Shown piece after piece: positions 1 to 64,000 of a DNA stretch of 64,000 bases. The stretch comes from an uncultured cyanobacterium (GTDB lineage: Bacteria > Cyanobacteriota > Cyanobacteriia > Cyanobacteriales > Cyanobacteriaceae): contig CAVQBA010000005.1 of assembly GCA_963710605.1 (NCBI GenBank), forward strand, positions 224,001 to 288,000. Direction: 5' to 3'. Below the pieces are notes generated by a model, which did no database searches, was not told where the DNA came from, and saw only the letters and a list, made by a program, of their open reading frames with translations. Each line of letters begins with the position of its first letter. Within the stretch, counting starts at the first letter, position 1. The position numbers and the translations under genes were made by a program.

Positions 1-1710
1 TTTGTCTAGCTTTTTTTCTAAAAGTGCTTTTAACCCTGTCAGAGTACCTATTTTAGTTAAAGTAATTCGATCGGGCTTTTCTTTTTGCAAAATTTCTTCA
101 ACAACTTTTTCTATCTTAACTTTAACTTCTCGATCTCTTTGCTTCCAATCAACTCGATTATTAACCGCCGCTGAAGGTTTTTGTAGTTGTGGAGAATTAT
201 CATTCAACCAGATACGATCGCTTCTATATAATCTGATATATAAAGCGGGAGATAATTTTCTCAGTTCAGTTTTTGTCGCATCAAGGTATTGTTTTTGTAG
301 TTGTAGCCAGTTTTGTCTATTTTGTTCTCGATCGCGCAGCGCCGAGCTGAAGGCTCGATCGTTTTGAGCATCTTTAATTTTTTTTGAAGGTAACGATTTT
401 GGTTTACGATCGGATTTCCATGAAGCATTTAAACTCAGTTTATCGACATAGCGATCGATCGTTCTGGTTGTCACTTTTAACTCTCTAGCAGTTGCCCTTA
501 ATCCTAACTTTTCGTTTTCGACTAAATCTTGTAATTTTTTGTACCACTGTTCGCCATAGCTAATGATTCGATTCGGTTTATAATTATCTAAGTTAGATGA
601 TTTTAAAATAGTTCGACTATAAACCATTCCACAACTACAAGTGAAAGTACCCAAAGGCTTCTTATTATCCAAACAATGACTTAGCTCTAGATGACGAATT
701 ACAGGTTGTAAATAGTGATCGACAGCACCGTTAAAACAAATCCAAGGGGTATCACCAAAAGGTTTATATATTGATATTGAGGTTTGCTCGAAAAACTCCT
801 CTACCGAACCACAAAGAAATCTCATCATTAAAATGTGACGTATGGGGTGAAAAGATTTACGATGCTTTCTCACGATATTAGATAACCAATTACTGCTATC
901 GAGGGTGACACTCGAACTTAAATAATCCAAAATATCTTGTCCATAAAAGAAGACAAATCGATCGAACAATTTTTTCCGATTGACTCTTTTAGATGCTGTA
1001 GCGATATTTTTGAACATTAGCAAATTCATGTATTGTTCATAATACCAATTTAAAGGGCGAGGAGCTTGGGGATTATCTAACAACCATCGAACATCACCCG
1101 CTAAGTTGAATAGTATTTCTTGGGTTTGTTTAGAATACACAGTAACTGAATCGATCGAAATACAATTACTTTGATTAGCCCCCTGATAATAATGTTGATT
1201 AAATTGCTGAACAGATAAATTACTATTTTCCAAGAGAATATTATGATTAGGGCAAACCAAAACACAAGATAGTTGATGAATCCGATGCCAATAAAATTCT
1301 CCATATTTTTGCTCATCTTCTTTTAGACATTGGCGACAAAAACGAAAATATTGAGGTAGAGGTACATTACTGGCAGAAACTCCGATACGAGTGTGTATGT
1401 TGCCTCCGTAGTTTGATTTCATTGATTCCCTGATTTGTAAGGCTCTTTCAGGGGTCATAAAAGGAGCATAAAAGTTATATAGAGTATTATTTTTCATAAA
1501 ATCATCACTGGTTAACTGAAAAAAAATAGGTAATTGTTTGACCAGTGCATCTAAGCCACAAGGTAAATCGGCTGTAGCAATAATAGTCCGAGAATTGAAT
1601 AATTCTTCGATATTCGATTTCGGGCTTAAGTTACCACTACGAATTTGATACCGAGCAATACCACTATAAAGTAACTCCCCTGGATATAGTTTCGGGAAAA
1701 ATCCAAGCAT
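1..1710 (-). CDS. tnsD: TnsD target-selector protein (long TniQ/TnsD family), 3' end truncated by window edge
   Basis: Read manually: ATG at 1710 and 570 codons without a stop to position 1. MLGFFPKLYPGELLYSGIARY start, FRFCRQC...EFYWHRIHQ...VCPNH zinc-finger region, then a TnsD-type extension (FHPIRH, FTCSCG, RVDWKQRD). Not in the ORF track because no stop lies in the window. Confidence 0.93.
   Translation of the reverse strand, partial: MLGFFPKLYPGELLYSGIARYQIRSGNLSPKSNIEELFNSRTIIATADLPCGLDALVKQLPIFFQLTSDDFMKNNTLYNFYAPFMTPERALQIRESMKSNYGGNIHTRIGVSASNVPLPQYFRFCRQCLKEDEQKYGEFYWHRIHQLSCVLVCPNHNILLENSNLSVQQFNQHYYQGANQSNCISIDSVTVYSKQTQEILFNLAGDVRWLLDNPQAPRPLNWYYEQYMNLLMFKNIATASKRVNRKKLFDRFVFFYGQDILDYLSSSVTLDSSNWLSNIVRKHRKSFHPIRHILMMRFLCGSVEEFFEQTSISIYKPFGDTPWICFNGAVDHYLQPVIRHLELSHCLDNKKPLGTFTCSCGMVYSRTILKSSNLDNYKPNRIISYGEQWYKKLQDLVENEKLGLRATARELKVTTRTIDRYVDKLSLNASWKSDRKPKSLPSKKIKDAQNDRAFSSALRDREQNRQNWLQLQKQYLDATKTELRKLSPALYIRLYRSDRIWLNDNSPQLQKPSAAVNNRVDWKQRDREVKVKIEKVVEEILQKEKPDRITLTKIGTLTGLKALLEKKLDK
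327..361. repeat. 27-bp SDR5-like element at a HIP1-like site, in frame within tnsD
   Basis: CTCGATCG occurs at 327-334 and again at 354-361, enclosing GC-rich CGCAGCGC and a CGAGC/GCTCG hairpin in an otherwise AT-rich gene. Confidence 0.6.
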
Positions 1711-1855
1711 TTGATTTGAAATAAATTGTGAAAGATGTTTGTTGCGAAAGAAAAAATTAGACAGCAAAGATGATGCAGTAGTTGAAAAACAGCTACATAA
1801 ATAGATAGGAGCGAAGTACTCAGATCAGCACAGTGTTCGCTCTATATTTATATGA

Positions 1856-2098
1856 CTAAACTGTTATTAAAGGTTGGTAATCTAGCAACTCAAACTTCCA
1901 GTAAATAGGAAATACTACCTGCTGAGTATTTGGCGGTGTTTCTACATCCAAGCAAAGTACTTCAAAGCTAATGCCATTAGAAACGTATTCTAGTTCGCTG
2001 ATGACGTGCCAAACATCTGTTTCAGAGTGCCGAATAATATCTCCTTCGGTTAATTGGTCAGCACAAATTTGGACTACTTCTACTGTCTGTGTAATCAT
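1856..2098 (-). CDS. Small acidic hypothetical protein (80 aa), upstream of tnsD
   Basis: ATG ORF, protein-like composition, co-oriented with tnsD and divergent from the HTH gene. Confidence 0.6.
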   Translation of the reverse strand: MITQTVEVVQICADQLTEGDIIRHSETDVWHVISELEYVSNGISFEVLCLDVETPPNTQQVVFPIYWKFELLDYQPLITV

Positions 2099-2367
2099 AG
2101 TAATAAGACCTTTTATTTTATTGGGTTTTGAAGAGAAGGCGAATCAATGCTGTCCAGGCGCGATCGCTTTTCTCTTCTAACTTTATGATAGCGTACAACG
2201 CTTATCTATAAACATTGTATACTATTTTTATAGTTGCCAAGTAAATAATTGTAGAGGGGTAAAATATCGATCGTATTGTTAGGTACGCAATTTATCTCAG
2301 GAATTGTCTGAATAAGAAGTAAAATAAGCGACAATATACTGGTTAACTTAATATCAAACCAAAAAAA

Positions 2368-2607
2368 GTGAGTGTAGTTAGATGGAAACTTCGTGAAGTA
2401 ATGGCACGCAGACGTATTACTAACAAAGCCTTAGCTATGGAATTAAACGTTCATCCTACCAGCATTTCAAGATTGAGAACTCAAGATCTTTTACCTGAAA
2501 TTGGCGGAGAAGTTTTAGGGCGAATAATTGATGGTATTAATAAGCTAACAGTTGAAGGCTATGGAGATTGTACTTTAGAAGAGTTAACAGAATTAGTTTT
2601 AAAATAA
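2368..2607 (+). CDS. Xre/Cro-C1-type helix-turn-helix transcriptional regulator
   Basis: VRWKLREVMARRRITNKALAMELNVHPTSISRL matches the Cro/C1 HTH pattern. Confidence 0.85.
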   Translation: MSVVRWKLREVMARRRITNKALAMELNVHPTSISRLRTQDLLPEIGGEVLGRIIDGINKLTVEGYGDCTLEELTELVLK

Positions 2608-2636
2608 TGTATGAAATATGAATGAAGAAAATATAT

Positions 2637-2892
2637 GTTTACAACGCCTAACGACATTTAATTTAGTTACAGTTATTGCCCAACAGTGCCAAGCATAAAA
2701 ATTTGTCCAGTTCACAACGCCTAACGACATTTAATTTAGTTACAGTTATTGCCCAACAGTGCCAAGCATAAAAATTTGTCCAGTTCACAACGCCTAACGA
2801 CATTTAATCTAGTTGCAGTCTTGATGTAAATCGGCTGGTATATCAACGCCTTCGAGGTTCACAACGCCTAACGACATTTAATTTAGTTGCAG
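2637..2892 (-). CRISPR. Mini CRISPR array: 4 repeats of 36 bp and 3 spacers (37, 37, 38 bp)
   Basis: Repeats at 2637-2672, 2710-2745, 2783-2818 and 2857-2892; + strand consensus GTTCACAACGCCTAACGACATTTAATTTAGTTRCAG. Directly downstream of cas5. Orientation inferred from cas gene direction and the AT-rich leader side. Confidence 0.96.
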
Positions 2893-3159
2893 GCAGTTAT
2901 TAAATTCTTAGCTATTACTTGCATGAGAAGTAAAATCGCATGAATGTTGATAATAATTTTTAAGTTACACAAAATATGATTTAATAACAACCAACTTTAG
3001 TCTCTACATCCTAAATATATTAAAAGTTTCTAGTTTTTGCAAGTACCTTTACAGTAATAATAATAGCTCAAATCTTTGTCAATATTAGTTTTTAAACATT
3101 TTGAGAACTACAATTAAGTTAACAAACAGATGTCCTTGTAAAAATTATCAGTTAGTTGT
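2893..3159 (-). promoter_or_regulatory. Putative CRISPR leader
   Basis: AT-rich non-coding stretch between the cas5 stop and the first repeat. Confidence 0.55.
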
Positions 3160-3789
3160 TTAGATCGCTTTTACAATTGTCCAAGCTGAATCTGGAGGAA
3201 TTGTTGAAGATCTCTTTTCTAGGGAATAACGTAGCCATCGAGTATTTTGTGAGCCTAGATAGTCAACCCAGTAAGGTAAAGATAAATCGCCATACTCATT
3301 TTGAACCAAATACTTTAATGTTAAATTACGATCGATCTCAGTTATCAAATCTACAGAATTTACCAAATCTCGGCTTTCTCCACAACATAAAGCACCAAAT
3401 CGACTAATTGATGCTGGATTAGCAAATGCTTCTGTAATGCGATCGCATAAACTAGGTTTAGCTCGATCTTCTCCTTTATCCACACAAACTATTAATTCAA
3501 TACCAGTTAGTATTTCCTGAAAATCTGGTCTAGTATTTTCTTTATGGTCTAGCTTTTTCTTTTTGAACCTTCTGATGGTTCTCAGAGTAATTGATTTAGC
3601 TGGTTCGGATAGTAGTGCGATCGCAATTTTTACACCACAATGTTCGTATCTGTCTGTTTCACCCACCAAAGATAGTAACATTCCATAAATAGTTGAAGGA
3701 GGTGGTACGGGATAAGTTTGCCGATATTCACGACTGCGAGAAGTAGGAAAAGAAGCAATGGGAACATCGACTCTGAGAATAATTGTCAT
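3160..3789 (-). CDS. cas5: Cas5 (type I-B / I-MYXAN DevS-like)
   Basis: LRVDVPIASF...REYRQTYPVPPPSTIYGMLLSLVG N-terminus, RFGALCCGESRDLVN loop, position after cas7. Confidence 0.93.
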   Translation of the reverse strand: MTIILRVDVPIASFPTSRSREYRQTYPVPPPSTIYGMLLSLVGETDRYEHCGVKIAIALLSEPAKSITLRTIRRFKKKKLDHKENTRPDFQEILTGIELIVCVDKGEDRAKPSLCDRITEAFANPASISRFGALCCGESRDLVNSVDLITEIDRNLTLKYLVQNEYGDLSLPYWVDYLGSQNTRWLRYSLEKRSSTIPPDSAWTIVKAI

Positions 3790-4740
3790 CTATTCCCCTC
3801 TTTTATTACTTTCGATAGATAAATCTTGAGCGATCTTTTCTTTCAAAGCCTCTACTATTGCTTTTACTCCCGAACGTTTATTAACTTGTTCGTACTCGCT
3901 ACCTTGTAAATGTTCGGTGATTTCTCCTCCAATCCATAATTCGGAAGGATTGAGATCGCTACTTCTTATCTGTCTCAATAGCTTTGGTATAGAAATATCG
4001 CCTATTTCATTTTCCTCATAGCAGTATAAAAAACGTGGTGCAAAATCATTTGTCCAGCGTAAAACAATACTTTCTGGTGCAAAATCGAAGAGAAACCTAC
4101 CATGATTGCCTCCTACTCGATAGATGGAAACTATTGCATCCAATAAATCTAGAACTCTTGATTTGTCTTTGCAAGATTCTGGAGTAATGCCAAAGCCAAA
4201 TTGATATCTCGTACCGTGAAATTCTGTTCCATAGATCGAAGTACGGTCTTTTTCACCACTTTTAGAACTGAAGGTAACTTTACCGTCATAGGGAACAGTA
4301 GAGATGGCACGTGTAACGTCTAGTCTTCCCCTCCTATCTGTTACCGTACCTTTTGGCTTTTGTTTCTTTTTGCTTTTACCTTTAATTTGAGGTGTTGTTT
4401 GCTGTCGATCATCATCCTTAGTATCTTTTTTAGCACTTTCTGCTTCAAAAAAACCTAAAAGATCGTCGTCAATATAGTCAATAGCGTTAAAACTAGGCTC
4501 TTGCCAATCAGGATTTAGTTGGCTGGGTAAATCATCATTCCAAACACGATTGACGGGGATACCTGCTTTTTGCCAGTAATATCTAATTGCCCAACGTATC
4601 GCTTCAGATGACACTACAGTGTGAGTTTCTCCCTGCCAAAGTAGTTTTTGTAGGGTCGTAATATTACCTTGATTTTCCCCGCGATTATTGGCTGCCACGC
4701 CATAGAAAGTTAAAATATTACCATATAAGTGAAATGTCAT
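3790..4740 (-). CDS. cas7: Cas7 (Cst2/DevR-like)
   Basis: AANNRGENQGNITTLQK, VSSEAIRWAIR, DDDLLGF and VGGNHGRFLFDFAPESIV motifs. Confidence 0.94.
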   Translation of the reverse strand: MTFHLYGNILTFYGVAANNRGENQGNITTLQKLLWQGETHTVVSSEAIRWAIRYYWQKAGIPVNRVWNDDLPSQLNPDWQEPSFNAIDYIDDDLLGFFEAESAKKDTKDDDRQQTTPQIKGKSKKKQKPKGTVTDRRGRLDVTRAISTVPYDGKVTFSSKSGEKDRTSIYGTEFHGTRYQFGFGITPESCKDKSRVLDLLDAIVSIYRVGGNHGRFLFDFAPESIVLRWTNDFAPRFLYCYEENEIGDISIPKLLRQIRSSDLNPSELWIGGEITEHLQGSEYEQVNKRSGVKAIVEALKEKIAQDLSIESNKRGE

Positions 4741-4742
4741 CT

Positions 4743-6389
4743 TTATTCTTCCTCCTCTAACAATTTTGCTTCTGTTGAAACTGAATCTTCATCTGCTTGT
4801 TTACGCTTTTGAGACTTATAGCTTACCAAAGATAATAAAGCTAAATCTCTGGCTAACTTCCAATTATCTGGTTTAGTAGTCAAAGGCATTAATTCTTCCC
4901 AATAGTCGGCAAGGATAGTGATATTTCCTGCTTTACTCCAAAAGTTAGCTGTCATAAAGTGACGAAAATCTTCAGAATTGAGACAACGAATCAAGCCAGA
5001 GCGTATGCGTTCGTTTTCACGCTCTATCTGAATATATTCTCCTTCTTTCCCTCTGCTATAGAGTTTGCCATATATTTTTAAAAGAGCTTCATGACAAGCT
5101 TTGACAAATAGTTTTTGTGCTTGCTCGTCCCATTTTGCATTTTTGACCATTTGATTTAATCCTTGTTTTTCGTAGCTAACAAACTTGAATAATTCTTTGT
5201 TTCTTACTGCATCAGTAAAGTTATGCCACCAAGGAAATCCTCTGGCTAGATTTTCGCTTATTAGTTCTCGGACAATACTTACAGCAATGAAATTTCCTTT
5301 TTCCCACTCTACAACTCTGTTAGGGAAATAACTATTACACAATTGATAGTTTTCTAATAATTTATCGTTTATCTCGACGACTTCAACATTTTTACGTATT
5401 TTCTGAAATCCCGTCCATTGAGTTTCGCCGAAAGTAATTATCTGAGAGCATTTAAAAGCGTTTGATTTAATGATACGTAAAGTAGCCTGTTGAGTAAGCA
5501 AACGCAAAGCAGCATCGCTATAGCCAGAAGCTAAGAATTTTTGGTAATCCCAATTATTTATTGTTTGTCTTTGTCTGGCGTATGATTCTAGATCGGTTAT
5601 TTCAGGAATTACTAAATAATATTGAGTTTTAGTACCGTGAAGATAGGATTTGGGTGCAATGAAGTAAAGACAAGCAACGGGAGCGTATAACAAGGCGATC
5701 GCTCTTTCAATAGTTTCTGTAAATTGGGTTTCTTTTTTATAAGCGTAATGTTTGATTGCTGCACCAGGGTACAGCCAACCTGTTATCCCTATTGTTTTTT
5801 GCTGTATATTGCCACCTTGCTTAACATCAAATAAAAACAAAAATCCAATTAGACTAAAATGAATAAAAATATAAAGTTTTAATTTAGTAAAAATAACCTT
5901 CGAGTTAAGTTTTTCGATCGGACATAGCTGTTCGGCATAGTTTTGATGAGCGTAAGACTTGGCTTTTTTGTAATTAATTGCAATTTGTAGATTATCTATG
6001 GTCAAAAATGCAGTAGCCTTACCAGTAGATTGGAAGAACTGATTATGTTGTAGAAAAGTATTTTTCATCCCAATATGAACAGCTAACTGACTTTCTTTAC
6101 TAAAAGATTGTAAACCTGTCAGAGAAATTAAACCGTCACTATTAACTTGGAATGATTTAGAGAATAACCATTCTAAGGCTTCATAATCGTTTCTCTGCCA
6201 ATAAAGACTGATCCTAGTTTTAGTTATAGTCCATTTAAAATTACCTGGGCGAGATTTTGGAGTAGGATAACGCTTTTCTAGAGCTTTTAAAGTCATATAT
6301 AAGCCAGCAACTCCCGCACGATGTAACATGGTCATACCAGGATCGCTCAAACTTATCTCTATTTTTGGTTTAACAGCTTTAGTAACCAT
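4743..6389 (-). CDS. cas8: Cas8 large subunit (I-B / I-MYXAN Cas8a1-Cmx1-like)
   Basis: PGMTMLHRAGVAGLYMTL, TFLQHNQ, GWLYPG and C-terminal ARDLALLSLVSY motifs; lies between cas6 and cas7. Confidence 0.9.
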   Translation of the reverse strand: MVTKAVKPKIEISLSDPGMTMLHRAGVAGLYMTLKALEKRYPTPKSRPGNFKWTITKTRISLYWQRNDYEALEWLFSKSFQVNSDGLISLTGLQSFSKESQLAVHIGMKNTFLQHNQFFQSTGKATAFLTIDNLQIAINYKKAKSYAHQNYAEQLCPIEKLNSKVIFTKLKLYIFIHFSLIGFLFLFDVKQGGNIQQKTIGITGWLYPGAAIKHYAYKKETQFTETIERAIALLYAPVACLYFIAPKSYLHGTKTQYYLVIPEITDLESYARQRQTINNWDYQKFLASGYSDAALRLLTQQATLRIIKSNAFKCSQIITFGETQWTGFQKIRKNVEVVEINDKLLENYQLCNSYFPNRVVEWEKGNFIAVSIVRELISENLARGFPWWHNFTDAVRNKELFKFVSYEKQGLNQMVKNAKWDEQAQKLFVKACHEALLKIYGKLYSRGKEGEYIQIERENERIRSGLIRCLNSEDFRHFMTANFWSKAGNITILADYWEELMPLTTKPDNWKLARDLALLSLVSYKSQKRKQADEDSVSTEAKLLEEEE

Positions 6390-6401
6390 ATTTATACCAG
6401 T

Positions 6402-7049
6402 TTAAACAAATACCCCACAACCCATTTTTTGCTTGCCTCCTAAACCCTTTTCTTGAAGCACAATCGAATCAGTCTCGCTCAAATTATTTGCTTCAATTCC
6501 AAAACCAACTATAATTTGCTTTACTTTTAGAGTTTTGGGTTTAGTAGTACCATCTTTTTTCGAGATTAGTTTTAGACTGGCTCTAATGCCTAATGCCTCT
6601 ATTTGTCTTTTAGCGGCTTCGATAAATGTTTTTGGTTCTTCATATCCTCTAATTACTACTATATGCGATCGTAACCTCGATTTGGGTTGTAGAAAATTCA
6701 TTTCGGGAATCCCTAGCCTAATCTTTTGTTTGCCTATATTTAGAAACTTCCCACTAAAAGAATAAACGAAAGGCACTTTTTCCGATGGCAAGCGAATTAG
6801 TAGTTTTGAACGATCGGTTAAATCTAACTGGTTTCTATTGTTGACATCGAGCTTTCCTGAAATCGTTTTGATACTAACATCGTCCCAATCTTTAAGCTCC
6901 ATTAACCTATATTTTAATGCTGAGTATAATTGATATCCATGATCGATGGGTAAAGCTTGTCCTATTACGGGAAACGCTAATTGAATATAGGGATTTTGTA
7001 TAAGTTCGATGTCGTTATGTTGTTTTTCTGTGAGTAAAGAAATCGCCAT
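6402..7049 (-). CDS. cas6: Cas6 crRNA-processing endoribonuclease
   Basis: LPIDHGYQLYSAL and the Gly-rich C-terminal loop GLGGKQKMGCGVF. Confidence 0.95.
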   Translation of the reverse strand: MAISLLTEKQHNDIELIQNPYIQLAFPVIGQALPIDHGYQLYSALKYRLMELKDWDDVSIKTISGKLDVNNRNQLDLTDRSKLLIRLPSEKVPFVYSFSGKFLNIGKQKIRLGIPEMNFLQPKSRLRSHIVVIRGYEEPKTFIEAAKRQIEALGIRASLKLISKKDGTTKPKTLKVKQIIVGFGIEANNLSETDSIVLQEKGLGGKQKMGCGVFV

Positions 7050-7132
7050 AATTATTATCCGAAAACAGTTATTCTAACAAAACTATTATTTTAGTGTTTA
7101 TATATTACTTTATAGCTAAAAATTATATATTT

Positions 7133-8068
7133 TCAATCAAAAAGATTTCTTATTGAACCGCACAAAAACTTAATCAGCATAATATGAGTTATACGATCGA
7201 TAGTTTGAGCAATATCGCAGGAGAACAAACAATATTCTAAATAGGCTTCGAGTTTCTCCCAGATTTGTGGCTGTATTGTTAGCAAAAAGTCTTTACCATA
7301 AAATTCTATAAAAGCCTCTATCAATAGTTTTTCATGGTATTTAAACTTGGTGCGTGAATATTTAGTTACAAATCCATTTTCTATTAGTAGTAAGCTGTAT
7401 TTACTTCTCAACCAAGTCATTCCCTGAAACTCAACATAGTTTCGACTCAACCAATCGAGTTCTTGGTTTATGGATAGTACCAGTTGCATAAATTCTTGAG
7501 AATATAAATTATGGTGTGTTTTACATAGATCGACTTGACTAGCACCATAGTAATGAACTTGCTTTTTGTAGAATGAAATTTTGCTATCTAACAAGGGTAA
7601 TTTGTGCTTTAAACAGATTAACATTCCTGGAATTTGATGCTGACGATGCCAATAGACTTCACCATATAGCTGTTCATCCTCTACGCAACATTGAGGACAA
7701 AATTTCAGAACTCGATCGAATTCTTTATCTGGTATTTTCGCAGCTTGGGATATGGAGATATTGGACTTCGATCGAAGTAAATCTTTGAAGAAATATATTT
7801 CTATAGGTGTAAGAAAACTACGAAAAAAAGGGTAGAGAGTATTCTTTTTAATTAAACTTTCAACAGTCAGTTGTGAACCTTGAGGAAGTTGACCGATCAG
7901 AAAATTAAGATTATTGGGTAAAACTATTTTGTCTGACTGTAAATCAACCGTCTCAAATAATTCTTCATGGGTTTGCCGAAAACTTTTGTTACCACTACGA
8001 ATATGATATCTAGCTACTACACTATAAAGTAGTTCGTCAGGATAAGGATTAGGAAAAGAACCAAGCAT
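7133..8068 (-). CDS. tniQ: Short TniQ (311 aa), adaptor for RNA-guided transposition
   Basis: FPNPYPDELLYSVVARY and LKFCPQC...YWHRQHQ...CLKH; lacks the TnsD C-terminal extension; overlaps the tnsC stop by one base. Confidence 0.92.
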   Translation of the reverse strand: MLGSFPNPYPDELLYSVVARYHIRSGNKSFRQTHEELFETVDLQSDKIVLPNNLNFLIGQLPQGSQLTVESLIKKNTLYPFFRSFLTPIEIYFFKDLLRSKSNISISQAAKIPDKEFDRVLKFCPQCCVEDEQLYGEVYWHRQHQIPGMLICLKHKLPLLDSKISFYKKQVHYYGASQVDLCKTHHNLYSQEFMQLVLSINQELDWLSRNYVEFQGMTWLRSKYSLLLIENGFVTKYSRTKFKYHEKLLIEAFIEFYGKDFLLTIQPQIWEKLEAYLEYCLFSCDIAQTIDRITHIMLIKFLCGSIRNLFD

Positions 8069-9753
8069 TAGTTAATATTAATGAACTCATCAATGGGATT
8101 TTTGACAAATCCGACTTCTTTTAAAGCATCATGTACTAAGATGCCGTCTTTTTGTGCTTTAGTCACAACTGACCTCAGATCGTTTTCTTGATATTTTAGT
8201 TCTAATTCAGTTTGTTTAGATTTTTTCTGATTACTATTTTTGACTTTAACAGAGGCAGTATCACCACCTTGCAAACTTAGAGCGTATGCTTTATTTACTA
8301 AAGCTTGAATGTTATGTTGCTTCTTCTTAGAGTCGAATACTTTTTCAGCACATTGTTTAGCAAGTAGAGCGTCAACATTCAATTCTTGAATTAATTTCAA
8401 TATTACATCATTTAAGATGGGCGACTGCTGCTCTTGTTGTTTGCGAGCCAAACGTCTAGCATCTTTTAGATCTTTTGATTCTAATTTGGAAACATATTTA
8501 TTCTGATATTCAACTGTACTTAGAGGGGCAATATCCTTATATCTTTTCATCCAATCAGTATCTCCAGATCTAATAGCATTAAGCATTGGTCTAACTAAAT
8601 ATAAACCTTCTTCTGCTACTTCGTGGATTAGATCTACTGTCATTATTTCATCTCCACCTTCTGCGATCGTTCGCCATTGAACCATTTTAAACAGCTTAAC
8701 TACCAAATCGATAATTCCTTGAGTTTCAAAGTATAAAGCTTTGTATATTTCATCAGATAGTTCTGTGTACTCTTTTGTCCACTGATATTTCCACATCCCC
8801 TCAACAAAAAACTTCCACTCTTCCCACTCATCTTCATCTTCTTGTTTCATACGATCCCAGAGAACGCCTCCTTCTCCTGTTCCCCTTCTGGCATTTCGGA
8901 AATTACCCTGAAGAATTGGATATGCTTCATTAGTACCGACTCGGATAACTGGAACGCCAATAATGTTATCCATTTTGACCAAAAAGTTGAGCAAGTCATC
9001 TTTACTTCTTCTGGCGTTGACTAAGTTTTGCATCTCATCAATTACAAGCATTCCCAGATGATGAGTATGAGCTAGTTGTGCTACTTGAGCCAACATATAA
9101 TCTTCTGAGTTACGAGTTGAGCCAAATTTTTTAAAATAATTTGTACCTATCAAGCGATCTATTTCTTTGAAAACATCAATACACAAACCTTTTAATGAAC
9201 CTGCGTGAGGGCAATCAACTTTAATCCAAACAATCTGGAATGTATTATGCTCTGGATGAGCGATAACTTGAGGATAAAGATCTAAAATATTTTTAAGATT
9301 GGTCGTCTTTCCCATCCCTGAGGGACCAATAAAAGTAAACCCAGAAGCAGAAGTTGGTACATCTACATAATTTTCGAGGATTTTACCACCTTTATTTTGA
9401 ATCGCTTGATAAATTTGATTAGCTCGACGAGCATATTGGGGTTTGATGATATTCCGAGCTAAGTAACCCTGCATTAATAAGACACTTATAGCTTGATGTA
9501 ATTGCGTAGTTTTGTTGAGGGGATTGAAATACCTAGATAATCTTTCAACACAATGGGTTCTTAAATGAGGCTTCAAAAACTTTTCTTCAGGAGCAAAGTT
9601 AGGCATTACTATTACAGATTCCAAAAATTCCTCTTCGGTCATCAAGTAAGGTAATGCTTGAATCATTGGATTGTTATTATATTCAGGCAGTTTATGGTCG
9701 CGATATATCGCAACAGTTGCTTCTACGCCATTGGGAATGTCAATTGTGTTCAT
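8068..9753 (-). CDS. tnsC: TnsC AAA+ ATPase
   Basis: Walker A GPSGMGKT, IKVDCPHAGSLKGLC, Walker B LVIDEMQNL, FRNARR. Confidence 0.96.
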   Translation of the reverse strand: MNTIDIPNGVEATVAIYRDHKLPEYNNNPMIQALPYLMTEEEFLESVIVMPNFAPEEKFLKPHLRTHCVERLSRYFNPLNKTTQLHQAISVLLMQGYLARNIIKPQYARRANQIYQAIQNKGGKILENYVDVPTSASGFTFIGPSGMGKTTNLKNILDLYPQVIAHPEHNTFQIVWIKVDCPHAGSLKGLCIDVFKEIDRLIGTNYFKKFGSTRNSEDYMLAQVAQLAHTHHLGMLVIDEMQNLVNARRSKDDLLNFLVKMDNIIGVPVIRVGTNEAYPILQGNFRNARRGTGEGGVLWDRMKQEDEDEWEEWKFFVEGMWKYQWTKEYTELSDEIYKALYFETQGIIDLVVKLFKMVQWRTIAEGGDEIMTVDLIHEVAEEGLYLVRPMLNAIRSGDTDWMKRYKDIAPLSTVEYQNKYVSKLESKDLKDARRLARKQQEQQSPILNDVILKLIQELNVDALLAKQCAEKVFDSKKKQHNIQALVNKAYALSLQGGDTASVKVKNSNQKKSKQTELELKYQENDLRSVVTKAQKDGILVHDALKEVGFVKNPIDEFININ

Positions 9754-9764
9754 AATTTAATTTA

Positions 9765-12011
9765 TTAGTCTTCAATAGATTTTCTCAATCTGTTTCTTTT
9801 TAATTTTTCTAATTTTTTGCTTTTGAAGGATTTAGCTTTCTGTTTGGGTCGATCGGGTTCAGTTTTGTTTGATGTAGTTTTCTGTTTAGATTCAGTCGTC
9901 TCTTCTATGGGAGTAATAGAACTAGGCGATTTATCTTTACTTAATTCAAAAGCCTCTTTTTCTCTACGCTTCTCCTTTTCAAAGGTACGGTTATTTCTAA
10001 TTCCTTTAACTTTCTTACTATTGCTTATAGTTTTATCTAAAACGGCATCTGTTGAAGCTGTTGCTTGCTCGACGATATTTTCAAATTCTGCCATTAGATC
10101 GACTTTGGTTTGTGTTTCTTTACCTTTGTATTTTTGCTTTTGCAGTTGCTCATAAGCCAATAAACATTCAATCTCTTCCCAAGTTTTGCCCACATATCTA
10201 TCTTCAAAATCAATAATCGAACATTTTTCGTAGTCTTTTCCATCAGAAGAACGAATATAAAGGTATTCTGGTTTTCTCGGATCGTATGATATATTTAAGT
10301 ATTTTTCATCTTTACTAAAAGATCGACTTCTAGCTCTTTCAAACCACTGCTCTGTTTTTGCTTTTTCACAGGTATAGTAAAGCTTTTTAAATTTAATACC
10401 TTTAGCTGTAATAGTTGCTCGTCCCAAAGGCATTAAGTTGAGTTTGACGATATCTTCAGGAAATGTTTTTAATCTTCCCGAACGCTTCTCTATTCCCCAT
10501 TGCCATAAATTTTTCGGTTTCGGTACAACATCATCTATAACCATATCAGTGTCCCGCTGATAATTATCAAGATAATGATTATTGTTGTGTTCTAGTATCA
10601 AATAAATAATTGCTTTGGTAAACTCGTCTAAACTTAATTTACTATCAAGACGATAATCTTTACCTCCTCTTTGAGTAAAATCTACATCTACATAACCAGG
10701 AACGAATGGTTTAACTTTACCGTGCATGGTTTTAAAATGCCTTTCCACAATACCCTTTTGATCTCCTCTATATGGTGCTGCATTTTCAATACGTATTCCC
10801 AAATTGTTAATGGAAGTTTCTACATTTTTTCCTGCTAATTCACCACGATCGCCTAAGATGACTTCTGGTACATGATGAACTTGCCATTGTTCCTCTGTAA
10901 TTTCAATACCGTATTCCGCACAGTATTTAACTTTGTCAGTAGCTGCATTAACTAGAGCCATCATCATTCCCAGCCATGAAGGTCCTTCTAAACCAACATA
11001 GACACCTGTAATCATTCGGCTAAATACATCAATAACAAGATACACAACTGGTCTGCCAATTATCCAGTTACGGTTATATTTAGAAACTAAATAAACATCA
11101 GCTATTGTGGCATCAATTTGATAGCGAGAACCAGGACCAATCGTTTCTTGTTTAGACGTTCGGGTAATAGCCCTATACTCTAAAGCGAAGGCTCTGCTTC
11201 CCCTTCTAGAGCTAATAGTTTTCTTAATATCTTTTTTATACTCCTTATCGTACCAATAGCGAAACTGTCTTATTGTCGGTCGTCTGCTTGGTGGAATTAA
11301 TACCGACTTTCTAACTCCGCGATCGTCATAGACTATTTCCTCGCTGTAATAATCTTTGAGCATCAATTCATAAGCAGTCGTCAAAAAGTTACCTTTTCGA
11401 TTATTGTAAAATTTGGAGATAGCAATTCTAAAAATTTTGAGATCTTCCTCATTTATATTTATTCCTTCACCTATTTCTGCAACTTTTTTGTACTTTCTTG
11501 GTCGCCCTCGCTTGACACTATTACTAGCTTTTCTAGTTTTACCTTTACCACCTGAATTGGAATAGTCGGGAATCAAGGAATTTTTAGTTTTTCCTCTTTG
11601 CCAATATTTCCTAAGATAATCATAGATAGTTTTTTTGGCAATTTTGTCTGTAGATTTGGCGATCGCTTCATTAATCAAAGAACCTCTTAGCGATCGATCG
11701 TATATTTCTGGTTCTTGCTCTACTATCGAGGCGATAATTTTCCAAGTTTTATCTCTTATTTCTATTTCTATCTCAGATAAATTATCTTCCGTAACTATTC
11801 TCAACCAAGGATCTGACTTTAATTTTATAGCTGTTTCCTCAGAAATTGCTTCTTCAATTTCACTCATTCTTTTTGCGTAAGGTACACCTTTATTAGTATG
11901 AATATCAAAGACAAAAGCAAGGATATAGTTTTCGTCTATCCAAACTATTCTCTCTACTTTTGTGGATTCTGGATCATTCAACCATTCAATTAAATCATTA
12001 ACATATAGCAT
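9765..12011 (-). CDS. tnsB: TnsB DDE transposase
   Basis: GPGSRYQIDATIADVYLV, IDVFSRMITG, ILGDRGE and KGIVERHF motifs. Confidence 0.96.
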   Translation of the reverse strand: MLYVNDLIEWLNDPESTKVERIVWIDENYILAFVFDIHTNKGVPYAKRMSEIEEAISEETAIKLKSDPWLRIVTEDNLSEIEIEIRDKTWKIIASIVEQEPEIYDRSLRGSLINEAIAKSTDKIAKKTIYDYLRKYWQRGKTKNSLIPDYSNSGGKGKTRKASNSVKRGRPRKYKKVAEIGEGININEEDLKIFRIAISKFYNNRKGNFLTTAYELMLKDYYSEEIVYDDRGVRKSVLIPPSRRPTIRQFRYWYDKEYKKDIKKTISSRRGSRAFALEYRAITRTSKQETIGPGSRYQIDATIADVYLVSKYNRNWIIGRPVVYLVIDVFSRMITGVYVGLEGPSWLGMMMALVNAATDKVKYCAEYGIEITEEQWQVHHVPEVILGDRGELAGKNVETSINNLGIRIENAAPYRGDQKGIVERHFKTMHGKVKPFVPGYVDVDFTQRGGKDYRLDSKLSLDEFTKAIIYLILEHNNNHYLDNYQRDTDMVIDDVVPKPKNLWQWGIEKRSGRLKTFPEDIVKLNLMPLGRATITAKGIKFKKLYYTCEKAKTEQWFERARSRSFSKDEKYLNISYDPRKPEYLYIRSSDGKDYEKCSIIDFEDRYVGKTWEEIECLLAYEQLQKQKYKGKETQTKVDLMAEFENIVEQATASTDAVLDKTISNSKKVKGIRNNRTFEKEKRREKEAFELSKDKSPSSITPIEETTESKQKTTSNKTEPDRPKQKAKSFKSKKLEKLKRNRLRKSIED

Positions 12012-12034
12012 TGGAAACCTTAAATATTATTTAT

Positions 12035-12850
12035 TTATATAATTGCTTTAATGATATTTACCGCAGGATGAGCAGCGATTTTTGCTTGAAACATATCAAC
12101 AACAATTTCTTTTCTCGAGACCAAATGTTTAAACAGAGACAAACAAGTTCCAATTTCTAAATTCATATCCTTATCTAATGCTGTTGTAATAGCACTAATT
12201 TTTGATTTGTTACTACTCAACCTTTCTTTGAGAATGTTGCTCAGATAATAACAGTTTTCATTGTTTTGCTCCTCTGACAATTTCCAATGATAATCAGAAT
12301 GAATCCATTGAATATTAGATGCGAAAGTTGTTGATATTTCTTGTTCGGTAACGATTGCCCAATCAATATTGTGTTTTTGCCAATAGCGTCTCTCTAATTC
12401 TAATTTTTCGATCGTTCTTTTCTTGCCAAGCTCTTTAGTAGTTTTAAATGTACGAGCAATTTGAACGGATTTGTTATCCTGTTCGACTGTCAACATAAAA
12501 TCGGTGGTCAACACGTAAGGAGTATTATTTTTCCTGTTTACTGGATATTTAATTTCCATCTCTTTAGCAATTTCCATTGCCAAATCCAGATCTAGTAATG
12601 GATACTGCTCTCTAATGTCTTGAACTTCCTTACTCCATTCAAATATATAGAAAAGCCTTGATTCCCAATCTGACATTAGATGATGTGGGCGATCGCTTTT
12701 CCATCCAGGCGCTCGCGAAGCTCTTCCTACAGAAGGAAAATCTTGAATAGTTATCCAAGGCTTGTAGTCTTTGCCTCGACCTTTACCCCGTCCTTCTTTT
12801 ACATATCGCTCAAACTTAGCTTGAGTCCAATCGTATCTGCTTCTAGCCAT
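12035..12850 (-). CDS. tnsA: TnsA endonuclease
   Basis: EGRGKGRGKDYKPWITIQDFPS, HHLMSDWE, DIREQYPLL, LTTDF. ATG at 12850 preferred over the upstream alternative start at 12865. Confidence 0.96.
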   Translation of the reverse strand: MARSRYDWTQAKFERYVKEGRGKGRGKDYKPWITIQDFPSVGRASRAPGWKSDRPHHLMSDWESRLFYIFEWSKEVQDIREQYPLLDLDLAMEIAKEMEIKYPVNRKNNTPYVLTTDFMLTVEQDNKSVQIARTFKTTKELGKKRTIEKLELERRYWQKHNIDWAIVTEQEISTTFASNIQWIHSDYHWKLSEEQNNENCYYLSNILKERLSSNKSKISAITTALDKDMNLEIGTCLSLFKHLVSRKEIVVDMFQAKIAAHPAVNIIKAII

Positions 12851-12893
12851 TAGAAAACTGCACAATATAGAATTACTATAATTATACAGCTAT

Positions 12894-12990
12894 AGTTACC
12901 AACTTTATTGTAATTTTGCTCTAAGTTACCAACTTTATTGTAAAGTTACCAACTTTATTGTAAAGTTACCAACTTTATTGTAATTTTACA
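12894..12990 (-). repeat. Tn7-like right end: terminal TGT and four identical 20-bp TnsB-binding sites
   Basis: AGTTACCAACTTTATTGTAA at 12894, 12924, 12944 and 12964. The minus strand from 12990 reads TGT-AAAATT-ACAATAAAGT, the TGT-N6-ACAATAAAGT spacing of the Tn7 right end. Confidence 0.92.
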
Positions 12991-13014
12991 ACATAAATAA
13001 TACATAAGTTGTTT

Positions 13015-14889
13015 TTATTCCACCGTTACCGACTTAGCTAAATTACGAGGTTGATCGACATCTAAACCTCTAAGGGAGGCAATGTAATAAGAAAGCAATT
13101 GTAAAGGAATTACTGATAAGACAGGAGAAAATAACTCATCGACTTCAGGTATCACTAACTTATCATCAAAAATATCCTCAGAATCATTCTCTGCCACCAC
13201 CCCAATCAAACGAGCGTCTCTGGCTTTGGCTTCTTGAGCATTAGAAATTACCTTTTCATACACACTACCAGAAAGTGCGATCGCTACAACTGGTACATGA
13301 GCATCTAATAAAGCGATCGAACCATGTTTCATTTCTCCTGCGGGATACCCTTCAGCGTGGATATAACTAATCTCCTTGAGCTTTAAAGCACCTTCTAAAG
13401 CGATCGGGAAGTTGATACCTCTACCAATAAAAATAAAGTCACGGGTATCAGGAAAATCATGGGCTAAATCTTCGATTTTTTCTTCTTGTGAATGGATAAT
13501 TCGCTCAATTTGATTCGGTAACTGAGACAAACCATTAATAATTTCTGTCACCTTCTGTGCGGAAATACTTTGACGACGATAAGCTAAGTCTAAGGCTAAA
13601 ATATAAAAAGCCATTACCTGAGCGAGGAAAGTTTTGGTTGCCGCTACGCCAATTTCGATTCCCGCAAAAGTATTTACTATTTGATCAACGATCGTTGCTA
13701 AAGTACTTTCAGGACGATTAGTAATCCCTAAAATACGGGGGCTATATTTATCTCCTGCCACCATGCGTCTTTGTCTTTCCATTTCTAAAGCGGCGATGGT
13801 ATCCGCTGTTTCTCCTGATTGCGTCACACCAATAGTCAGAGTATTTGTCATCATCGGCGTAGGGGAATAACGATACTCAGAAGCATATTCCACAAAAGTA
13901 GGAATCCCAGCAATTTGCTCTAATAAATATTTACCCACCAAACTAGCGTGCCAAGATGTACCACAAGCTACTATTTGGATATGTTCTAAATCTTCATAAA
14001 TATGAGGTAACAAATTAAGATTGACAGGATTTTCATCACCATCAGGTTGCCAATCACTATTGATATAAGCCTCTAAACAAGTACGTACCACTGCTGGTTG
14101 CTCGTGTATTTCCTTGAGCATAAAATGGCGAAAGCCTTGTTTTTCGACGGTTACAGGACTCCAATCGAGAGTACGAGGGGTTTTGCGAATTCTTTTCCCA
14201 GCAAAATTATAAATTTCTACTCCTAAAGGAGTTAGTCTGGCTATTTCACCATTTTCTAAAGTTAAAATAGTAGTGGTGTGATGAACTAAAGCGGTTACAT
14301 CAGATGCACAATAAAATTCTCCTTGTCCAAAACCGATCGTTAGAGGTGCGTTTTGACGAGCGACAATTAATTCATCAGGATGGTTTGCCGATAAAACTGC
14401 GATCGCAAATGCTCCATCTAAATAACTAATTGCTTTAGTGACAGCAGACATAAAAGGGTCATCATTTTCGGGGTTGTAATGTTCGGCTATTAAATGAGGA
14501 ATAACTTCTGTATCGGTATCTGAGGCGAAAGTATAACCTTCTGCTTTTAAATCTTTTCTTAATTCTTGATAATTTTCAATAATGCCATTTTGGACAACAG
14601 CAATTTTGCTTTGGTTATCTAGATGAGGATGTGCATTATATTCTTCTGGTTTACCATGAGTCGCCCATCTAGTATGTCCTATTCCTATTTTTGAGTTACT
14701 GGTATTTGATTCTAACTTTGTGCGGAGATTATATAGTTTTCCTTTAGCTTTGATTGAATGTATTTGATTTTCAGGTGTAATAGTCGCAACTCCTGCTGAA
14801 TCATAACCACGATATTCTAATTTTTCGAGTCCATGAATTAAAACATCAATAGCTGTTTGTGTTCCGATATAACCAACAATTCCACACAT
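13015..14889 (-). CDS. glmS: Glutamine--fructose-6-phosphate aminotransferase
   Basis: MCGIVG start, GHTRWATHG, C-terminal DVDQPRNLAKSVTVE. Confidence 0.99.
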   Translation of the reverse strand: MCGIVGYIGTQTAIDVLIHGLEKLEYRGYDSAGVATITPENQIHSIKAKGKLYNLRTKLESNTSNSKIGIGHTRWATHGKPEEYNAHPHLDNQSKIAVVQNGIIENYQELRKDLKAEGYTFASDTDTEVIPHLIAEHYNPENDDPFMSAVTKAISYLDGAFAIAVLSANHPDELIVARQNAPLTIGFGQGEFYCASDVTALVHHTTTILTLENGEIARLTPLGVEIYNFAGKRIRKTPRTLDWSPVTVEKQGFRHFMLKEIHEQPAVVRTCLEAYINSDWQPDGDENPVNLNLLPHIYEDLEHIQIVACGTSWHASLVGKYLLEQIAGIPTFVEYASEYRYSPTPMMTNTLTIGVTQSGETADTIAALEMERQRRMVAGDKYSPRILGITNRPESTLATIVDQIVNTFAGIEIGVAATKTFLAQVMAFYILALDLAYRRQSISAQKVTEIINGLSQLPNQIERIIHSQEEKIEDLAHDFPDTRDFIFIGRGINFPIALEGALKLKEISYIHAEGYPAGEMKHGSIALLDAHVPVVAIALSGSVYEKVISNAQEAKARDARLIGVVAENDSEDIFDDKLVIPEVDELFSPVLSVIPLQLLSYYIASLRGLDVDQPRNLAKSVTVE

Positions 14890-15282
14890 AGTTTTTCTAA
14901 TAATTTCCGTTTGATGATCAGTAAGACTATCTCAAATACGATCGATTAAAGTAATTTATTTATGTTCGCATAGATTATAACTTAATATTTAAGAGCTATG
15001 GTTTTTAATCTGTTTTAATCTACTTAATACCTATTTACTAACGATCGAAAATCAAACTAGGAAAAAACAATCCAATTCAAAACAAAACAAATCGGACAAA
15101 AGTTCAAAGATGTCCGACTATTACCACTTATTTACTTAAGTTTTTTCAAATTAATTAAGTAGCCATTACTTATTTTTCAATACTTAAACTTTGATGAGAT
15201 TATTTAGTTATCTAGTTTTTTGTGGAAGATAATTTTGCGGTTTTCAGATTAAAGTTATAGCTAAATTCTCGCCTTGATATTA

Positions 15283-15753
15283 CTAAATCAGAATCATTCC
15301 TTGAGTAGTAGGCTCAAAATCATCACTAAAAATAGTATTTTGATTATAAAAAGTACCAACCAAATTTGCATCATAAAGATAACATTCTTGTAAATTAGCA
15401 CCACTCAAATCTGCACCACTTAAATTTGCTTCATTAAGAATTGCACCACCCAAATTAGCATTACTTAAATTAGCATTAACTAAATTACTACCGATTAAAT
15501 TAGCCTTACTCAAATTAGCATTACTCAAATTAGCATTACTTAAATTAGTTCTGGTAAGATAACTTCTGTGAAAACTAACATCCTTAAGATTTGCCTTGTG
15601 GAAATTAGATCTAGTAAATTCACTATGTTCGAATCTTAAACCGATTAAGTTTGCTTCTGATAAGTCTAAATTAGGAAAATACTTTTTTCCTTCTAAATAT
15701 TGTTGTTGTAATTCAAATACTTTTGTCTCTATTTGTTGTAATTCAGATTTCAT
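15283..15753 (-). CDS. Pentapeptide repeat protein
   Basis: Tandem A(N/D)LSx repeats. Confidence 0.92.
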   Translation of the reverse strand: MKSELQQIETKVFELQQQYLEGKKYFPNLDLSEANLIGLRFEHSEFTRSNFHKANLKDVSFHRSYLTRTNLSNANLSNANLSKANLIGSNLVNANLSNANLGGAILNEANLSGADLSGANLQECYLYDANLVGTFYNQNTIFSDDFEPTTQGMILI

Positions 15754-16252
15754 TTTAGTTTAATTGATAAAACTACATATCAAAGGTAATTATTTATTCA
15801 ATAGATTAGTTATTTTGTTTTTGTCCATTTATTAGTTTTAAGTAATTAATAATTAGTCGTTTTATATTGTGAAATTAACGTTTTGAAATAAATTTCTAAT
15901 AATATGATTAATACACAACAAAATAATTATTAGATATCACCAAGTAATAAATATGACAATCAAAATAATAATTTAATTAGCCTTTTAATTTATTATATAA
16001 CTATTTTAATTATCACAAAACGAATGTAAAATAATGTTAAGAGAAAATATGATCATGTTACAAACAACAAAAAAAATAAGATCTAATCAGAAAATAAAAA
16101 TAAGGTAACAAATATTACTTATCAATTGTTTAACTATCAATTCATGCTTAGTAGTTGATCTTTGTTGAGTGAGGAGTTCAAAATAATTTAATCTAAAGTA
16201 TAATTAAATTTCGGTAATCTAATTTTGAGAGAAACCACGATCGTTTAATCTT

Positions 16253-17384
16253 ATGATCTTCAAAAACACAATCAGTATTTTATGTTTATGTTTTTTGTTA
16301 TTAAGTTGCCAAAATAATAAATCAGTAGAAATAGAGCAAAATTCTCAATTTAAAAGAGAAGTAGAACAAGGTTTAATTTTATTTAATTCGACATTAGAAC
16401 AATCTAATGCTGAGGGAAAAATACTTTGGCGTTTAAAAACCGAAAAAGCTGTTTATTCACCTGATAAAAAAACAGCCAAATTAGAAAAATTAACGGCTAA
16501 TTTATTTAATGAAGATGTTTTAATTTTACAACTAAGTGCCGATCGAGGTGAATTAAGAAACGACGGTAAAGAAATTTATTTACAAGAAAATATTGTTGTA
16601 GTCGATCCACGTAACCAAGCTGAATTCAAAGGAGAACAGGTAGTTTGGTATCCTGAAAAAAATACGATGACGATGACAGGAGAAAAACGAGTTAAAGCCA
16701 ATCATAGTAAATTAACTGTTGAAGCAGTTAAAGCAATATACAACACTGAAAATCAAGTTTTAGAATTAGAAAAAGATGTTATAGCTACAACCAAAAATCC
16801 ATCTTTACAATTAAAAACTCAAAGTTTATCTTGGCAAATTGAAAAAGATAAAGTGATTGGTAATGAAAAACTAGATCTTGTTCGTTACGAAGATAAAATA
16901 GTTACCGATTCGATTAAAAACAGACAAAATAGAAGTAGATTTAGCTAAAAATATAGCCGTTATTAATAGTAATGTAGAATACGAATCTTTTGAACCCATA
17001 TTACAAGCGGCGACAAATCAAGTTACTTGGTATTACGAAGGGCGAAGAATGGAATCAAAGACAGCTATTACGGTAAGACAACCAGAAGAAGGTACAACCT
17101 TGACAGCTAATCAAGGTAGATTTGATTTAAAAACTAAACTAGTTAATTTAGAAGGCGGAATCTATGGTAAAACAGAGGAAAACCAAGCTCAAATTTATGC
17201 CGATAATTTAACTTGGAATTTGAATAATAAACAAATTAATGCTAGTGGTAATGTTTATTATTTGCAACTCGAACCTGAATTAAATGTAACAGGTAAAACA
17301 GCTCGTGGGAATTTGAAAGATAAAAATATTATTGTAGAAAGCGATCGAGGCGATCGAGTAATTACAACAATCTATAGTAATTAA
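16253..17384 (+). CDS. lptC: LptC-like LPS export periplasmic protein, split by a +1 frameshift near 16909 (possibly artefact)
   Basis: Lipoprotein-like LLLSC signal and repeated LptC-type beta-strand segments. Removing one T from CGATTCG joins ORFs 16253-16948 and 17049-17384 into 376 aa (VTDRLKTDKIEVDL). Confidence 0.75.
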
Positions 17385-17586
17385 TCATGATTACTTTAGC
17401 CATTAAGATATATGATTATAAACACGATTAACCATTAACGATCAACTATCAAGACTTAATCGTCTCTCATGGTGGACAAAAAATGATACTGTAATATCTG
17501 TAAGGTTCAATAAAAAAACAATCTTAAATGATCAAAGATGTGCCAATAATTGGTACATTAACCTACATATTGATAGATTAAATTAA

Positions 17587-18747
<1,161 letters not shown>

Positions 18748-18882
18748 GCCTTCGTAATGGAAAACCCTCGAATTGAGAATTGAGAATTAAAAACGATCAA
18801 TTCTCAATATTTTTTTGACGATCACGTAGTGGTATAGCCTACGGCTAATCGCTTTTGTCAATAATTATTAATTATTAATTAT

Positions 18883-19272
18883 CTAAGCACCTAATAATGA
18901 AGTATATTCATCCATAGACAAACTATCTTCTAGTTCGTCGTTGGGATCGTCTAGTTTTATTTTAATCAACCAACCATCTCCATAAGGGTCATCAGCGATC
19001 GATTCGGGTGATTCAATTAACATTTCATTACGGTCAATAATTGTACCTGAAACGGGGGCGTATATTTCTGATACTGCCTTGACTGATTCGATCGTTCCTA
19101 AGTTATCTCCTTTTTCAATCTGATCGTCAATTTCGGATAATTCTAAAAAGACAATATCTCCTAACTCATCGATCGCAAATGCACTAATCCCGATCGTAGC
19201 AATATCATCATCGATACGGATATATTCGTGAGAATCAAGATATCTTAAATCTAAAGGATATTCTAAACTCAT
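18883..19272 (-). CDS. gcvH: Glycine cleavage system H protein
   Basis: Lipoyl motif IESVKAVSEIYAPVSG and DPYGDGWL. Confidence 0.97.
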   Translation of the reverse strand: MSLEYPLDLRYLDSHEYIRIDDDIATIGISAFAIDELGDIVFLELSEIDDQIEKGDNLGTIESVKAVSEIYAPVSGTIIDRNEMLIESPESIADDPYGDGWLIKIKLDDPNDELEDSLSMDEYTSLLGA

Positions 19273-19560
19273 TATTTCTCTACTTGATTAAATTTTTTTC
19301 GACATTTGTTTTTTCATTATGGCTTATTCAACGTCGATCCTCAAGAGGCATCTCATTAATTGAGAATACTTCGACAAGCGATCGCACAAGTTGAGAATTA
19401 AGGCTGTAAATATAGCCGAATGAATTTGTGATTACTTCTACTTTCGCCAACCCCTCTTGCATCTCCCCTTGTAAAGAGGAGAATTCGATCGACATAAAAA
19501 GTGCAGTTATAAATTCATTTAGCTATAGTTGGTAATTAATCCCTAATCCCTATCAACTAT

Positions 19561-21309
19561 CTAACGGACATTTTTCAAGCTATCAGTTTTTTTGGTAAAG
19601 AGTTCGGTAAACAAACTTAAGACAGTACGATTTTCTTTGACTTTGATATTCACGCTGATAGACATCCCTGATTGTAAGTCGGTAGGTTCGCCACGAATTA
19701 ATAATTTTTGTGAGTCTAATTCAATTTTGACAGGAAAACGATAAAAGTTATAAATTTGATCAGGTTCTAGTGCATCAGAACCAATTAAAGTAATCTTACC
19801 TTGGATGTCACCAAATTCGCTATAAGGAAAAGAATCTATTCTGACATCAGTAATTTGCCCTTCTTGAACAAAACCAATATCTTGGTTAGTAACATAAATT
19901 TCAGCGATTAAAGGATTTTCAGGACCCACATCAGGAACAATTTTTAATAACGTATCATCAACTTGTCCGTTTCTGGGTACAAATCCCGGACTTGCTTTTA
20001 AATCAAATACTGTACCTGATACAGGTGCTTTAATTTCTTGATATTTAATAGTTTGTTTTGCTGAGCTGATTTGACCTCTTAATTCAGCAATTCGCTTTTC
20101 GTTTTCAACGACTAATTTATTGATTTGACTATCAATTTCAGCAATCCTTTTTTTATTTTCTGCCATACGATCGCGCACATCATTTTCACTGACAGCAACG
20201 GTATTTTTTAATTCTTGTTTAGATTGATTGATATCAAGGAGAATACGTTGTTTTTCTTCTTTTAACTGATCTATTTGGGCAACACGACTTTGAAGTTGTT
20301 GTTTTTGGGTTTCGTATTCTATTTTGCCATTAGCTTTAAGCTCAACTAATTCTCTTTCTCTATCTTGTACTTGTTGTCTTTGTCGATCGATTTGAATTTT
20401 AGCGATCGCACCTTCTTCAGACAACGGTTTAATACTATCAAAAATTTGTTGATCGATTTTTAAACTTTCTTGGGCTTGAGCAACAGTTTTTAGGTTACGT
20501 TGTTCAATTTCTTTTAATATTCGTCGATCGTTTTGTATTTGTTGCTGAGTATCGTTTAACTGTACTTGATTTTGATTGGATTGTCTTTGTAACTGTTGTA
20601 TTTCTAACTCTGCCGCTCTAGAGCGAGAATTTAATTCATTAAAAGCAGTTTCTAAACGAGCTATTTGATCTGAGTCTAAATTACCGACTTGAGTCTCTTC
20701 AGATAAACGAATTCTAAATACTCTATTTTCGGTCACTAACGCCGCACGATTTAAAGCTAAAGCCGAAACCTCAGCCGGAATTTGTAAACGAGCTATTTCT
20801 GCTTCTACTGCAATAGGTGTCAAGCTTGCATTTAATAAAGTACGATAAAATTTGTTTTCTTGAATCAAAGAAGTAATTACTTTCTCTAATGATTCTAGTT
20901 GGGCTTCACTGGCTGAAGAATCGAAGATTACCATCGACTCACCTTCTTTAATATGTTGCCCGTCTTCAACATTAACTCTTTGGACGACACCATTGATTGG
21001 TGCTTGAATTTCTTTGACTGTCGTTTTAGGTTTAAGTTGCCCTGTGGCGGTGACGACTTGTTCAATTTTAGCTAAGGATGCCCATACTACGGCAAAAACA
21101 GTTACACCGATAATACTCCAGGCAATTGTTCTTGACCAAATGGGTGAGGGCTTTAAAATTACGCCTTTTTCAAATTGATTGAGATCAAGATCTATATTTT
21201 GTTTTTTATTTTCTTCAACAGGTGCTTCTTCCCCTGTATTTTTACCAAATAAGATATCTCGTTCAGAGTTATCTGGCGTTTTTTGATCGTTACTCCAAGA
21301 TTTTGTCAT
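19561..21309 (-). CDS. HlyD-family type I secretion membrane fusion protein
   Basis: N-terminal TM helix, long coiled coil, IKAPVSGTV and RIDSFPYSEFG motifs. Confidence 0.93.
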   Translation of the reverse strand: MTKSWSNDQKTPDNSERDILFGKNTGEEAPVEENKKQNIDLDLNQFEKGVILKPSPIWSRTIAWSIIGVTVFAVVWASLAKIEQVVTATGQLKPKTTVKEIQAPINGVVQRVNVEDGQHIKEGESMVIFDSSASEAQLESLEKVITSLIQENKFYRTLLNASLTPIAVEAEIARLQIPAEVSALALNRAALVTENRVFRIRLSEETQVGNLDSDQIARLETAFNELNSRSRAAELEIQQLQRQSNQNQVQLNDTQQQIQNDRRILKEIEQRNLKTVAQAQESLKIDQQIFDSIKPLSEEGAIAKIQIDRQRQQVQDRERELVELKANGKIEYETQKQQLQSRVAQIDQLKEEKQRILLDINQSKQELKNTVAVSENDVRDRMAENKKRIAEIDSQINKLVVENEKRIAELRGQISSAKQTIKYQEIKAPVSGTVFDLKASPGFVPRNGQVDDTLLKIVPDVGPENPLIAEIYVTNQDIGFVQEGQITDVRIDSFPYSEFGDIQGKITLIGSDALEPDQIYNFYRFPVKIELDSQKLLIRGEPTDLQSGMSISVNIKVKENRTVLSLFTELFTKKTDSLKNVR

Positions 21310-21489
21310 TGTAATAAGTTAAATAATAATAATAAATAAAGAAACAAGAATAAGTTTAAAATTAATAGTTAAGATTTGATTTAATTTTTATCTTTCAATC
21401 AATATTTTCTCAAATTTCAATCTTGATAATCTTTCACATTTTTACATAAAAAAATATAAACTTAGACTATTTGTTTATAAAATTTAAAC

Positions 21490-21651
21490 TATAGCAATTA
21501 TTAGTATGATGAAGTACATCTCGATCCCCCACGGGTCCCTAACCAACAAAAGCGAAGCATCCTTATTCCTCCCCCGAACGTGCGGGGGATAAGAGGGGGA
21601 TAGGGGACTTGCAAATAATTAATGTACCTCATAATGATGGTAAACGCTATA
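21490..21651. mobile_element. MITE-like element (TATAGC...GCTATA ends, GC-rich hairpin core)
   Basis: Terminal inverted repeats with subterminal GA(A/G)GTACA / TGTACCTC; related copies at 53415 and 54164. Confidence 0.7.
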
Positions 21652-22162
21652 TCAAGATCACTGTTCTCAATTGATTATGAAAAATATATTTTAATTTTAC
21701 CGAATTAATTGATTAATTTAATTACTTTTAATTCGCTAGTGAATCAATTTATTAGTCAAGTATGTTGTTAGTTATTTTTTAGAAGTTAGTTGTATATTAC
21801 CCATTTATCTAGCAATTTTTGTCTTTTATTTAGTAACAAATAATTTAAAAATTATAGCTTGAGATTTAATTAATTTAGTAACAAACAATTTAAAATTTGC
21901 TCGTAGTTGATTAGAAAGATAAAAAAAAGCAAATTTTACCTAAGTTTAAACTTATATTTCTACTCAAAAATTAAATTTAAAGTCTTATCCTTAAAGAGAA
22001 AGAAAATAAAAATAAAAATAAAATTTGTTACAAGCTTATTCTTTTAAGGTAAAAGTAATTGTTAATTAATTTGCTTTATTATCTATAATCTATCTCTTGA
22101 TTTTCAATTTTAACGATCGTCGTCAATATTTTTAAACACATTCATTTTTAGATTCAAATTAT

Positions 22163-25100
22163 TTAGTTAGGGTTAGTAGATTTTTGTTGTTGCTGATAGA
22201 GATAAAAATAACGACCTTGCAGATTCATTAAATCTTGATGAGTACCTTTTTCCACGATCGAACCCTTATCCATCACGACAATCAAATCAGAATCACTAAT
22301 TGTGCCAAGACGGTGAGTAATAAACAATACAGTACGATCGCTAAATGCTTTAATTAAATTTCGACAAACTTGAGCTTCTGTATTATAGTCTAAAGCACTA
22401 GTTGCTTCATCTAAAACCAACATTCGTGGATTTTGTAAAACAGAACGAGCGATCGCAATCCTTTGTCTTTGCCCCCCAGATAAAGAAGCACCTCTTTCAC
22501 CCACACGAGTATTATAACCATTAGACAAACTCATAATAAATTCATGAGCTACAGCAACCTGAGCCGCTGCCACCACTTCCTCTGTACTTGCTGAAGGATT
22601 AGTCAAAGCAATATTTTCAAAAATAGTACCATCAAACAATAGACTTTCTTGAGGCACAACCCCAACCTGACGACGTAGTGAATATAATTCTACCCGATTA
22701 ACATCATACCCATCAATTAAAATTCGTCCTGATTCTGGCTCATAAAGACGAGAAACTAATTTAGTAAAAGTACTTTTACCTGCACCACTTTCGCCCACAA
22801 TCCCCACAAAAGTTCCCGCCGCAATCTCGATCGAAACATTATTTAATTGTAAAGGACCGTGAGGTTTAAAACGGAAACAAACATCATCATATTTCAGCTC
22901 ACCATTAATTAAAGGCATCGGAATATTATCACGATCATCTTCCGCTTCTTGAGGGTAATCAACAATATCAGCTAAACGTTCTAAAGAAAGAGCAGTTTGT
23001 TGGAAATTTTGCCATAAATTAGCTAAACGTAAAATAGGTGAAGTTACATAACCTGAAATAATCCGAAAAGCAATTAATTGCCCTAAAGTTAAATCTCCTT
23101 GTAAAACCAAATAAGCACCTACCCACAATACCAACAACTGAGATAGTTTATTTAAAAAAGCACTAGTTGAACTTGCTAAAGTTTGGGTAATAACAGTTTT
23201 AAACCCCGTACCAACATAATCAGCATAACGCTCTTGCCATTCCCAACGAGATTTCAACTCAATATTTTGAGCTTTAACTGTTTGAATCCCCGACATAATC
23301 TCGACTAAATGAGACTGTGTATGAGCATTACGTTCAGCTTTGGCTCTAAGTTGACGACGAATTAAAGGAGAGAAAATTAAAGTTAAACCAATAAAAATCG
23401 GAATAATTCCTAAAGCAACCGCAGTTAATAAGGGGCTATAAATAAACATAACCACAATATAAATAACCGAAAATATAGCATCTAAAACTACTGTTAAAGC
23501 AGTTCCCGTTAAAAATGACCTAATATTCTCTAACTCATTAATACGGGTAGATATTTCTCCTACAGGACGTTTTTCAAAGTACCTGAGGGGTAGCCTTAAA
23601 AGGTGATCGATAATTTCTGAACCTAAACTCATGTCAATACGATTAGTTGTATCCACAAAAGAGTAAGTTCGTAAAGTCGTCAGCACTGCCTCAAAAACAG
23701 CTATCACAACTAAAAATATACCTAAAACCTGTAAAGTATCAGGACTATTTTGGACAATCACTTTATCAATGATGATTTGAATCATCAAAGGATTAGCAAG
23801 GGCGAATAATTGCACAAAAAACGAAGCGATAAATACTTCAAGTAACGTCCATTTGTATTTAATAATCGAAGGTACAAACCAACCTAAACCAAACTTTTGC
23901 TCGGGAGTTTCTTTGGTAGTTTTGAGCAGTAAAACTTGTCCTTGTTGTCCCCATCTTTCCAGAAATTTGAGTAATTGATATTCTCTTGCACCTCGCATAC
24001 GGGGGTCAGCAACTATTACACTTTTTTCACTTGTGGCATAAATTACTACTAATGAGCCTTCTAATTGAGTGATAAACGGTCCTGCTAAACGAGAAAAAGC
24101 ACCTGCGGGGACAGGAACTAATTGAGCGTTCAAACCCATCAATTCGGTGATTGCTCCGCATATATCAAGAGAAATACGTCCTGTACGTTGTACTTGTTCT
24201 GTGATAATACGAGTTAAAATTTCTCCTCGGTAAGGAACTTTATAGTATTTACACAACATCCGCATACAAGCAATACCTACACCTGCTTCGGTTTTACCAC
24301 TAAAAAAAGGATAATCTCGAATAGGTTGACTTTTTTCAACGAATAAGGTGGTTGGTTGGTTTTGTAATAATTCGTTGTCCGCTGATGGTATTTCTTGATT
24401 ATCAATTAATACTTGAGTCGGCAATGCTTTATTGTTATCGTCATTCTTATTTTTCGGTTTTTCTTGCCAAAAGTCTTGATTTTGTTCTTGATCTTGTTTT
24501 TCAAAAGTATATTCTTCAGTTCTTATATTCTGATATTTTTGTTCTTCAATTAACTTTAAAGGTAAAGAAACTAAACGGCATTCGGTTTCTAAAAACCAAT
24601 TGTTGTTAAAAGCTAATTCTTGTCCGATACTTGCGTTGCTGATTCTGCCACTACTTAGTACCCATGTTTGATCTTGTGGCGGTGTTGGTAAGCGATCGTA
24701 TTTTTTAGCTTGCAGATGACAAACTGTAGCCATCGAGCTAATTTGACTAGCTAATTTTTTAAGATTACCTTCACCTTGTGCTAAACGATTTAGTTGTGTG
24801 CCGACTAATTCAAAAACTTCAATTAAACCAACTTGACTTTGATAATATTCTTTTAATGGTTTATGTCGATCGATTAATTGTAAAAATTTATCTCTGTCTA
24901 AAGTTAAAGCCACAACATCAGTTGAAGCGATCGCTGTTTCTGAAGGTAAACCACGAATTAAACTTTCCCAACCGACTATATTACCGTAACTTAATAATTT
25001 TAAACTAACAGGAATACTATTACGAGGATCATAAGCGATCGATCGAGCTTGCCCTTCATAAATAATAGCGATATGAGGCGGTATTTTATCTTTAACCAAC

Positions 25101-25231
25101 ATAATTTGCCCCAGTTCATATTTTAGGGGTTGAAAATCTTTGGCTATTTCTTGAACCGTCACAGGTGGTAATTCTTTAAATGGTTCTAAAGTCGAGATAA
25201 ATTCCTCAACCGAGCCAACTGTATAAACCAT
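22163..25231 (-). CDS. Type I secretion ABC transporter (cNMP-binding-like domain, C39-like domain, permease, ATPase)
   Basis: GESGAGKS, LSGGQRQR, LDEATSALD; HlyB-type membrane domain; adjacent HlyD gene. Confidence 0.95.
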   Translation of the reverse strand: MVYTVGSVEEFISTLEPFKELPPVTVQEIAKDFQPLKYELGQIMLVKDKIPPHIAIIYEGQARSIAYDPRNSIPVSLKLLSYGNIVGWESLIRGLPSETAIASTDVVALTLDRDKFLQLIDRHKPLKEYYQSQVGLIEVFELVGTQLNRLAQGEGNLKKLASQISSMATVCHLQAKKYDRLPTPPQDQTWVLSSGRISNASIGQELAFNNNWFLETECRLVSLPLKLIEEQKYQNIRTEEYTFEKQDQEQNQDFWQEKPKNKNDDNNKALPTQVLIDNQEIPSADNELLQNQPTTLFVEKSQPIRDYPFFSGKTEAGVGIACMRMLCKYYKVPYRGEILTRIITEQVQRTGRISLDICGAITELMGLNAQLVPVPAGAFSRLAGPFITQLEGSLVVIYATSEKSVIVADPRMRGAREYQLLKFLERWGQQGQVLLLKTTKETPEQKFGLGWFVPSIIKYKWTLLEVFIASFFVQLFALANPLMIQIIIDKVIVQNSPDTLQVLGIFLVVIAVFEAVLTTLRTYSFVDTTNRIDMSLGSEIIDHLLRLPLRYFEKRPVGEISTRINELENIRSFLTGTALTVVLDAIFSVIYIVVMFIYSPLLTAVALGIIPIFIGLTLIFSPLIRRQLRAKAERNAHTQSHLVEIMSGIQTVKAQNIELKSRWEWQERYADYVGTGFKTVITQTLASSTSAFLNKLSQLLVLWVGAYLVLQGDLTLGQLIAFRIISGYVTSPILRLANLWQNFQQTALSLERLADIVDYPQEAEDDRDNIPMPLINGELKYDDVCFRFKPHGPLQLNNVSIEIAAGTFVGIVGESGAGKSTFTKLVSRLYEPESGRILIDGYDVNRVELYSLRRQVGVVPQESLLFDGTIFENIALTNPSASTEEVVAAAQVAVAHEFIMSLSNGYNTRVGERGASLSGGQRQRIAIARSVLQNPRMLVLDEATSALDYNTEAQVCRNLIKAFSDRTVLFITHRLGTISDSDLIVVMDKGSIVEKGTHQDLMNLQGRYFYLYQQQQKSTNPN

Positions 25232-25846
25232 AATTTATTAAAAAAATATTAGCAAAAAAATTTTAAATAATTTGTGTAAAAATAATCAATACACTATTTA
25301 TACTATTTCTCTTTCAATTTACCCATTTTCTAGATTAATTATTTCTCTATCTTTAGGTAATTGACTTACGAGTAAAAATAATATACATCATCCTAGCATC
25401 AGAATCTATCAGTGAATGATTTTGTGAAGAGTTATTATAGTTTAATTTTGATGTTTACTAAAGGTGTAAACCTTCACTGGTATCAACTTAAGCTCTAAAG
25501 AACTTACTGGCTTAGGTTTACAACCCACCTCGAAATTAATTTCTAGGCTAATAGATTACGTTCAATAAATTGAACTAAAAAAATGAAGATTTGTTATTTA
25601 CTAAATTAAAAGTATTATTCTCTACCTCAAAATTAATTCTGAAATGGTGTTACTAATCTTGTGCTATTACTAGTTTAAATTCTATGGATTTAAATATATT
25701 TAACTTTCTATCCTGATGGCAAATTTTACTCTTGTAGGATGGGTTAGGCAATTATTCATGACAAACTTTAACAAGTTGATTAATAACGAGTGCCGTAACC
25801 CATCATCAAAAATAGTTTATGCAGTAGTTAATATTTATAAATACCT

Positions 25847-27175
25847 TTAATTATTTTCTTCATCTAACAATCTTTTATCCCAATCATTAAGCATATTATC
25901 TGCTTGATCTAATAAGTTTTTTTCTGTGCTATAAACTGTATTGTCAGCAGTAATAACTTTTTGGTTAGCAAATTGTTTAGCATAGTCAATTTTGGATTGC
26001 AATTCAGGGCTACTTTGTAATATACTTGCTCTTTCTTGACGTTTTTGATTTCTTAACTCCACTTTGTTGTTACGGGTTTGTAACCACAGATAGCGAATTA
26101 AAGGAATTGCTAGATAACTGATAGCATAGACAATCAATAAATTGTAGATAGAATTGACAAACTGAATATAGCTACCCATTTCTAGAGCCAATTCAGGAGT
26201 CAGTAAGCTACCTAAAACTAAAATCAAGACAAAATTAAATCCACCTAAGAAGAAAGCTAATATTTTTTGTGAGCTACTAGCGATACTAAATTGCCAACGA
26301 TTTTCTTGTAAATAAGGATCAATATTACGATTCTCACGTTGATTAGCCGTTACTTGTAATTCAGGAAAATAATAAACTATTTCACCCTTATCAGATACTT
26401 CAGGATAACCATTAAAGCGAGTCAAGACAGGTAACATATAATCTTCATCTCGATCGTTATAGATAGTAATATTATCTAAATAAGGAGCGGCTTGCTCTGC
26501 TATAATCGCACCTTGATTACTTTGAATTACTGTACCAATATCTTGCCAACGTCTTTCTTCTAAACGAGCATTAGGATTACCATCACCAAATAAAAATGAA
26601 TAAATCGATTCGAGAAAATTAAGCTGGTTTTGCTCTGATGGCTGATTGCGATTTAAACCTCTTTGATATCTTCTTCTTTGATAATCAGGGGTAAATATCC
26701 AAAAGAAATCGGGGGTAAACCAAAAACGAGGCATGAAATAAATACCCCCACCACCACCACCACGATTACCACCACCAAAGCCACCACCATTATCATCATT
26801 ACCACGACTTGCACTAGCGGCAACAACAAGGAAAACGATCGCTAATAAGACAATTAAAATTGAAGATACAAGGATGAGACCAAAAGAAATTCTAATTAAA
26901 TAGAAAACTACTTGCCATACTTTTTTTAAAGTATTTTGCCAACGTAAACGCCAATATTTGCTTTGTAAAACACCACGAAAGTTTTTCGGGAAAACGTAAG
27001 CAATATCTCCGGTTTGGGAAACTTCTAAATTACCATTGGTATCTGCGGCGAGTTGAATCAATCCCGGTTGAACTGTTTTGATGTCTAATCCTGATTTTGT
27101 GGCAATATCTCCTACTGTCACTCGATAATCTAACTCTTCGATCGATTGCATAATAGCAGAATTAGGATTACTCAT
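25847..27175 (-). CDS. Conserved cyanobacterial/plastid membrane protein of unknown function
   Basis: YRVTVGDIA N-terminus, FLESIYSFLFGDGNPN motif, TM segments and a Gly-rich linker. Confidence 0.75.
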   Translation of the reverse strand: MSNPNSAIMQSIEELDYRVTVGDIATKSGLDIKTVQPGLIQLAADTNGNLEVSQTGDIAYVFPKNFRGVLQSKYWRLRWQNTLKKVWQVVFYLIRISFGLILVSSILIVLLAIVFLVVAASASRGNDDNGGGFGGGNRGGGGGGIYFMPRFWFTPDFFWIFTPDYQRRRYQRGLNRNQPSEQNQLNFLESIYSFLFGDGNPNARLEERRWQDIGTVIQSNQGAIIAEQAAPYLDNITIYNDRDEDYMLPVLTRFNGYPEVSDKGEIVYYFPELQVTANQRENRNIDPYLQENRWQFSIASSSQKILAFFLGGFNFVLILVLGSLLTPELALEMGSYIQFVNSIYNLLIVYAISYLAIPLIRYLWLQTRNNKVELRNQKRQERASILQSSPELQSKIDYAKQFANQKVITADNTVYSTEKNLLDQADNMLNDWDKRLLDEENN

Positions 27176-27318
27176 ATACTTTTTTGATGTTGATCTATTA
27201 TTTCTGTATTAATTACAATTCTATCTCGAAATAAGGTCAAGCTATGGGTAACTAACAATACCTCAATCGTCGGATTACCTATTTACACTTAATTTCGATT
27301 GTTAATCAAATTAAATTG

Positions 27319-27516
27319 CTATTGTGTTAGTGTTGCTTGATGATAACTTTCTATATTACGCTCTGCTATCACTTCTAAACATCCTTCGACTGCTTCTTTG
27401 ATATTACCGATTAATTCATCTCATGTATCACCTTCGGTTACACAACTTGGTAAAGCAGGAACTTCTACCCAATAACCACCCTCTTCGGCTTTGTGTATTA
27501 TTACTTTTATTTTCAT
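27319..27516 (-). pseudogene. hicB: HicB-family antitoxin with an in-frame TGA at 27421-27423
   Basis: Manual translation MKIKVIIHKAEEGGYWVEVPALPSCVTEGDT*DELIGNIKEAVEGCL; no hicA partner seen. Confidence 0.85.
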
Positions 27517-27580
27517 CCTTAAATTTAATCTTATTATTGAATAGATTTTCTATTCTAATCAATCTAACATTAAACTAAAT

Positions 27581-27937
27581 TTAAGCAGACAACTTCGCTT
27601 TTTTTACTTCTTCATTAGCTCTAAAACCAACTAAAACAGCTTCATCATCTTTGACAAACAAAGGTCTTTTAAGTAACATAGCGTCATCACTAAAAGCCTT
27701 TACCCATTGCTCATCACTCCAAGTTTTTTTCTCTTCACCCAAAGCCCGATAAGACAATCCTGAAGTATTACGCATTGACTTAATACCTAATGATTTTACC
27801 CAAACTGCGATCGTTTCTTGATCGAGAATATGTTCTTTGGTATTAATAAATTGATATTCGATATTATTACTTTCTAACCATTGCAGAGCTTTTTTACACG
27901 TTCCGCAATTAGGAATACCATAAACTAAAAGTGTCAT
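27581..27937 (-). CDS. Spx/MgsR (ArsC-family) protein
   Basis: YGIPNCGTCKKA and LLKRPLF motifs. Confidence 0.92.
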   Translation of the reverse strand: MTLLVYGIPNCGTCKKALQWLESNNIEYQFINTKEHILDQETIAVWVKSLGIKSMRNTSGLSYRALGEEKKTWSDEQWVKAFSDDAMLLKRPLFVKDDEAVLVGFRANEEVKKAKLSA

Positions 27938-28019
27938 CAGAATTAACCAATTAAGAATAAATGAGTTGAAAATAAACCCCCATTTAATTAAAAATTAGAG
28001 GTTTATCAACAAAGGGCTT

Positions 28020-28061
28020 AAGAGTTAAGAGTTAAGAGTTAAGAGTTAAGAGTTAAGAGTT
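28020..28061. repeat. Heptamer tandem repeat (AAGAGTT)6, STRR-like
   Basis: Read directly; other heptamer runs near 28130-28157, 31130-31160 and 59776-59808. Confidence 0.9.
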
Positions 28062-28162
28062 AGAATCTAAAAAGAAGAAGTTGCGATTATTAATTATTAA
28101 TTCTTATTCATCCTTTCTCCTCTATTACTCCTTACTCATTACTCATTACTCATTACTTAGAT

Positions 28163-28303
28163 TTAGGCACTTACATAAGCTACATTTAAAGCCCAGATAA
28201 TTAAACCGACAATACTACCTAAAATAACGACAGCAGAAATACCTACAATAATTGGTTTGTCTGCACCATCAAATTTCATGATGCCACGATTTAAATCAGA
28301 CAT
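28163..28303 (-). CDS. Small single-TM cyanobacterial protein (46 aa)
   Basis: MSDLNRGIMKFDGADKPIIVGISAVVILGSIVGLIIWALNVAYVSA; below the ORF-track length cutoff. Confidence 0.8.
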   Translation of the reverse strand: MSDLNRGIMKFDGADKPIIVGISAVVILGSIVGLIIWALNVAYVSA

Positions 28304-28563
28304 ATATATTTTTCAGCTTAAATTTATAATATTCCTCAATAATAGGTTACCGCAAAAAAACAGTACTCGATCGAAAATTACTAAAAATTAAACTTTAATT
28401 ACCCTTTTTTTATTTTACCTCACCCCGAACCCCTCTCAAAAGTAGGAGAGGGGAGTTATAATCAAAAAACTTATAGCTAAAAGAAAGTGAGAAATTAACT
28501 CTTTACTCCCTCATTCTCTATTCTCCATTCTCCCCGAAGACGTGCTTCGATAAGGGATTCATC

Positions 28564-30051
28564 TCAATTCCCCTTCCAGCTTCCATGAAGCCCATAAGGA
28601 ATATGTTGACGAAGATGTAAAGTCGCTACAGGTTGAGATATATCCAGCCCATCAAAAATAATTAAATCAGAGCGGTGATGCTCGCTATCATAGATTAAAT
28701 CCAATATCCAGCCATCATCTTCAGACTTAGGTTGTGCTTTAGGTACAAAAACAGGCTCACCTGCAAATCCTTTAGGTGCAAAAGAATACAACTGTTGTTC
28801 GCATTTGACTAAATCTAGTTTTAATAATGCTTGTAAAGGAGCATTTGCTATATTACCGTGAGTTGCCCCAATAAATACATAACGATAATCTTCTCCTACT
28901 TTACTCGGATTAATAGTCGGAAACTCAACACAACGCTCGTCGATTAATTCTTTCGTTACTTTTTTTGTCGCTAGATTAAGTTTAAACCGCCATAATTGCC
29001 CCGGTGCTAAACTTTCAAAATTTACTTCTAAAAAGCTAGTATCAGGTTCAATTTGAGTCAATTCGTCATAACAAATAGAATCAACTACAATTTCTTGCTC
29101 ATTAACCTCAAAAGCATTAGCATGATGGAAAATAAATCCTGCTTCTACATCAAGAATAATAGCTTCTTGACCAGATTGTTGACGAGGAATAAGAATAATT
29201 TTAGTTGGTTTATCACCTTGGAAATTAACACATTCTCCCGCACCTCTTAAACCAAAAAGGAAGGGTAAAGGATTGAAAGTAGTCGGATTTTGGAAAAAGA
29301 TACAGTAGTTAGGTGTAATGACAAAATCATGGATGAAAGAAAAACCCGGAATAATATGGTTATATTTTTCAATTATTTTTCCTGACTCATCAAATTCGTA
29401 AAGATTGATTGTGCTAGAAAGCCCTGTTTTAATTCCAAAATTAACTAACGAAGGTTGGTCATGGTTAAATTGAGAATGAGGATCAATTTTTGGATGTGCT
29501 GAAAATGACTCTCCTTCATCTAAAACGCCATCTAAGTTATCAATACCGATCGTTTCTAAAGTATCTGGATTCAAATGATGTGGTTTCGCCGCTTCCCATA
29601 ATGCTAATAATTTGTCACCCCAATGAATAACATTAGTGTTAGCAATATTTTTAATTTTAAGATCGAATAAATTAGCTAAAAATCCACCGGGTTTCTGACT
29701 CCCGAAGACACCTCGATAAAGCATTTTTCCTGCTTTTTGTTCTTCTAGATATTCTTTAGTTTTGACAAAACTATTACGAAAATGACATTTACCATCAGAA
29801 AACGTAAATGCACAGATCATACCATCACCGTCAAATGGGTGTTGTAATGGTGTACCATGAACATCTAATAATCCAGGACCATTACGATACAGTGTACCTG
29901 ATAATTCTGAAGGTATTTCTCCTTCAATATGATCAATTAAATATTCTGATTCGTTATATTGAGATTCATAACCCTTACGCCAATCTGAAAGGGAATATGA
30001 TTGCTCTTCTAATAATTGCTGTTCTTGTTGTGGCATTTGAGAAAATGTCAA
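28564..30051 (-). CDS. Carotenoid/apocarotenoid cleavage oxygenase
   Basis: HPFDGDGM, FSAHPK, FIHDF, IFHHAN, GLHG iron-binding His motifs. Confidence 0.95.
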   Translation of the reverse strand: MTFSQMPQQEQQLLEEQSYSLSDWRKGYESQYNESEYLIDHIEGEIPSELSGTLYRNGPGLLDVHGTPLQHPFDGDGMICAFTFSDGKCHFRNSFVKTKEYLEEQKAGKMLYRGVFGSQKPGGFLANLFDLKIKNIANTNVIHWGDKLLALWEAAKPHHLNPDTLETIGIDNLDGVLDEGESFSAHPKIDPHSQFNHDQPSLVNFGIKTGLSSTINLYEFDESGKIIEKYNHIIPGFSFIHDFVITPNYCIFFQNPTTFNPLPFLFGLRGAGECVNFQGDKPTKIILIPRQQSGQEAIILDVEAGFIFHHANAFEVNEQEIVVDSICYDELTQIEPDTSFLEVNFESLAPGQLWRFKLNLATKKVTKELIDERCVEFPTINPSKVGEDYRYVFIGATHGNIANAPLQALLKLDLVKCEQQLYSFAPKGFAGEPVFVPKAQPKSEDDGWILDLIYDSEHHRSDLIIFDGLDISQPVATLHLRQHIPYGLHGSWKGN

Positions 30052-30316
30052 TTTTTTTTAATATTTATTAATAATTATAAGTACTATTTTCCACAAACGG
30101 CAAAAACAGAAGAATAAAAATATCAAAATTCACCGAGTTAGGAATCGTCCAGTTAAGAGTCAATGCTATTGTATTAACTGTTAGTTGTTAATTGTTATCT
30201 AAGTACAGAATTAAAATTAGTTTTCTAAATTAAGTTGCAAGATGTAAGTTAAAATGTAGATTAAGTTTTGTTAAGAAAATTCAGAAATAATTATAAAAGT
30301 TAAATACTCCTATACC

Positions 30317-31126
30317 ATGAGAAATCGTTTGCCTAGTTTAATTACCGTTATTTTAAGTATTTGCCTAATCTCTGTTGCAAGTTGGTTATTTACTCCCTAT
30401 CCTTGCGCTCAGGCGGTTAATAACCCTGAATTGTTACCTGAAACTGTGACACCTGTTGTGGATTTGGCTAATTATATTCCTGATTTGCAAGAAGAAAATT
30501 TAGTTAATGATTTTAACAAATTTGAAGCTGAAACAGGTTGGAAACTGAGAGTTTTAACTCAATATGAAAAATCTCCGGGGAGAGCGGTAATTAAATTTTG
30601 GGGTTTAGATGAGCAAAGTATTTTACTTGTAGCTGATGGTAAAGGTGGAAACATTTTGGCTTTTAGTGTTGGTGATGATGTTTATGATTTGTTACCACGT
30701 ACATTCTGGATTGAATTACAAACTAGATTTGGTAATATGTATTATGTCAGAGACAATGGCGAAAATAATGCGATCGTTACCGCAATGGATACAGTTAGAA
30801 ATTGTCTGGCTGATGGTGGTTGTTTAGTCGTACCGGGCTTACCTAGAGAGCAATGGATTTTAACTTTAATCACCTCAACTGTTGGGGGTGTTATTTTTGG
30901 TATTGCTGGATTACCTCGTAAAGAAGGACAAGTTTTTGCTTGGCAATGGGTATTGATTATTTCTCCATTATGGGGTATTCTTTTCCTTGCTTTTGGTATG
31001 GGCCCTGTCCTTACTCGTACTTCTGATTGGTTGCCTATTTTCCGTAATGTAGTTGGCTTTGTCTTAGGTGCTTTGGTCGCTTATTTATCACCTTTAATCA
31101 ATCGAGAAATAAATCCAGAAACCTAG
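30317..31126 (+). CDS. TPM-domain thylakoid membrane protein
   Basis: PVVDLA, ETGWKLRVLTQY, signal peptide and C-terminal TM helices. Confidence 0.85.
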   Translation: MRNRLPSLITVILSICLISVASWLFTPYPCAQAVNNPELLPETVTPVVDLANYIPDLQEENLVNDFNKFEAETGWKLRVLTQYEKSPGRAVIKFWGLDEQSILLVADGKGGNILAFSVGDDVYDLLPRTFWIELQTRFGNMYYVRDNGENNAIVTAMDTVRNCLADGGCLVVPGLPREQWILTLITSTVGGVIFGIAGLPRKEGQVFAWQWVLIISPLWGILFLAFGMGPVLTRTSDWLPIFRNVVGFVLGALVAYLSPLINREINPET

Positions 31127-31167
31127 GGTAATAATTGATAATTGATAATTGATAATTAATAATTGTT

Positions 31168-31788
31168 ATGGAATGGAATATTTTAACGGCTCAAAATTTG
31201 GCGATTATCGATCGTAAAATTAATCGTGATTCTTTTTCTTTGTCAGAATCAGAAATAATTCGTCGTTTAATTTATACAACCGCTGATTTTGAGTATCAAT
31301 CAATTGTTAGTTTTTTACACGAGCCTTTACATTCGGGTGCGGCGGCTTTATCAGCAAGAGTACCTATATTAGTAGATAGCACAATTATTCAAGGAGGTAT
31401 CACTAATACGTTACAAGATACCTTTCTTAATCCTGTTTACTGTTTAGATAATATATCTTTACCTAGTGGTTTACCGTCAAATAAATCGAAAATTTGGAAA
31501 ACTGTAGCTCGTCGTTATCCTTCTGCTATTTATATTATTGGTGACAATTCTTTACTATTATTATCTTTGTTGGATTTGATTGAAGCACAACAAATCAAGC
31601 CGAGTTTAATTATTGCCACTCCAGCAGGATTTATCGGTAAAGAAATGATTAATAGTCGTCTGAAAAATTCTCCTGTGTCTCAAATTCGACTCGATAGTAG
31701 TAAAGGTGGCACAGGTAGTGCGATCGCAATTTTTCAAGGATTAGTTGATTTAGCTTGGATTGCTAGACATCAAAATTTAGCTAAATAA
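31168..31788 (+). CDS. Precorrin-8X methylmutase (CobH/CbiC)-like protein
   Basis: IIRRLIYTTADFE, IATPAGFI, KGGTGSAIA; divergent from canonical motifs. Confidence 0.75.
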   Translation: MEWNILTAQNLAIIDRKINRDSFSLSESEIIRRLIYTTADFEYQSIVSFLHEPLHSGAAALSARVPILVDSTIIQGGITNTLQDTFLNPVYCLDNISLPSGLPSNKSKIWKTVARRYPSAIYIIGDNSLLLLSLLDLIEAQQIKPSLIIATPAGFIGKEMINSRLKNSPVSQIRLDSSKGGTGSAIAIFQGLVDLAWIARHQNLAK

Positions 31789-31814
31789 TCAATATACTTA
31801 AAAAACTTTTTGAT

Positions 31815-32339
31815 TTAATTAGGTGAAACCCACATTAAAGTTTGACCGTACTCGACTGGTTCACCATTTTCTACGGCTATTTCAACTACTTTTCCTGAAA
31901 CTTCAGCTTCAATTTCATTCATTAGTTTCATCGCTTCGATAATACAGACAACTTGTCCATTACTAACATTATCACCCAGATCAACAAAAGAAGCTTCTCC
32001 CGGAGCTGAAGCACTATAAAAAGTACCTACCATTGGTGAGGTTATTTCTAAAAGATTATCAGCTTTTGGAGCAGGAGAAGGTTTTTCTTCTACACTACCC
32101 GTCATAGTAGGAGAGGTTTCAACCGAAACATTAATGGGTTGAGGTGTTGGTAAAGTATTAGTAATAGTGGCTGGAGTCGCAGGAGCGATATTGCCAGCAG
32201 TGTAACTTACCTGATCGTTTTGTGGGTTAGCTTTTTGTAAGGTGAGTTCAAAATCTCCTTCTTTAATTGCTAACTCAGATATATCAGTTTTAGCGATCGC
32301 TTCGATAAATTCTCTTAATTGATTAAAATCTATTGGCAC
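31815..32339 (-). CDS. accB: Acetyl-CoA carboxylase biotin carboxyl carrier protein
   Basis: SPMVGTFY and EAMKLMNEI. Confidence 0.98.
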
Positions 32340-32686
32340 TGTTAGATAGACTCTGAGGATTAATAAATAAAATGATAACGGGTGAGTGACTTAAAATAAA
32401 CAAATAGTCGATTAAAAGATTAGAATTTTAAGTTTCTCACCGTCTGATTAGGTGTAGCTATGTTCGTAACAACAATTAAAAAATTAATTTCTAGCTTTAG
32501 TCATACCAAATAAGTATAATCAAGCTATTAAAAATAGATTTTAAATGTGAACGACCAAGCTCAAACCTCAATTCTGCTAAAATTAATGCTTAATTTCAAG
32601 TCCTAAAATAGTACCTAAAACTATAACAGTATTTAGACGAATTATCTTTAATTGTCAATTGCGATGGTAAAAATTGTCAATTAAGT

Positions 32687-33247
32687 TTACGTTTCTCTAC
32701 CTAAATAGCTATCATTTCTGGTATCAACTTTAACCTTTTCACCGATCGAGATAAATAAAGGTACCATAATTTGTGCGCCTGTTTCTAGAATAGCGGGTTT
32801 AGTACCACCAGTTGCTGTATCACCTTTGACACCTGGGTCAGTATCTGTTATTTCTAAAGTAACGGAATTAGGTAATTCAACATCTATAATGGTTTCATTC
32901 CAGAATAAAATATTAGCTTCCATTTCTTCTTTAAGATATTTAGCCTTGTCTCCAACTTGCTCTTCATTGAGACGAAATTCTTCAAACGTTTCCATATCCA
33001 TGAAGACAAATTGATCACCTTCTTTATAGGTATGTTGCATAGTACGTTTGTCTAAATTAGCTTGAGGCACTGTTTCCCCAGCTCGAAAGGTTTTCTCCAC
33101 AACACTACCTGTTTGAGCATTTTTGAGCTTAGTACGAACAAATGCCGAACCTTTACCGGGTTTGACGTGTAGAAATTCAACTACTCGCCATACACTACCA
33201 TCCATTTCAATTGAGACACCTGAGCGAAAATCATTACTAGAAATCAT
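32687..33247 (-). CDS. efp: Elongation factor P
   Basis: [12 protein letters not shown] and PGVKGDTA. Confidence 0.99.
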
Positions 33248-33418
33248 AGAAATCTATACTCTTCAATGTTTGTTTTACTAATTAGATTCCACGTTGGACA
33301 TAAAAATGTCACCACCATATTCGCTTAAAATGGAAATAATTACAAGTGGCTTTGGTTGATAATTGATACTGCGATAACTGATAATTAATAATTAACAAGA
33401 TCGCATTTATTAAATTTT

Positions 33419-34300
33419 ATGAAAATTCGTCGTCAACAACCTGGTACACCAGTAGCAATAGAATCTTTACAATATCAAATTAAAGTTGATGGTGGTGAAC
33501 CTAATCATATTTTAGAAGAAATTGTTTGGCATAAAGAAATAGAAATACAAAAAGCCAGAGAAAAAGTTTCTTTATTAGAATTGCGTCGTCAACTCAGTAA
33601 TATGACTCGTCAACCACTTGATTTTGTAGAGGCTTTAATTAAAAGTAGAAAAAAACCTGCTTTAATTGCTGAGGTTAAAAAGGCTTCTCCTAGTAAAGGG
33701 ATTATCAAGGCTGATTTTAATCCTGTAGCAATTGCTCAAGCTTATCAAAAAGGTGGGGCTACTTGTTTATCTGTTTTAACAGACAAAAAATTTTTTCAAG
33801 GTAGTTTTGAATATCTAGCTCAAATCAGAAAAAATGTTGAGCTTCCTCTTTTATGTAAAGAATTTATTCTTTATCCTTATCAAATCTATTTAGCCAGATT
33901 AAATGGTGCGGATGCAGTCTTACTGATTGCGGCTATTTTACAAGATATTGATTTAACTTATTTTTTAAAAATTATTCATAGTTTAGGTATGAATGCTTTA
34001 ATTGAAGTACATTCATTAGAAGAACTCGATCGAGTTTTAGAGATTGAAGGTGTTAAACTTATCGGTATTAATAATCGTAATTTGGAAGATTTTACGGTTG
34101 ATTTGAATAACACCCAACAAATTCTGTCTGCTCGTAGTGAACAATTATCCCAAAAAAATGTAACGATCGTTAGTGAATCAGGTTTACACACCAAAGAAGA
34201 TTTAGATTTTGTGCAATCTGCTGGGGCAAGTGCTGTTTTAATCGGTGAATCTTTAGTTAAACAAGACGATATAGTAACCGCTGTACAAAATTTGTATTAA
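33419..34300 (+). CDS. trpC: Indole-3-glycerol phosphate synthase
   Basis: [24 protein letters not shown]. Confidence 0.98.
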
Positions 34301-34313
34301 ATTACCGACATTT

Positions 34314-35300
34314 TTAAAATTCCCAATCATCCTCTTCATCCCAGACATCATCTATATCAGTCATTGGTTTATCTGGTGATGGAGGTGGATTTTGACGGGG
34401 GGGAATTACTCGAAAAGGAGCATCATAAATTGGGTTAGAAGAAGCAGAAGTTTTGTTCTCATTTCGATCGCCTCTTGTTGGTATTTGTCGATCATTATTT
34501 CTTTTTCTTTGTTCTTTTTCTAATCGAGGTAAAGGTTGATTAAAGACAGTTTTTTCCTTTGACTGGTACGAATATAAAGAAGCTTCTCGGTTTTTTAATA
34601 ACGATGGTGAAGGTGTATTATCTATCGGTTGTATTGGTGGTGGTGGCGATATTTTAGCTTCAGTAGGCGTTGATGAATCTATTACTGTGTCAGTTTCAAA
34701 ATCACCATCATCTTTAGGTATCACTTGCGTTACCGTGTTAGGAGGGATATAAGAGGACATATTTTCAGAGTCTTCTTCTGGCATCCTTGTAGAAGTTATC
34801 GGTTGTATTGGTGGTGGCGTTACGGGTGGTTGTGGTGCAGATACGTTTACATCTGGATTAGCCTGAATCGGCTGTCTTAATGGTTCATTTTCTACCCAAC
34901 CTGCTTCTTCTTCGCCCCATTGTCGATCGTCAAAAATATCAAATTGCTCTTCTACATTATTTACCTTAGTGGCAGTTGATTGATTTACCCTTGGGGAAAC
35001 AAAACTATTATTTTCTCTTAGCGGAATTTGTTGTGTAGCCGAAGGAGGATAATCAACCTGAGGATTAGGATTAGGTGGGTTGTAGTAATTATTATTTTTC
35101 GAGTTAGAACTTTTAGTTAGAAGTTGGATGAACAAACTAGAAAGTATCCCCGCAAGCAAACTCAACACTATCCAAATAGATAGAGGTAAAGACAAAGAAC
35201 TAAAACCGAAAAAAACTAAAGAAACTGACTGCAAATTCTGAAGCGAGAATAAAACAATACAGATTAAAAAAATTAATAATGGTAACGATTTGAAACCCAT
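34314..35300 (-). CDS. LapA-like membrane protein with Pro-rich disordered tail
   Basis: Two TM helices around FSLQN, low-complexity tail, acidic EDDWEF end. Confidence 0.7.
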   Translation of the reverse strand: MGFKSLPLLIFLICIVLFSLQNLQSVSLVFFGFSSLSLPLSIWIVLSLLAGILSSLFIQLLTKSSNSKNNNYYNPPNPNPQVDYPPSATQQIPLRENNSFVSPRVNQSTATKVNNVEEQFDIFDDRQWGEEEAGWVENEPLRQPIQANPDVNVSAPQPPVTPPPIQPITSTRMPEEDSENMSSYIPPNTVTQVIPKDDGDFETDTVIDSSTPTEAKISPPPPIQPIDNTPSPSLLKNREASLYSYQSKEKTVFNQPLPRLEKEQRKRNNDRQIPTRGDRNENKTSASSNPIYDAPFRVIPPRQNPPPSPDKPMTDIDDVWDEEDDWEF

Positions 35301-35787
35301 CTTTAGCGATTCTGACTGTACTCGAACATGACTATCATATCACTAACAATCAATAAATTGAGAGTAAATAGTTGTATAGCAAAAGACAAAAGTTCAAACT
35401 CCGATAATCCAAAGACTAAAATATAAATTATCTTAGTGAGTAGGAATTACCAGATTATTACACTTTTCCTAGTCAAATTGCTTGCTCAAGAACTAAAGTT
35501 CAAATTACAGTTGTTACGATATTTTTTTAGTTAGGTATCGATTAATTATTTTTAATTCGTATTTCATCTATTTGTTAGTTAAGACTTTAGATAGAAGTCT
35601 TTTGCTCTTATTTAAATAATAATAGTAGTAACCAATTATTGTTTGACTTATTAGTTAACCAGTTTAATTAATTAATTTTGCTTATTTTACTCCAACAAAA
35701 AAGAGAATTATTTACCAAAAATTATTAAAGTCAAATAATTAAATTGTTATTTCAAGATTTATATTTTTTTAACTAACGGAGGTTAGG

Positions 35788-36630
35788 ATGAGTATTGGGC
35801 AAACAAACAAAGCAAAACGAGAAACAGCCGAATGGATTGAGCGTTTAGCTCGATTTGGCTATGCCGCTAAAGGAGTTGTTTATACTATCGTCGGAATATT
35901 AGCTTTTCAAGCCGCTTTTAATTGGGGTGCAGGAGATGTTAAAGGTTCAAAAGGTGCATTACAAACTATAGGTAGTCAACCTTTCGGTAAAATTTTATTG
36001 TTTTTAGTTGGGGTTGGTTTAATCGGTTACGTTATCTGGCGGTTTGTACAGGCTTTTTTCGATCCAGAACACAACGAAGATGGTTTTAAAGCTTATGCCC
36101 GTCGTTTTTCGTACATCATCAGCGGTGTTATTTATGGTACGTTAGCTTTTACTGCTTTTAGGATTGTTTTTAGTGGTGGTAGTAGCTCGTCTTCTGGTAG
36201 TAGTGGTGGAGGTAGCTCAGAGCAAACGGCTAGTTTACTTTCACAACCATTTGGGCAATGGTTAGTTGGTTTGGTGGGGGCGGCTTCGGCGGCATATGGT
36301 TTTTATTCTATTTACCGTGCAATTAAAATTAAGTTCCGTAAAAAGCTCAAAACTGAACAAATGAGTGCTGATCAAGAAAAATGGATTATTCGTATTGGTA
36401 GATTGGGTTTGATTGCTAAAGGTATTGTCTCTTTAATTATTGGTTACTTTTTTGTACAAGCGGCTCGCTCAGCCGATCCTAGTCAAGCTAAGAGTACAGA
36501 AGGTGCATTAGAAGCAATTCAACAGTTACCTTTTGGTGGTTGGTTGATGGGGTTAGTGGCGTTAGGATTAATTGCTTATGGTATTCATTTACTAGTTCAA
36601 GCTCGTTATCGTCGTATTTCTCCTGCATAA
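35788..36630 (+). CDS. DUF1206 membrane protein
   Basis: LARFGYAAKGVVY and three repeats containing QPFG/LPFG. Confidence 0.88.
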   Translation: MSIGQTNKAKRETAEWIERLARFGYAAKGVVYTIVGILAFQAAFNWGAGDVKGSKGALQTIGSQPFGKILLFLVGVGLIGYVIWRFVQAFFDPEHNEDGFKAYARRFSYIISGVIYGTLAFTAFRIVFSGGSSSSSGSSGGGSSEQTASLLSQPFGQWLVGLVGAASAAYGFYSIYRAIKIKFRKKLKTEQMSADQEKWIIRIGRLGLIAKGIVSLIIGYFFVQAARSADPSQAKSTEGALEAIQQLPFGGWLMGLVALGLIAYGIHLLVQARYRRISPA

Positions 36631-36737
36631 TTACGGATTCGTTATCGATTGATGATATTGAGCAAATCTTGATTTATGATTGAGGATAGTAACAACTATT
36701 GTTTGGTTACAGATTAAAGAAAAATATCTCAAGTAAT

Positions 36738-37160
36738 ATGTCTTTTTTACCTAAATATCAACCAGAAAAACTATCATTAGGATTTTTGGAAAAAGAAATA
36801 CTCGATATCATCTGGGATTTTGATGGAGCGACAGCTAAGGATATTCACGATCGTATTCTTGATGATTCTGACAGAGAATTAGCTTATGCTTCTGTGATGA
36901 CTGTTTTACAAAGATTGATGAAAAAAGGTTGGTTAACCTATCAAAAAAAAGGTCGTGCTTTTTATTGGCAACCTTTAGTTTCTCGCCCACAAGCAAAAGC
37001 GATTAAGTCTTACGAGCAGTTAAACAATTTTTTAGCTATCAGTAACCCCGATGTGGTAGCTTCTTTTGCTGATGATCTTGACAATGCTAGTATAGAACAA
37101 ATTGAAGCGATCGCCGATCGATTATCAAAAGTTCGCCAACAAAGAAAAGGGGAAAAATAA
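36738..37160 (+). CDS. BlaI/MecI/CopY-family transcriptional repressor
   Basis: LGFLEKEILDIIW...LAYASVMTVLQRL winged helix; ATG at 36738 preferred. Confidence 0.92.
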   Translation: MSFLPKYQPEKLSLGFLEKEILDIIWDFDGATAKDIHDRILDDSDRELAYASVMTVLQRLMKKGWLTYQKKGRAFYWQPLVSRPQAKAIKSYEQLNNFLAISNPDVVASFADDLDNASIEQIEAIADRLSKVRQQRKGEK

Positions 37161-37161
37161 G

Positions 37162-38007
37162 ATGCACTTATTATTACTCATCATCGCTTTTACTGTAGCT
37201 TGTACAGTTCGTTTGGTTAGTAAATCAAGAATGATTAACCCGCCGAAAAAATGGGGTTTATCTTTGTTTTTCTTTGGTTTTCCTCCTTTAATTTTACTAA
37301 CTACTTGTTTGACGGTGGCTTTTATGGGCTCTCAAGGGCAAATGTGGGGGATTAAAGCTAGTCGATTAAGTTACTATTTTGCGGTACTTTACTTAGTAAT
37401 GGCGATCGCTGTTTTAATTAAAAGTTTTTGGGATTTATCTCAACTACAACGTACTGTAGAGCAATATCCGACTCAAATTATTGATAATCAACCAGCTCAA
37501 ATTTTAGATAGTTCTTTTCCTTACGCCGCTCAAGTTGGTTTTTGGCGATCGCAATTAGTTATTAGTACAGGGCTACAAAAATTGTTGTCTCCAGAGCATT
37601 TAAATGCAGTTATTGCCCACGAAACAGCTCATAAAACTCATAAAGATCCTTTTTTCTTTTTTTGGCTGTCTTACCTAGAAAGAGTCACTTTTTGGCTTCC
37701 GAATAATCAACAACTGTGGCGACATTTATTATTATTAAGAGAATTAAGAGCTGATCAAACCGCCGCTGAGAAAGTCGATTTTTTACTTATTGCTGAATCT
37801 TTAGTTAGCGTTACTTCCGAAACAGTTAAACAAAAAGAATCTTTAAACTTAGCTTGGCAATGTCCTTTTAATGACGATCGTTTAGAAGAAAGAATCAACA
37901 ATCTACTCGAAGAAGATAATCAACTCAAATTTGGTTGGGGGCAAATTGTTTGGTTTGTGTTAGTCTTAATTCCTTATAGCTTTTTACCTTTTCATATCTC
38001 TTGTTAG
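37162..38007 (+). CDS. M56/M48-type membrane zinc metallopeptidase
   Basis: HETAH motif, RELRAD, TM helices, directly after the BlaI-like gene. Confidence 0.88.
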   Translation: MHLLLLIIAFTVACTVRLVSKSRMINPPKKWGLSLFFFGFPPLILLTTCLTVAFMGSQGQMWGIKASRLSYYFAVLYLVMAIAVLIKSFWDLSQLQRTVEQYPTQIIDNQPAQILDSSFPYAAQVGFWRSQLVISTGLQKLLSPEHLNAVIAHETAHKTHKDPFFFFWLSYLERVTFWLPNNQQLWRHLLLLRELRADQTAAEKVDFLLIAESLVSVTSETVKQKESLNLAWQCPFNDDRLEERINNLLEEDNQLKFGWGQIVWFVLVLIPYSFLPFHISC

Positions 38008-38044
38008 TATAAATTTTTCATAGTTAGTTTTCCCCGATATCAAC

Positions 38045-38073
38045 CGTAGGGACGTTACACTGTAACGTCCTTA
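38045..38073. repeat. REP-like palindrome
   Basis: CGTAGGGACGTTACA C TGTAACGTCC hairpin between convergent genes; similar GTAG-type hairpins near 25733 and 62367-62390. Confidence 0.6.
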
Positions 38074-38106
38074 TCTCATTATGATTGATTTTAATGGAAA
38101 ATTACT

Positions 38107-38457
38107 CTAATTACTTTTGGCTTCTGCCTTACAATATATTTCGGGTGGAGCAATTTGCAAATATTTAAACAAAGCAGGGCAAAGCCAACCTTTTTTATCT
38201 TCTTCTTGCCAATAATACCAATTGCCTTGATATTCTTGTTTTAACCAACTCATCTTTACTTGATATTCAGGGAAAGGAGTAGTTGAAAACAACAGTTTAA
38301 ACCCTTTTTCCGCATTAGGAATATCTTTGACCAAAATATCAATAATTTGTGGCATTCCACTAACAAAAGGCTCTTGAATTAAACCAACTTTTGAGTCGTC
38401 AAATACCCACATCTCTTCGTACTTGTAAGGAAAAATAACAATAATTGAATTAGACAT
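38107..38457 (-). CDS. Conserved hypothetical protein (DUF6717-like)
   Basis: WVFDD..VGLIQEPFVSG and GWLCPALFKY. Confidence 0.75.
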   Translation of the reverse strand: MSNSIIVIFPYKYEEMWVFDDSKVGLIQEPFVSGMPQIIDILVKDIPNAEKGFKLLFSTTPFPEYQVKMSWLKQEYQGNWYYWQEEDKKGWLCPALFKYLQIAPPEIYCKAEAKSN

Positions 38458-38720
38458 TATCTTGATTCTAAATAAATTAATAATTAATATAGTTGTTTCA
38501 AATAAAAATGAGTTGGTTAATTGTATTTAATTTTAGTTTAATTTATTAAACGACACCTATTAGCTTTGAATTTCAATTCAAAGTGAGGTAACAAACTAAC
38601 ATTTTTAAGGTAATTATTACTGTTTTAATTATTTTTTTTTACGACTATAATTACTATCAAAAAATAGCTAAAAAATAACTAATTTAAAAATACGATTAAA
38701 CACTCATCCATTTTTAATAA

Positions 38721-38955
38721 TTATTTAATAACTCTTCTATTTCGATCGTACATAATAGCTTTATTTTTAGCTACCACCACATCCCAATCGAGTTTATGAG
38801 GAGGATACAAGTAATGTTTGTAAGCAACAGTCATGAGGTTGTAATTCTTCAAATCGAGATTGAATAACTTGATGATAGGGTAACGCTGAGAAACTTCGCA
38901 CCCATTCTGCACACATCTCACGATTGGGATTAATTAGCCATAGCTCAATAGTCAT
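38721..38955 (-). pseudogene. Internally deleted macro-domain protein gene
   Basis: N-terminus MTIELWLINPNREMCAEWVRSFSALP...SRFEELQPHDC is joined out of frame to a C-terminus AYKHYLYPPHKLDWD; the conserved core is missing. Confidence 0.6.
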
Positions 38956-39091
38956 AGAAAAAACTCTTTGTGTGATCGATTATAGCTAATAGACTATAAA
39001 ATTAATACTTTGATTAAACTTAAGATTCGATCGATGCAAATATTGACAAACGAACTAGGTTAAACTTTAAACATTAATAAAATCAAGTTAT

Positions 39092-39286
39092 AACAACGAT
39101 TTAAAAGGCATAAAATGACAAAAGTAGCAGTTTTCGGGATGGGGCTTATGGGGCATCCAATGGTGGTTAATTTAGCTAATAACGGTATTTCTGTGATAGC
39201 TTATAATCGATCGTCATCTAAGTTAAAATCTTTACAATCGCAAGACAATATTGCAGTCACCACAAACCCGATTGAAGCGATCGAAT
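39092..39286 (+). repeat. 195-bp direct repeat, copy 1 (5' fragment of the oxidoreductase gene)
   Basis: Matches 49270-49464 with 3 mismatches; gives the truncated ORF 39115-39315. Confidence 0.95.
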
Positions 39287-39325
39287 CATACTATTATCCA
39301 ATATATTATTTTTAATCGCACTTAC

Positions 39326-39841
39326 CTACCATCTAATATCAGAGGGAAACTCCCCGTAAAATAGAGAAACTGGTAGGTTATTTTTTTCTGATCGTTTCAG
39401 TGTTTCTAAATTGTGAAGTGCAATTCTATTAGTTGGATCTTTTTGAAGAACTCGCTCATAAAGATAAATTTGACGAGGAACATCATCATATATTAAAGCG
39501 GCTTCAAAGATCATGACTAAGGTATTATTAGGTTCTATTTGTTTTGCCCTTTCTAGTAAAGAGAAACATTCATCATCATCTCCTTGTATCCATAAAATCC
39601 AACCTAAAACAATTATAGCTTCTAAATCTCTAGGATTAAGTTCTAAAATTCTTTTTGCCATCGGAATTATTATTTCATCAGAGTCTAATGATTGATTAAA
39701 TGCTAATATGACTAATGTTTTTAATTCTCTAATATTAGTATTTTTTTGTAGTAAATTTTGGAATAAATCCATAGAAAAAGAATTTTCATTATTCGCCAAA
39801 TTAGTTACTAATTGTTTTAATGTATTCATTTTTTTATTCAT
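39326..39841 (-). CDS. TPR protein, putative immunity protein
   Basis: TPR-like helices (ILELNPRD, AKQIEPNN, VLQKDPTN); starts 3 bp after a toxin-tail remnant. Confidence 0.7.
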   Translation of the reverse strand: MNKKMNTLKQLVTNLANNENSFSMDLFQNLLQKNTNIRELKTLVILAFNQSLDSDEIIIPMAKRILELNPRDLEAIIVLGWILWIQGDDDECFSLLERAKQIEPNNTLVMIFEAALIYDDVPRQIYLYERVLQKDPTNRIALHNLETLKRSEKNNLPVSLFYGEFPSDIRW

Positions 39842-39844
39842 TTT

Positions 39845-41673
39845 TTATAGGGGATGTGAACAATGGCCTTTAGGAACAAAAGCAGTTCCAATCTCATAAT
39901 TTCCAGTAGGTGTTAGTTGATATCTAATATGTACTGGAACAAGAAGACCACTAGTACTTTGAATTTGTGTAAAAACTCTAGCGCCTTTTTCTTCCACCAC
40001 CAAATTGGCTCATTAATACGTCCCTCATAAGTATCACGACGAGTAAACCTGCCAACGCTAGGATTATAAAAACGTTGTCGCAGATAATACTCATCCAAAT
40101 TATCATCAAACTGCTCACCAGCATAACGATAACTATTCTCTACCCTATTAGTCGTATTAATCAGATTTCCATAGGCAGTATAATCATAAACATCAACCAC
40201 ACCACCAACATAATCAGTTAATACCCTGACACTACCCAAACCATCAACCAAATAGACAGTTAATTCTTCATTGCGAGACATTGAAATCAAATCATTACCA
40301 TACAAATACTCAACCGCTAACTCACCATCAACGTATTCGGATAATACCTGAGCATAAGCACGATTCTTGTCAATCAGATAATCAGTACGCACACCATCTA
40401 CAACCTGAGAAACCTTAATCCCCTCATTGTCATACTCATAACTAATAGAAATACCATTAGGGAGAATAACCTCAATCAAACGATTCTCATAATCCCAATC
40501 ATAGAGAGTTTCCTCATTACCCTCAATTACCTTAATCGTATTACCATTATCATCATACTGATAAACCTTCGTTACACCATCAATAGTCTCACTCAATAAC
40601 CAATCATTATCATTGTAAGCATAAGTAGTTGTACTTTCAACAGAATCCACCTTAGATAAACGATTACCTACCGCATCAAGAGTATATTCAATCACCCTGC
40701 CATCATTGACATCACCAGCATCAGTAATAGTTTCAGAGATAAGACGATATAAGTCATCATAAACATAATCGACAACTCGTTCATCATTCTCGGATACTCG
40801 CAGACGATGCCCAACTTTATTCAACGTATATTGATAACTAGAAATAACTTCATCAGCTAACTTATTCTCTAGGAAAGTTAGACGATTTAATCGATCGTAT
40901 TCTCTAGTCTCGACAACACCATTAGGTAAAACAGTCGCTAGTAAATTATTAACTCCGTCATACTCATAATCAGTTACGTTACCCGACTCATCAGTAACCG
41001 TATCGAGACGATTCCAAGCATCAAAAGTATAGTTAACGCTGTTATTAGGAGTCGTCACCGAAGTGCGATTACCCGCTACATCATAACTGTATTCGATCGT
41101 ATTTCCACTAGATAAATATGCACCAACAGGATCAATACGAGCAATTAATCGGTTTCTGGCATCATATTCATAAGTTGTAACACCACGCTCTTGGATAATA
41201 GACTCCATTAAACCATCGATCGTATAGGTATATTCAACCTTGGTAGTATCAGGGAAAGCCTTTTCAATTAATCGATTGCGATCGTCATAACTGTAGATAA
41301 TAGCATCACCATTAAAGTCAGTGTAACTAATCACATTACCAACTTCATCATAACCAGTAACAGATGTTTGCTTTTCGGGTAACTCCACACCTACACGACG
41401 GCTTAACTTATCGTAAGTGAAATAAGTACGATTATCATTAGCATCTTCTTGCCATATATTTCTGCCTAACTCATCATAACCATACTCAGCTCTAATTTCA
41501 GTGGGATTATTACTATCCTGATTGAGATATTGAATTACATCAGTTAGACGACCAAGATTATCATATTCATAATCGATTATCTTACCTTCTTGGTCTATAG
41601 TCGAAATTCTTCTACCTAACTCGTCATAGACAGTTTGAACAGAAGTATCATCAGCAAAAAGTGTTTCCTTGCG
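39845..41673 (-). pseudogene. Orphan Rhs/YD-repeat core fragment fused out of frame to a toxin C-terminal remnant
   Basis: YD repeats extend upstream of the ORF-track start to about 41673. After RFTRRDTYEG the DPxG motif is missing; another frame (about 40006-39845) reads ...VHIRYQLTPTGNYEIGTAFVPKGHCSHPL*. Confidence 0.85.
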
Positions 41674-42304
41674 TTAGTTTTTAGTTTCATTCACTCTAAT
41701 TACATTTTCATCAATACAACTACTAAAATTATGTAAAAAAAATTACATGAGCTCCTCTGAACTGTGAATATAATGTCCATAAAGGTGATGGTAAGTAACC
41801 GAGCGGTTTATCTAAACTTGTAAAATCGTTATCAAATTTCAGTCTTCGTTGTTGATACCAACCAACTTGTTGAAAATATATATCTTTTTGTTTAACAGAA
41901 TGTCCATGTTCATGGTTATCAATGGAGTTAAGTATTTGTGCTTGAACAGCAAAACCAAATCTTCCTTGACTATATTTTAACCAAAGCTGATCTACATCTG
42001 TTAGTTGATGACAAGGTAATTCTCCTTGTAAATATATTTGAGCTTCTCTTTGACCTAAAAAATCAAACATGAATCGTCCATAGTATCCTTCTTTTCTTAT
42101 ATAATTTAGAACTAATTGATTGTAAATAAACGCCGTTTGAGTATCAGCTTGTTGCCATTGTTTATTACTCAAATAATATTCTAGTTGAGAGTAATCAATT
42201 TTTTGTTCAAAAATATTCCAATTGAAAAATAATCTCATTAATAGAAAAGAAATACCTAGCGATAAAGATAATACAAGCCAAGTTCTTATTTTAAGTATTT
42301 TCAT
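41674..42304 (-). CDS. GUN4-like domain protein with N-terminal TM helix (+1 frameshift in A8 run at 41735-41742)
   Basis: DYSQLE..L....WQQAD, LPC..L..VDQLWLKYSQGRFGFAVQ, PLGYLPS. The corrected tail FLHNFSSCIDENVIRVNETKN matches the paralog's tail. Confidence 0.85.
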
Positions 42305-42428
42305 AAAAGTTAATTGCCAACAAATAATTTATCAATTATGGTGTAACATCAGATAATCGATTCGACAGTTGAACCTCCAGATAGAATATCTAATCGGTTT
42401 AAACGAAAAATCTAATTCAAAAAATGTT

Positions 42429-43109
42429 TTAATGTGAGTCTTGAGTCTCATTAATTCTTATTGCACTTTTATCAATGCAACTTTTAAAATTATCCAAAAA
42501 GGGAATAGGAGAAACATATTGACGTTGTATTACTATAAAAAGATTTCTAATCTCGCTGTATTCTTCTGATATAAAATAAAGCATTATCCATGAAGTTGAT
42601 GGTAAATAACCAAGTGGTCTACCTAAACTGATAGAGTAGTCATAATCGCTAAATCGATGTGGTAAAGTCTCATCCCAGCCAACTTCTTGTATAAATATAT
42701 CTGTTTTAAAACCTTCGATTCTACTATTACGGATAGAGTCCATTATTTGTGCTTGGATTGAAAAACCAAATCTCCCTTGGCTATATTTCAACCATAATTT
42801 ATCTATTGTTTTTAATTTGTGACAGGGTAATTTTCCTTTTTGGTAAATAAAAGCTTCTTTGTTAGCTAAGAAATCAAATGCTATTTTTCCTAAAAATCCT
42901 TCTTCTCTCATATAATTAGAGACTAGTTTTCTATAGATAAAAGCTGTTTCAATATCTGCTTGTTTCCATTTTTGACTACTTAGATAATTTTCAAGTTGAG
43001 AGTAATCAATTTTTTGTTCAAATATATGCCAATGAAATAACCAACGCACAAAGATACAAATAAAGCTTAATAAAATTAGCAAAAAGAACTTTTTTTTAAG
43101 TATTTTCAT
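42429..43109 (-). CDS. GUN4-like domain protein with N-terminal TM helix
   Basis: DYSQLENYL...WKQADIET, IDKLWLKYSQGRFGFSIQ, PLGYLPS. Confidence 0.88.
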   Translation of the reverse strand: MKILKKKFFLLILLSFICIFVRWLFHWHIFEQKIDYSQLENYLSSQKWKQADIETAFIYRKLVSNYMREEGFLGKIAFDFLANKEAFIYQKGKLPCHKLKTIDKLWLKYSQGRFGFSIQAQIMDSIRNSRIEGFKTDIFIQEVGWDETLPHRFSDYDYSISLGRPLGYLPSTSWIMLYFISEEYSEIRNLFIVIQRQYVSPIPFLDNFKSCIDKSAIRINETQDSH

Positions 43110-43141
43110 TAACGTTGATTTATTATACTAATAATATTTAT

Positions 43142-43406
43142 TCAAGCAATTATATCTCCTAATCTCTTTACAAAAGTAGTTTCATCACTGTGAGACTGGG
43201 AGATTAAATCCCAACCATAAACATAACTTACTGATAATTCACCATCAATGTACTCTTCTAACACCTGAGCATAAGGACGATTTTTATCCAATAGATAATT
43301 AGTCGTAACCCCATTAACCGTTTGGGATGTGCGGATATTATCCATGTCATAGGTATAATCAATCACATCTCCATCGGCAGTTTGTACCTGTATAAGTCGA
43401 TCGTCT
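43142..43406 (-). pseudogene. Short Rhs core fragment plus toxin tail remnant
   Basis: 43172-43406 is a near-copy of about 44953-45186; ends in VKRLGDIIA*. Confidence 0.85.
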
Positions 43407-43459
43407 TTATACTAAAAATAAATATTATTGAACAATCAAAACTCCAACTATTCTTTTAT

Positions 43460-43985
43460 CTAACCAGGAGAAATTAAGATAAATTGTTTTTGTTTTGCGG
43501 CTTCTTCAAAAAAATCAACGACTTGAACATATGTAGATACCACCGATTCAAATTCGTCGATTGTCCAACCACCAGGACTAGGATAAGGATAAGATTCTAG
43601 CATTATTAAATACTTCAGAGGTAAAACGAGATCTTAAACGTTTGGTGTAATTTGCTTTAGTTCTGTGTAAATTTTAACTACTTCATTAGGTTTTAAAAAA
43701 CGTACTTTACCATAATCTACCTCGTATTTTGTTTCAGTTCCTCCGAAAATAACTTTAGCCAGAAATGATTGATTATTTGTTTTATCAATGGCATATTCTT
43801 CAGTCAGAATAAAATGAATTGCTTGCCAATCTTTACCAAGATTTGAAATAATAATCTTGACTAATTAAATCCTGATAAAAATCAAACAATTTGTCTAAAT
43901 CTTGGATGTCTAGTCCAAAAGGATGTTTCTGTAATTTATTGATATTTTTTAATGTCACACGTACATACTTTACTTCTATTCCCAT
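43460..43985 (-). pseudogene. YfbM/DUF1877-like protein with several frameshifts, in the immunity position
   Basis: Pieces MGIEVKY..., GKDWQAIHFILT, DYGKVRFLKPNEV, YPSPGGW...FFEEAAK across frames. Confidence 0.75.
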
Positions 43986-44051
43986 ATTTTTATCTATAAA
44001 ACAATGTGGTTTAGTTTGCATAAATGTACTATATTATCCTAATCATGTAGG

Positions 44052-46305
44052 CTATATAAATCCTAACTTCGTAGTTGCAATACTTGTTGTAATCAAACTT
44101 ACCAACAGTACGGTATTGATTTGTGTCAATGAAGGATTTGATGCCATGTCTATAAGTCCTCTACTTCTAGCTAAAGGATTAAGAGAAGTATAGTTACTTG
44201 AAATAAGAAGAGGTCTTACTCTTTCTCGTAAATTTTCTGGGCGAATTACTCCTAGTAAAAGTATTTTATCTTTGTTATCCAATTGATTGGTATAAAAAAT
44301 AATTCCACCAACATTAAAAATGATAACTTTTCTAGGGACTTCACCAGGTGCGCCTCTTGTTATGGTTGCTTCTATTATATTTGGTGGTGTTTTCCATACG
44401 TTATCAGGAAGATAATTGCGATATGTTAAAGCATATTCTCCTAATGCAAAAGTTGCTTCTATTATTCCGTTTGGGCTGAGAGGTTTAATGTCATTAAAAG
44501 TCTTCTGTGTTTTGTTCAAAATATCTGGTTTTTTACCTAATACTAGTCTGCCAAAACTTAGGTCATCTGTTGGATGATTCTGCCCTGTATAAAGGTTGAA
44601 CAACATCTTCTACTCCATATCCAAATTCTTGAGAATATAATCCACTAGGATCAATGTAAACAACTGGGTTTGCATTACCATATAAATACTTATGTAAAGA
44701 AAAAGGACTATTAATATCACCCTCATAAGTATCCCGACGAGTAAACCTTCCTACCGATTGATTATAATAACGCTGTCTGAGGTAATACTCATCCAAATTG
44801 TTATCAAATTGCTCACCAGCAAATAAATACTGATTCTCTGCATTTCCAGTCGAATCAATTAAACTACCGAAAGCATCATAATCATAACTAGCAACAATAT
44901 ACCGATTCTCATCAGTTAAAATTCTCGTACTACCTAAACCGTCAACCTGATAAAAAGTAGTTTCATCATTACGAGACTGAGAAATTAAATCCCAACCATA
45001 GACATAACTTACCCCTAACTCACCATCAACATACTCCTCTAACACCTGAGCATAAGAACGATTTTTATCCAATAGATAATTAGTCGTAACCCCATTAACC
45101 GTTTGGGATGTGCGGATATTATCCATGTCATAGGTATAATCAATCACATCTCCATCGGCAGTTTGTACCTGTATAAGTCGATCGTCTAAATCCCAAACAT
45201 AGATAGTCTCCTGACCATTTTGCGTAACCTTAACAGTATTTCCATTCTCATCATACTGATAAACCTTAGTAATATCATCACCCGTTTCTGTCAACAACCA
45301 ATCATTCTGATTGTAAGTATAGATAGTTGTACCTTCAACAGAATCAGCTTTAGTTAAACGATTACCTACAGCATCATAAGTATAATCAATAATCTGACTA
45401 TTATTAATCTTCTCTTGAGTTAGGCGATATAAATTGTCATAATCATACTCCACAACTCGTCCATCATTTTCCTCAACTAAAATACGATTACCAATCTTAT
45501 CCAGAGTATATGTATAACTAGAAACAATGACATTATCAACAACATTCTCCAGATAAGTGAGACGATTGAGTAAATCATAATCCCTGTTTTCTGTCACACC
45601 ATTAGCAAACTCAGTTGTGACTAACTTACCAATACCGTTGTAAAAATAAGTTGTGGTATTGCTATCAATATCTGTAACAGTATCGATACGATTCAAATTA
45701 TCATAACTATATTGAGTATCACCATCAGGCGTTAAAACTCGAATACGATTACCAGCACTGTCATATTGATATTCGATCGTCTTACCACTAGGTAAGTAAA
45801 CACCGTTTGCATCAGTACGAGAAATTAATCTGTTACGCTCGTCATAACTATAAGCGGTTACACCAACGTTATCGGTAACTGTAGCAATTTGTCCTATATT
45901 GGTATAAGTGTAAGTAACTTGACTATTATCAATATAATATTCACCGATAAGACGATTGACCGACTCATAAATATATTCAGTACGATTACCTCTTTCATCA
46001 ATAGTAGCCTTAGTCTGCCCATCTTGATAATATTCAGTTAGAGTACGAGGATTATCAGCAAGATAAGAAGGATTACCATCAGGATAAACTACTTGTGTCC
46101 AATCAATTGTAACTTCTGTTTTCGTTTCATCAACAAAAGAAATAAAATCAGCAAGGGTGTCTATTTCATCAGGATAAATAGTCTCAACTAATTGCCCTTT
46201 CTCATCATAACGATATTCTGTACGTCTATTTAAAGCATCAATTACCGCAATTTGTTGATTGAAATCATTGTACTTATAACGAGTGATTAGAGATCGTATT
46301 AAGTA
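44052..46305 (-). pseudogene. Orphan Rhs core with a C-terminal PD-(D/E)xK-like nuclease toxin (+1 shift near 44578)
   Basis: Open frame 46305-44563 with YD repeats and NPVVYIDPSGL; removing one base continues into KPDIL...FNDIKP. Confidence 0.8.
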
Positions 46306-46361
46306 TCATTTTAGTCAAGTTTTTCTTGTTAGCATAAACAAGATTATCCTCACCAAGAATA

Positions 46362-47141
46362 TTAATTACATTTTTGTCTTCGTAAATATTTTTCTTGTCC
46401 ATATTTATTAAAATTATCCAATTTATATTTAAGACTATTTATTTTATCTAGATCGGATAAATAAAATATAAGAACAATATCTTTAAATTCGCTATTAATA
46501 CAAGGTAAAAAATCTTGAATACTCTCTTCAACGTCATAACCAAATGCACCTAAGGAATTTTCAGTCATCCATCTACGAGAAGGCAAAAACCCTGGTTTTG
46601 TTTGTGGTTCTATATTTTTAAAATTATTAGGGTTTTGTAAAAAATATTTTCCTTTCCAACCAAATATCTGATTTAAGTTATAATCTTCCCATGATATTCT
46701 TCTAACTAATTCATAGTAAGGTATTTGTTCTATTTTTTCTTCTGGAAAAAGAAGAATTTGTCCTCTGGGTAAAGCTATTTTAACTTGAGTGGAAAAACCA
46801 AAATATCCATCGCTATATTTAGACCATAATCGATTTATTTTTTTTAGATAATAACAGCAGATACCCTCTTTTTGCATATATCCTGAATACAGAACCCCAT
46901 TAACGAACCAATTTAATCTAGATAGACCAAAAAAAACTTCTTCCTCTACTTGTTTTCTCACAATAGTAGATATTATATTACTAGTTTCTCGATCGGCTTG
47001 AAACCAATCATGAGAGATAAGTGATTTTTCTAAACGAGAATAATCAATTATTTTTGATTGCCAATGATATAAACCTAAAGCAAAAAAACATAGGCTAAAT
47101 ATTAGAAAATAAATTAAAAATTTACGAAAATATCTACTCAT
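46362..47141 (-). CDS. GUN4-like domain protein with N-terminal TM helix
   Basis: DYSRLEKSL...WFQADRET, INRLWSKYSDGYFGFSTQ, PGFLPS. Confidence 0.85.
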   Translation of the reverse strand: MSRYFRKFLIYFLIFSLCFFALGLYHWQSKIIDYSRLEKSLISHDWFQADRETSNIISTIVRKQVEEEVFFGLSRLNWFVNGVLYSGYMQKEGICCYYLKKINRLWSKYSDGYFGFSTQVKIALPRGQILLFPEEKIEQIPYYELVRRISWEDYNLNQIFGWKGKYFLQNPNNFKNIEPQTKPGFLPSRRWMTENSLGAFGYDVEESIQDFLPCINSEFKDIVLIFYLSDLDKINSLKYKLDNFNKYGQEKYLRRQKCN

Positions 47142-47150
47142 ATTACTTTT

Positions 47151-47660
47151 TTAAATATCATTAAGTCTTTCTACTGACTTTCCACGAGAGAAAACATCTA
47201 TAATATCTAAGCCTACGCCTAATCCAGAAGGATAAAATGCTGACTTTACAGTAATATCAAATAAAGCTCCAAAACTAGGGAGTGCATCAGCAATAAAAGT
47301 CGTACAATTATGAGCTTTTTCTCTCGTCAAAAACAAATTTTCATATTTTATCCCAAAAAGATAAAGTAATGTATATGGAGTTGTTGAATAATAATGTGTT
47401 AGATTCGTTAGGTTGTTTTTTAACTGTGTTTTTTGTGCTTCATTATATTTTATGGCGTACTTATAATAGAAATAATTATTATTAACAATTTCACTCAGCA
47501 CATAATCATTTTCATTTTTTATTTCTGGAGTTACTCCTGAAAACGTATATGCTTGCCCATCAACAGCGATAAATGAATGACCTAGAAGATATTTCGGACT
47601 AAATCCAACATAAACAAATACATCATCAGTAGAAGAAGTATTTGGAGCATTTATTGCTAT
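47151..47660 (-). pseudogene. Orphan toxin domain, permuted papain-like (His...Asn-Cys)
   Basis: LGHSFIAV and HNCTTFIADAL; no convincing start of its own, fused out of frame to an Ig-like fragment. Confidence 0.65.
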
Positions 47661-48292
47661 TACCACGGAATATTTCCACAAACTCGTCACTATCGGCGGT
47701 GGCAATTTCTAGGCTATAGTAATTCAAATTGTCATCGTCAATCGTACCAATAATGTCGGTGGGAGCGGTAATTGTGTTGTTTTCTATACCTGTCAAATCG
47801 AGGGAGACAACAGGGGCAGTAACATCACTACCATCAAAAACTTCAACAGTAATTATATATTCACCGACGTTTCCTGCCTCATCATAACCGTATGCTGTGA
47901 GTTGATATGTACCTAACTCATCAAAGGTAATATTACCGATTCCATAACGATCGAGTTGTATAGCTTGATTATTAACTATTTCAATCTGATTACCTGTGGT
48001 GATATCATCTTCTAGGTTATTAGCAAATAGTTGTAAACCTGTTACACCAACGTTATCAGTGGCTGTTACTTGGAAGGGTATTGTTGAGTTCAGTTCAGCT
48101 TGATATTCTCCATTGACCACAAAAATACTACCAGGTAATAAGTTGACAACAGGAGCGATGTTGTCGGCGGTAACATCAAGAGAAAAGGTTTGTTCGACTT
48201 CTGCTCCTACTTCATCGCTAACTGTAATGGTGATGGTATGATTACCAATATTATCGATCGTCGGTGTCCAACGTAAACGTCCGAAATTGTCA
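47626..48292 (-). pseudogene. Fragment of Ig-like stalk domains of a giant Rhs protein
   Basis: GRLRWTPT, VTATDNVGV, YDEAGNVG, DVTAPVVSL, IIGTIDDDNL; no native start, truncated. Confidence 0.7.
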
Positions 48293-48359
48293 GAATATAT
48301 TTAGCTGTATTTTGCTATAATTACTAAGATCAAAAATCAGAAAAAGAGTTTTATTTTCA

Positions 48360-49256
48360 ATGAGTCAATTTCCTCATGATGACTTTGTTAAAGAATATTT
48401 ACCCGAATTAATATCTAATTATGGGCTCGTAAATTCGGGAAAGAAAATAGCTTCTCAGACGAAAGAAATAGATGTCTTTTTTCAACCTGATAACAAAGTA
48501 AATAATAATTCAAATCAATTAGGTTTACTGGCAAGGTTATTGAGAACAACTTGTTTATTTGAGGTGTATCGAAATTCAGTTACAGTTAATCAAATTAACG
48601 AGTGTATCGGGAAGTTAGTTGACTTGACGACATTATTAGGTAGAGAAAGTAAAAAGAGCAAAAATCAGATTGAAGCAGTAAATTTATGGATTTTAACACC
48701 AACTTTATCACAAAAAATATTAAACTCTTTTGAAGCAAGAACACAAGAGGATTGGGAAGAGGGAATTTATTTTTTACCTTCAGCTTTATCAACGGGAATA
48801 ATAGTTGTACATCAACTGCCAGTAAATAAAGATACTCTGTGGCTAAGAATGTTAGGAAAGGGTAAAGTACAAGAGTTAGCCATCGAAGAATTAAATGCAC
48901 TTCCAAAGGATAATCAATACAGAGACAGTGTTTTAGAGTTGGTCAGTAATTTATTTACAATGCTACAATTAAACCAACAAAAAAAGCAAGAGTTAACCTC
49001 AGAAGATAGACAATTAGTTATGAAATTATCACCTATTTATACTGCTCGATTAAATGAAGTCAGACAACAAGAAGCAACTTTACTAATTGTTCGTCAATTG
49101 AAAAGAAAGATAGGTGAGTTATCTCCTAATTTAGAAGCAAGAGTAATAAGTTTACAAATCGACATTTTAGAAAATTTAGGAGAAGCCTTATTAGATTTTA
49201 ACTCGATCGATCACCTGATTAATTGGTTAAATGAAAACGACAAAGGATTAAAATAA
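48360..49256 (+). CDS. Rpn-like PD-(D/E)xK protein with C-terminal DUF4351-like domain
   Basis: PHDDFVKEY, EIDVFF, LFEVYR, TLWLRMLG; tail LIVRQLKRKIG...LENLGEALLDF...NWL. Confidence 0.78.
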   Translation: MSQFPHDDFVKEYLPELISNYGLVNSGKKIASQTKEIDVFFQPDNKVNNNSNQLGLLARLLRTTCLFEVYRNSVTVNQINECIGKLVDLTTLLGRESKKSKNQIEAVNLWILTPTLSQKILNSFEARTQEDWEEGIYFLPSALSTGIIVVHQLPVNKDTLWLRMLGKGKVQELAIEELNALPKDNQYRDSVLELVSNLFTMLQLNQQKKQELTSEDRQLVMKLSPIYTARLNEVRQQEATLLIVRQLKRKIGELSPNLEARVISLQIDILENLGEALLDFNSIDHLINWLNENDKGLK

Positions 49257-49269
49257 AAAAGATCTGCTG

Positions 49270-49464
49270 AACAACGATTTAAAAGGCATAAAATGACAAA
49301 AGTAGCAGTTTTCGGGATGGGACTTATGGGGCATCCAATGGTGATTAATTTAGCTAATAACGGTATTTCTGTGATAGCTTATAATCGATCGTCATCTAAG
49401 TTAGAATCTTTACAATCGCAAGACAATATTGCAGTCACCACAAACCCGATTGAAGCGATCGAAT
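49270..49464 (+). repeat. 195-bp direct repeat, copy 2
   Basis: Matches 39092-39286. Confidence 0.95.
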
Positions 49465-50168
49465 TTGCTGATTGTCTAATTTTGATGCTTAGTGATTATC
49501 AGGCGATTAAACAAGTTATTTTCGCTGATACGGCTGATTTAACCGCCAAAACAGTGATCCAAATGGGTACAATCGCCCCCGATGAAAGTAAAGCATTATT
49601 AGAGCAAATCCAAGCTAAAGACGGAGAATATTTAGAAGCACCCGTTTTAGGAAGCATTCCTCAAGTCAAAAGCGGTGAATTACTAATCATGGTGGGGGCA
49701 ACAGAAAATCAATTTCAGCAATGGCAAAAATTACTAACTCACTTTAGCCCTAAACCTCTGCTTGTTGGTGAAGTAGGTAAAGCCTCAGCTTTAAAACTTG
49801 CTCTCAATCAAATGATTGCTGGTTTGACAAGTACTTTTGCCTTAAGTTTGAGTTTTGTGCAACAACAAGGAGTAGAAGTCGATACCTTTATGGAAATTCT
49901 GCGTGATAGTGCTTTATATGCTCCGACATTTGACAAAAAATTATCCCGAATGTGCGATCGTAATTTTAGTAATCCTAATTTTCCTAGCAAGCATTTATTA
50001 AAAGATATTAATTTATTCTTGACATCTGCTCAAACTAAAGGTTTAAATACAAAAGGTTTAGAAGGAATAGAAACGATCGTTGCTCAAACTACAAAAAACG
50101 ATCTAGCTGATAGTGATTACTCTGCTTTAATTGAAATGATTAGAAGTCAAACAATTGACAACGTCTAA
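49293..50168 (+). CDS. NAD(P)-dependent beta-hydroxyacid dehydrogenase family oxidoreductase
   Basis: GMGLMG, YNRS, EAPVLGS, LKLALNQ. Confidence 0.92.
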   Translation: MTKVAVFGMGLMGHPMVINLANNGISVIAYNRSSSKLESLQSQDNIAVTTNPIEAIEFADCLILMLSDYQAIKQVIFADTADLTAKTVIQMGTIAPDESKALLEQIQAKDGEYLEAPVLGSIPQVKSGELLIMVGATENQFQQWQKLLTHFSPKPLLVGEVGKASALKLALNQMIAGLTSTFALSLSFVQQQGVEVDTFMEILRDSALYAPTFDKKLSRMCDRNFSNPNFPSKHLLKDINLFLTSAQTKGLNTKGLEGIETIVAQTTKNDLADSDYSALIEMIRSQTIDNV

Positions 50169-50657
50169 AATTAGCAAAATAGAAAATAGATTTATAATTA
50201 AGTAGAAAGTAGTGATTACAAATTAATTCTCCTCTGTTCATTGTTCACTGTTCACTTTTTACTGTTATAGCAGAGAACGAGTTGATTAGGACATGGTATA
50301 AGAACGAAAGCTATACCATATGAGCATTTTACCTTTGCACGAGTGCTATATTTGTTCTTGTCATTAAAGTTTCATCTCTAGTTCACAAGAAAGTCACATC
50401 AGTTGTTTATAGTTATAAATGTCAGCTTAAAACATAAGTTTTCCTCTTTTAGCTCCTTCGCACTTTAGGCTGACTTTTTTTTTTAATTGTCTATACTGAT
50501 AGTTAAGACCAAAAACAACTAGGAGCAAAATATATAATTATCTAATTAAAATCGATCGTCTTTGTCAAACCAGCAATAATTTTTATCTCTCAATCATAAC
50601 TTAAAGATTTTCTCAATATATATTAATTCATTTATTCGTTAACTAATTACACTCATT

Positions 50658-51887
50658 TTGACTATGAAAAACGGACTTCGTCACTTAATCAAGAAAACAA
50701 CTACAGGTGCATCTTTACTCTTGTTAGGTACAGGTATTGGTGTTAGTGTGAATTATCTAGTAAATACACCACAAATATTTGCTCGTGGAGATAATCAAGA
50801 AACATTACTCACTCAACGATCTGAGCGATCGTCTTCCTCTCAATTTGTTGAAGGTGGTGATATCAACTTTGTTTCACAAGTCGTACAAGATGTTGGTCCT
50901 GCGGTAGTGAGAATTAACGCATCTCGTAAAGTTTCTAGTCGTCGAAATGTTCCCCCTATTTTTAACGATCCTTTTTTCCGTGAATTTTTTGGTGATCAAA
51001 TTCCGCAACAACCTAACGAACAAATACAACAAGGTACAGGTTCAGGTTTTATTATTAGTGAAGATGGTAAAATTCTTACTAATGCCCACGTAGTTGAAGG
51101 GGCAAGTGAGGTAACAGTCAACCTCAAAGATGGACGAGTATTAGAAGGTAAAGTTTTAGGTAGCGATTCCTTAACCGATTTAGCCGTAATCAAAATTGAA
51201 GCTGACGAAGAATTGCCTGTTGTGCAAATTGGTAACTCTGATGAGTTGATTATTGGTGAATGGGCGATCGCCATCGGTAATCCTTTAGGCTTAGATAATA
51301 CAGTTACTACAGGAATTATCAGTGCTACGGGCAGATCAAGTTCTCAAATTGGTGTCGGTGATAAAAGATTAGACTTTATCCAAACCGATGCCGCTATCAA
51401 CCCCGGTAACTCAGGTGGACCACTTTTAAACGCTAGAGGTGAAGTGATTGGTATCAATACCGCCATTATTAAAAATGCTCAAGGGTTAGGTTTCGCCATT
51501 CCGATTAATCGTGCCGCTGAAATTGGACAAGCTTTAATCGCTGATGGCAAAGTAGAGCATCCTTATATCGGTATCAGCATGGTTTCATTAAACGAGCAAA
51601 CCAAAACACTAATTAACCAAAATCAACAACTTAATCTCACTGATGAAGAAGGTGTTTTTATCGCTAAAGTTATGCCTAATTCTCCCGCCGCTAAAGCAGG
51701 TTTACAATCAGGAGACATTATTTGGGGTATAGAAGGCATTGAAGTTAATGAGTCTTCTCAAGTACAACGTCAAGTCGCTTCTAGAAAAGTTGGTAGTGAT
51801 ATTACTTTGAATTTACTTCGTAACAATCGAGATCTTGATTTACCTGTCACCTTAGGTATTTTACCTAGTATGAATTCTCGCCAATAG
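50658..51887 (+). CDS. HtrA/HhoA/HhoB serine protease with PDZ domain
   Basis: TNAHVV, DLAV, INPGNSGGPL, C-terminal PDZ. Confidence 0.96.
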   Translation: MTMKNGLRHLIKKTTTGASLLLLGTGIGVSVNYLVNTPQIFARGDNQETLLTQRSERSSSSQFVEGGDINFVSQVVQDVGPAVVRINASRKVSSRRNVPPIFNDPFFREFFGDQIPQQPNEQIQQGTGSGFIISEDGKILTNAHVVEGASEVTVNLKDGRVLEGKVLGSDSLTDLAVIKIEADEELPVVQIGNSDELIIGEWAIAIGNPLGLDNTVTTGIISATGRSSSQIGVGDKRLDFIQTDAAINPGNSGGPLLNARGEVIGINTAIIKNAQGLGFAIPINRAAEIGQALIADGKVEHPYIGISMVSLNEQTKTLINQNQQLNLTDEEGVFIAKVMPNSPAAKAGLQSGDIIWGIEGIEVNESSQVQRQVASRKVGSDITLNLLRNNRDLDLPVTLGILPSMNSRQ

Positions 51888-51951
51888 GATTATTAACCAG
51901 ATTTTCTGTTTTCAAAAAAAAAATAGCATATTTTTTGTTTTATTTAAACAA

Positions 51952-51982
51952 GCTTCCTTAAAATCTAAGGGAGTTTTTTTTT
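51952..51982 (+). terminator. Intrinsic terminator after the protease gene
   Basis: GCTTCCTTA/TAAGGGAGT stem followed by a T-run. Confidence 0.75.
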
Positions 51983-52074
51983 GTTATTTAACTCATATTA
52001 GATTAAATAAATTTTCCGAGAAACAAAGCAAAAAACCTCTATGATAGTATTGTTTTGAGATTTAATCTTTACTA

Positions 52075-52836
52075 ATGAATCAGTATCTACTAATCATTTT
52101 ATTATTATTTGTCAGTGGCTGTCAGAGTTTGCTCACGGGTAATATTCATCTTAAATATGGAAATCCTAGTCAGGCAAGTATTAATAATATCAACAATTAC
52201 TTGCTAGAAAAACCACAATATGCAGTATCTTATAATTGTCAGAATGGTACAGCTAATTGGGTTAGTTGGAAACTCGATCGTACTTGGTTAGGTAATACCG
52301 AGCGTAGTGATGATTTTAGACCAGATCCAGATTTACCGATCGATTGTTATGCTGTTAGTCCGAATGATTATCGTGGTAGCGGATACGATCGAGGACATCT
52401 TACACCATCAGGCGATCGTACGTCAACTGCTTTAGATAATAGTGCTACTTTTTTAATGAGTAATATGATTCCTCAAGCACCTTCAAATAATCGAGAAGTC
52501 TGGCGAGAATTAGAAGAATACAGTCGAGATTTAGTTAATGAAGGCAAAGATTTATATCTTGTTGCCGGTGGTAATGGTAAACTAAAAACGATCGCAAAAG
52601 GAAAAGTAGTTGTACCTAGATATACTTGGAAAGTAATCCTCGTTTCCAATCAAGGTAACTACGAACAAACGATCGCTATTTTAATGCCGAATAATAACAC
52701 TGTCGCTCGTACAGATTGGGAAGATTATATTGTTTCTGTCGATGAAATAGAAGCACTGACAGGATATAATTTTTTCTCCAAACTACCCAATGATACTCAA
52801 AAACAACTTGAAAGCAAAATCTATCAATTCAATTAA
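52075..52836 (+). CDS. nucA: Sugar-non-specific DNA/RNA endonuclease (NucA-like)
   Basis: YDRGHL and SNMIPQ...NN..VW motifs; lipoprotein-like signal. Confidence 0.92.
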   Translation: MNQYLLIILLLFVSGCQSLLTGNIHLKYGNPSQASINNINNYLLEKPQYAVSYNCQNGTANWVSWKLDRTWLGNTERSDDFRPDPDLPIDCYAVSPNDYRGSGYDRGHLTPSGDRTSTALDNSATFLMSNMIPQAPSNNREVWRELEEYSRDLVNEGKDLYLVAGGNGKLKTIAKGKVVVPRYTWKVILVSNQGNYEQTIAILMPNNNTVARTDWEDYIVSVDEIEALTGYNFFSKLPNDTQKQLESKIYQFN

Positions 52837-53189
52837 GTTTCTACCGCTACGGTATGTAAAACAATCCATTCATTATTAGATGATTTACCTACTACATAGA
52901 TATCAATATTAACTTCACCAATCCGATAAATTTTTAACTCAGTTAAGTTAGTTTTCAGCCATTCTATTAATGCTTGGTATTGCTTTACTTCTCTATTCTC
53001 CTCTTTTCCATACCAAGATTTAGATTGAATTGCTTTACTAAAAAATCGATCGATATCAACAGTTTCAGCATCTTCTAAATTGAGCTTATCTAAAGTATCC
53101 CATCTTTCTAACTCCCAAAGTTGATCACTTTCACTACACCACCATAAATCTTCGATTAATTCTGATAATTGTTTAAGCATTATTACCAT
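52833..53189 (-). CDS. nuiA: Nuclease A inhibitor
   Basis: SESD, YRIGEVNIDIYVVG and terminal VET; convergent with nucA. Confidence 0.9.
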   Translation of the reverse strand: MVIMLKQLSELIEDLWWCSESDQLWELERWDTLDKLNLEDAETVDIDRFFSKAIQSKSWYGKEENREVKQYQALIEWLKTNLTELKIYRIGEVNIDIYVVGKSSNNEWIVLHTVAVET

Positions 53190-53414
53190 ATTGGTTATCT
53201 ACACTAATAATTATCACCTTAAAACAAAATTTGTCATCTGGATTAGAAAGAAATTATTCAAAAAGACAAACATTTTTTATCTGAGAAACCATTTAAGATA
53301 AATTTTAAATAGGTAATCATCTAGTAATACCATAGTATTTGAGATTGATACCTCAAAATTTTAGCTCAAATCTTACCATCGCCCCCGAAAACAATCCTGT
53401 TAATCCTTCTATCT

Positions 53415-53521
53415 TATAGCGTTTCCCATAATTATGAGGTACATTTATTATTTACAAGTCCCCCAAGATTGGGGGATTTAGGGGGCTTTCTTTGTACTTT
53501 ATAATAGTGATAATTGCTATA
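53415..53521. mobile_element. MITE-like element
   Basis: TATAGCGTTTCCCATA...GAGGTACA...TGTAC...GTGATAATTGCTATA. Confidence 0.7.
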
Positions 53522-53633
53522 TTTAATCGGTGATATAGACAATGAGAGTATAATTATCGTAATAGTTAATTTTGAGCAACAAGATTCATTCAAAATTAAT
53601 TATCAATTATTAATTATCAATTATCAATTAACG

Positions 53634-54152
53634 ATGCTTTCTTTACTGACTATTTTTAGTTCGATTATCATTTCGGTTTCTGGATTACTATCCTTTTGCA
53701 CCATCCACGTAACTCCATCAACTCCATTGTTAGCTTCTATTCTTCATTTTTCAGGTAATCCTCCAGCAAATTTAGGCGTAAATGAAGGTAATTTGAGCAA
53801 ATGCCCAGATTCTCCTAATTGTGTCGTTAGTCAAGCTAGTGATGATGAAGAGCATTTTATCGAGCCTTTAGATTATGGTAAACTCGATCGAGAAGAAGCT
53901 TACCAAGCGTTTGTCAAAATTTTATCTGTCGTACCCGATACCGAAATAGTCGAGCAAACAGATAACTATATTCATACTGAATCTAGTAGTAAACTAATGG
54001 GTTTTGTTGATGATGCTGAATTTTACTTTCCTGAAGATTCAAGTGTAGTACAATGGCGATCGTCTGCACGGATGGGAGAGTCTGATTTAGGAGTTAATCG
54101 TCGTCGTTTAGAGCAAATTCGTTTAGCTTTTGAAGATTACGTAAACAATTAA
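53634..54152 (+). CDS. DUF1499 family protein
   Basis: CPDSPNCVVSQ, GFVDDAEF, SDLGVNRRRLE; ATG at 53634 preferred. Confidence 0.9.
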   Translation: MLSLLTIFSSIIISVSGLLSFCTIHVTPSTPLLASILHFSGNPPANLGVNEGNLSKCPDSPNCVVSQASDDEEHFIEPLDYGKLDREEAYQAFVKILSVVPDTEIVEQTDNYIHTESSSKLMGFVDDAEFYFPEDSSVVQWRSSARMGESDLGVNRRRLEQIRLAFEDYVNN

Positions 54153-54163
54153 CAGTTGACAAT

Positions 54164-54306
54164 TATAGCAATTATCACCATTACGAGGTACATATAAATC
54201 CCCATCCCCCTTGCCCCTTCGTAAGGGGAAATTTAAGGATGCGCGCTTTTATTTATGGGGACTTGTCGATCGCTAACTGTACTTCACAAGTATGGGAAAC
54301 GCTATA
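54164..54306. mobile_element. MITE-like element, inverted relative to the 53415 copy
   Basis: TATAGCAATTATCAC...GAGGTACA...TGTACTTC...TATGGGAAACGCTATA. Confidence 0.7.
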
Positions 54307-54332
54307 TTGTTTATTTGATTAATTTTTTTTAA

Positions 54333-55820
54333 TTAGTTATCAATAATTAATAATGTTTGTAAAGTATCGTCACTTGCACCAGTGATGATACCGCCTAAGC
54401 TAACTATTTGTTGGAGATAATTAATTGCTTCGATCGTAATCAATTCTCCCGCCATAATAATAGGAATACCAGGTGGATAAGGGCAAATAGTTTCCCCACT
54501 AATTTGATTGATAGCGTTAAGTTGGCTAACCATTTTTTTCGCTGCCCCAAATGCTTGACGAGGTGTTAACCTTAATTGAGTGGAATTAGCTTTAAACGGT
54601 ATTTTGGGAGAAATAAATGGTAATTTAGATTCAGTAGCAAAACTCTCTAGTTTGTCAAAAGCATTAACTAACATAGTTATATCTTGCTCAGTATTACCAA
54701 GAGAAATAATAAAAGTAAGATTTTGTAATGAAGGTAACTCACAAGTGACGTTTAATTTTTCATTGAAAATTTCATCCGCTTCGTAACCACTAATACCCAA
54801 ACTACTAACATTAACAGTTAATCTAGTTAAATCAAAATCAGCAAAACTAGGTGAAGAGTTAGAAAAATTCAATACTTTTAAATAATCCCAAGCTGATAAT
54901 TCTTTTCTGGCAATAGAAGCCAAATTTAAAGTTCTTTCTAATAAAACTTTACCCTCAATCGCCATTTGTTGTCTAGCACCATCTAATGAAGCTAAAAGTA
55001 GATAGTTAGGACTAGAAGATTGTACCATAGCCAAAGCCAAACTAATCCGATTAGACTCAACCAAATTACCTTGTAAATGAAGCATCGAAGCTTGAGTCAT
55101 CGCCCCTAAAACTTTGTGAGTAGATTGTATCACTACATCTGCACCATTTTCTAAACCACATACAGGTAACTGAGGATGAAATTTTAAATGAGCGCCGTGG
55201 GCTTCATCAACTATCACAGGAAGATGATACTCATGAACAACTTTAACAATTTCTTTTAAATTAGCACAGATGCCGTGATAGGTAGGAGAAACGAGTAAAA
55301 CAGCCTTAACATCACTGTGAGTTTTTAAAGCATGACTAATTTGCTGGGCGGATATAGTTTCACAGATATCAAACTCATGGTTATATTTTGGCTCAATAAA
55401 AATTGGTATTGCACCTGATAAAACTAAGCCAAAAATTGCTGATTGATGTATATTACGAGGCAAAATTATTTTGTCACCTTCCCCACAAGTAGCCAAAATA
55501 GAGCTTATGACTCCACTAGTGCTACCATTAGCTAAAAACCACGTTTTTTCTGCTCCAAAAGCTTCTGAGGCTAACTCTTGGGCTTCTTTGATAACTCCTT
55601 CAGGTGCAAAGAGGTTGTCTAATTCGGGTAATTCAGGTAAATCAGCCCGAAAAACTTTCTCACCCATCAATTGTATCAGTGCTTGATTTATACCTTTACC
55701 TTTTTTATGTCCTGGTACGTAAAAAGGTGCTTCTTGTCGTTTGGCTAGTTGTTCTAATTTACTAATTAAAGGGGTTTTTTTCTGTCTATTATTCATGTAA
55801 GAATAGTGGATAGTTAACAA
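54333..55820 (-). CDS. Orn/Lys/Arg decarboxylase family PLP enzyme
   Basis: PGHK, NGSTSG, VDEAHGAH, QSTHK, YPPGIP. Confidence 0.93.
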   Translation of the reverse strand: MLTIHYSYMNNRQKKTPLISKLEQLAKRQEAPFYVPGHKKGKGINQALIQLMGEKVFRADLPELPELDNLFAPEGVIKEAQELASEAFGAEKTWFLANGSTSGVISSILATCGEGDKIILPRNIHQSAIFGLVLSGAIPIFIEPKYNHEFDICETISAQQISHALKTHSDVKAVLLVSPTYHGICANLKEIVKVVHEYHLPVIVDEAHGAHLKFHPQLPVCGLENGADVVIQSTHKVLGAMTQASMLHLQGNLVESNRISLALAMVQSSSPNYLLLASLDGARQQMAIEGKVLLERTLNLASIARKELSAWDYLKVLNFSNSSPSFADFDLTRLTVNVSSLGISGYEADEIFNEKLNVTCELPSLQNLTFIISLGNTEQDITMLVNAFDKLESFATESKLPFISPKIPFKANSTQLRLTPRQAFGAAKKMVSQLNAINQISGETICPYPPGIPIIMAGELITIEAINYLQQIVSLGGIITGASDDTLQTLLIIDN

Positions 55821-55910
55821 TTACTATTAGGCTCGTAAATTAATTTAGCCCCGAAATAGATTCGGGGTAGTTTATCTATTTACCGATAAGTATTGTCAAT
55901 GCTTTTTTTA

Positions 55911-56153
55911 TTAGCATCTATGCTTATTCAAATCAATACCAGCTTCTTTTGCCATTACATTTAAACTTTTTTTGTCTAAAGTTTTAATCGCTTTGGTAGA
56001 AAGACGTAGTTTGACAAAACAATTGTTTTCAGCCCACCAGATTTTTTTGTCTTGTAAATTAGCGTGTTGTAACCTTTTTGTCCGTCTATGAGAGTGAGAA
56101 ACTGCATAAGCATTATTCGCTCTTTTTCCTGTTAATTCGCAAACACGAGCCAT
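55911..56153 (-). CDS. rpmB: 50S ribosomal protein L28
   Basis: [10 protein letters not shown]...[10 protein letters not shown]...NLQ. Confidence 0.98.
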
Positions 56154-56407
56154 AATAATAATCTCCTAAATATATTAATTCGTCTAGATAATTTAATTAG
56201 TAATCTTTTATTCTACTAAAATATTGTCTTTATCTGCAAGTAAAAGAGTTTATCGCTTTTAGTATCCGTATCTAAAATTAGTTATTACTGATTATTCAAT
56301 AAACATTGTCATAAAATTCCTTAGTCTATTTTAATAGTTGAGATAACAACAAGGATTAAGAATCAAAAAAGGTTTAGGGCAGTTTGATAATAAAAGTTTT
56401 AGACATT

Positions 56408-56431
56408 AAAAAAGCCCCGATGAAGGGGCTT
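56408..56431 (-). terminator. Intrinsic terminator of psbD
   Basis: AAGCCCC/GGGGCTT stem with a U-tract on the minus strand. Confidence 0.8.
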
Positions 56432-56456
56432 AAACTTAATTCAGATTCACACTGTT

Positions 56457-57515
56457 TTACAGAGCGTTACCACGTGGTAATACTTCTTCAGGGAATTCAA
56501 ATTTTTGGTGGGGTTGATCTTGTGGTGCCATCCATGCACGTAAACCTTCGTTTAAAAGAATGTTTTTGGTGTAGAATGTTTCAAATTCTGGATCTTCTGC
56601 CGCTCTTAACTCTTGAGATACGAAGTCATATGCTCTTAGGTTAAATGCTAAACCGACGATACCGATCGCACTCATCCATAAACCTGTTACAGGTACAAAT
56701 AACATGAAGAAGTGTAACCAACGTTTGTTTGAGAAAGCAATACCGAAAATCTGTGACCAAAAACGGTTAGCAGTTACCATTGAATAGGTTTCTTCTGCTT
56801 GTGTTGGTTCAAACGCACGGAATGTATTCGCTTGCTCACCATCTTGGAATAAGGTGTTTTCTACGGTTGCACCGTGAATTGCACATAATAATGCACCACC
56901 TAATACTCCTGCTACTCCCATCATGTGGAAAGGATTTAGTGTCCAGTTATGGAAACCTTGTAAGAAAAGGATGAAACGGAAGATTCCTGCTACTCCAAAT
57001 GAAGGAGCGAAAAACCAACTTGATTGTCCTAAAGGATACATCAAGAAAACACTGACAAATACAGCGATAGGAGCTGAGAAAGCGATCGCATTATAAGGAC
57101 GAATCCCTACTAAACGAGAAATCTCAAATTGACGCAACATGAAGCCGATTAAGGCAAAAGCACCATGTAGTGCGACAAATGTCCATAAACCACCGATTTG
57201 AAACCAGCGAGTTAAATCGCCTTGTGCTTCTGGTCCCCATAGAAATAATAAGGAGTGACCGAATACGTTAGCAGGGCTTGATACTGCTACGGTTAAAAAG
57301 TTAGCACCTTCTAGGTAAGAACTAGCTAAACCGTGAGTGTACCATGAGGTTACAAAGGTAGTACCTGTTAACCAACCACCTAATGCTAAATAAGCACAAG
57401 GGAATAATAAAATACCAGACCAACCAACAAAGACAAACCTGTCTCTTTTTAGCCAATCGTCAAGAGCATCAAACAAGCCTCTTTCCGACGGCGCGCGTCC
57501 GACTGCAATAGTCAT
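56457..57515 (-). CDS. psbD: Photosystem II D2 protein (monocistronic copy, no psbC following)
   Basis: [16 protein letters not shown]...[10 protein letters not shown], 352 aa. Confidence 0.99.
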
Positions 57516-57747
57516 AAAACAAACTCCGATATAATTTCTATTGTTTTAACGTTATGTTTTTTTCTCTAATTATAAAATTGCTTAACAGCTCTTTCTGAGA
57601 AAAATTTACTTTTCTTAACGTTGGGTATAATCTTATTCTACGAGAAAATGTGCTTTTTTGCAAAGGGAATTGTTAAAAAAACCTTAAAAATACTAAAATT
57701 AGAACAGTACAGACTTAATGTAAACCAAATAAGCATTTATAACTATC

Positions 57748-58026
57748 ATGTTCACAATTAATCTTTTAGTCAAATATATTCCTTTACCTATTTCGGTAGA
57801 AAAAAAAGAAGAGGCTGATGCACAAGCTTTGTACAACAGTATTTTAGATGCAATCAAAAGCTCAGAGATACAAATTTTAGAATTAACTTGTGATAAGCAA
57901 ACTGAGAAAAAAATTGCGATCGCTAGTGATCAAGTAACTGGAGTTATTATGTCTCAAAAAGATGGTGCAAATATTGGTGGTAAAGTACCCGGATTTTTTG
58001 CCGCTCTCAGTAGCGAAAACAGTTAA
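57748..58026 (+). CDS. Conserved cyanobacterial protein (UPF0367-like)
   Basis: PLPISVEKKE, LELTCDK, PGFF motifs. Confidence 0.7.
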   Translation: MFTINLLVKYIPLPISVEKKEEADAQALYNSILDAIKSSEIQILELTCDKQTEKKIAIASDQVTGVIMSQKDGANIGGKVPGFFAALSSENS

Positions 58027-58143
58027 TCATTGTCGAAAATACTCTGACAATTAAAAGATAAGAGACAATAGTTAGTAATTAGTAGTTGATAGATGACGAT
58101 CGTTTCAATTATTAATTATTAACTATAAATTTTTAATTGTGTA

Positions 58144-58800
58144 ATGACTAACTCCAAATTTGCTATTGATATCGATCGATTAAACTTCAGTTGGAATCCT
58201 CATTCTTTAGTCTTAGATTCTTGTACCCTCAAAGTACCGAAAGGAGAATTCTGGATGTTATTAGGAAATAACGGTTGCGGAAAATCTACCTTATTAAGAT
58301 TACTAGCAGGTTTATTAATTCCTAGTAGTGGTGAAGTCAAATCGCAAAATCCTCTCGGCTTTGTTTTTCAAAACCCAGATCATCAATTAGTGATGCCTAC
58401 TGTTGCCGCTGATGTCGCTTTTGGTTTAGTTAAAGATAATTTGACGATCGAGCAAGTAAAACATAGAGTAGAATCTGCCTTAGATGCTGTGAATCTACTC
58501 GAATTTAAAAATCGTCCTATTTATGCTTTAAGTGGCGGACAAAAACAACGAGTTGCGATCGCAGGAGAAATAGCTCGTCGATGTCAGGTGTTGTTATTAG
58601 ACGAACCCACCGCATTATTAGATCCAGATACGCAAACAGAACTAGTCGCATTGGTACAAAAACTAGTCAAAGAGACTCAGATTACTGCTTTGTGGGTTAC
58701 CCATCGTTTAGAAGAGTTACACTATGCTGATGGGTATTTTTTATTAGAAGAAGGTAAGGTTGTTCGTCAAGGTAAACCAGAAGAAATAATTAATAATTAA
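58144..58800 (+). CDS. ECF/CbiO-type ABC ATPase
   Basis: GNNGCGKS, FQNPDHQL, LSGGQKQR, LDEPT. Confidence 0.92.
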   Translation: MTNSKFAIDIDRLNFSWNPHSLVLDSCTLKVPKGEFWMLLGNNGCGKSTLLRLLAGLLIPSSGEVKSQNPLGFVFQNPDHQLVMPTVAADVAFGLVKDNLTIEQVKHRVESALDAVNLLEFKNRPIYALSGGQKQRVAIAGEIARRCQVLLLDEPTALLDPDTQTELVALVQKLVKETQITALWVTHRLEELHYADGYFLLEEGKVVRQGKPEEIINN

Positions 58801-59052
58801 TAGTTATTTTAGCTATTATTCTCACAAATTGAAGACAAGATTGTTAGAGAATTAATTATTTACTGTTATCTATTATCTATCCATTGCTCATTCTTCACTA
58901 TAGACATTATCAATTGTTATTGTTGCGGGAATTAAATCGCTGAAATTTGAACTAGATCAAAAATTATTAAATGATTTAGTTAAATTTTTGTTAAGATTGA
59001 CCATTATGACATCATATTTTCCGTAACTTTAATTAAATATATATGCAAAGCA

Positions 59053-59607
59053 ATGAACTCTACTACAACATATCAAGCCATTTTACTTGTGGATGGTTAC
59101 AACATTCTAGGCACATCATCTTATTTCAAGAAAATAAAGAAGAAGAATGGTTTAGAGGCAGCTCGTGATTCTTTAATCGAGTGTATGATTAATTACGCTG
59201 GGTATAAAGCGATCGAAAGTAAAATTGTTTTTGACGCTCATTTCCAACGAACACCCAGCAAAGAAGAGAAATACGGCGATCGTATATCGGTACATTACAC
59301 AGCCTACGATCAAACCGCCGATACCTTTATCGAAAAATTTTGTGCCTGTTTTTATTACCAACGAGAAGATCGAAAAAAGAGATTGGTTGTCGCTACATCA
59401 GACCAAGCTCAACGACATACGGTAGTTGGTTATGGGGCAGAATGGATTTCCGCTCAAGGATTAGTGAGTGAAATTGATACGACTAACTCTACACAAAGAC
59501 GTAGATTAAACACTCGCACTAAATCTAGAGGACGTTTTTTAATGAACTCTTTAGATAGCAAAACGCAACAGGCTTTAGCCCAAATGAGGTTGGGAGGGAA
59601 TTTATAG
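59053..59607 (+). CDS. NYN-domain (YacP/Rae1-like) ribonuclease
   Basis: LLVDGYNI, VFDA, TADTFIE, VATSD. Confidence 0.9.
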   Translation: MNSTTTYQAILLVDGYNILGTSSYFKKIKKKNGLEAARDSLIECMINYAGYKAIESKIVFDAHFQRTPSKEEKYGDRISVHYTAYDQTADTFIEKFCACFYYQREDRKKRLVVATSDQAQRHTVVGYGAEWISAQGLVSEIDTTNSTQRRRLNTRTKSRGRFLMNSLDSKTQQALAQMRLGGNL

Positions 59608-59683
59608 CTTGTTATCTAAAAATTTGATAATTTTTGCCCTTGAATTATTACAAAATTATTGTTATAATTGGTAACTGTTATCT

Positions 59684-59765
59684 GCGGACGTGGCGGAATT
59701 GGTAGACGCGCTAGATTTAGGTTCTAGTATCGTAAGATGTGAGAGTTCAAGTCTCTCCGTCCGTA
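59684..59765 (+). tRNA. trnL: tRNA-Leu (anticodon TAG)
   Basis: GCGGACG/CGTCCGT acceptor stem, CTAGA-TTTAGGT-TCTAG anticodon arm, long variable arm, GAGAG-TTCAAGT-CTCTC T arm; CCA not encoded. Confidence 0.97.
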
Positions 59766-59908
59766 TTAATCGAATAATTGACAATTGACAATTGACAGTT
59801 GACAATTACTTTTTTACTTAATCTACCATGAATTTAAATTGAGTAAAAGTTTTTGATGTTGATTTCTCTTGAAAAAATAGATTCTAAATCGAATTTATCT
59901 TTTAAAAT

Positions 59909-62326
59909 ATGGCACTGAAAAAATCTGAACTTTACACCTCCTTATGGTCTAGTTGCGATGAATTACGGGGAGGGATGGATGCTAGTCAGTATAAGGATTA
60001 TGTGCTAGTTTTGTTATTTATCAAGTATGTGAGCGATAAATATGCAGGACAACAGTTTCCTTCGGTGAGTGTGCCATCGGGCGCTTCTTTTCAGGATATG
60101 GTAGCACTTAAAGGTAAAAAAGATATAGGCGATCGTATTAACAAAGAAATTATCGCCCCTTTAGCCTCCGAGAATGAGTTAGCAGATATGCCAGACTTTA
60201 ACGATACAGCTAAGTTAGGTAGCGGAAAAGAAATGGTAGATAGACTTACTAATCTAATTGCTATCTTTGAAAATCCTGCCCTTGACTTTTCTAAAAATCG
60301 AGCCGAAGGTGACGATATTTTAGGGGATGCCTATGAATACCTGATGCGTCATTTTGCGACAGAAAGCGGTAAGAGTAAAGGACAATTTTACACCCCCGCC
60401 GAAGTGAGTCGAGTTATTGCTCAGATATTAGGTATCAAACAAGCCCAGACTTCTGCTTCTACTACAGTATATGATCCCACCTGTGGTTCTGGTTCGTTAT
60501 TGTTAAAAGTAGCCGACGAAGCCACTACCAATGTTAGTTTGTACGGGCAAGAAAAAGATGCGACAACATCAGGGTTAGCCAAAATGAATATGATTTTGCA
60601 TCAAAACCCTACCGCCGTTGTTAAGCAGGGTAATACTCTCGCTAATCCTTTATTTACTAACAATGAGGAATTGAAAGATTTTGATTATGTAGTAGCTAAT
60701 CCACCTTTTAGTGATAAACGTTGGGCGACGGGATTTGAACCTGAGAAAGATAATTTTACTCGATTTGAGGGTTTTGGTATCCCACCAACTAAACAAGGAG
60801 ATTACGCCTATTTACTGCATATTTTACGATCGTTGAAAAATACAGGTAAAGGGGCTTGTATTTTACCTCATGGGGTTTTGTTTCGGGGTAATGCTGAGGC
60901 AACAATTCGTTGTAATTTGATTAAACGAGGTTATATTGAAGGTATCATCGGTTTACCTGCTAACTTATTTTATGGTACTGGTATTCCTGCTTGTATCGTG
61001 ATTTTGGACAAACAACAAGCCCATAACCGTCAGGGTATTTTTATCATTGATGCTAGTGGTGGCTTTATTAAAGATGGTAATAAAAATCGTTTGCGGGAGC
61101 GAGATATTCATCGCATTGTTGATGTGTTTAAAAAAAGATTAGCAATGCCAAAATATGCTCGTTTTGTTAGTTATGAGGAGATAGAAGCTAATGAGTTTAA
61201 TTTGAATATTCCTCGTTATATTGATGGTCAACAAGAAGAAGATAAACAAGACATATGAGCTCATTTACAAGGCGGTATTCCAGACAGAGATTTACAATCT
61301 TTAGCTAAATATTGGGCTATTTGCCCTAATCTGAAATCTGCTCTTTTTCAACCAAAGCGTTTTTCTTATTCTCAGTTGTCGGTAGAAATTGCTCAGTTAA
61401 AAGATGTTATTTATTCTCATCCCGAATTTAGCGGTTTTATCGCTTCGATGGCGGAAGTATTCGAGCTATGGCAAGGGGAATGGTTAACTCGTTTGCAAGA
61501 TTTGGAGATGGGTTTTTTACCGAAAAATTTAGTTGGGGAAATGGGCGAAAGTTTATTGATTCATTATCAGGATAAACCTTTATTGGATGCTTATAGTATT
61601 TATCAGCATTTACTCGATTATTGGCAAGAGGTGATGCAGGATGATTGTTATTTTATTACTCAAGAAGGTTGGAAAGCCGAAACAAGAAGAGTTTTAGAGA
61701 CCAACAAAAAAGGGAAAGCAATCGATAAAGGTTGGGTTTGTGATTTAATTCCTAAACAGTTGTTAGTGGCTAAATATTTTGTCGCTAAACAAGAGGAAAT
61801 TAATCAGTCAGAAGCAGACTTAGAAAATATCGTCAGTCAACGCACGGAGTTAGAGGAAGAAAATTCGGGAGATGAAGGAGTTTTGGCGGAGTTGGATAAA
61901 ATTAATAAGGCTAATGTTACTAATGCGATTAAAGAATTGAAAGCTGATAAACTCGAATTTGACATTAATCATCAAGAAAATGAAGAGTTGAAAGTATTAA
62001 GCGGTTGGCTGGAGTTATACCAAGAAGAAGCTAAACTCAAAAAAGATATTAAGGCTAAAGTTGAGGTTTTGGATAAATTGGTTTATGAATATTATCCTCT
62101 GTTATCCGAAACTGAGATTAAGACTTTGGTGATAGAAGATAAATGGATGAATAAGTTAAAAGAAGCGATGAGGGGGGAAATGGATTTGATTTCTCAATCT
62201 TTAACTCAACGGGTTAAGGTTTTAGCTCAAAGATATACTCTTCCTTTACCTCAGCTAACGCAAAAGGTTAATATTTTGGAGTCTAGGGTAACGGCACATT
62301 TAGCCAAAATGGGTTTTTCTTTGTAA
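59909..62326 (+). pseudogene. hsdM: Type I R-M methyltransferase (long form) with one in-frame TGA at 61256-61258
   Basis: GQFYTP, DPTCGSG, NPPF; the frame continues QDI*AHLQGGIP into ORF 61376-62326. Confidence 0.9.
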
Positions 62327-62501
62327 AGTGAGTAATTCAATGTCCCTCAATTTTCCTTTATGATCAAGGGTGCAAACCTTGCACCCCTACAAAGAAATAT
62401 ACTAATTTAAATTAAACTTGCTACAATGACTTTCGACAAGTCCCCCTTGAGAAGGGGGATTTAGGGGGATCGTCTTATTTTATTTAGTGGAGAGGGAAAG
62501 A

Positions 62502-63680
62502 ATGGAAAACGAGCAAATTAAGGAAGGTTATAAGTTGACGGAAGTTGGGGTTATTCCTGATGATTGGGAAGTAAAAAAAATAGGTGATGTTTGCGGTTTT
62601 ATTGTACCGGGAAGAAATAAACCCAAAATTTTTAATGGTAATATTCCTTGGATTACAACTCCTGATATAAAAGATGGAAAAATTGTTAACTCTTCAAAAT
62701 CTTTACTCCAAATATCTTTAGATGAAGCTTATTCAATTGGCTCTAAAATTATTCCAAAAGGTTCTGTACTTATGTCATGTGCTGGAGAACTAGGAATAAC
62801 AGCGATTACAGGTTGTGAAATTGTTATTAATCAACAACTTCATGCTTTTATACCTTCAAAGTTAATCAATAAATTTTTTTTAGCATATATGATTAAAAAT
62901 CAGCAAAAATATATTGACACTGTTGCCACCAAAACAGCAGTACCTTATTTGAATAAAGATAGTTGAAATTCTATTCCAATACCATTACCCCCAATCGATG
63001 AACAAGAGAAAATAGCAGAAGTATTGACAGATATAGACGAATTAATTGAAGGGTTAGAAAAACTTATTAATAAAAAACGCCTCATCAAACAGGGTGCAAT
63101 GCAAGAACTTTTTGGACAATGGAGAAGAGAGAATACTTCGGCATCGCTCAGTATAAATGGAGAATGGAGAATTGAAAGATTAGGAGATATTCTAAAAATC
63201 GGACATGGAAAAAGTCAGCACGATGTTGTTGATAATTTTGGAAAATATCCAATTCTTGGTTCGGGTGGTCAAATTGGTAAATCTAATAGTTTTCTCTATG
63301 ACAAACCATCTGTATTGATTGGTAGAAAAGGAACTATTGATAAACCCCAATATATTGATAAACCTTTTTGGACAATTGATACGCTTTTTTATTCAAAAAT
63401 AAATGAAAATTATGAACCAAAGTATATCTTTTATCGATTTTGTTTAATTGATTGGAAACAATATAATGAAGCATCAGGAGTGCCTAGTTTGAGTGCTAGA
63501 ACAATTGAAAATATTGAAATACCATTACCACCAACAAAAGAAGAACAAAAAGCGATCGCATCTATCTTAACCGATATGGACAACGAGATAGAGATGTTAG
63601 AGAAAAAATTAGAGAAAACCAAACAGATAAAACAGGGGATGATGGCAGAATTACTAACAGGAAAGATTAGATTAATTTAG
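62502..63680 (+). pseudogene. hsdS: Type I R-M specificity subunit with one in-frame TGA at 62964-62966
   Basis: TEVGVIPDDW, two target-recognition domains, PLPP..EQ..IA repeats; reads LNKDS*NSIPIPLPP. Confidence 0.9.
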
Positions 63681-63723
63681 AATTGGGGCAACCTAATAAA
63701 AATCGATCTTTTTCATTGACTTT

Positions 63724-64000
63724 ATGAATACTGTTAAACCAGAGCGAAATACCCAAAACCGAGTTATCAAGTTATTTACCGAAGAATTAGGTTATCAATA
63801 TTTGGGTAACTGGCAATATCGAGCTAATAACAGTAACATCGAAGTTGAATATCTAACTAAATATCTGAGAAATGCTAATTATAGCCACGATCAAATTAGC
63901 CGAAGTATTGATATTTTAACTAAGACAGCTAATAAAATCGATCGAACTCTCTACCAAAACAACAAAGCTATCTATCAACTTTTGCGTTATGGTATTCAAA
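63724..64000 (+). CDS. hsdR: Type I R-M restriction subunit, N-terminus (truncated by window)
   Basis: MNTVKPERNTQNRVIKLF..ELGYQYLGNW, open to the edge, follows hsdS. Confidence 0.85.
   Translation, partial: MNTVKPERNTQNRVIKLFTEELGYQYLGNWQYRANNSNIEVEYLTKYLRNANYSHDQISRSIDILTKTANKIDRTLYQNNKAIYQLLRYGIQ

Follow-up and report, generated by a model that had tools for sequence, protein, structure and literature searches.

[quoted passage not shown] A series of transposition and cas genes lying behind glmS on a contig of an uncultured cyanobacterium raises the question of whether they form an element of this class, and how much of that element survives. Within the window (the whole 64,000-nucleotide stretch analyzed), the minus-strand order is glmS, a 24-nt gap, a transposon right end, tnsA, tnsB, tnsC, tniQ, cas6/8/7/5, a CRISPR array, and tnsD (Table 1). 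As judged from sequence, these features very probably belong to a type I-B1 Tn7-like CAST of about 43.9 kb (C5:193072-236990 in contig coordinates), occupying the standard Tn7 attachment site downstream of glmS. The genes had been listed in a first-pass annotation; all were found as uninterrupted minus-strand ORFs, and a family assignment was obtained for each. The class proposed there is likewise borne out by the separate TnsA and TnsB, the short TniQ accompanied by a long TnsD, the I-B effector without Cas3 or Cas1, the minimal array, and the offset from glmS.

Table 1. Positions (window coordinates) and supporting matches of glmS and of the features of the element lying within the window.
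Feature	Position	Strand	Remarks
glmS, attachment-site gene	13015..14889	-	624 aa; TIGR01135 full length, E 5e-245
Gap, glmS stop to transposon terminus	12991..13014	-	24 nt; read from sequence
Right end, four TnsB-binding-site repeats (predicted)	12895..12990	-	terminal TGT at 12990
tnsA, endonuclease subunit	12035..12850	-	PF08722 + PF08721; E 3e-47 to Tn7 TnsA
tnsB, DDE transposase	9765..12011	-	closest solved chain Tn7 TnsB 7pik_A, E 4e-125
tnsC, AAA+ adaptor	8068..9753	-	AAA_22/TniB; E 7e-81 to Tn7 TnsC
tniQ, short selector coupling Cascade to TnsC (by analogy)	7133..8068	-	311 aa; PF06527 + partial PF15978
cas6	6402..7049	-	PF09559 at 3e-56, TIGR02807 at 2e-60
cas8	4743..6389	-	TIGR03485, TIGR03486; E 5e-72 to PmcCAST Cas8
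cas11, probable, internal to cas8	4743-5150	-	start Met414
cas7	3790..4740	-	TIGR02585 at 6e-31
cas5	3160..3789	-	TIGR02586 at 4e-37, PF09704
CRISPR array	2637..2893	-	four 37-nt repeats, three spacers (37, 36, 36 nt)
Array repeats	2637-2673, 2710-2746, 2783-2819, 2857-2893		last repeat degenerate
Small Cro/C1-type HTH gene, divergent from orf80	2368..2607	+	PF13443 at 9.5e-6
Conserved leader, 5' of orf80	2099..2186	-	11-bp interrupted inverted repeat around GCGATCGC core
orf80, conserved 80-aa protein, directly upstream of tnsD	1856..2098	-	
tnsD, glmS-homing selector (by analogy)	1..1710	-	PF06527 + full PF15978 at 2e-101

TnsA, TnsB, and TnsC are encoded by three separate full-length ORFs, and their best solved matches are all Tn7 proteins. 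TnsA conserves the residues aligned to what we take to be E63, D114, and K132 of Tn7 TnsA; in TnsB, three acidic residues are conserved that align with positions presumed to form the Tn7 DDE triad. Alignment of TnsC to its Tn7 counterpart recovers conserved Walker A and B motifs (GxGKT and LVIDE). Overall, the ten core genes are full length and retain their catalytic and ATPase motifs, as judged from the ORFs and from alignment to Tn7. Two TniQ-family selectors are carried: the 311-aa TniQ, whose TnsD-domain match spans only positions 2-106 of PF15978, and a 634-aa TnsD. The long tnsD of the first-pass annotation is present, though only 570 of its 634 codons fall inside the window; the full frame, read from the contig, is intact and reaches 194 bp beyond the window edge at position 1. 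With Tn7 of Escherichia coli the element shares the heteromeric TnsA/TnsB, TnsC, a TnsD that would home to glmS, and asymmetric ends starting with TGT. It differs in the absence of TnsE, in whose place stand TniQ and a type I-B Cascade module, and in the greater length of its TnsD.

The cas genes match I-B/I-MYXAN family models. Residues 415-545 of Cas8 align with the Cas11 chain of PmcCAST, and an AAGGA motif resembling a ribosome-binding site lies 9 nt upstream of Met414, suggesting that Cas11 is probably translated from within cas8. In agreement with the earlier claim that the module holds neither cas3 nor adaptation genes, Cas1 and Cas3 found no match among the 37 ORFs scanned between both ends. 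Genome-wide (3.93 Mb, 85% complete), the Cas3 HD domain was without a match, and Cas1 occurs solely on another contig (C1). PmcCAST (Tn7744, type I-B2) provides the closest solved Cascade and likewise combines a cas11 within cas8 with two TniQ-family selectors. Assignment to type I-B2 was considered and rejected: PMC11406308 describes I-B2 elements as having a fused TnsAB and homing to a tRNA gene, whereas the present element has tnsA and tnsB as two ORFs and uses glmS as its attachment site.

The array does contain the four repeats and three spacers previously reported; spacers 2 and 3 are identical, however, which the first-pass annotation had missed, leaving two distinct spacers. Its repeats match the Rfam family CRISPR-DR33 weakly, below the gathering score, and can form a 6-bp hairpin near the 3' end, with a fold no better than that of shuffled sequence (z -0.8). 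Neither distinct spacer found a target in its own genome, in 250 other genomes of the order (at most three mismatches), in plasmids, or, by exact match, in viral contigs; the RNA-guided arm is therefore without a demonstrated target. Nor does the genome contain a canonical I-B system or a matching array able to supply spacers.

The 3' end of glmS is presumably the recognition site of TnsD. Because the terminal TGT begins exactly 24 nt past the glmS stop, the terminus is placed at 12990; the distance given earlier for a Tn7-type end was correct, but its coordinate (12995) was not. The predicted TnsB sites of the right end comprise three identical contiguous 20-mers and a fourth lying 30 bp deeper (spacings 20, 20, and 30 bp), and an 18-mer shared by them occurs exactly at 12895, 12925, 12945, and 12965 and nowhere else in the genome. 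The left end, which the first-pass annotation had left to be sought, was located 31 kb outside the window; it includes three predicted TnsB sites, set 67 and 54 bp apart. Both ends open with TGTA, and their 9-nt termini match in the form TGTAnAnTn. Across the 3.93 Mb of the genome, the 15-nt core of the TnsB site has six mismatch-free copies, every one of them at one of the two ends, with a seventh copy, at the left end, carrying one mismatch; this confinement of perfect cores rules out chance as an explanation of the ends. Homology between the left flank and a relative (G018) stops no more than 4 nt from the predicted left terminus. The 24-nt offset from the glmS stop recurs in another relative (L041), whose right end has one contiguous site fewer, and in a relic of about 170 bp that is all that remains at the same glmS site of a same-genus genome (G001).

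The insertion junctions are less orderly. The earlier description of the element as apparently intact had been made subject to a target-site duplication, and the expected 5-bp duplication is absent (left flank GAAAG, right flank ACATA); no alternative left end bearing it was found within 87 kb. Just outside the left end lie a weak cas5 fragment and a piece of tnsD (90-92% nucleotide identity) that carries a stop codon and has suffered a deletion. Such related debris suggests that the left junction has probably been rearranged. "Intact" is consequently limited to the genes and both ends. The missing duplication weakens the case for an intact insertion, not membership in the I-B1 class.

The published comparison for such an anatomy is AvCAST (Tn7743, from Anabaena/Trichormus variabilis ATCC 29413), for which I-B1 features were taken from PMC13251919 (sections 5 and 11) and from PMC11406308. 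AvCAST inserts 24 bp past the glmS stop with its right end proximal (PMC13251919, section 5), has three contiguous right-end sites and three spaced left-end sites (PMC13251919), and combines a Cas11 translated from within cas8 with 36-bp protospacers (PMC13251919, sections 5 and 11); its TnsD has additional ZnF2 and HTH3 domains (AvCAST paper). By this description, the gene order from glmS through tnsD is the same in the two elements, as are the 24-bp offset, the proximal right end, the three spaced left-end sites, the absence of Cas1 and Cas3, the probable cas11 within cas8, a short TniQ bearing only part of the TnsD domain, and a spacer length near 36 nt. By sequence, the element is a further member of an already described class, its anatomy agreeing with published AvCAST. 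It departs from AvCAST in having four predicted right-end sites rather than three, and in its TniQ, which is orthologous to a 316-aa TniQ-family protein of T. variabilis ATCC 29413 but only 42% identical to it (100% query coverage) and falls in a separate, sister-like clade (45 of 111 rows, SH-aLRT 100). This placement comes from a quick, midpoint-rooted tree whose other half also includes two long-branch TnsD rows from Firmicutes.

Two Nostocales-type loci (G058 and G110), AvCAST-like rather than demonstrated to be AvCAST itself, have an identical gene order at glmS and core proteins 42-63% identical to those described here. Twelve closer loci (Cas8 67-86% identical) have the gene order and repeat family in common but differ in their spacers; a core gene is truncated, split, or frameshifted in at least 7 of them. 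Arrays of the relatives hold two to five spacers with the same repeat family, and the same tns-cas arrangement is seen again at 12 genome loci and at many loci from metagenomes. Members of the TniQ clade otherwise come solely from metagenome assemblies, fragmentary and often broken, which makes this full-length and divergent copy a practical second ortholog. AvCAST is the sole type I-B1 CAST presented as reconstituted in the literature consulted; a second ortholog would allow PAM use, end requirements, and efficiency to be compared.

By analogy with AvCAST and Tn7, TnsD would bind the 3' end of glmS and recruit a TnsC ring, which would then activate the TnsA/TnsB cut-and-paste transposase; the element would land 24 bp beyond the stop codon of glmS, its right end next to that gene. 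For RNA-guided spread, Cas6 would process the short array, and the crRNA would be loaded by Cas8, Cas11, Cas7, and Cas5. The short TniQ would join this nuclease-free Cascade to the shared TnsABC machinery, directing insertion beside sequences that match a spacer. On this reading, the proteins would be active and the element still mobile.

Some of the data would also fit an immobilized fossil: the I-B1 CAST would be genuine and its genes still open, but it would no longer transpose as a unit, whether because the left junction was rearranged, the ends were altered, or the proteins are silenced or inactive. We consider this a real possibility, though not a probable one. The missing duplication, the relics of related copies just beyond the left end, the reduction of the G001 site to a short relic, and the damaged core genes in most of the closest loci are all in keeping with it, as are the short dispersed repeats, found host-wide, that have colonized the cargo and imply a long residence. 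However, these repeats are absent from the 13-kb core, whose genes and motifs are preserved, and the terminal TGT and repeated sites are kept at both ends. Furthermore, loss of the duplication would not block excision, since the transposase requires the ends and not the flanks.

The mismatched flanks and the neighboring tnsD and cas5 fragments could alternatively reflect stacked insertions, in which the left end derives from an older, related CAST, the left end proper to the present core has been lost, and part of the cargo is the remains of the older element. The glmS site is a busy one in relatives: of 19 other genomes, at least 12 have Tn7-like end repeats that start about 24-25 nt past the stop (counted by eye). 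Such a composite nevertheless appears improbable: the genome has a single left-end cluster, its sites match those of the right end with zero or one mismatch in the 15-nt core, no second tns or I-B cas set or fragments of one lie between the ends, and the relics sit outside the left end, not within. It is far harder to sustain the idea of an ordinary type I-B defense locus that merely adjoins a plain Tn7-like transposon, even though the I-B/I-MYXAN models hit by the cas genes describe defense systems too. The cas operon is situated between tniQ and tnsD, within the transposon ends; the array has just three spacers; the genome-wide search recovered no Cas3 HD domain and placed Cas1 on another contig only; and the same fused architecture recurs across the related loci. 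We regard this last reading as highly implausible, and retain that of a type I-B1 CAST.

Within the I-B1 element, orf80, its leader, and a divergent Xre-type HTH gene stand upstream of tnsD. The HTH gene is presumably a regulator; the same protein (74-92% identical) occupies the equivalent place in 12 of 30 metagenome loci, and two further loci (L036 and L039) have a different Xre-type HTH there. The leader (75-90 nt) is nearly invariant in all 18 aligned loci, with no covariation and no Rfam match. For orf80, 64 homologous clusters were recovered, and wherever a source supplies a name it is "hypothetical"; its predicted structure is a small beta-barrel (mean pLDDT 83) that weakly resembles domain I of EF-P/eIF5A, suggesting that the protein may be an SH3/KOW-like barrel of 80 aa. 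A TniQ-family gene follows orf80 in 21 of 30 loci, and one further locus has a 19-aa fragment of the tnsD start. Across overlapping sets of loci, orf80 is better conserved (68-78% identity) than TnsD (49-55%), and it accompanies TniQ-family selectors of two kinds, one of 630 aa (the glmS type) and one of 460 aa. The two AvCAST-like Nostocales loci, in contrast, contain no match to orf80; the corresponding position in G058 is taken by a 78-aa ORF, unrelated and encoded on the other strand.

The HTH gene, leader, and orf80 most likely act together as a regulatory unit governing tnsD expression, the roles assigned to the HTH gene and orf80 being putative. We tentatively propose, as a conjecture about which we are more doubtful than confident, that the three constitute a previously undescribed module controlling the homing selector in cyanobacterial CASTs. 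If so, the module could set when, or whether, the element takes the TnsD pathway rather than the RNA-guided one. A 2024 review credits co-opted regulators to I-F3 and V-K CASTs only, and the small gene and leader before tnsD appear so far unexamined.

The remainder of the element is a cargo of 31 kb, which includes a complete type III-B Cmr/Csx1 system with its own 17-spacer array. Together with a glmS site strewn with remnants of former copies, this cargo makes the element an illustration of what CASTs carry and how they age. A second CRISPR defense system, of type III-B, rides as cargo of a CRISPR-guided transposon.

All ten core genes of a type I-B1 CRISPR-associated Tn7-like transposon (CAST) are open behind glmS in this uncultured cyanobacterium (host genome 3.93 Mb, 33% G+C, 7 contigs, 85% complete), and the genes of the locus are on the minus strand throughout, with the exception of a small, oppositely oriented HTH gene. 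The window corresponds to positions 224001-288000 of contig C5. The gene set claimed at glmS in the first-pass annotation stands with small corrections; for example, tnsD extends 194 bp beyond the window, and the additional contig sequence yields an intact 634-aa protein whose start is the methionine aligned with its relatives. The TniQ protein contains PF06527 together with a TnsD domain cut down to its first third, a partial-domain feature also described for I-B1 TniQ in a 2024 Annual Review (PMC11406308).

Features of the CAST core and the adjoining glmS gene (window positions)
Feature	Position	Strand	Remarks
glmS	13015-14889	-	TIGR01135, full length
tnsA	12035-12850	-	Pfam/NCBIfam name as expected
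tnsB	9765-12011	-	Pfam/NCBIfam name as expected
tnsC	8068-9753	-	Pfam/NCBIfam name as expected
tniQ	7133-8068	-	311 aa; overlaps tnsC stop codon
cas6	6402-7049	-	I-B / I-MYXAN models (Cmx6)
cas8	4743-6389	-	I-B / I-MYXAN models (Cas8a1/Cmx1)
cas7	3790-4740	-	I-B / I-MYXAN models (Cst2/DevR)
cas5	3160-3789	-	I-B / I-MYXAN models (Cmx5/DevS)
CRISPR array	2637-2893		
small HTH gene	2368-2607	opposite to the other genes	
orf80 (80-aa ORF)	1856-2098	-	
tnsD	start 1710, runs past window edge	-	

The transposition proteins retain the residues expected of active enzymes; in Tn7, the catalytic positions are the DDE triad of TnsB and E63, D114, and K132 of TnsA. TnsB aligns with solved Tn7 TnsB over residues 4-701 (E 4e-125), with an acidic residue at all three triad positions; TnsA (E 3e-47 against the solved Tn7 protein) keeps all three of its aligned residues, and TnsC (E 7e-81, likewise) keeps the GxGKT and LVIDE motifs. 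Cas8 matches the Cas8 chain of PmcCAST, an I-B2 CAST (E 5e-72); the Cas11 of that structure, which is a separate chain, is matched by the C-terminal 130 residues of Cas8. An AAGGA motif lies 9 nt upstream of Cas8 Met414; this fits an internal translation start for Cas11 at that codon, as reported for both PmcCAST and AvCAST, the reconstituted I-B1 model (PMC13251919, section 11).

The Tn7-type end that had been claimed near the glmS stop codon begins after exactly 24 nt with TGTAAAATT, followed by three contiguous identical 20-mers, each containing TACAATAAAGTTGGTAAC, and by a fourth copy 30 bp further in. Outside this right end, the only exact genomic copies of the 15-nt motif core are at positions 193083 and 193150 of the contig (C5), with a third copy, carrying one mismatch, at C5:193204. 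This cluster is oriented opposite to the right end and is preceded at the same 9-nt distance by TGTAGAGTG; it is the left end, which the first-pass annotation had proposed to look for upstream of the window and which is located 31 kb upstream (C5:193072). With this left end, the element spans C5:193072-236990, approximately 43.9 kb. The flanking ABC-transporter region is 83-86% identical to that of a related genome (G018), and the alignment stops within 4 nt of the predicted terminus, a break that lends independent support to the predicted left boundary.

Tn7-type insertions are expected to leave a 5-bp target duplication on their flanks. The flanks here read GAAAG and ACATA, so that of the two features set out in the first-pass annotation, a left end and a target-site duplication, only the left end was recovered; no alternative left end combined with the expected duplication occurs within 87 kb. 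Beyond the left end are two fragments that look like relics of earlier related copies. One, approximately 2.1 kb away (C5:190580-190929), is a piece of tnsD with 90-92% DNA identity to the live gene, interrupted by a 127-bp deletion and a stop codon; the other, approximately 6 kb away (C5:187079-187141), is a cas5-like stretch of 21 residues with a stop codon and a weak match (E 0.001). Both are oriented like the element, but their order does not fit one tandem relic. On the simplest reading, this glmS has received related CASTs repeatedly, and the region distal to the current copy has been deleted and shuffled, the duplication being lost with it.

Comparison with other genomes is consistent with this reading of repeated landing. 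A genome of the same genus (G001, L033:14700-14880) retains, 24 nt after glmS, a terminal TGT, one TnsB site, and approximately 25 codons of tnsA before continuing into unrelated DNA; this remnant of approximately 170 bp is a relic of the same CAST lineage. Inspection by eye of the first 150 nt after glmS in 19 other genomes (L014-L032) showed Tn7-like repeated AAAGTTG-type motifs starting 24-25 nt after the stop codon in at least 12. These motifs are of two or three kinds, and several Tn7-like lineages in the family make heavy use of the site. Additionally, a core gene is truncated, split, or frameshifted in at least seven of the 12 closest loci (L038, L040-L045). Against this background of relics and broken loci, the present copy, whose ten core genes are all open, is exceptional. 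An attempt to rebuild the ancestral, empty junction from G018 and a second related genome (G012) failed; the left-flank genes are conserved in both and do not adjoin glmS there, and on the right side of the break, the G018 sequence has no informative counterpart in the host genome.

Section 5 of PMC13251919 reports that 11 of 12 TnsD-guided AvCAST products lie 24 bp after the stop codon with the right end proximal, and that the AvCAST right end has three contiguous sites and the left end three spaced ones. The element resembles AvCAST in its 24-bp offset, its orientation, and its packed right versus spaced left sites; it has one more contiguous right-end site than either AvCAST or L041, one of the closest loci. 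The earlier interpretation as an I-B1 CAST with two target selectors is supported; gene order, offset, and orientation match the AvCAST type.

A search with TniQ returned 120 clusters in two groups. The close one (62-80% identical) is made up of metagenome and MAG proteins, with Pleurocapsa, Waterburya, and Xenococcaceae as the sources that are named; the second (38-46% identical) is from Nostocales. The Nostocales group includes a 316-aa protein of Trichormus variabilis ATCC 29413 (42% identity, full coverage), presumably the same strain as Anabaena variabilis ATCC 29413. It is under the latter name that the source of AvCAST is given (PMC11300857). In a quick maximum-likelihood tree of 111 rows, from which rows outside 290-530 aa were dropped, the TniQ of this element falls in a 45-row clade (SH-aLRT 100), and the T. 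variabilis protein in the other half, of 66 rows. The gene order at glmS is shared with two sampled genomes (G058 and G110) of the Nostocales type; identities to the element are 54-58% for TnsA, 61% for TnsB, 57-63% for TnsC, 42-43% for TniQ, 48-53% for Cas6, 43-45% for Cas8, 51-55% for Cas7, 58-59% for Cas5, and 47-50% for TnsD. TniQ-family matches at E ≤1e-40, a count that takes in long TnsD-type proteins, occur in 13 of 401 genomes of an even phylum sample, this one included. On these sequence comparisons, the element is classed as a CAST of the I-B1 kind belonging to a divergent clade. The literature consulted for I-B1 CASTs contains no bench study of this clade, though the supplementary tables of CAST surveys may already list the locus or the clade. 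Within a known class, the element is thus new, divergent, and unusually well preserved; its insertion junction is disturbed and it has no known guide target, which makes its mobility putative.

The CAST array consists of four 37-nt repeats and three spacers, of which the second and third are identical; as repeats 3 and 4 also have a C-to-T change in common, a tandem duplication of one spacer-repeat unit must have taken place, and the array holds two distinct guides. The final repeat differs by a G-to-A change close to its 3′ end. The repeat can fold into a 6-bp hairpin with a short tail on its 3′ side, a fold that shows no advantage over shuffled sequence. For neither distinct spacer was a target found in its own genome, among PLSDB plasmids (blastn), in viral contigs (exact matches of full strings and 30-nt cores), or in 250 other genomes of the order (up to three mismatches). 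Related elements have 2-5 spacers each with the same repeat family, all differing from one another and from those found here, indicating that arrays in this clade turn over. The element thus contains two tandem duplications of recent date, that of the identical 20-bp TnsB-site unit in the right end (12925-12982) and that of the spacer-repeat unit (2674-2819).

A source of new spacers in trans is not visible, as the host genome contains no other I-B cas genes and no other array with the CAST repeat. It does carry arrays of four other kinds, as well as two Cas1 genes on contig C1. One of these (C1:178009-178873) was matched in two overlapping pieces (model positions 1-217 and 208-283), which suggests that it carries a frameshift. 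According to Hu et al. (PMC11300857), I-B CASTs are always accompanied by other arrays, and foreign repeats, though only some, are usable when the hairpin fits. Use by the CAST Cas6 of the array in the element's cargo, the part between tnsD and the left end, is unsupported; the hairpin of the cargo repeat is at its 5′ end, whereas that of the CAST repeat is near its 3′ end.

Upstream of tnsD, orf80 has 64 homologous clusters, named "hypothetical" wherever the source gives a name, and no Pfam, NCBIfam, or PADLOC family match. It is 68-78% identical among six CAST loci, and TnsD is 49-55% identical in an overlapping set. Among 30 metagenome loci, orf80 is followed by a TnsD-type gene in 12, by another TniQ-family gene of approximately 460 aa in nine, and by a 19-residue tnsD start only in one; in four, no TniQ-family gene is present there, and the remaining four break off before this could be seen. 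The 460-aa selector type occurs in a differently arranged CAST-like locus beside hisF and rbcS (L052, 1-7800), in which tnsC, a 349-aa tniQ, and cas8-cas7-cas5, 32-53% identical to those of this element, lie on the opposite strand, followed by the same HTH gene, orf80, a 465-aa TniQ-family selector, hisF, and rbcS. In 12 of the 30 metagenome loci, the element's HTH protein (74-92% identical) is encoded upstream of orf80 in divergent orientation; other loci have an unrelated Xre-type HTH in its place.

The 75-90 nt preceding the orf80 start (the leader; window 2099-2186, minus strand) are nearly invariant in all 18 aligned loci, a conservation that holds across loci whose proteins differ by 20-45%. 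Within the leader, the arms of an interrupted 11-bp inverted repeat flank a GCGATCGC core. The leader matches no Rfam family, and the 18 aligned loci show no covariation, so that it may be either an RNA structure or a DNA operator. orf80 is modeled as a barrel of seven strands (mean pLDDT 83) that weakly resembles EF-P/eIF5A domain I and a Tudor domain (best E 0.018, TM-score 0.5-0.64). We infer that the HTH gene, leader, and orf80 may form a regulatory module; no description of such a module was found in the portions of the CAST literature consulted, including those of PMC11406308 and PMC10293859. orf80 is present in two of the 401 sampled genomes and was not found in G058 or G110. In G058, the space between the array and tnsD holds an unrelated ORF of 78 aa on the opposite strand (L094, reverse strand 12333-12569), the sequence of which resembles, by eye, a ribbon-helix-helix protein.

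The cargo includes a complete type III-B Cmr effector module outside the window (C5:193.9-210.6 kb; L001:9884-19280 and L002:1-6612), with Cas10/Cmr2 bearing a GGDD motif, Cmr3, Cmr4, Cmr5, a Cmr6-Cmr1 fusion, and a DHH-family protein. The cargo array has at least 18 repeats and 17 distinct spacers, and no cas6 was recognized in the cargo. Other cargo genes encode a CARF-HEPN Csx1, a WYL-domain protein, a VapE-like protein, and several unknowns, alongside IS fragments. Nearly all contigs of the host genome carry short dispersed repeats (60-220 bp, 75-97% identical); within the element they lie in the cargo (C5:205200-205800, 207550-208370, 212740-213000, and 218120-218260), and the 13-kb core is free of them.

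Follow-up and report, generated by a model that had tools for sequence, protein, structure and literature searches.

Predicted membrane-anchored GUN4 proteins as candidate immunity proteins in a decayed Rhs toxin array of a cyanobacterium

The GUN4 fold is otherwise a porphyrin binder of the chlorophyll pathway, but at the locus considered here it is paired with a cysteine-hydrolase toxin domain, which raises the question of what three genes for GUN4 proteins with a predicted membrane helix (TM-GUN4-1, -2, and -3) do among fragments of Rhs genes. No description of an immunity role for GUN4 was found in the literature searched. Judged from gene order, fold, and predicted topology, the region is probably the decayed orphan array of a cyanobacterial Rhs polymorphic-toxin system, with the TM-GUN4 proteins as its immunity proteins, cognate or orphan, at work outside the cytoplasm.

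Layout of the array

The window, a 64,000-nucleotide stretch of DNA from an uncultured cyanobacterium, contains the array in an island of ~10 kb that is wholly enclosed by the two copies of a 195-bp direct repeat (39092..39286, plus strand, and 49270-49464; 98% identity), the duplicated 5' end of a dehydrogenase gene (49293-50168). The upstream edge of the island is a gene for a DUF4351 protein (48360..49256, plus strand; PF14261 E 5e-21), and DUF4351-like genes also flank the Rhs arrays of two other genomes, G902 and G991. The remaining features are on the minus strand. A 5'-truncated, 224-aa open frame (47629..48300) encodes an Ig-like fragment of the N-terminal part of an Rhs protein, with 41% identity to the N-terminal region of the 3227-aa Rhs ORF that the genome has on contig C6 and weak NCBIfam beta-barrel/tandem-repeat matches; it is followed by the intact toxin domain (47151..47666; ORF P0011 of the gene caller, 171 aa, with a GTG start at 47666) and by TM-GUN4-1 (46362..47141; 259 aa; PF05419 E 3e-16), its candidate cognate immunity gene. 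Rhs fragment R1 (44052..46305; RHS_repeat E 3.7e-12), which is 5'-truncated, has a 580-aa frame with a DPSGL motif and a different C-terminal domain in another frame (44052-44606), and is outside the GUN4 pairing. Beyond it are the Rhs core fragment R2 (43142..43411; 89-aa frame) and two orphan immunity candidates, TM-GUN4-2 (42429..43109; 226 aa, ORF intact; PF05419 E 1.4e-23) and the C-terminally truncated TM-GUN4-3 (41729..42304; 191 aa; PF05419 E 2.4e-20), with a toxin 3'-end scar (42336..42393) between them. Rhs fragment R3 (39913..41673; 586-aa frame; RHS_repeat E 2.8e-39) is 5'-truncated and its C terminus ends before DPxGL, and at the array end is a TPR protein (39326..39841; TPR_14 27.2 bits versus a cut-off of 23.5, other TPR families being below their curated cut-offs), which, from its position, may be the immunity gene for a toxin since lost.

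Upstream of the three GUN4 genes are one whole 163-aa toxin domain (module 1) and scars of 9 and ~18 toxin codons (modules 2 and 3). The toxin ORF ends in IDVFSRGKSVERLNDI, with its stop (47151-47153) 9 nt ahead of the TM-GUN4-1 ATG at 47141; R2 is joined directly to the last 9 toxin codons (43142-43171, VKRLGDIIA and stop), in a 74-aa ORF (43142-43366) that ends in ETTFVKRLGDIIA, 32 nt ahead of the TM-GUN4-2 ATG at 43109; and 42336-42393 reads LDILSGGSTV and, after a 1-nt frameshift in which one base is skipped, NRLSDVTP and stop, 31 nt ahead of the TM-GUN4-3 ATG at 42304. The tails match the conserved C terminus of the toxin family (G..V[KN]RL..[IV] in alignment A4), the scar DNA can be aligned with the toxin 3' end both in module 1 and in genome G439, and in module 2, where R2 is 92% identical to 44953-45205, the Rhs-core homology ends exactly at the start of the tail; the likeness of the tails is therefore beyond chance. 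The first-pass annotation had described a similar C-terminal peptide ahead of each of the three paralogs, the third being readable with a one-base correction, and both points are borne out by the coordinates, the family consensus, and the DNA; all of the coordinates that it gave are correct on the window DNA.

The C-terminal end of TM-GUN4-3 is lost, and a remnant homologous to the TM-GUN4-2 tail (NFSSCIDENVIRVNETKN) lies out of frame past its stop (41676-41728). The Rhs carrier of the module 1 toxin is lost, and modules 2 and 3 retain just the immunity gene and a few toxin codons; given these losses, the three GUN4 genes may now be mostly stockpiled immunity against the toxins of neighbors, if they serve at all. 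It is possible, though rather doubtful, that the whole window is a dead relic whose toxin and three GUN4 genes are unexpressed or non-functional today, a proposal that concerns present activity and not origin: all three Rhs pieces in the window are truncated at the 5' end, the toxin and the fragment upstream of it are in different frames, and the second toxin type and TM-GUN4-3 are frameshifted or truncated. However, the toxin domain, TM-GUN4-1, and TM-GUN4-2 are free of stops over 163, 259, and 226 codons, respectively, the dN/dS of TM-GUN4-2 versus -3 is 0.285 (at a dS of 1.15, which is near saturation), and orphan immunity genes are reported to stay in use commonly (PMC5361080).

The toxin domain and its relatives

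The stop-free toxin domain (47151-47642) comprises 163 aa, including His22 and Cys113, and matches no Pfam or NCBIfam family at threshold. Among 1,835,955,588 representative proteins there are 17 relatives at E ≤ 0.001; nine of the 14 that were fetched have a DPxG motif or an RHS core ahead of the toxin domain, four are either short fragments or the protein of the window itself, and one (P0025), a low-complexity false match, was rejected as a member. The domain is 67% identical to the C terminus of the RHS protein P0001, and in genomes G439 and G991 the toxin has the Rhs-associated core (TIGR03696) upstream of it. This placement on Rhs proteins supports the assignment to an Rhs C-terminal toxin family made in the first-pass annotation. 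In the window itself, no Rhs core is joined to the intact domain, which is instead fused out of frame to the Ig-like fragment. In most relatives, a hydrophobic stretch of 25-30 residues precedes the toxin domain; the G991 toxin is without it.

His22 is conserved in 12 of 12 rows that cover the site and Cys113 in 13 of 13 (alignment A4). The AF2 model of the domain (pLDDT 84.6, pTM 0.82) is matched by VIA-align to YiiX (2if6; Z 9.8), TseH (6v98; Z 9.8), and 3kw0 (Z 9.4) and, further down, to MARTX RID (5xn7; Z 7.2) and PLAAT4 (7zot; Z 5.3); of the eight best entries, seven (ranks 1-4 and 6-8) are permuted papain-type enzymes, and lower entries have Z ≤3.9. ESM Atlas leads were LRAT, IcsB_M, TseH, and Lnb_N, and the sub-threshold Pfam matches among the toxin members are to Lnb_N (3/13), LRAT (3/13), and Peptidase_C97 (1/13). 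The conservation of the two residues and the VIA-align matches agree with the permuted papain/NlpC-type dyad (GHS...NCTT) proposed at first pass, and the model supports a permuted papain/NlpC-P60-like domain with the His preceding the Cys. The toxin would then be a cysteine hydrolase or acyltransferase of ~165 aa, with His22 and Cys113 as the predicted catalytic residues and Asp28 probably as the third.

The TM-GUN4 proteins and their pairing with the toxin

Against Pfam GUN4 (PF05419; gathering cut-off 29.2 bits), TM-GUN4-1, -2, and -3 score 60.3, 84.1, and 73.5 bits, all above the cut-off, and the profile of the TM-GUN4 group finds GUN4 proteins of solved structure (7e2r, E 1.6e-19; also 1z3x, 4ykb, and 1y6i). 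Each of the three has a single N-terminal hydrophobic 19-mer (Kyte-Doolittle 1.97-2.31) with a K/R-rich, acid-free N-flank, and one such segment with a basic, acid-free flank is common to six of six TM-GUN4 proteins. These hydropathy and charge counts predict an N-in/C-out membrane anchor in all, consistent with the anchoring proposed previously, and an extracytoplasmic GUN4 domain. The AF2 model of TM-GUN4-1 has an N-terminal helix (residues 3-28) and is poor overall (pLDDT 59.3), which leaves the C-terminal half structurally undefined. TM-GUN4-3 is 51% identical to TM-GUN4-2, and the immunity candidates are 23-56% identical to one another. In a tree of 40 GUN4 domains, those of the three window genes, G439, G991, and P0010 form one branch (support 96/84); the other 34 include the genome's canonical GUN4.

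The toxin profile (A4), searched in two sets of 401 genomes, one from the order and one from the class, matches in four genomes beyond the window's own, and TM-GUN4 is the next gene in two of these, G439 and G991, both of other families than the window genome. In G439, an Rhs core is followed by a toxin 40% identical to that of the window and, after a gap of 52 nt, by a TM-GUN4 36% identical to TM-GUN4-1; in G991, the TM-GUN4 gene (PF05419 E 1.6e-24) has a 4-nt overlap with the toxin gene and lies within another orphan array. Outside the window, the pair thus has only two independent co-occurrences. It is improbable that TM-GUN4 has a toxin-unrelated function of its own, for example as a membrane-bound tetrapyrrole sensor or carrier, and is a co-traveller in the island, since in three genomes, each from a different family, it directly follows the toxin stop (52 nt to a 4-nt overlap), toxin-tail scars occupy the same place ahead of two further copies, and the best short GUN4 proteins elsewhere (L005, L011, and L022) lack both a membrane helix and an Rhs neighbor. 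It should be recognized, however, that GUN4 domains are very common in cyanobacteria, being matched in 178 of 401 phylum-sample genomes, often with ~7 matches per genome, and that in G519 (100% complete) a 252-aa TM-GUN4 of the toxin-linked type adjoins a moeA-like gene, alone beside housekeeping genes, with no adjacent Rhs gene and, across the whole genome, no toxin of the family.

In the other two of the four matched genomes, G515 and G902, the genes after the sister toxins encode unrelated proteins of 113 and 115 aa with a hydrophobic N-terminal segment, which may count toward an extracytoplasmic site of action. Because a small membrane protein of another kind accompanies these toxins, GUN4 does not serve the toxin superfamily throughout as the immunity fold. 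Neither this different immunity protein of the sister clade nor the decay of the array figured in the first-pass annotation.

Adaptor and chaperone genes occur beside Rhs and T6SS effector genes, and the hydrophobic stretch of the toxin might need shielding; TM-GUN4 could on these grounds be a helper of the toxin (a stabilizing chaperone, export adaptor, or activator) instead of its antidote. This is very improbable, as a helper would have no reason to persist after toxin deletion, and the GUN4 ORFs of modules 2 and 3 do persist; moreover, a helper with the predicted topology would face the periplasm, whereas Rhs toxins are loaded in the cytoplasm, and the G991 toxin has a GUN4 partner without having the hydrophobic stretch. 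Protection might also be afforded not by toxin binding but by the holding of a small hydrophobic molecule in the "greasy palm" of GUN4, be it a tetrapyrrole, a bilin, or the lipid-linked substrate or product of the toxin, so that the target is shielded or the product mopped up. The GUN4 fold binds ligands, its known role being to hold porphyrins (sections of PMC1084334), a basic residue equivalent to Arg214 may persist (Arg in TM-GUN4-2 and -3, Lys in TM-GUN4-1, by MAFFT alignment), and the fold relatives of the toxin include the lipid acyltransferases PLAAT4 and RID, the LRAT and Lnb_N matches being weak. We nevertheless give ligand holding a low probability: in the MAFFT alignment the Asn of the LxNxLR motif, reported in part of PMC10156173 to be essential for bilin binding, occurs in the canonical GUN4 of the genome (LSNQLR) and is absent from six of six TM-GUN4 proteins, and the fast, module-specific divergence of the latter is more in keeping with protein-protein specificity than with a shared ligand.

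TM-GUN4 most likely serves here as an antidote to the Rhs toxin, a candidacy raised at first pass and now supported by gene order, toxin fold, predicted topology, and the recurrence of the pairing. We infer that the toxin domain, which in intact relatives follows the Rhs core with its DPxG(L) self-cleavage motif, would, like TseH with its related fold, be toxic upon delivery outside the cytoplasm, at the cell wall or on the outside of the cytoplasmic membrane, and that the gene directly downstream would provide a protein with one N-in/C-out helix, whose extracytoplasmic GUN4 domain would directly bind and block the cognate toxin.

Comparison with known systems

Rhs polymorphic toxin/immunity systems with orphan toxin-immunity modules, as set out in the main text of Zhang et al. 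2012 (PMC3482391), share with this array the RHS/YD repeats, an Rhs-associated core bearing DPxGL, a C-terminal toxin that varies, a small gene immediately downstream, and 5'-truncated rhs arrays with left-over immunity genes. They differ in the immunity candidate, which here is a GUN4 domain; "GUN4" has no occurrence in the main text of that paper. The papain-like toxins listed there all have the Cys before the His, and "permuted" and "LRAT" do not occur in most of its main text. In the TseH-TsiH pair of the Vibrio cholerae T6SS (PDB 6v98; PMC4453574), TseH resembles the toxin model (Z 9.8) with an rmsd of 3.6 over 133 residues, at a sequence identity of only 11%. Delivery also differs, by an Rhs protein here and as free T6SS cargo for TseH. 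The His-then-Cys order and the fold are shared with YiiX and the permuted papain-like hydrolases, LRAT/PLAAT, and the RID/IcsB acyltransferases, but no toxin member reaches the Pfam cut-offs of those families. The toxin has its hydrophobic stretch ahead of the domain, whereas that of PLAAT is a C-terminal anchor.

GUN4 is a Mg-chelatase cofactor that binds porphyrins and bilins and has cyanobacterial paralogs, reported to be without the LxNxLR motif (sections of PMC1084334 and PMC10156173). The TM-GUN4 proteins share with these a core domain recognizable by Pfam and by profile search against solved structures and, with the paralogs described in that part of PMC10156173, the lack of the LxNxLR Asn. 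They differ from GUN4 in having a membrane helix substituting for the helical bundle at the N terminus, a predicted extracytoplasmic location, a large insertion that follows GxLPS in proteins of the TM-GUN4-1 type, and genes linked to a toxin gene, not to pigment metabolism; neither "transmembrane" nor "toxin" occurs in PMC10156173. GUN4 has also been described in settings of biological conflict that are confined to cyanobacteria (Kaur et al. 2020, 2021; PMC7159879, PMC8195603), where the relevant sections interpret it as a sensor of tetrapyrroles inside the cell, in fusion with kinases, caspases, TIR, and domains of that sort. The cyanobacterial conflict setting is common to those systems and the present array, whereas here GUN4 is stand-alone, predicted to be membrane-anchored, and situated beside a predicted secreted toxin.

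Organization of the Rhs/GUN4 Island

Pieces of Rhs genes are piled up on the minus strand of the window between about 39.3 and 48.3 kb. An Ig-like fragment (47629-48300, minus strand), which shares 41% identity with the N-terminal region of a 3227-aa Rhs ORF on another contig of the same genome, is fused out of frame to an intact 163-aa toxin domain (47151-47642, minus strand). This toxin has lost its Rhs carrier part, and Rhs fragments adjoin it. The next gene (TM-GUN4 #1, 46362-47141, minus strand) encodes a GUN4 domain preceded by a membrane helix. It is followed, on the same strand, by a 580-aa Rhs fragment with a different, frameshifted C-terminal domain (44052-46305), small broken ORFs, an 89-aa Rhs fragment joined straight to the final nine codons of a toxin (43142-43411), and TM-GUN4 #2 (42429-43109). 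Next come the scar of a toxin tail (42336-42393), about 18 codons long and shifted in frame by one base, TM-GUN4 #3, whose C terminus is truncated (41729-42304), a 586-aa Rhs fragment (39913-41673), and a TPR gene (39326-39841). On contig C6 of this genome, the full-length 3227-aa Rhs ORF occupies about 863000-868000; contig C1 has another cluster, at about 229000-238700, in which the Rhs ORFs encode 398-1403 aa.

The different C-terminal domain consists of 184 aa (44052-44606, minus strand), lies one frame off the Rhs fragment at 44566-46305, and has no match in Pfam or NCBIfam. The small broken ORFs that follow it (43463-44033, minus strand) may be its decayed immunity gene.

The island of about 10 kb is bracketed by 195-bp direct repeats that are 98% identical (39092-39286 and 49270-49464). 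Both duplicate the promoter-proximal 5' end of a dehydrogenase gene (49293-50168), the left copy being a 66-aa stub (39115-39315), which suggests that the island entered by recombination at the 5' end of that gene. The upstream edge of the island is occupied by a DUF4351 gene (48360-49256, plus strand). Such genes also flank the orphan Rhs arrays of two other sampled genomes, G902 (locus L037, 287-1219 and 2991-3419) and G991 (locus L041, 7551-8489), and some of them also carry DUF2887 or YhgA-like/PD-(D/E)XK "transposase" domains; another (locus L022, 319-1164) adjoins a short GUN4 gene in genome G196. The DUF4351 genes may be participants in rearrangements of the arrays.

A Rare Toxin Family with a Permuted Papain-like Fold

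The window's genome encodes the toxin domain only once. Pfam and NCBIfam assigned it to no family at threshold, and a sequence search of the PDB with the toxin profile gave 0 matches at E ≤ 10. A search of 5.8 billion proteins returned one longer relative, the RHS protein P0001, with 67% identity, and 17 matches at E ≤ 0.001 were obtained among 1.84 billion representatives. An Rhs core or DPxG motif precedes the domain in 9 of the 14 matches that were fetched; 4 are either fragments of short length or the protein of the window itself, and the remaining one was rejected as a low-complexity false match. RHS_repeat is present in five relatives (P0001, P0013, P0018, P0020, and P0021), the Rhs-associated core TIGR03696 at two loci (L035 and L038), and the order typical of Rhs proteins, RHS/YD repeats and a core ending in DPxGL straight before the toxin, recurs in the relatives. 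A two-sequence toxin profile matched, in the phylum sample, only the window's own genome and, weakly, G211 (E 0.0047). No relative was confirmed in scans of metagenome contigs or, with two toxin sub-alignments, of genome contigs. The plasmid collection held no toxin match and only three GUN4 matches, all of them generic GUN4-domain proteins.

In an alignment of 13 sequences, the GH motif is conserved, as is the Cys within an NCTT motif, His22 being present in 12/12 rows that cover the position and Cys113 in 13/13. All 12 relatives that carry DPxG (two of them near-identical) have a hydrophobic stretch between this motif and the GH motif, which are 50-64 residues apart, with a Kyte-Doolittle score of 1.44-2.14 in the best 19-residue window; the stretch is absent from three distant relatives.

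The AlphaFold model of the toxin (pLDDT 84.6, pTM 0.82) places His22 in a strand (residues 18-27) and Cys113 in a helix (residues 107-120). As judged from alignment and model together, the toxin has the arrangement of permuted papain or NlpC/P60-like enzymes, a conserved His on a strand ahead of a conserved Cys at a helix. In a fold search independent of Foldseek, seven of the top eight matches were permuted papain-type proteins: YiiX and TseH (both Z 9.8), the Bacillus cysteine peptidase 3kw0 (Z 9.4), MARTX RID (Z 7.2), PLAAT4 (Z 5.3), a PPPDE deSUMOylase (Z 5.2), and Aichivirus 2A (Z 5.0). An unrelated chain of a respiratory supercomplex ranked fifth (Z 5.7), and everything below rank 8 had Z ≤ 3.9. 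Foldseek against the PDB gave no match at E ≤ 0.001, with H-REV107 at rank 8 and a probability of 0.35. The same superfamily is indicated by leads from the ESM Atlas and by sub-threshold Pfam matches, namely Lnb_N (PF13387; 3/13 members, best E 3.6e-4), LRAT (PF04970; 3/13, best E 1e-3), and Peptidase_C97 (1/13); the TseH family, PF25218, had 0 matches among the 13 members. The permuted papain/NlpC dyad read in the toxin by the first-pass annotation therefore stands as a fold assignment, based on the conserved His and Cys and on Z scores of up to 9.8, but not as membership in a curated family (LRAT, Lnb_N, TseH, or Peptidase_C97), since every match was under the gathering score.

Recurrence of the Toxin-GUN4 Pair

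The first-pass annotation had described three membrane-anchored GUN4 genes, each preceded by a similar C-terminal peptide, and both parts of the description are borne out. All three proteins exceed the cut-off of the Pfam GUN4 family (PF05419), 29.2 bits (60.3, 84.1, and 73.5 bits), and each has one strongly hydrophobic N-terminal segment, preceded by a basic, acid-free flank. The peptides are in place before all three genes and fit the conserved C-terminal pattern of the toxins, G..V[KN]RL..[IV]. This fit, together with an alignment at the DNA level of the window's toxin tails with the intact first module and with one module of another genome, argues that the likeness is more than a chance one. 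Between TM-GUN4 #2 and #3, dN/dS is 0.285 at a dS of 1.15, which is near saturation. The AF2 model of TM-GUN4 #1 (pLDDT 59.3) was too poor for a fold search.

When the toxin profile was run on two samples of 401 genomes each, one from the order and one from the class, it matched four genomes besides the window's own, and in two of these four, a small external sample, a TM-GUN4 gene lies directly after the toxin, so that the proposed pairing also holds outside the window. In G439, a genome of a different family, the C terminus of an RHS protein is a toxin with 40% identity to that of the window. The product of the gene after it, 271 aa long, has a membrane segment at its N terminus and a GUN4 domain (E 2.5e-14; 54 bits), and is 36% identical to TM-GUN4 #1. 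In G991, from another order, a truncated Rhs piece carries a more distant toxin (E 2.6e-9), whose gene overlaps the start of that for a 190-aa TM-GUN4 protein (GUN4 E 1.6e-24; 87.1 bits), the pair lying within another orphan array. In the window, the GUN4 start lies 9, 32, and 31 nt after the toxin stop; the gap is 52 nt in G439, and the overlap in G991 is 4 nt. As in Rhs systems generally, a small gene thus lies directly 3' of the toxin and co-varies with it, and orphan modules are present. The family of G439, with only 4 genomes, gave no additional toxin match.

The two other genomes, G515 and G902, have a sister type of the toxin followed by an unrelated small protein with a hydrophobic start. 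GUN4 follows the toxin in two of the four external matches, and the toxin superfamily as a whole therefore does not have it as partner. The small proteins, of 115 aa in G515 (L036, 803-1150, minus strand) and 113 aa in G902 (L037, 2177-2518, plus strand), are homologous to each other and belong to no Pfam family, and one has an LNSC lipobox-like motif; they are candidates for a second, unrelated immunity family.

A tree built from 40 GUN4 domains separates, with support of 96/84, the three of the window, those of G439 and G991, and that of the metagenomic protein P0010 (66.7 bits) from the other 34, which include the canonical GUN4 of the window's genome, a grouping to be taken with some care because the branches are long. 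P0004 and P0007, which also combine a membrane helix with GUN4, fall outside this branch. The best-scoring short GUN4 proteins of other genomes (loci L005, L011, and L022) are of a different kind, having a coiled-coil or plain N terminus and no Rhs neighbor. A profile of the toxin-linked type gave full-length matches, among 381 genomes of the order, only in the window's genome, G439, and G519. The 252-aa TM-GUN4 protein of G519 (L044, 1462-2220, plus strand) is encoded between a moeA-like gene and a 203-aa ORF on the opposite strand, and no member of the toxin family was found in that genome; this lone gene fits an orphan immunity gene and equally fits an independent function.

A Candidate Antidote and Its Relation to Known Systems

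DPxG(L) is the site of Rhs self-cleavage, and in the intact relatives, which are Rhs proteins, the C-terminal toxin would be freed there. TM-GUN4 and the 115/113-aa proteins are both predicted to be exported or anchored with the N terminus inside and the C terminus outside. Two unrelated candidate immunity types of predicted export, paired with one toxin family, point to an extracytoplasmic target, and from this and the likeness to TseH, we infer that the toxin may attack either the cell wall or the cytoplasmic membrane from its outer face and that the membrane-tethered GUN4 domain, as candidate antidote, would bind it. Loss of the toxin with retention of the GUN4 gene, as in the second and third modules, is a pattern usually left by immunity genes.

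Reports on GUN4 ligands bear on tetrapyrrole binding, which the TM-GUN4 domains may or may not have kept. Porphyrin binding is described as requiring Arg214 in passages of one (PMC1084334), and those of another (PMC10156173) state that the Asn of the LxNxLR motif (Asn211 and Arg214 in SynGUN4 numbering) is required for bilin binding and that paralogs lack the motif. The canonical GUN4 of the window's genome has LSNQLR, whereas the Asn is missing in six of six TM-GUN4 proteins; whether the Arg214 equivalent is kept depends on where an insertion of 7-35 residues is placed in the alignment. It is improbable, in our estimate, that the exported clade acts through its ligand pocket, holding and shielding a tetrapyrrole, bilin, or lipid-linked envelope intermediate attacked or produced by the toxin, instead of plugging the enzyme; such a mode of action would point to an Rhs toxin whose target, in the envelope or thylakoid lumen, is specific to cyanobacteria.

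Under the preferred reading, in which the tethered domain would bind the toxin itself, one clade of a family in which many cyanobacterial paralogs lack an assigned role (GUN4-matching genomes of the phylum sample often have about 7 matches each) gains a concrete candidate job, that of an exported, membrane-tethered antidote against a contact-dependent toxin. A second outcome is the definition of an Rhs toxin family that is rare and for which there is no curated Pfam or NCBIfam model. Its fold is of the papain type with His before Cys, and most members have a hydrophobic stretch ahead of the domain. To our knowledge, little is known of how cyanobacteria fight among themselves, and a candidate toxin and antidote amenable to expression in laboratory strains would offer an entry point to such conflict.

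A full-text search for GUN4 together with Rhs found papers on plant physiology only, and one for GUN4 with immunity, toxin, and cyanobacteria found nothing on GUN4 as antidote to a toxin. Papers that join GUN4 with immunity proteins or polymorphic toxins treat it, in the passages concerned, as an intracellular sensor domain (PMC7159879 and PMC8195603). GUN4 occurs 0 times in the text of the 2012 polymorphic-toxin catalogue (PMC3482391), whose supplements may list more families, and the portions of that text covered here likewise have 0 occurrences of "permuted" and "LRAT". The kind of system is well known; the novelty lies in the toxin family, in the fold that would have been recruited as antidote, and in the predicted location of that fold. 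Among fold relatives of the toxin with a known phenotype, TseH is the nearest. GUN4 orthologs are soluble, cytoplasmic proteins with an N-terminal helical bundle, whereas the TM-GUN4 proteins begin with one hydrophobic helix, preceded by a basic flank.
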